Below the pieces are notes generated by a model that saw only the letters and a program-made list of their open reading frames with translations, made no database searches and was not told where the DNA came from. Positions 1-7,280 of a stretch of 7,280 bases of DNA are shown here, in pieces. A program made the translations under genes and the position numbers. This DNA comes from a virus. Taxonomy: Duplodnaviria; Heunggongvirae; Uroviricota; Caudoviricetes. The DNA lies in IMG/VR virus record IMGVR_UViG_2537561605_000013; one strand, 5' to 3'. Positions within the stretch are counted from its first letter, which is position 1. The number at the start of each line of letters is the position of its first letter.

Positions 1-151
1 GAAAAACCGTGCAGAAGTGGAACTGGCCACACTAACGTGGGTGGACTGGTATAACAATCGACGATTGCTGGGAAGGCTGGGCCATACTCCTCCGGCAGAA
101 GCAGAAAAAGCTTATTATGCTTCCATCGGAAACGATGATCTGGCAGCCTGA
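1..151 (+). CDS. IS3-family transposase (OrfB, integrase-like DDE), C-terminal fragment; 5' end lies outside the window
   Basis: Frame 2 reads ...KNRAEVELATLTWVDWYNNRRLLGRLGHTPPAEAEKAYYASIGNDDLAA to a TGA stop at 149-151. The WVDWYNNRRL...PPAEAE tail is typical of IS3-family OrfB C-termini. Recognised by eye, not searched. Confidence 0.7.
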   Translation, partial: KNRAEVELATLTWVDWYNNRRLLGRLGHTPPAEAEKAYYASIGNDDLAA

Positions 152-193
152 GTTCACAGATAAAACACTCTCCAGGAAACCCGGGGCGGTTCA
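1..193. mobile_element. Right end of an IS3-family insertion sequence; exact terminus uncertain (about 160-205)
   Basis: The transposase stop is at 151, and IS3-family right inverted repeats normally end within tens of bp of that stop in ...CA. A candidate ...GGTTCA ends at 193. The left IR is not in the window, so the boundary cannot be confirmed. Confidence 0.45.
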
Positions 194-205
194 GTTAGTT
201 TCTCC

Positions 206-294
206 ACAAAACAGAGAAGAACACCTGCGGTGGCAGCCGCCCGGATGGATTGGGTTATGAGCCCGTCGTCCGATGATGTTCTTCTCTGTTTTGT
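206..294. repeat. Perfect 18-bp inverted repeat (ACAAAACAGAGAAGAACA at 206-223; TGTTCTTCTCTGTTTTGT at 277-294) around a 53-bp GC-rich spacer
   Basis: Read directly: the two arms are exact reverse complements. The spacer contains a smaller GCGG/CCGC palindrome. Confidence 0.75.
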
Positions 295-340
295 AAAAAG
301 AGCGGTACCAGCCGGAAGCAAGTGTACAAACTGGTACCGC
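292..340 (-). terminator. Candidate intrinsic terminator for leftward transcription
   Basis: A 10-bp stem (GCGGTACCAG at 302-311, CTGGTACCGC at 331-340) is followed on the minus strand by TCTTTTTAC. The loop is unusually large (19 nt), so confidence is low. Confidence 0.3.
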
Positions 341-764
341 CAAAGCAGTGGCTGTTGTGGTGACCGGTGCTGATCTCCGGCTTGCGGTTATTTCAGACTC
401 TCACGGGCATTTAATTGCCCCGCCGAACAGCTCTTTTCCGCAATATCTGCAATGTCTTTCGCGCATCAGCCTGCGCATTCACCACAACGCTGAGAGCACT
501 TAGCCAGTTACGGCACCACACTTTGTCGCGGTTCCATAAATGCCCTCATCGTTGCACCCTGGTCTCTTCCCAGGCGTCAAACCGAATCGCCACGCTGGTT
601 AGGCGTCTTATCAGCATCATCATTGACTTGCACATTCCGGCTACCTGGTTTGTTTGCCCGAGCAAGGAGTGGATTGTCCCCTTTAACGTCCCCAGACCGC
701 TAACGACGCATGTGCCATACGCCGTGTTACAACCAAATTTTGTTAGTACCTTGTTTGTTTGTCT

Positions 765-830
765 GGAAAGAAAGATAAAATGAAGTTGCGCATTATGCAA
801 GTGTTTTTGTTGCGAGATATGCAATTTGAT
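765..830 (-). promoter_or_regulatory. Putative OL/pL: two operator copies plus a leftward sigma70-like promoter
   Basis: TTGCGCATTATGCAA (786-800) and TTGCGAGATATGCAA (810-824) match the TTGC-N7-GCAA pattern of the cI-cro intergenic operators. On the minus strand a -35 TTGCAT (complement of 795-800) and a -10 TATCTT (complement of 772-777) are separated by 17 bp. Confidence 0.5.
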
Positions 831-832
831 GG

Positions 833-859
833 GTAATGAAAAGCCACCTTCGGGTGGCT
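833..859 (-). terminator. Intrinsic terminator downstream of the repressor gene
   Basis: A 7-bp stem (AGCCACC / GGTGGCT) with a TTCG loop at 842-859 is followed on the minus strand by TTTTCATT, about 20 nt past the cI stop at 880-882. Confidence 0.55.
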
Positions 860-879
860 AATTGATGAGGAGGTAAGGG

Positions 880-1572
880 TTAATTGTGTCGCTTAAGGGT
901 TTGTGACTGGCTGATTAAGACCTTTCCAAAGACCATAAACCGGTGTTCATTTTCGCTGGTAATTCCCCATTCACGGTAAATCTGGTTATCAGAAATCACC
1001 AGTAGTTTGTCAGGTATCATTTGCAGTCGTTTGACATATATTTTGTCATCAAAACCAAAGACATATATACCATCTCCATCAAACTGATTGATACTGACAT
1101 CAACGAAGATGAGATCTCCTGGCTCAATGGTTGGACACATACTGTCCCCACGAACGTTGATAACTTTAATGTGATTGGCTGGTCGTCCGCCGAACATTGA
1201 TACAGCATTATCAGTTCTGTATTCAATGGCATGAATCACATCAATGACATCACCGCCCTGGATAAGGCCATTTCCCGCACTGGCACTGACATCCAGCATT
1301 TCAATACGGAATACATCCTTCACCTGCGCAACATCCTCACTAATACTGTTTTTACATACAGTATTACTTTTGAAGTCTGAGGTAAAGAGATCAGCAATAT
1401 CAACACCTAAGCTCCTGGCAATATTACTCAGGGCTTGTTCAGTGAATTGTTTCTGCTTACCTGTTTCCAGGCGTGAGATATTCGCCGCATCCACTCCTAT
1501 TGCTTCAGCGAGATCGGCTATTTTCATGTTCTTCGCTTGGCGAAGTTGTCTGACTCGGTTTCCTATGTTCAT
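880..1572 (-). CDS. cI: cI-type prophage repressor with N-terminal HTH (XRE-like) and C-terminal S24 LexA-like autopeptidase domain
   Basis: 230-aa ORF. The N-terminus has IADLAEAIGVDAANISRLETGKQ (HTH). The C-terminus has GDSM (catalytic Ser) and IYVKRL (catalytic Lys region). It is divergent from a Cro-like gene across an operator-rich intergenic region. Confidence 0.9.
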   Translation of the reverse strand: MNIGNRVRQLRQAKNMKIADLAEAIGVDAANISRLETGKQKQFTEQALSNIARSLGVDIADLFTSDFKSNTVCKNSISEDVAQVKDVFRIEMLDVSASAGNGLIQGGDVIDVIHAIEYRTDNAVSMFGGRPANHIKVINVRGDSMCPTIEPGDLIFVDVSINQFDGDGIYVFGFDDKIYVKRLQMIPDKLLVISDNQIYREWGITSENEHRFMVFGKVLISQSQTLKRHN

Positions 1573-1669
1573 GCGTTTATTACATTTCTTTATTGCGTGA
1601 TAAGCAAATCAACTTGCGCAAAATAATTGCGTGAAATAACATGCATAACGCGCAATATTTGGAGGGCGT
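1573..1669. promoter_or_regulatory. Divergent OR-like region with repeated operator sites and a strong RBS for the Cro-like gene
   Basis: TTGCGTGATAAGCAA (1593-1607) and TTGCGCGTTATGCAT (reverse complement of 1641-1655) fit TTGC-N7-GCAT/A. Extra TTGCG half-sites sit at 1614-1632. GGAGGG at 1661-1666 precedes the ATG at 1670. Exact -10/-35 elements were not resolved. Confidence 0.7.
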
Positions 1670-1930
1670 ATGCAATCACCATTACGAAATGTGCGTAAGG
1701 CGCATGGTTTCACTTTGCAGCATGTTGCTGCGGGTGTTCAAGTCAATCCAGCGACGTTGAGTCGTATTGAGAGGCTGGAGCAGATTCCATCTATCGAGCT
1801 TGCAGAACGTTTAGCCAATTTTTTTAAGGGTGAAGTCAGCGAAATGCAGATTCTTTATCCGGCACGTTTTCAATCTAGCCAAAACCAGAATGGGTTTAAA
1901 CCACAGGAACAGGAGGTAAGCCGTGGGTAA
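1670..1930 (+). CDS. Cro-like small HTH regulator
   Basis: 86-aa ORF with an HTH (FTLQHVAAGVQVNPATLSRIERLEQ), divergent from the cI-like gene and preceded by an RBS. Confidence 0.8.
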   Translation: MQSPLRNVRKAHGFTLQHVAAGVQVNPATLSRIERLEQIPSIELAERLANFFKGEVSEMQILYPARFQSSQNQNGFKPQEQEVSRG

Positions 1931-2474
1931 GCATCACTGGAAAGTAGAAAAACAGCCTGAGTGGTACGTGAAAGCTGTCAGAAAAACTATCGCAGCGTTG
2001 CCGGGGGGGTACGCTGAAGCTGCTGACTGGCTGGATGTAACAGAGAACGCATTATTTAACCGCCTTCGTGCCGATGGCGATCAGATTTTCCCGCTGGGAT
2101 GGGCAATGATTTTGCAACGTGCTGGTGGAACTCACTTCATTGCTGACGCTGTGGCGCAGTCTGCAAATGGCGTCTTTGTGTCTCTTCCTGATGTCGAGGA
2201 TGTGGACAACGCCGATATCAACCAACGCCTGCTGGAGGTCATTGAACAGATCGGCAGTTATTCAAAACAGATTCGTTCAGCAATTGAAGACGGTGTAGTG
2301 GAACCGCATGAGAAGACAGCAATTAACGACGAGCTGTACCTCTCAATTTCGAAGCTGCAGGAGCATGCAGCACTGGTCTACAAAATTTTTTGCATTTCAG
2401 AAAGTAATGACGCCCGCGAGTGTGCAGCTCCGGGCGCCGTGGCGTGTCGTGACTGTGGAGAAACTAACGCATGA
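1923..2474 (+). CDS. CII-like phage regulatory protein (Phage_CP76-like)
   Basis: 183-aa ORF with a GTG start at 1923, preceded by AGGAGG (1911-1916), overlapping the Cro stop. The motif [22 protein letters not shown]...IADAVAQS resembles the CP76 family of CII-like regulators. Family call is from memory. Confidence 0.7.
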
Positions 2475-2809
2475 ACAGTTTAACAACACACTACCGTCGC
2501 TCGCAACTGATTGCACTTCCTGTACCGGGTGGAAAAGCGAAGGTGGAGTATTGCTATGCAGTGAATGTACCAGGTGACAGGGAAATTGTAACCCACAGCT
2601 TTGCAGAGTGGGCTGTGGGTGATTTCAACAGGCAAAAGGAGACAGTCCTTTGCGACAAGTTAACCGCTGGTTCAAAGATCACTACGGAGTGCCCGTCAGA
2701 GTCATTCGTTGGGAACCGGAAACACAACGGGTTATCTACCTCCGCGAAGGCTATGAGCATGAGTGCTTCAGCCCGCTCGAACAGTTTCGTCGTAAATTCA
2801 GGGAAATAG
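2471..2809 (+). CDS. Hypothetical protein; the 3' half of this frame looks non-coding (see findings)
   Basis: ATG at 2471 overlaps the upstream stop (ATGA) and is the only open frame over 2471-2650. After about 2650 this frame gives low-complexity, rare-codon sequence while frame +1 gives a protein-like product. Confidence 0.45.
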
Positions 2810-2829
2810 AGGTCGGTCATGAGCACTAA
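2650..2829 (+). CDS. Hypothetical small protein (59 aa, TTG start), or the C-terminal part of a frameshifted upstream gene
   Basis: AAGGAG at 2636-2641 sits 8 nt before the TTG at 2650. The product ...[58 protein letters not shown] is protein-like. Its stop (2827-2829) overlaps the next gene's ATG at 2819. Confidence 0.4.
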
Positions 2830-3760
2830 ATTAACCGGCTATGTATGGGATGGTTGCGCTGCGTCAGGCATGAAGTTATCCAGCGTGGCAATTATGGCCC
2901 GCCTGGCTGATTTCAGTAATGACGAAGGTGTGTGCTGGCCATCAATTGAAACCATTGCCCGCCAGATTGGCGCGGGGATGAGCACCGTCAGAACGGCTAT
3001 CGCACGGCTGGAAGCAGAAGGCTGGTTAACGCGTAAGGCGCGTCGCCAGGGTAACCGCAATGCGTCGAATGTTTATCAGCTTAACGTTGCGAAGCTTCAG
3101 GCAGCGGCATTTTCTCAACTGTCAGATTCTGACCCGTCAAAATCTGACGCATCAAAATCTGACCCGTCAAAATTTGATGCGTCGAAATCTGGCAAAAAAG
3201 CGGGTTTTCACCCGTCAGAATCTGGCGGGGATCCGTCAGTAAAATCAAAACATGATCCGTCAGATAAAAAACCTTCTCGTCCGGACGCTTCGCAACCGGA
3301 CACGCAGACGGATGAACAGGATTTTTTAACTCGCCATCCTGATGCGGTTGTATTCAGCCCTAAAAAGCGCCAGTGGGGGACGCAGGATGATTTGACCTGT
3401 GCACAGTGGCTCTGGAAAAAAATCATCGCCCTGTACGAGCATGCCGCCGAATGTGACGGCGAGGTGGTTCGTCCCAAAGAACCGAACTGGACAGCCTGGG
3501 CAAACGAAATTCGCCTGATGTGTGTGCAGGATGGTCGTACTCATAAACAAATCTGCGAGATGTACAGCCGCGTCAGTCGCGATCCGTTCTGGTGCCGTAA
3601 CGTGCTCAGCCCGTCGAAGCTGCGGGAAAAATGGGATGAGCTTTCCCTGCGCTTATCGCCGTCCGTCAGCACGTACACCGAAAAACGCGAGGACCCGTAC
3701 TTCAAAGCCAGTTACGACAACGTGGACTACAGCCAGATCCCGGCAGGATTCAGGGGGTGA
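2819..3760 (+). CDS. Phage replication initiator, lambda-O-like, with N-terminal winged-helix DNA-binding domain and an iteron-encoding linker
   Basis: 313-aa ORF. The N-terminus (VAIMARLADFSNDEGVCWPSIETIARQIGAGMSTVRTAIARLEAEGWL) looks like a replication-initiator HTH. A low-complexity linker (SDSDPSKSDASKSDPSKFDASKS...) is encoded by tandem DNA repeats, as in lambda O. Confidence 0.8.
   Translation: MSTKLTGYVWDGCAASGMKLSSVAIMARLADFSNDEGVCWPSIETIARQIGAGMSTVRTAIARLEAEGWLTRKARRQGNRNASNVYQLNVAKLQAAAFSQLSDSDPSKSDASKSDPSKFDASKSGKKAGFHPSESGGDPSVKSKHDPSDKKPSRPDASQPDTQTDEQDFLTRHPDAVVFSPKKRQWGTQDDLTCAQWLWKKIIALYEHAAECDGEVVRPKEPNWTAWANEIRLMCVQDGRTHKQICEMYSRVSRDPFWCRNVLSPSKLREKWDELSLRLSPSVSTYTEKREDPYFKASYDNVDYSQIPAGFRG
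3115..3275. repeat. Iteron array (putative ori) inside the initiator gene
   Basis: Five tandem ~15-bp units begin at about 3119, 3134, 3149, 3164 and 3180 (core (C)CGTCA(A/G)AATCTGAC). Further CCGTCAG motifs at 3211, 3233 and 3257 are interspersed with A-rich tracts. Confidence 0.7.
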
Positions 3761-3762
3761 TT

Positions 3763-4251
3763 ATGAGTCTTTTGAATGAAGTTCAGAAATTCATTGAAGC
3801 CCATCCGGGGTGTACTTCCGGAGACATTGCGGATGCTTTTGCAGGTTACTCACGGCAGCGCGTTCTGCAGTCTGCAAGCAAGTTACGTCAGAGTGGGCGT
3901 GTGGCTCACCGTTGTGAAGGAGATACACGCAGACATTTCCCGCGCCTGACTGAGAGAGCGCAGGAGCCGGAACCACAACCAGTTCGTGAAACCAGACCTG
4001 TGCGCAATTTCTATGTCGGCACTAACGACCCCCGGGTGATTTTGTGCCTGACCCGCCAGGCTGAAGAACTGGAGTCCAGGGGCTTATTCCGTCGAGCTGC
4101 AACGGTGTGGATGGAGGCATTCCGTGAAAGCCACTCCCAGCCAGAACGAAACAATTTTCTGGCGCGTCGTGAGCGGTGTTTACGGAAAAGCAGCAAGCGG
4201 GCTGCATCAGGTGAAGAGTGGTATCTGTCAGGGAATTACGTGGGGGCTTAA
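3763..4251 (+). CDS. PerC-like transcriptional regulator with an N-terminal extension
   Basis: ORF ends at TAA 4249-4251. The start is ATG 3763 (or GTG 3757, overlapping the upstream stop). The C-terminal motif AEELESRGLFRRAATVWMEAF...ARRERCL resembles the PerC/Pch family (from memory). Confidence 0.6.
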   Translation: MSLLNEVQKFIEAHPGCTSGDIADAFAGYSRQRVLQSASKLRQSGRVAHRCEGDTRRHFPRLTERAQEPEPQPVRETRPVRNFYVGTNDPRVILCLTRQAEELESRGLFRRAATVWMEAFRESHSQPERNNFLARRERCLRKSSKRAASGEEWYLSGNYVGA

Positions 4252-4904
4252 TGAGTAATAAATATTGCCAGGCGCTGGTGGAGCTGCGGAACAAACCAGC
4301 CCATGAACTGAAGGAAGTGGGCGATCAGTGGCGCACGCCGGACAACATTTTCTGGGGAATTAACACCCTGTTTGGCCCGTTTGTTCTGGATCTGTTCACT
4401 GACGGTGATAACGCCAAATGTGCCGCTTATTACACTGCGGAAGACAACGCGCTGGCGCATGACTGGTCAGAACGTCTTGCGGAGCTTAAAGGTGCTGCCT
4501 TTGGTAATCCCCCATACAGCCGCGCCAGTCAGCATGAGGGGCAATACATCACCGGCATGCGTTACATCATGAAACATGCCAGTGCCATGCGTGATAAGGG
4601 CGGGCGCTATGTTTTCCTGATCAAAGCTGCCACCAGCGAAGTGTGGTGGCCGGAAGATGCGGATCATATTGCTTTTATTCGCGGGCGTATTGGTTTTGAA
4701 CTGCCTGCCTGGTTTATCCCGAAGGATGAGAAGCAGGTGCCGACAGGCGCTTTCTTCGCTGGTGCTATTGCTGTTTTCGATAAGACCTGGAAGGGACCGG
4801 CAATCAGCTACATCGGGCGCTATGAACTTGAGGCATGTGGTGAGGCGTTTCTGGCGCAGGTTCGCCAGCAGGCAGAAAAACTGGTCAGGGAGATGGCGGC
4901 ATGA
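4251..4904 (+). CDS. Phage Dam-type DNA N6-adenine methyltransferase
   Basis: ATG at 4251 overlaps the upstream stop (TAATG). The product has the (D/N)PPY motif (FGNPPYS) and the general layout of small phage Dam-family methyltransferases. Confidence 0.8.
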   Translation: MSNKYCQALVELRNKPAHELKEVGDQWRTPDNIFWGINTLFGPFVLDLFTDGDNAKCAAYYTAEDNALAHDWSERLAELKGAAFGNPPYSRASQHEGQYITGMRYIMKHASAMRDKGGRYVFLIKAATSEVWWPEDADHIAFIRGRIGFELPAWFIPKDEKQVPTGAFFAGAIAVFDKTWKGPAISYIGRYELEACGEAFLAQVRQQAEKLVREMAA

Positions 4905-5227
4905 CGACGTTAACTCAATGCCAGCAGCAGGTGCTGGATATGCTGATTTCTTATCAGAAAGAACGTGGCTTCCCGCCAACCAATCAGGAGGTGGCAACCA
5001 TGCTGGGATACCGTTCAGTGAATGCAGAGGTGGAGCATCTTCGCGCACTGGAGAAAAAAGGCGTCATCACGATAAAGCGTGGCGTGGCCCGGGGGATAAC
5101 GCTTCATACCGCGGTGAAGGACGACGACAGCGAGGCGGTCGGGATTATCCGCGCACTGCTTGCCGGTGAGGAAAACGCAAGGCTGCGTGCAACCCACTGG
5201 TTACATGAGAGGGACCTGAAAGTATGA
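4901..5227 (+). CDS. LexA N-terminal DNA-binding-domain protein (no S24 peptidase domain)
   Basis: 108-aa ORF whose ATG overlaps the Dam stop (ATGA). Residues ~7-70 (QQQVLDMLISYQKERGFPPTNQEVATMLGYRSVNAEVEHLRALEKKGVITIKRGVARGITL) align closely with the LexA winged-helix domain. The remaining ~35 aa are unrelated to the LexA protease domain. Confidence 0.75.
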   Translation: MTTLTQCQQQVLDMLISYQKERGFPPTNQEVATMLGYRSVNAEVEHLRALEKKGVITIKRGVARGITLHTAVKDDDSEAVGIIRALLAGEENARLRATHWLHERDLKV

Positions 5228-5614
5228 AGCTGATCCTGCCTTTTCCGCCCAGCGTGAACACGTACTGGCGACACCCCAACAAAGGGGCGTTTGCTGGTAA
5301 GAGCCTGATAAGCGCGGCGGGGCGAAAATTCCAGAGCGCGGCGTGCGCAGCAATAGTTGAGCAGTTACGTCGTCTGCCGAAACCAACGTCGGCACCTGCT
5401 TCAGTGGAGATCGTGTTGTTTCCTCCGGATAACCGGATCCGCGATCTGGACAACTATAACAAAGGCGCTGTTTGACGCCCTGACCCACGCGGGTGTGTGG
5501 GAAGACGACAGTCAGGTGAAAAGAATGCTGGTGGAGTGGGGACCGGTTATCCCGGAAGGGAAGGTCGAGATCACTATCAGTAAGTACGAGAAAACGGCGG
5601 GTGCAGCCGCCTGA
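5224..5614 (+). pseudogene. rusA: RusA-family Holliday-junction resolvase, frameshifted
   Basis: Frame 1 (5224-5475) gives MKLILPFPPSVNTYWRH...PPDNRIRDLDNYNKGAV*. Frame 2 continues ALFDALTHAGVWEDDSQVKRMLVEWGPVIPEGKVEITISKYE to a stop at 5612-5614. The two parts together span a RusA-like protein. An apparent 1-nt insertion lies near 5464-5466 (AACAAAGGCGCTG). Confidence 0.7.
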
Positions 5615-5633
5615 TTAAGAGGAGAAACGAAGT

Positions 5634-6476
5634 ATGAATAATCTGATGGTCATTGATGGTATTGAAGTTCGTCGTGATGCTTATGGGCGTTACAGCCTGA
5701 ACGATCTGCATCGCGCAGCAGTAGCATCTGGTGCAAATGCCAGAACCAAGGAGCCGGGAAAGTTTCTTTCCAGCCAACAGATTACTGAGCTGGTTCAGGA
5801 ATTGATCGATACCCAAAATCTGGGTGTCGGTTCATTCAATGAAACTACCCAAAATTTGGGTAGTAAACCTGTCAGTAAAATAGAAGGGCGGAATGGCGGA
5901 ACATATGTCTGTAAGGAACTGGTGTATGCCTATGCAATGTGGATCAGCCCGTCATTCCATCTGAAGGTGATCCGCACTTTCGACATGGTAACCAGCGCAC
6001 CGGAAAAATTATCCGGGCAGGCTGCTGACAAGATGCAGGCTGGCGTGATTCTGCTGGACTTTATGCGCCGGGAGTTAAATCTGTCTAACTCATCAGTGCT
6101 TGGTGCCTGTCAGAAACTCCAGGAGGCTGTTGGCTTACCGAATCTGGCACCGCGCTATGCCATTGATGCTCCTGCTGACGCGCCTGATGGCTCAAGCCGC
6201 CCCACGCTATCATTGAGTGCACTGCTGAAGCAGTATGGTATCCGCCTGACAGCTAATCAGGCATATCACCAGATGGCGAAGCTGGGGATCGTTGAACAAC
6301 GTGAACGATACAGCCGCACTGCGATTAACAACATCAAAAAATTCTGGTCGCTGACAGCGAAAGGCTGCATGTTCGGCAAGAACATCACCAGTCCCGCAAA
6401 TCCGCGCGAGACGCAGCCGCATTTCTTCGAATCCCGATTCCCTGAGCTGTTAAAGCTGCTCGATACCGTTCATTGA
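5634..6476 (+). CDS. KilA-N domain protein (antirepressor-like)
   Basis: 280-aa ORF with RBS AAGAGGAG (5617-5624). The N-terminal ~110 aa (MVIDGIEVRRDAYGRYSLNDLHRAA...TYVCKELVYAYAMWISPSFHLKVIRTFD) resemble a KilA-N domain. The C-terminal domain is unassigned. Confidence 0.8.
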   Translation: MNNLMVIDGIEVRRDAYGRYSLNDLHRAAVASGANARTKEPGKFLSSQQITELVQELIDTQNLGVGSFNETTQNLGSKPVSKIEGRNGGTYVCKELVYAYAMWISPSFHLKVIRTFDMVTSAPEKLSGQAADKMQAGVILLDFMRRELNLSNSSVLGACQKLQEAVGLPNLAPRYAIDAPADAPDGSSRPTLSLSALLKQYGIRLTANQAYHQMAKLGIVEQRERYSRTAINNIKKFWSLTAKGCMFGKNITSPANPRETQPHFFESRFPELLKLLDTVH

Positions 6477-6483
6477 GGTGACC

Positions 6484-7280
6484 GTGAGAGCACTACTGAC
6501 TCCTGAAATTGCCCCGCGTATGGGGATCGTATTGTTCAGGCCAGGTTCAGAGCTGATGCCCCTGTTTATGCAGGGGCGTGTCCTGCTGGAGCCTGAGCCG
6601 GAACGTTATTCATCTTTCGCCAGTGGTGCCGTTCCGGCGGCATCACAACCGCTGGCGGATGATCCTGCCGTTCGGGCCGTGTTCCGCAATGAGGCAGTGA
6701 TCCGTCGTGCTGGTGGCGTGGAATGTCTTGAAAGCTGGTTACTTCGTGAAAAAGGCTGCCAGTGGCCTCATTCCGACTGGCACAGCGAGAACATGACCAC
6801 AATGCGACACGCTCCGGGCGCAATCCGTCTGTGCTGGCACTGCGATAACCAGCTGCGCGATCAGTTCACGGAACGGCTGGAATCAATGGCAACGGATAAC
6901 TGTGCCCGCTGGGTGTTGTCTGTTGTGCGTCGGGATCTCGGTTTTGATGACAGTCACGTTGTGACAATGCCGGAACTGTGCTGGTGGCTGATTCGTAATG
7001 ACCTGGCGGATGCCTTACCGGAAAGTGCAGCCCGTAAGGCACTTAGATTACCAAAGCCTGTTGTGCCGTCTGTTACCCGGGAAAGTGACCTTGTGCCTTC
7101 GGTTCCTGCCACCAGCATCATCCAGGATAAAGCGAAAAAGGTGCTGGCGCTGAAAGTGGATCCTGAGTCGCCGGAGTCTTTTATGTTACGCCCAAAACGT
7201 CGCCGCTGGGTTAATGAAAAGTACACGCGCTGGGTTAAGACACAGCCGTGTGCATGTTGTGGAAAGCCCGCTGATGATCC
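6484..7280 (+). CDS. Phage protein with Cys-rich motifs, possibly DUF968/HNH-like; 3' end lies outside the window
   Basis: The frame is open from GTG 6484 (GAGG at 6475-6478) or ATG 6520 to the window end. It contains CWHCDNQLRDQ and a terminal QPCACCGKPADD motif suggesting a zinc-binding or HNH-like domain. Family call is tentative. Confidence 0.7.
   Translation, partial: MRALLTPEIAPRMGIVLFRPGSELMPLFMQGRVLLEPEPERYSSFASGAVPAASQPLADDPAVRAVFRNEAVIRRAGGVECLESWLLREKGCQWPHSDWHSENMTTMRHAPGAIRLCWHCDNQLRDQFTERLESMATDNCARWVLSVVRRDLGFDDSHVVTMPELCWWLIRNDLADALPESAARKALRLPKPVVPSVTRESDLVPSVPATSIIQDKAKKVLALKVDPESPESFMLRPKRRRWVNEKYTRWVKTQPCACCGKPADD

Follow-up and report, generated by a model that had tools for sequence, protein, structure and literature searches.

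Some phage RNAs with genes close to those of tRNAs assemble into kissing-loop cages (PMC12286853; bioRxiv 10.64898/2026.07.01.735769), and the put RNAs of phage HK022 act in cis on RNA polymerase. Phage annotation is almost wholly protein-based, and gaps of several hundred bases beside the immunity switch are usually passed over or given spurious ORFs; mEp460, cdtI, SfII, Eeyore and probably P1 (upl) are examples. The window analysed here, a stretch of 7,280 nucleotides from a Caudoviricetes virus, has such a gap at positions 194-780: there is no credible gene, the interval has the character of a conserved non-coding leader, and its repeats and hairpins lie where the original prediction placed them. 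We consider it likely that positions 194-780 form an intact non-coding leader at the head of the early-left operon in a prophage of the SfV/mEp460/cdtI type, a judgement that applies jointly to the whole of our best explanation, including the layout of the leader and a tRNA-shaped RNA within it, which we refer to as module Y. Hundreds of phages and prophages from across Proteobacteria carry this tRNA-shaped RNA without annotation.

The interval is bounded on its left by the right end of an IS3-family element, IS1203 (IS629-like), which occupies positions 1-193 on the plus strand and matches loci annotated "IS3-like element IS1203 family transposase" at 100%. The assignment to the IS3 family (IS1203/IS629) reflects the C-terminus of a DDE transposase (17-151, with the stop codon at 149-151) and a terminal inverted repeat ending in CA. 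The border was originally placed at 151/152, next to the transposase stop codon; the terminal sequence of IS1203 in fact reaches position 193 (...GGTTCA), and similarity to IS-free phages begins at 191-194. Positions 194-900 are 99.9-100% identical to IS-free E. coli prophages and 88-98.6% identical to phages mEp460, PhiR63_1 and PhiR47_1, and intact, inducible phages, among them mEp460, PhiR63_1 and cdtI, carry the interval in near-identical form. Alignment to such relatives, as recommended with the original prediction, shows the spacer to be intact: IS-free prophages have the same ~720-bp spacer between yfdP and a cI-like repressor gene, and the left side of the IS-free relatives, which belong to the SfV/mEp460-type phage group, is yfdP-yfdQ-yfdR. 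In O157 strains with the same IS junction, yfdQ and yfdP are gone. As judged from these alignments, the effect of IS1203 is limited to the loss of sequence on the left, and the idea that the IS had rearranged the interval is wrong for positions 194-780.

The orientation of the immunity region is set by the gene for the cI-like repressor (helix-turn-helix plus S24 peptidase; 880-1572, minus strand), which is followed by a terminator at 842-859 on the same strand; the equivalent site is annotated as a terminator in SfII. Between this terminator and the interval lie the putative pL and OL (772-824, minus strand), with a -35 element TTGCAT at 800-795 and a -10 element TATCTT at 777-772. The original prediction of a pL here is favoured by the TTGC-N7-GCAA operators at 786-800 and 810-824, which have matching sites on the OR side of cI at 1593-1607 and 1641-1655, and by the TTGCAT-17 nt-TATCTT layout (800-772, minus strand) common to the window and SfII; on the other side, a simple sigma-70 consensus scan of the window found no promoter at the pL position. 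We infer from the sequence that leftward transcription starts near position 765. The premise that pL drives an N gene does not apply to this locus, since no N-like gene is annotated left of the repressor in the IS-free relatives; nor is there an N-like ORF within 194-780.

We propose that, when repressor leaves OL, leftward transcription from ~765 would produce an RNA of ~470 nt with no protein product. From its 5' end, this leader RNA would carry a multi-hairpin region (module X), then a short spacer in which there may be a 9-codon ORF, then module Y and lastly an intrinsic terminator. Transcripts that read through the terminator would enter a long regulatory hairpin ahead of yfdP, and IS1203 has cut the operon just after this hairpin. 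A structured non-coding RNA was one of the original suggestions for the interval, and it has held up best: the two modules, the terminator and the leader hairpin all lie on the minus strand, with compensatory changes in relatives.

The first of these elements, module X (546-745, minus strand), includes a hairpin at 573-557 (CCUGG-GAAGAGA-CCAGG) and the invariant stretch CCAGGUAGCCGGAAUGUGC. It is found in at least 120 viral contigs, with 83% identity to phiV10 and 79% identity to a P1 sequence that lies directly 3' of tRNA-Ile, between this tRNA gene and ban. Among seven variants of module X, whose diversity is low, the hairpins are kept by compensatory changes and the indels fall in loops. 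The spacer between the two modules contains a candidate micro-ORF (507-536, minus strand; AUG...UAA, 9 codons, MEPRQSVVP) with a Shine-Dalgarno-like GAGGG ahead of it at 546-542. Across 15 sequence variants, the micro-ORF has recurrent differences at third codon positions (GAA/GAG, CCG/CCA/CCU), a pattern that is suggestive of translation in what is a small data set.

Beyond module Y, a GC-rich hairpin followed by a U tract forms a leftward intrinsic terminator at 295-340 (minus strand), with a stem of 10 perfect base pairs (340-331/311-302), a 19-nt loop and UCUUUUU at 301-295. A terminator had been predicted at 292-340, and its architecture is kept with unrelated stem sequences in two diverged phages, sal3 (GUCGGCGUC.../...GACGCCGAC-CUUUUU) and Eeyore (GUGCCCA.../...UGGGCAC-CUUUUUU). 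A simple terminator scan missed the site because its loop limit is 8 nt. The long hairpin in the yfdP 5' leader (206-294, minus strand) has arms at 294-270 and 230-206 and a conserved apical part at 269-231. It corresponds to the 18-bp perfect inverted repeat already noted at 206-294 (206-223/277-294), which can be extended to 25 nt at 88% (206-230/270-294). This hairpin is nearly invariant across six phages, and in Salmonella phage 118970_sal3 and Eeyore its stem persists through compensatory changes; a 22-nt indel within the Eeyore hairpin rules out coding there. In intact phages, a small hairpin and a Shine-Dalgarno sequence follow, both of which the IS has removed from the window.

Module Y itself (350-495, minus strand) is an RNA shaped like a tRNA cloverleaf, as judged from a family alignment, covariation, a model built for the family (R1) and the MFE fold. 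A 7-bp acceptor-like stem (486-480 with 362-356, extendable to 488/354) leads through an AAU junction (479-477) into a D-like hairpin (476-461; GCGCA-GGCUGA-UGCGC). A variable central arm (460-382) comes next, including a hairpin at 422-405 that had been reported as a small hairpin at 406-421, and the T-like hairpin (381-363; GCCGG-AGAUCAGCA-CCGGU) is stacked directly on the 3' strand of the acceptor. Minus-strand folding, another check named with the original prediction, favours this strand over the plus strand (-163 versus -144 kcal/mol; z = -2.0 versus -1.2), and the MFE fold of module Y is the cloverleaf. The loops of the D-like and T-like hairpins are complementary (GCUGA/UCAGC). In a second subtype, represented by cdtI and PhiR47_1, the acceptor stem and AAU junction are kept and the loops are different, and are again complementary (AUGG/CCAU). 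Pairing between the loops is thus suggested by complementarity in two subtypes rather than by covariation within the family, whose D-like arm and loop are invariant because members were gathered by an exact 21-mer in this arm. Two ribozyme-like readings were discarded: a hammerhead core (CUGAUG...GAAA in the D-like arm) has no room for stem II and its GAAA is not conserved, and an HDV-like fold downstream of tRNAs lacks P1/P1.1 partners on inspection.

The stems of module Y are strongly supported by covariation. Across 74 viral sequences, 95% of cells are paired and 12 pairs have double changes; none of 500 shuffles was as good, and slid controls fall to 27-52%. Among 103 matches from species-representative bacterial genomes (102 distinct rows counted), 98.9% of cells are paired, with double changes in 14 of 17 pairs. 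Model R1 defines the family by a 7-bp acceptor-like stem, AAU, GCGCA-GGCUGA-UGCGC, a variable region and GCCGG-AGAUCAGCA-CCGGC abutting the 3' strand. The window sequence (350-495, minus strand) scores 91.3 bits but is itself in the seed alignment; independent copies score 73 and 37 bits in P1 and 30 bits in SfII. The core of the window's module Y is identical to that of members from other phages, which places it in the family. Across the family, the length of the central region lies between 26 and 162 nt and that of the whole module between ~95 and ~230 nt. The strand is indicated by an excess of G-U over A-C cells in the stems (32 versus 9; p = 4e-4), and 39 of the 40 tRNA genes within 1 kb of a module Y are on the same strand as the module.

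The viral contigs with module Y number at least 120, as do the bacterial species; the hosts are among the alpha-, beta- and gamma-proteobacteria, and both temperate and lytic phages are carriers. It is found in 852 of 5,426 E. coli genomes, including P1-type plasmid prophages, and prophages from Escherichia, Pseudomonas, Janthinobacterium, Rhizobium and many others share an identical 21-base core. Module Y is never annotated in the phages and prophages that we found to carry it. Searches of Rfam 15, in E-value mode for the window and six related loci and at gathering thresholds for 17 genome loci, returned nothing over module X or module Y; the matches near these loci are to neighbours (tRNAs, Proteo-phage-1, isrJ and weak tmRNA fragments). 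The covariance-model search envisaged with the original prediction was empty for the window's interval because the family is not in Rfam. A literature search by topic and by literal motif sequences found no description, although a catalogue of 8,495 candidate RNAs from IMG/VR (PMC10690425) could contain the family; the mEpimmI paper does not cover mEp460 (PMC11893012).

The genomic slots of module Y vary, and we found positional regularities but no conserved protein neighbour. In P1-like and other phages, module Y lies inside tRNA arrays. Of the copies in the family, only ~16% have a tRNA within 300 nt. A cI-like repressor gene is upstream on the same strand at 22 of 111 loci; other copies lie between the gene for a cysteine-rich protein, which we take to be a Q-type antiterminator, and lysis genes, and in lytic phages module Y is also found with a sigma-70 promoter of its own ahead of it. 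Terminator-like sites are modestly enriched in the 90 nt downstream, at 22% of copies as compared with 9-11% in controls. In phiV10, a tRNA-Arg(UCU) occupies exactly the slot of module Y, after the same upstream sequence. Related phages have module Y, its cdtI-type or SfII-type variant or tRNA-Arg as the insert between one shared pair of 9-mers, GTTGTGGTG...CACCACAAC; the exchange of module Y with a real tRNA at this slot is cassette-like.

What module Y does is a matter for cautious proposals. One possibility, which we put forward tentatively, is that tRNA-processing enzymes (RNase P and 3' trimming) release it from early transcripts and that it then works in trans, early in infection, as a tRNA mimic or decoy; its target would be a host factor conserved across Proteobacteria. 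Module Y has no tRNA T-loop or D-loop consensus, so a protein that reads the loop sequences of tRNAs would not be fooled. A broader reading, to which we give similarly limited credence, is that module Y represents an undescribed and very widespread class of phage RNA, either a tRNA mimic or a self-assembling RNA, with an elbow made by Watson-Crick pairing of its two loops, carried as a cassette in tRNA arrays and early leaders. Such an RNA might serve as a decoy for host immunity that targets tRNAs, or as a substrate that diverts tRNA-processing enzymes.

Rather than acting in trans, module X, module Y or both might act in cis on RNA polymerase, in the manner of the HK022 put RNAs, to confer resistance to the terminator at 340-295; a phage that lacks N could thereby express its early-left operon, from yfdP onwards. 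This fits the layout of the locus, in which pL is followed by RNA modules, a conserved terminator and early genes and IS-free relatives have no annotated N, and it fits the recurrence of module Y just downstream of repressor-controlled promoters and between the putative Q-like protein and lysis genes, as well as the location of module X upstream of ban in P1. Extreme conservation across Proteobacteria would also suit a universal target such as RNA polymerase. Nonetheless, we consider a role in cis unlikely. Comparison of the HK022 putL region, which consists of two adjacent stem-loops, with modules X and Y revealed no resemblance in sequence or architecture; module Y also occurs in tRNA arrays, and in lytic phages behind a promoter of its own; a real tRNA can take its place; and a close downstream terminator accompanies fewer than a quarter of copies.

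It is less likely still that module Y self-assembles, its complementary loops pairing between molecules to give multimers like those of the ROOL, GOLLD and manA RNAs. The apical loops are perfectly complementary and nearly invariant, and there is the precedent of kissing-loop cages among other phage RNAs near tRNA genes, but loop complementarity fits intramolecular and intermolecular pairing alike. Moreover, module Y is small, and the Rfam covariance models for ROOL and GOLLD, run in E-value mode, do not match the window or six related loci.

We regard as very improbable the alternative that the repeats act as DNA, for instance as a site of recombination or cassette exchange or as a single-strand structure. 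Different inserts between the same 9-mers do resemble exchange at fixed borders. Against this, the G-U bias marks one strand, the co-orientation with tRNA genes is strict, and the stems covary freely in sequence, so that no fixed protein-binding repeat is kept.

Slightly less probable again is that the interval encodes a small protein, either from the 122-aa plus-strand ORF (415-783), which is annotated in mEp460, or from the 92-aa minus-strand ORF (546-824). Both ORFs exist in the sequence, ORFs are annotated here in mEp460 and PhiR63_1, and two short ORFs, at 230-373 (plus strand) and 154-321 (minus strand), match PHROGs of unknown function; these PHROG matches lie over non-coding hairpins that are conserved, and their probable source is the same automatic ORF call made again and again. 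The original prediction had found no convincing ORF, and our analysis bears this out: neither of the two long ORFs has a match in Pfam or PHROGs, and their frames are not kept in relatives, since variants of module X carry indels that are not multiples of three, and cdtI and PhiR47_1 have a replacement segment around the start of the ORF. In addition, substitutions in the stems are compensatory, and PGAP calls no gene in an IS-free copy from AC-3. In the AC-3 copy with the IS junction, PGAP reports two features: a frameshifted pseudogene, which corresponds to window positions 154-482, and, in a part of the locus that is unlike the window, an 81-aa hypothetical protein, which corresponds to 595-840.

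Lastly, we give almost no credence to a decayed gene remnant or an IS-scrambled sequence: the IS adjoins the interval and the operon is cut off at its left, but positions 194-900 are identical or nearly so in IS-free prophages and functional phages, sub-blocks are conserved in unrelated phages, the NCBI pipeline calls no gene, and no intact relative was found with a gene at this position.

For the leader reading that we prefer, the wider interest lies in module Y. Identity of its 21-base core across so many hosts, including about one in six E. coli genomes, points to a target common to those hosts. Should module Y prove to be a tRNA mimic produced in early infection, it would be directly relevant to phage survival in the face of defences that cleave or deplete tRNAs; should it act on RNA polymerase, this would account for the passage of lambdoid phages without N through their early terminators. 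Either way, it is a defined element in genetically tractable phages (P1 and mEp460), and the annotation of hundreds of genomes can be corrected.

Several described systems resemble parts of this locus. The leader hairpin recalls the RNase III-sensitive hairpin of the lambda N leader, in that a long, near-perfect hairpin (18-25 bp) precedes the first early-left gene; the sequences are unrelated, and the hairpin in the window comes after a terminator. Modules X and Y share with HK022 put and lambda nut a position just downstream of the putative pL and ahead of terminators. Unlike the lambda N/nut system, the window has no boxB-like hairpin or N protein. A partial boxA-like UGCUCU is present upstream of module Y at 494-489, and boxA-like sequences occur in only some lineages; a boxA reading of AGUGCUCUUUCCG upstream of module Y was rejected, as it holds in a single lineage, where the stretch pairs with an upstream GAGCACU.

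There is also a partial likeness to tmRNA: in 6 of 242 contexts, all of them outside this window, a tag-like frame (ANEEMYLAVA*, ANDNTFLAVA* or ANDEQFLAVA*) lies 200-360 nt upstream of module Y on the same strand. No such frame is found upstream of module Y in the window, Rfam tmRNA models give weak local matches in those phages and none in the window, and module Y lacks the G3-U70 pair. GOLLD and ROOL RNAs are likewise found in phages and prophages, often beside tRNAs, with ornate structures that rely on kissing loops; they are much larger than module Y and come from other hosts (mostly Firmicutes, and metagenomes). The T4 species 1 and 2 RNAs (rnaC and rnaD) are small structured RNAs in a phage tRNA cluster, on the strand of the tRNAs; they have no sequence similarity to module Y, and rnaC has a canonical T arm (GGGTTCGAATCCC), unlike module Y.

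The closest comparison is with the phage tRNAs themselves, such as phiV10 tRNA-Arg and those of the P1 and T4 arrays. Module Y differs from these in lacking the GG/TPsiC loop consensus (its loops are GGCUGA and AGAUCAGCA), in an elbow that would be formed by five Watson-Crick pairs between the loops, and in having a variable region of 26-162 nt in place of an anticodon arm with a 5-bp stem and a 7-nt loop. CCA follows the stem in 5 of 74 members and is not conserved, ARAGORN reports neither tRNAs nor tmRNAs for the window and its SfV-type relatives, and Rfam RF00005 has no match in the window at E <= 10. Nonetheless, module Y shares with phage tRNAs a 7-bp acceptor stem, a short junction, a D-like arm and a 5-bp T-like stem that is contiguous with the 3' strand of the acceptor with no intervening base; its stems covary, and it is found on the same strand as phage tRNAs and in the same genomic slots.

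The window comes from a lambdoid prophage of the SfV/mEp460/cdtI type that belongs to the yfdP-yfdQ-yfdR (CPS-53-like) kind. It covers the immunity region, with a cI-like repressor gene (880-1572, minus strand) and, rightward of it, cro, ymfL and replication genes. The replication-protein gene (2819-3760) contains tandem ~18-nt repeats (TCTGACCCGTCAAAA / TCTGACGCATCAAAA; ~3121-3190, plus strand) that encode DPSKSDASKS repeats of the protein and are probably origin iterons inside an O-like gene, as the iterons of lambda likewise lie inside O. Further right, a rusA-like Holliday-junction resolvase gene (5224-5614, plus strand) appears frameshifted: two ORFs (5224-5475 and 5357-5614) overlap where relatives have one 390-nt gene (14489-14878 in L247, a locus of E. 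coli O157:H7 AC-3; L-numbers denote comparison loci).

We show that the spacer to the left of the repressor (~194-780) is conserved and non-coding, and that on the pL strand it forms a structured leader combining a tRNA-shaped module with a terminator and, beyond that, a leader hairpin. TTGC-N7-GCAA operators at 786-800 and 810-824 have counterparts across cI, and a TTGCAT-17-TATCTT arrangement upstream of the spacer is common to the window and SfII; a consensus promoter scan found no promoter at the pL position, which we place here from sequence. Positions 296-765 fold better as the minus strand, the direction of the putative pL, than as the plus strand. This, together with covariation in the stems of the module we call Y, bears out the structured RNA that the original prediction had listed among its options.

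Module Y (495-350, minus strand) consists of two conserved, mutually pairing blocks around a variable middle. Its 5′ part forms a 7-bp outer stem, an invariant AAU junction and the hairpin GCGCA-GGCUGA-UGCGC; the middle varies from 26 to 162 nt; and the 3′ hairpin, GCCGG-AGAUCAGCA-CCGGC, lies immediately next to the 3′ strand of the outer stem, with zero bases between them. The apical loops are mutually complementary (GCUGA/UCAGC), and energy minimisation folds the window copy into a four-arm cloverleaf. In a plain MAFFT alignment of 74 viral sequences, 95% of cells are paired and 12 pairs have both sides changed; none of 500 shuffles was as good, and slid controls dropped to 27-52%. Among 103 matches (102 distinct rows counted) to model R1, built from the Y family, in species-representative genomes, 98.9% of cells are paired, 14 of 17 pairs show double changes and five outer-stem positions show all four Watson-Crick pair types, in an alignment that was fitted to the model and therefore leans towards structure. 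Members were collected by exact pattern, which biases the D-like arm towards invariance, and E-values are rough, the model being short-calibrated. cdtI and PhiR47_1 have this outer stem and AAU junction around a different element, whose loops are again complementary (AUGG/CCAU), and a third variant, in SfII and P1, is still recognised by the model at 30-37 bits.

The likeness of Y to a tRNA lies in its upper half, where the 7-bp stem runs on into a 5-bp stem, a junction of 3 nt precedes a D-like arm, and two loops are able to meet. Unlike a tRNA, Y lacks canonical loop sequences, an anticodon arm and a conserved CCA, and neither ARAGORN nor Rfam detects it as one; we therefore reject Y as a genuine tRNA. 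Where tRNA genes occur within 1 kb of a Y copy, 39 of the 40 share its strand, and at other loci Y sits inside tRNA arrays, in one case with a tRNA-like D/T core filling the variable region. phiV10 shares the window's sequence upstream of Y, but a genuine tRNA-Arg(UCU) starts at the point where the outer stem of Y would. Different inserts lie between the same flanking 9-mers (GUUGUGGUG...CACCACAAC) in related phages, namely window-type Y, the AUGG/CCAU-loop type, the third type or the real tRNA-Arg (cdtI, L246, 1664-1778; PhiR47_1, L245, 764-878; SfII, L007, 1665-1799; phiV10, L006, 1428-1504), which looks like cassette exchange at one slot.

An exact 21-mer from one Y block recurs in at least 120 contigs of viral origin. 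Among bacteria it occurs in at least 120 species, from the alpha-, beta- and gamma-proteobacteria, and in a few metagenome bins that carry the labels of other phyla. Window-type Y is present in 852 of 5,426 complete E. coli genomes, with no annotation under it among the matches listed; 237 of the places are plasmid-borne, and the sizes listed for these plasmids (roughly 90-120 kb) suggest that the carriers are P1-like prophages. P1 itself (L005) has two minus-strand copies (2490-2624 and 2773-2885; 37 and 73 bits) on the tRNA/ban strand, in the order Y, Y, tciABC, tRNA-Ile, module X, ban; they overlap the start of plp and also upl, both annotated on the plus strand, so that upl may not be a real gene. 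No protein partner recurs beside Y; in 22 of 111 loci its own strand has a cI-like repressor upstream of it. Elsewhere Y is flanked by lysis genes on one side and, on the other, by a cysteine-rich protein of 257 aa that we tentatively take to be a Q-type antiterminator, a slot that carries tRNA genes in lambdoid phages. Two known small RNAs of phages or islands, isrJ (L254, 3517-3593) and Proteo-phage-1 (L046, 3205-3282), precede Y on its strand by ~90 and ~110 nt, respectively, which suggests that RNA genes form mixed arrays; in L250 (2325-2405) and L308 (723-799) Proteo-phage-1 is ~1.6-1.8 kb away on the other side. In lytic Klebsiella/E. coli phages (phage 6991, T1-like swi2 and Taipeivirus UPM2146), a tmRNA-like tag frame, GCA AAC GAA GAA ATG TAT CTG GCA GTA GCC TAA (ANEEMYLAVA*; also ANDNTFLAVA* and ANDEQFLAVA*), lies 200-360 nt upstream of Y (minus strand; L008 ~1150-1260, L009 ~1150-1250, L010 ~1140-1240; also L056, L062 and L111). 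A near-consensus sigma-70 promoter (TTGACA-17-TAGATT) precedes it in the three sequenced phages inspected, and a covarying 7-bp acceptor-like stem (GAGCACU/AGUGCUC) with a T-arm-like GGTTCGA lies between it and Y. Rfam tmRNA models match these phages weakly, and the elements may form a divergent or partial phage tmRNA.

Parts of the spacer recur in unrelated phages, each time within unannotated gaps: 353-501 in a P1-like phage (94.6% identity, beside tRNA-Thr and tRNA-Asn), 561-738 in P1 (79%, immediately after tRNA-Ile and ahead of ban), 482-725 in phiV10 (83%), and ~42 bases (~457-502) in Klebsiella, T1-like, Ackermannviridae, Erwinia and Edwardsiella phages (about 90-93%). Module X (about 745-546, minus strand) yields a 19-mer found in at least 120 viral contigs, and the matches listed sort into seven variants. 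Compensatory changes preserve several hairpins, among them one with a constant GAAGAG loop (CCUGG/CCAGG, CCUCG/CGAGG or GCCGG/CCGGC) and another pairing (GGAU/AUCC or ACGC/GCGU); this evidence is weaker than that for Y because all the diversity in X comes from enterobacterial phages. The stretch between X and Y contains a 9-codon frame, MEPRQSVVP (536-507, minus strand; SD-like GAGGG at 542-546), whose recurrent polymorphisms fall mostly at third codon positions; this is no more than suggestive of a translated micro-ORF. Downstream of Y are a leftward intrinsic terminator (hairpin 340-302 followed by UCUUUUU, minus strand) and a long hairpin in the yfdP leader (294-206, minus strand). The repeats noted originally are confirmed here, as 302-311/331-340 (10 bp) and 206-230/270-294 (perfect core 18 bp), as is a small hairpin around 405-422. 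Salmonella phage 118970_sal3 and phage Eeyore have both terminator and leader hairpin, with different stem sequences or compensatory changes. Terminator-like sites lie within 90 nt downstream of 22% of Y copies versus 9-11% in controls.

We tentatively suggest, as one possibility, that Y is a tRNA mimic. Upon derepression, transcription from pL would yield a ~470-nt RNA ending mostly at 295; tRNA-processing enzymes could release Y, because it offers the 12-bp acceptor/T-type stack that they recognise; and released Y might then target, in trans, some factor conserved throughout the Proteobacteria. Cis-acting, put-like antitermination is unlikely, although attractive because these phages have no annotated N gene yet keep a terminator ahead of the early genes; an N-like gene was found neither in the spacer nor among annotations on the left side of IS-free relatives. 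A self-assembling RNA is less probable still. A coding spacer is very improbable. The two long ORFs (415-783, plus; 546-824, minus) exist and, as predicted, are implausible genes, having no Pfam or PHROG relatives; loop-length differences in X are not multiples of three, so neither is conserved; and a 22-nt insertion in Eeyore excludes coding at the terminator and leader hairpin. The ORFs annotated over that stretch in 118970_sal3 and Eeyore, and the PHROG matches of two short ORFs in the window (230-373, plus; 154-321, minus), are most plausibly automatic calls made on conserved DNA that is non-coding. Annotated CDSs run across the terminator and leader hairpin that precede yfdP-like genes in 118970_sal3 (L368, 497-1030), Eeyore (L369, 801-1070) and SfII_35 (L007, 1444-1782); the real start appears to lie further downstream, at MNDDRMTVV / MSNDRMTVV. 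A role for the spacer repeats at the DNA level is equally improbable; in the stems of Y, G-U pairs number 32 versus nine A-C mismatches on the window's minus strand.

The same very low probability attaches to a decayed gene remnant, as originally proposed, since near-identical spacers occur in IS-free prophages and sequenced phages. Positions 194-900 are 99.9-100% identical to IS-free E. coli prophages and 88-98.6% identical to PhiR63_1, mEp460 and PhiR47_1; in all of these a ~720-bp spacer, in which NCBI's pipeline calls zero genes, separates the repressor from yfdP, so that alignment to intact relatives identifies yfdP as the left neighbour. Nor did the IS rearrange the spacer. The element (IS3 family, right end 1-193, identical copies annotated as IS1203) extends to 193 rather than ending at 151/152, and O157:H7 strains that share exactly this IS/phage junction have yfdR abutting its other side and lack yfdQ and yfdP; we therefore conclude that the IS deleted the left-hand part and left the spacer untouched. 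The whole 1-900 stretch was not found in any complete E. coli genome of the collection searched. The identical junction also occurs in an AC-3 prophage at the thrW/proA site (L247, 6438-9692), which has the SfII type of Y variant and, between spacer and cI, a second element of the IS3 family; AC-3 carries an IS-free copy of the window-type region as well (L003).

The proposed covariance-model search gave no Rfam match to Y, and literature searches by topic and literal motif strings found no description of it; Y may be among the thousands of unnamed candidates in PMC10690425. Its closest known counterparts are phage tRNAs, the T4 species 1 and 2 RNAs, GOLLD and ROOL, and put/nut elements; with each it shares position or shape, and for all of them it fails the sequence or model test. 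We therefore rate Y as new among phage-encoded structured RNAs that resemble tRNAs, and there is a real chance of its being a new functional class.

Follow-up and report, generated by a model that had tools for sequence, protein, structure and literature searches.

The window analysed here, a stretch of 7,280 nucleotides from the tailed-phage record IMGVR_UViG_2537561605_000013, contains the early-right genes of a lambdoid prophage and, among them, a small gene whose product resembles the DNA-binding part of LexA and is termed mini-LexA in the following (Table 1). The immunity repressor of the prophage, cleavable through RecA*, is the cI-like protein, as judged by its domain content. From the O-like gene to rusA, the reading frames (O-like, PerC-like, Dam, mini-LexA, RusA) are joined by overlapping start and stop codons. 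The ATG of mini-LexA overlaps the stop codon of dam (gcATGAcg, 4901-4904) and its TGA the ATG of rusA (gtATGAag, 5224-5227). The first-pass annotation had assumed translational coupling to both neighbours. This agrees with the ATGA overlaps on either side, but there is no intact rusA here. One extra G at 5464/5465 shifts its frame and, thus, coupling into an intact rusA fails in the window. The prophage is decaying, as seen from the end of an IS element at positions 1-190 and from the frameshifted rusA. For the IS/prophage junction, no match was found in complete E. coli genomes.

Table 1. Features of the window in and around the mini-LexA gene.
Feature	Position	Strand	Basis or remark
cI-like repressor (HTH + Peptidase_S24)	880..1572	-	ORF list and Pfam
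Canonical SOS (LexA) box TACTGTTTTTACATACAGTA	1344..1363	.	inside the cI-like repressor gene; candidate target
cro-like gene	1670-1930	+	early-right operon
cII/YmfL-like gene	1923-2474	+	early-right operon
O-like replication initiator	2819-3760	+	early-right operon
PerC-family protein	3757-4251	+	early-right operon
Phage N6-adenine methyltransferase (Dam)	4251..4904	+	RefSeq-equivalent start 4251; longest ORF from 4218; directly upstream of mini-LexA
mini-LexA gene	4901..5227	+	108 aa; PHROG 362; identical to RefSeq WP_000210183.1 'LexA family transcriptional regulator'
LexA-type winged helix-turn-helix, residues 1-65	4901..5095	+	Pfam PF01726 full length; AF2 model; Foldseek
Recognition helix, residues 40-52 (VNAEVEHLRALEK)	5018..5056	+	alignment with LexA contact residues
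C-terminal tail, two predicted helices (residues 75-87, 93-103)	5123..5209	+	AF2 pLDDT ~84; alignments; dN/dS
rusA Holliday-junction resolvase gene	5224..5614	+	directly downstream of mini-LexA; frameshifted

In mini-LexA, a winged helix-turn-helix derived from LexA is followed by a private tail with two predicted helices, which replaces the S24 protease/dimerisation domain. The Pfam model LexA_DNA_bind (PF01726, cut-off 23.7 bits) matched residues 1-65 of the protein over its full length (positions 1-65 of 65) with an E value of 4.4e-18 and 65.3 bits. Residues 1-70 can be aligned with those of E. coli LexA without any gap, 34 of the 70 positions (49%) being identical. The nearest solved structures were those of E. 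coli LexA (1lea, 1jhh and 3jso; E ~1e-15). In the AlphaFold model, the head comprises helices at 6-22, 28-34 and 40-52 and strands at 56-59 and 65-68, and it superimposed on the LexA N-terminal domain with an rmsd of 1.5 A over 67-69 residues (Foldseek, 1lea/3jso). The profile search and the structure prediction, both proposed as checks by the first-pass annotation, thus bore out the LexA winged helix which it had read from the sequence, and the string that it quoted for the recognition-helix region (RSVNAEVEHLRAL) occurs in the protein. The autocleavage domain is absent, as had been stated. The same Pfam scan that detected Peptidase_S24 (PF00717) in the neighbouring cI revealed none in mini-LexA, and the protein stops at residue 108. 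The LexA equivalog model TIGR00498 yielded 67.9 bits, was matched over positions 1-91 of its 203 only and stayed below its curated cut-off of 110.95 bits; phrog_362 matched over positions 1-106 of 106 with an E value of 3.9e-58.

The tail, of which the first-pass annotation had assumed some 35 residues and a possible role in dimerisation, is distinct and conserved, but its length is about 38 amino acids. It contains the invariant residues Ala97 and Leu101 and is conserved down to ~40% identity. Mini-LexA could plausibly dimerise through this part. In the window allele, the Ala-Gly of the tail segment LLAGE aligns with Ala84-Gly85 of LexA (VAAGE), a site at which the tailed relatives vary (LLSGGD, LLTRKE, MVERES, MIDDQP, MIAEEP). 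LLAGE was considered as a trans-cleavable or pseudo-substrate segment and rejected, as the Ala-Gly varies among the relatives and the model predicts a helix there. With no S24 domain and no conserved Ala-Gly, mini-LexA should be insensitive to RecA*, as had been suggested.

As an object, mini-LexA is not novel, since it is very common and belongs to an already annotated family (PHROG 362, RefSeq). The annotation of this family is inconsistent, some entries being wrongly designated 'protease LexA'. Among 5426 complete E. coli genomes, 2233 (~40%) carry the gene, and it is also found in the phages SfV, SfII and mEp460 and in Stx2 phages. A 100% identical gene is carried by phage LC727881.1, which diverges from the window upstream of position 3685, and the P0165-type protein, a distant relative, is likewise assigned to phrog_362. 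Full-text literature searches returned no functional study of the enterobacterial mini-LexA family. Tailed relatives at 38-50% identity have kept the architecture of 106-118 amino acids including the predicted two-helix tail. The dN/dS ratio of the window type was 0.08 overall, 0.02 for the head and 0.16 for the tail, that of the P0133 type 0.20 overall, the tail lying at 0.16-0.19. The conservation among relatives, another proposed check, goes along with purifying selection. Judged by the retained architecture and these ratios, mini-LexA is not a fragment but a real gene under strong purifying selection in head and tail, and it looks functional.

Two papers on LexA, which for the exact role of Glu44 are secondary sources, name Ser39, Asn41, Ala42, Glu44 and Glu45 as residues contacting bases (PMC3091678, PMC13416735). 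Four of the five residues named there are retained in the subfamily of the window (Ser39, Asn41, Ala42 and Glu45), and Glu44 is replaced by Val. According to the subfamily alignment, none of the tailed relatives has Glu at position 44, while Ser39 and Asn41 never vary and Ala42 hardly does. Host LexA is invariant at positions 43-46, whereas the subfamilies contain AVEH, AAEH, ATDM, AFEH, VLLH or VFIH. The window allele itself has a rare A43E exchange in the recognition helix, RSVNAAVEH being present in 81 of 83 close relatives. Glu45 has been lost in the P0165 and P0197 types, although the SOS boxes beside these genes are still canonical. Therefore, the most likely reading of these boxes is that they serve host LexA and do not co-evolve with mini-LexA.

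A promoter scan around the mini-LexA gene and the cI-internal box did not disclose a convincing sigma-70 site and linked the cI-internal box to no promoter, nor was a terminator signal detected near the gene. Due to its position within the early-right lytic operon, with neither promoter nor terminator nearby, mini-LexA is probably made only after loss of the repressor or on infection. The first-pass annotation had suggested that the protein might decouple prophage or host genes from SOS induction. For the prophage, this is not easily achieved in a lysogen by a gene of the early-right lytic operon. Since expression would follow derepression, any role of mini-LexA at SOS boxes would be a shut-off after induction.

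Possible targets for such a role were found in the prophage module. The box inside the cI-like gene did not arise in any of 200 shuffles and is retained in cI homologues of 69-73% identity. In relatives, a second canonical box lies in the first codons of a methylase gene downstream of Q. Loci picked by this methylase box alone contained mini-LexA in 45 of 51 informative IMG/VR cases. A small sample based on the cI box gave 10 of 11 informative loci. With only 3-5 kb between them, the co-occurrence of box and mini-LexA in either sample may be plain physical linkage. For the generic box pattern, 103 of 120 matches lay in other contexts. In the e14 element of K-12, the repressor YmfK is unrelated to the cI of the window and no SOS box with at least 13 of 20 positions was found, so that e14 provided no control.

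The sister subfamilies P0165, P0143 and P0197 show the order terminator, canonical LexA box, (DinI), phrog_1813 and mini-LexA, with a dinI homologue preceding phrog_1813 in the P0165 type. In Gifsy prophages, LexA-controlled dinI-antirepressor loci have been described (PMC3121763). The loci of the three sister types share with them the terminator, the LexA box and, in the P0165 type, the dinI homologue, and they have phrog_1813 at the position of the antirepressor. A LexA-like gene is not part of the loci described for Gifsy. Also different is the setting in the window, where the gene follows dam in the pR operon and not a LexA box. From its position, phrog_1813 may be the counterpart of the Gifsy antirepressors GfoA/GftA. 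Because the architecture of the sister operons is that of the Gifsy dinI loci, mini-LexA travels with other SOS-modulating functions.

Very probably, mini-LexA regulates the lytic programme as a DNA-binding protein that is sequence-specific and insensitive to RecA. As its mechanism we tentatively propose, at slightly less than an even chance, that it acts as a surrogate of LexA at SOS boxes, the occupancy of which had been put forward by the first-pass annotation and is plausible. The protein would be produced once the prophage repressor has been lost, or upon infection, and RecA* would be unable to inactivate it. A dimer made by the tail would occupy LexA-type palindromes of the CTGT-N8-ACAG class, so that mini-LexA would be a non-cleavable stand-in after the destruction of host LexA. 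First to be bound would be the box within cI (1344-1363), joined in relatives by that at the methylase start after Q and by the LexA-box promoters of the dinI/antirepressor operons. SOS genes of the host and genes under LexA control in co-resident prophages might be added. A LexA DNA-binding domain linked to an unrelated dimeriser is a dimerisation-dependent repressor at LexA-type operators (PMC7102963). As such engineered fusions repress when dimeric, a head together with any dimerising tail should suffice. The surrogate mechanism is further in line with the 49% identity to the first 70 residues of LexA and with the retention of all but one of the contact residues named above, with the canonical SOS boxes that share the prophage module with mini-LexA, and with the sister subfamilies whose gene shares a transcript with DinI downstream of a LexA box. 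On the other hand, Glu44 is lost in all tailed subfamilies, residues 43-46 are variable whereas the adjacent boxes are canonical, and the one characterised analogue, GIL01 gp6, is an activator with a different palindrome as its site. Phage 1720a-02, which carries the mini-LexA gene, blocks the induction of a co-resident prophage. Cro alone reproduces this effect and, hence, mini-LexA is unnecessary for the block. In its widest form, which we consider unlikely, the proposal makes mini-LexA a phage 'SOS off-switch'. Proof against RecA* and active after induction, it would re-close canonical SOS operators while host LexA is gone, switch off the SOS functions of the host, keep the LexA-controlled antirepressors and bacteriocins of rival prophages and plasmids silent, and act on the cI and late-operon methylase boxes, helping to lock in lysis.

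It is also possible, and only a little less probable, that mini-LexA is a phage-specific regulator whose specificity has drifted to an operator of its own phage, where it would switch a promoter on or off during lytic growth and would not directly touch the host SOS regulon. A conceivable site is the Q/late-promoter/methylase region, the only sizeable non-coding stretch of the module. There is a precedent for this in gp6 of the Bacillus thuringiensis tectivirus GIL01, a truncated homologue of LexA. It recognises GaCACAn nTGTGaC and turns on the late promoter P3 (PMC6182141). A drifted specificity would suit the recognition helix, which varies among the subfamilies, Glu44 being gone everywhere and Glu45 in some of them, and the adjacent SOS boxes, which are canonical regardless of the type of helix. 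However, the enumeration of palindromes (perfect 6+6, spacers of 0-12, within 7 kb on either side, ~260 loci) did not provide an alternative operator, as it returned only conserved palindromes of coding sequences and the SOS boxes. Moreover, the invariant Ser39 and Asn41 and the nearly invariant Ala42 speak against far-reaching drift, the subfamily departing from LexA at one of five contact positions, and the late genes of these lambdoid phages are already served by Q antitermination.

A function outside transcription, in which mini-LexA would be an accessory of the recombination module that works with RusA by targeting or tempering the resolvase, is improbable. It draws on the gene order, since rusA follows mini-LexA directly, their codons mostly overlapping, in 83 of 84 loci of the window type and 82 of 82 of the P0133 type and is present within 1 kb in 56 of 57 loci of a third subfamily. 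Besides, the adjacent RusA comes in two very different types, and in Salmonella phage SPN3UB the corresponding slot is occupied by NinB/Orf followed by NinG/Rap. The P0165 subfamily, however, lacks RusA in 22 of 22 loci, the window has an intact mini-LexA reading frame beside a frameshifted rusA, and the fold is that of a classical sequence-specific winged helix. We know of no partner protein of RusA. Still less probable is a decoy that would not bind DNA and whose head or hinge-like tail would titrate a LexA-binding factor or disturb the self-cleavage of LexA. The tail segment IRALLAGE of the window allele can indeed be aligned with the LexA cleavage region GRVAAGEP, and with gp7 of GIL01 a phage protein acting by binding to LexA exists. 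But the Ala-Gly and its flanks are not conserved in the family, the segment is predicted as a helix and not as strand-loop, and the DNA-binding head is the part under the strongest purifying selection (dN/dS 0.02). That a captured lexA has survived here as a remnant without function, hitch-hiking in the nin region, as the decay of this prophage (IS end, frameshifted rusA) might suggest, is effectively refuted by an architecture kept to ~40% identity, by dN/dS ratios of 0.08-0.20 and by the occurrence in 2233 complete genomes and in inducible phages.

The mini-LexA gene is abundant and under selection. If the protein binds SOS boxes, induced lambdoid prophages, including the Stx2 prophages of O157:H7 and the serotype-converting phages of Shigella, carry a RecA-proof substitute of LexA. 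This would bear on the duration of the SOS response in induced cells, on the contest between co-resident prophages, on LexA-controlled toxins, colicins and mutagenic polymerases, and possibly on when Shiga toxin is released. The canonical LexA boxes inside phage coding sequences would then be accounted for as well. If mini-LexA has an operator of its own instead, it would be the second case, after gp6, in which LexA has independently been reused as a phage-specific regulator.

GIL01 gp6 is the one characterised phage protein that consists of a LexA head only. It resembles mini-LexA in that a phage encodes the DNA-binding domain of LexA but not the cleavage domain, in an early operon expressed after induction. 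Contrary to mini-LexA, gp6 derives from a Firmicute LexA, is a bare domain without helical tail, recognises a palindrome which is not of the LexA type and acts as an activator. In 50,697 phage records, a tblastn search with the 108 amino acids of mini-LexA retrieved neither Bacillus nor tectivirus sequences at E <= 0.1, which points to an independent capture from a gammaproteobacterial LexA.

With the N-terminal domain of E. coli LexA (1lea, 3jso, PF01726), mini-LexA has in common not only the winged helix-turn-helix but also Ser39, Asn41, Ala42, Glu45, His46 and the wing residues Arg64-Gly65-Ile66, and the similarity extends through the hinge to about residue 90. What separates the two proteins is the S24 domain with Ser119 and Lys156, which mini-LexA lacks, the exchanges of Glu44 and Pro40, each to Val, and the two-helix tail in place of the C-terminal domain. 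In addition, mini-LexA is encoded by a phage, in an early lytic operon and not behind SOS boxes of its own. Hybrids of LexA1-87 with a zipper are further fusions of the LexA head to a heterologous dimeriser. The engineered LEVI/LexRO fusions resemble mini-LexA in having a LexA head, a short linker and an unrelated dimeriser; they repress at LexA-type operators only as dimers and are not cleavable by RecA (PMC7102963). These fusions are artificial, however, and have the unmodified LexA helix or the defined helix of the LexA408 mutant, whereas mini-LexA has a helix with exchanges at 40, 43 and 44 and a tail for which dimerisation is only predicted.

The fragment of residues 1-84 which arises by auto-cleavage of LexA binds operators weakly and is removed by ClpXP. 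Mini-LexA shares with this fragment the free LexA head devoid of the C-terminal domain. While the fragment is a transient, weakly binding and rapidly degraded by-product, mini-LexA is a selected gene product that possesses its own tail and does not expose a VAA-COOH degradation tag.

The 108-aa product of the reading frame between Dam and rusA, here called mini-LexA, comprises a LexA-type DNA-binding head and a tail of its own. Residues 1-65 matched the complete Pfam model PF01726 (LexA_DNA_bind; E 4.4e-18, 65.3 bits at a cut-off of 23.7), the best matches among solved structures were E. coli LexA (1lea, 1jhh and 3jso; E ~1e-15), and 34 of 70 residues were identical in an ungapped alignment with LexA 1-70. 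The AlphaFold model (mean pLDDT 72) revealed three helices and a two-stranded wing, an ill-defined linker (residues 69-74) and a tail of two predicted helices (75-87 and 93-103; pLDDT ~84). Its head was superposed on the LexA N-terminal domain with 1.5 A over 67-69 residues. Profile search and structure prediction thus agree with the LexA winged helix proposed by the first-pass annotation. Absence of the S24 peptidase domain was also confirmed, as a Pfam scan that detects S24 in the adjoining cI-like repressor gave no Peptidase_S24 match. With the NCBIfam lexA equivalog, mini-LexA scored 67.9 bits, below the cut-off of 110.95, and covered only model positions 1-91 of 203. Since it lacks the S24 domain, a sufficient equivalog score and a conserved cleavage site, mini-LexA is not a LexA proper. 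The window allele does possess an Ala-Gly aligned with the LexA cleavage site; because this pair is not conserved in the family, cleavage of the protein and a pseudo-substrate role were both rejected. Mini-LexA is very probably a RecA-insensitive, tail-dimerised LexA-type DNA-binding regulator made in lytic growth. The observation of the first-pass annotation was confirmed, its interpretation partly supported.

The window comes from a lambdoid prophage, of which it represents the immunity and early-right region. The mini-LexA start codon overlaps the stop codon of the phage Dam methyltransferase gene (ATGA, 4901-4904) and its TGA overlaps the rusA start codon (ATGA, 5224-5227), as expected from the suggested coupling to both genes, although rusA carries a one-base insertion here. 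All junctions from the O-like gene through rusA are overlaps of 1-4 nt, and no promoter-like or terminator-like site was found close to mini-LexA on the same strand. From this arrangement we infer that mini-LexA would be a delayed-early lytic product, not made in the quiet lysogen. The proposal that it occupies SOS boxes and decouples genes from SOS induction has to be revised accordingly: a gene of the early-right operon would not act in the lysogen, and any action on SOS boxes would amount to a shut-off following induction. Nucleotides 1-190 belong to an IS3-family transposase gene, of which they form the 3' end (…WVDWYNNRRLLGRLGHTPPAEAEKAYYASIGNDDLAA); similarity to other prophages begins at 191-194, so that the prophage is truncated left of cI. 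This junction was found in no complete E. coli genome of the collection. Relative to its counterpart in E. coli O157:H7 AC-3, which is otherwise nearly identical, rusA is split by an extra G at 5464-5465 into ORFs 5224-5475 and 5357-5614; either rusA is a pseudogene here or the extra base is a sequencing error. With its IS end and the rusA insertion, the prophage is decaying.

Coordinates of genes in the window and of SOS-box features in loci of mini-LexA relatives (L handles)
Feature	Sequence	Position	Strand
cI-like S24 repressor	window	880-1572	-
cro-like	window	1670-1930	+
cII/YmfL-like	window	1923-2474	+
O-like initiator	window	2819-3760	+
PerC-family protein	window	3757-4251	+
Dam	window	4251-4904	+
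mini-LexA	window	4901-5227	+
rusA	window	5224-5614	+
KilA-N protein	window	5634-6476	+
DUF968	window	from ~6484, runs off window	+
methylase-start SOS box	L103	13905-13924	
methylase-start SOS box	L007	7739-7758	
methylase-start SOS box	L013	14553	
methylase-start SOS box	L014	13434	
methylase-start SOS box	others		
terminator/LexA-box/(DinI)/phrog_1813/mini-LexA operon	L024	9200-10327	
terminator/LexA-box/(DinI)/phrog_1813/mini-LexA operon	L006	4470-5408	
terminator/LexA-box/(DinI)/phrog_1813/mini-LexA operon	L007	4480-5357	

The PerC-family gene stands in translational coupling with the O-like gene before it and Dam behind it. Its 164-aa product has a PerC domain at the C-terminus (PF06069, E 9e-9) and a weak MarR/BilQ-like match at the N-terminus. 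Regulators of the PerC/Pch type are important in EHEC for the control of LEE. Within the O-like gene, iteron-like inverted repeats at 3121-3183 (GTCAGATTCTGAC / GTCAAAATCTGAC / GACGCATCAAAATCTGAC…) probably mark the origin, and the KilA-N gene contains a perfect palindrome at 5844-5864 (ACTACCCAAA-T-TTTGGGTAGT).

LexA contacts bases through Ser39, Asn41, Ala42, Glu44 and Glu45 (PMC3091678, PMC13416735). Compared to LexA (RSPNAAEEH), the helix common in the window type, i.e. the subfamily of the window's own gene, reads RSVNAAVEH and retains four of these five residues, Glu44 being replaced by Val. Ala43 is present in 81 of 83 window-type loci; the window allele belongs to the two with the rare A43E exchange (RSVNAEVEH; codon 43, 5027-5029), which is less close to LexA. 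As a LexA head fused to an unrelated dimeriser represses LexA-type operators in a dimer-dependent manner (PMC7102963), a head with a dimerising tail should be architecturally sufficient for repression. The best specific mechanism, though a tentative one, is that mini-LexA would act as a surrogate LexA on operators of the CTGT-N8-ACAG type. Canonical binding is opposed by the fact that Glu44 is retained in no tailed subfamily, by the diversity of positions 43-46 (AVEH, AAEH, ATDM, AFEH, VLLH and VFIH, by subfamily) and by perfectly canonical boxes adjoining even subfamilies without Glu45, boxes which would most simply be host-LexA sites. These deviations leave room for a private operator like that of GIL01 gp6, a phage-encoded truncated LexA homologue that binds GaCACAn nTGTGaC and activates a late promoter (PMC6182141). 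This reading is only slightly less probable than the surrogate LexA, and palindrome enumeration found no alternative operator. Because gp6 has been characterised, phage regulators consisting of a LexA head only are a known kind. No relatedness of the enterobacterial mini-LexA family to gp6 was detectable, and the family differs by its extra helical tail and genomic setting; mini-LexA is a new, uncharacterised regulator of this kind. Phage phi1720a-02, which carries the gene, suppresses the induction of a co-resident prophage; since Cro alone reproduced this effect, it was rejected as evidence for mini-LexA.

Synteny was studied in ~260 loci of relatives, whose subfamilies are named after representative proteins. 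The rusA gene lies directly downstream of mini-LexA in 83/84 window-type and 82/82 P0133-type loci, and within 1 kb in 56/57 P0123-type and all P0143-type loci. This neighbourhood, found with two very different RusA types, could suggest an accessory of RusA, but such a function is unlikely: RusA is absent from all 22 P0165-type loci. The preceding gene varies (Dam, C5 methylase, a replication gene or a small ORF). In P0165, P0143 and P0197, the operon starts with a rho-independent terminator and a sigma-70-like promoter, which a canonical LexA box overlaps (e.g. TACTGTTTATTTATACAGTA), followed by (DinI), a small phrog_1813 protein, mini-LexA, phrog_1212, (RusA), DUF968 and Q; the DinI homologue of the P0165 type matched PF06183 (E 1e-21). 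Since Gifsy prophages have LexA-controlled dinI-antirepressor loci of this published architecture (PMC3121763), mini-LexA keeps company with SOS-linked functions. By its position, phrog_1813 is probably an antirepressor. Salmonella phage SPN3UB has NinB and NinG downstream of DinI and phrog_1813, where mini-LexA and RusA stand elsewhere.

The window itself contains a single perfect TACTGT-N8-ACAGTA (1344-1363, TACTGTTTTTACATACAGTA) with perfect 9-nt arms (1341-1349 and 1358-1366); such a site arose in none of 200 shuffles. It lies inside cI, in the HTH-S24 linker (codons T-V-C-K-N-S), and no promoter was assignable to it. The box is kept in cI homologues that share only 69-73% identity and have other codons around it, which favours a LexA site under selection. 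Phage 1720a-02 also possesses this box. Relatives contain a second canonical box (ATGAAAAATACTGTAAAAATAAACAGTG) in the first codons of an N6 DNA methylase located after Q, pR' and tR', read likewise as T-V-x-x-N-S. Among IMG/VR loci chosen by the methylase-start box alone, mini-LexA was found 2.7-6.4 kb upstream in 45 of 51 informative cases, and 10 of 11 informative loci with the cI box carried it. This co-occurrence is suggestive, but physical linkage could equally explain it.

A profile-free search, run exhaustively over 1.84 billion representatives, yielded 3862 relatives. Among them, short proteins (P0123, P0126, P0129, P0133, P0143, P0163, P0165, P0197; 106-135 aa, in one case 165 aa) have identities of only 38-50% in alignments that include the tail. 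They keep the hydrophobic pattern of the tail, and Ala97 and Leu101 do not vary; the tailed architecture is thus conserved well beyond the window. The dN/dS values were 0.08 overall, 0.02 for the head and 0.16 for the tail in 45 distinct window-type alleles, and 0.20, 0.20 and 0.19, respectively, in 73 distinct P0133-type alleles. Purifying selection acts on head and tail alike, and mini-LexA reads as a gene, not a fragment. Against this background a decoy is very unlikely, and a functionless relic, even in a decaying prophage, is hardly credible. Other relatives (140-350 aa; P0131, P0136, P0149, P0152, P0153 and P0159) possess two tandem LexA_DNA_bind domains and may be LexA-head "dimers" in a single chain.

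At ≥95% identity, the 327-base gene was present in 2227 of 20,395 records of the E. coli collection; it occurs in 2233 of 5426 complete E. coli genomes, and single genomes contain as many as four copies. Fifty phage records contain it, including SfV (orf42), SfII, SfIV, mEp460, cdtI, phi1720a-02, many Stx2c and some Stx2a converting phages. No experimental work on mini-LexA was found in full-text literature searches. The gene is abundant and under selection, but it is already annotated (RefSeq WP_000210183.1, "LexA family transcriptional regulator"; PHROGs phrog_362, "transcriptional repressor") and the concept has precedent. Some records are wrongly labelled "SOS-response repressor and protease LexA" or "RecA-mediated autopeptidases". 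Elsewhere the 108-aa protein is called "LexA repressor" or "hypothetical protein", inconsistently across records (KF030445.1, LR595868.1, AB285204.1 and NC_ RefSeq phage records), and the adjoining Dam appears in RefSeq phage records as "phosphoadenosine phosphosulfate reductase".
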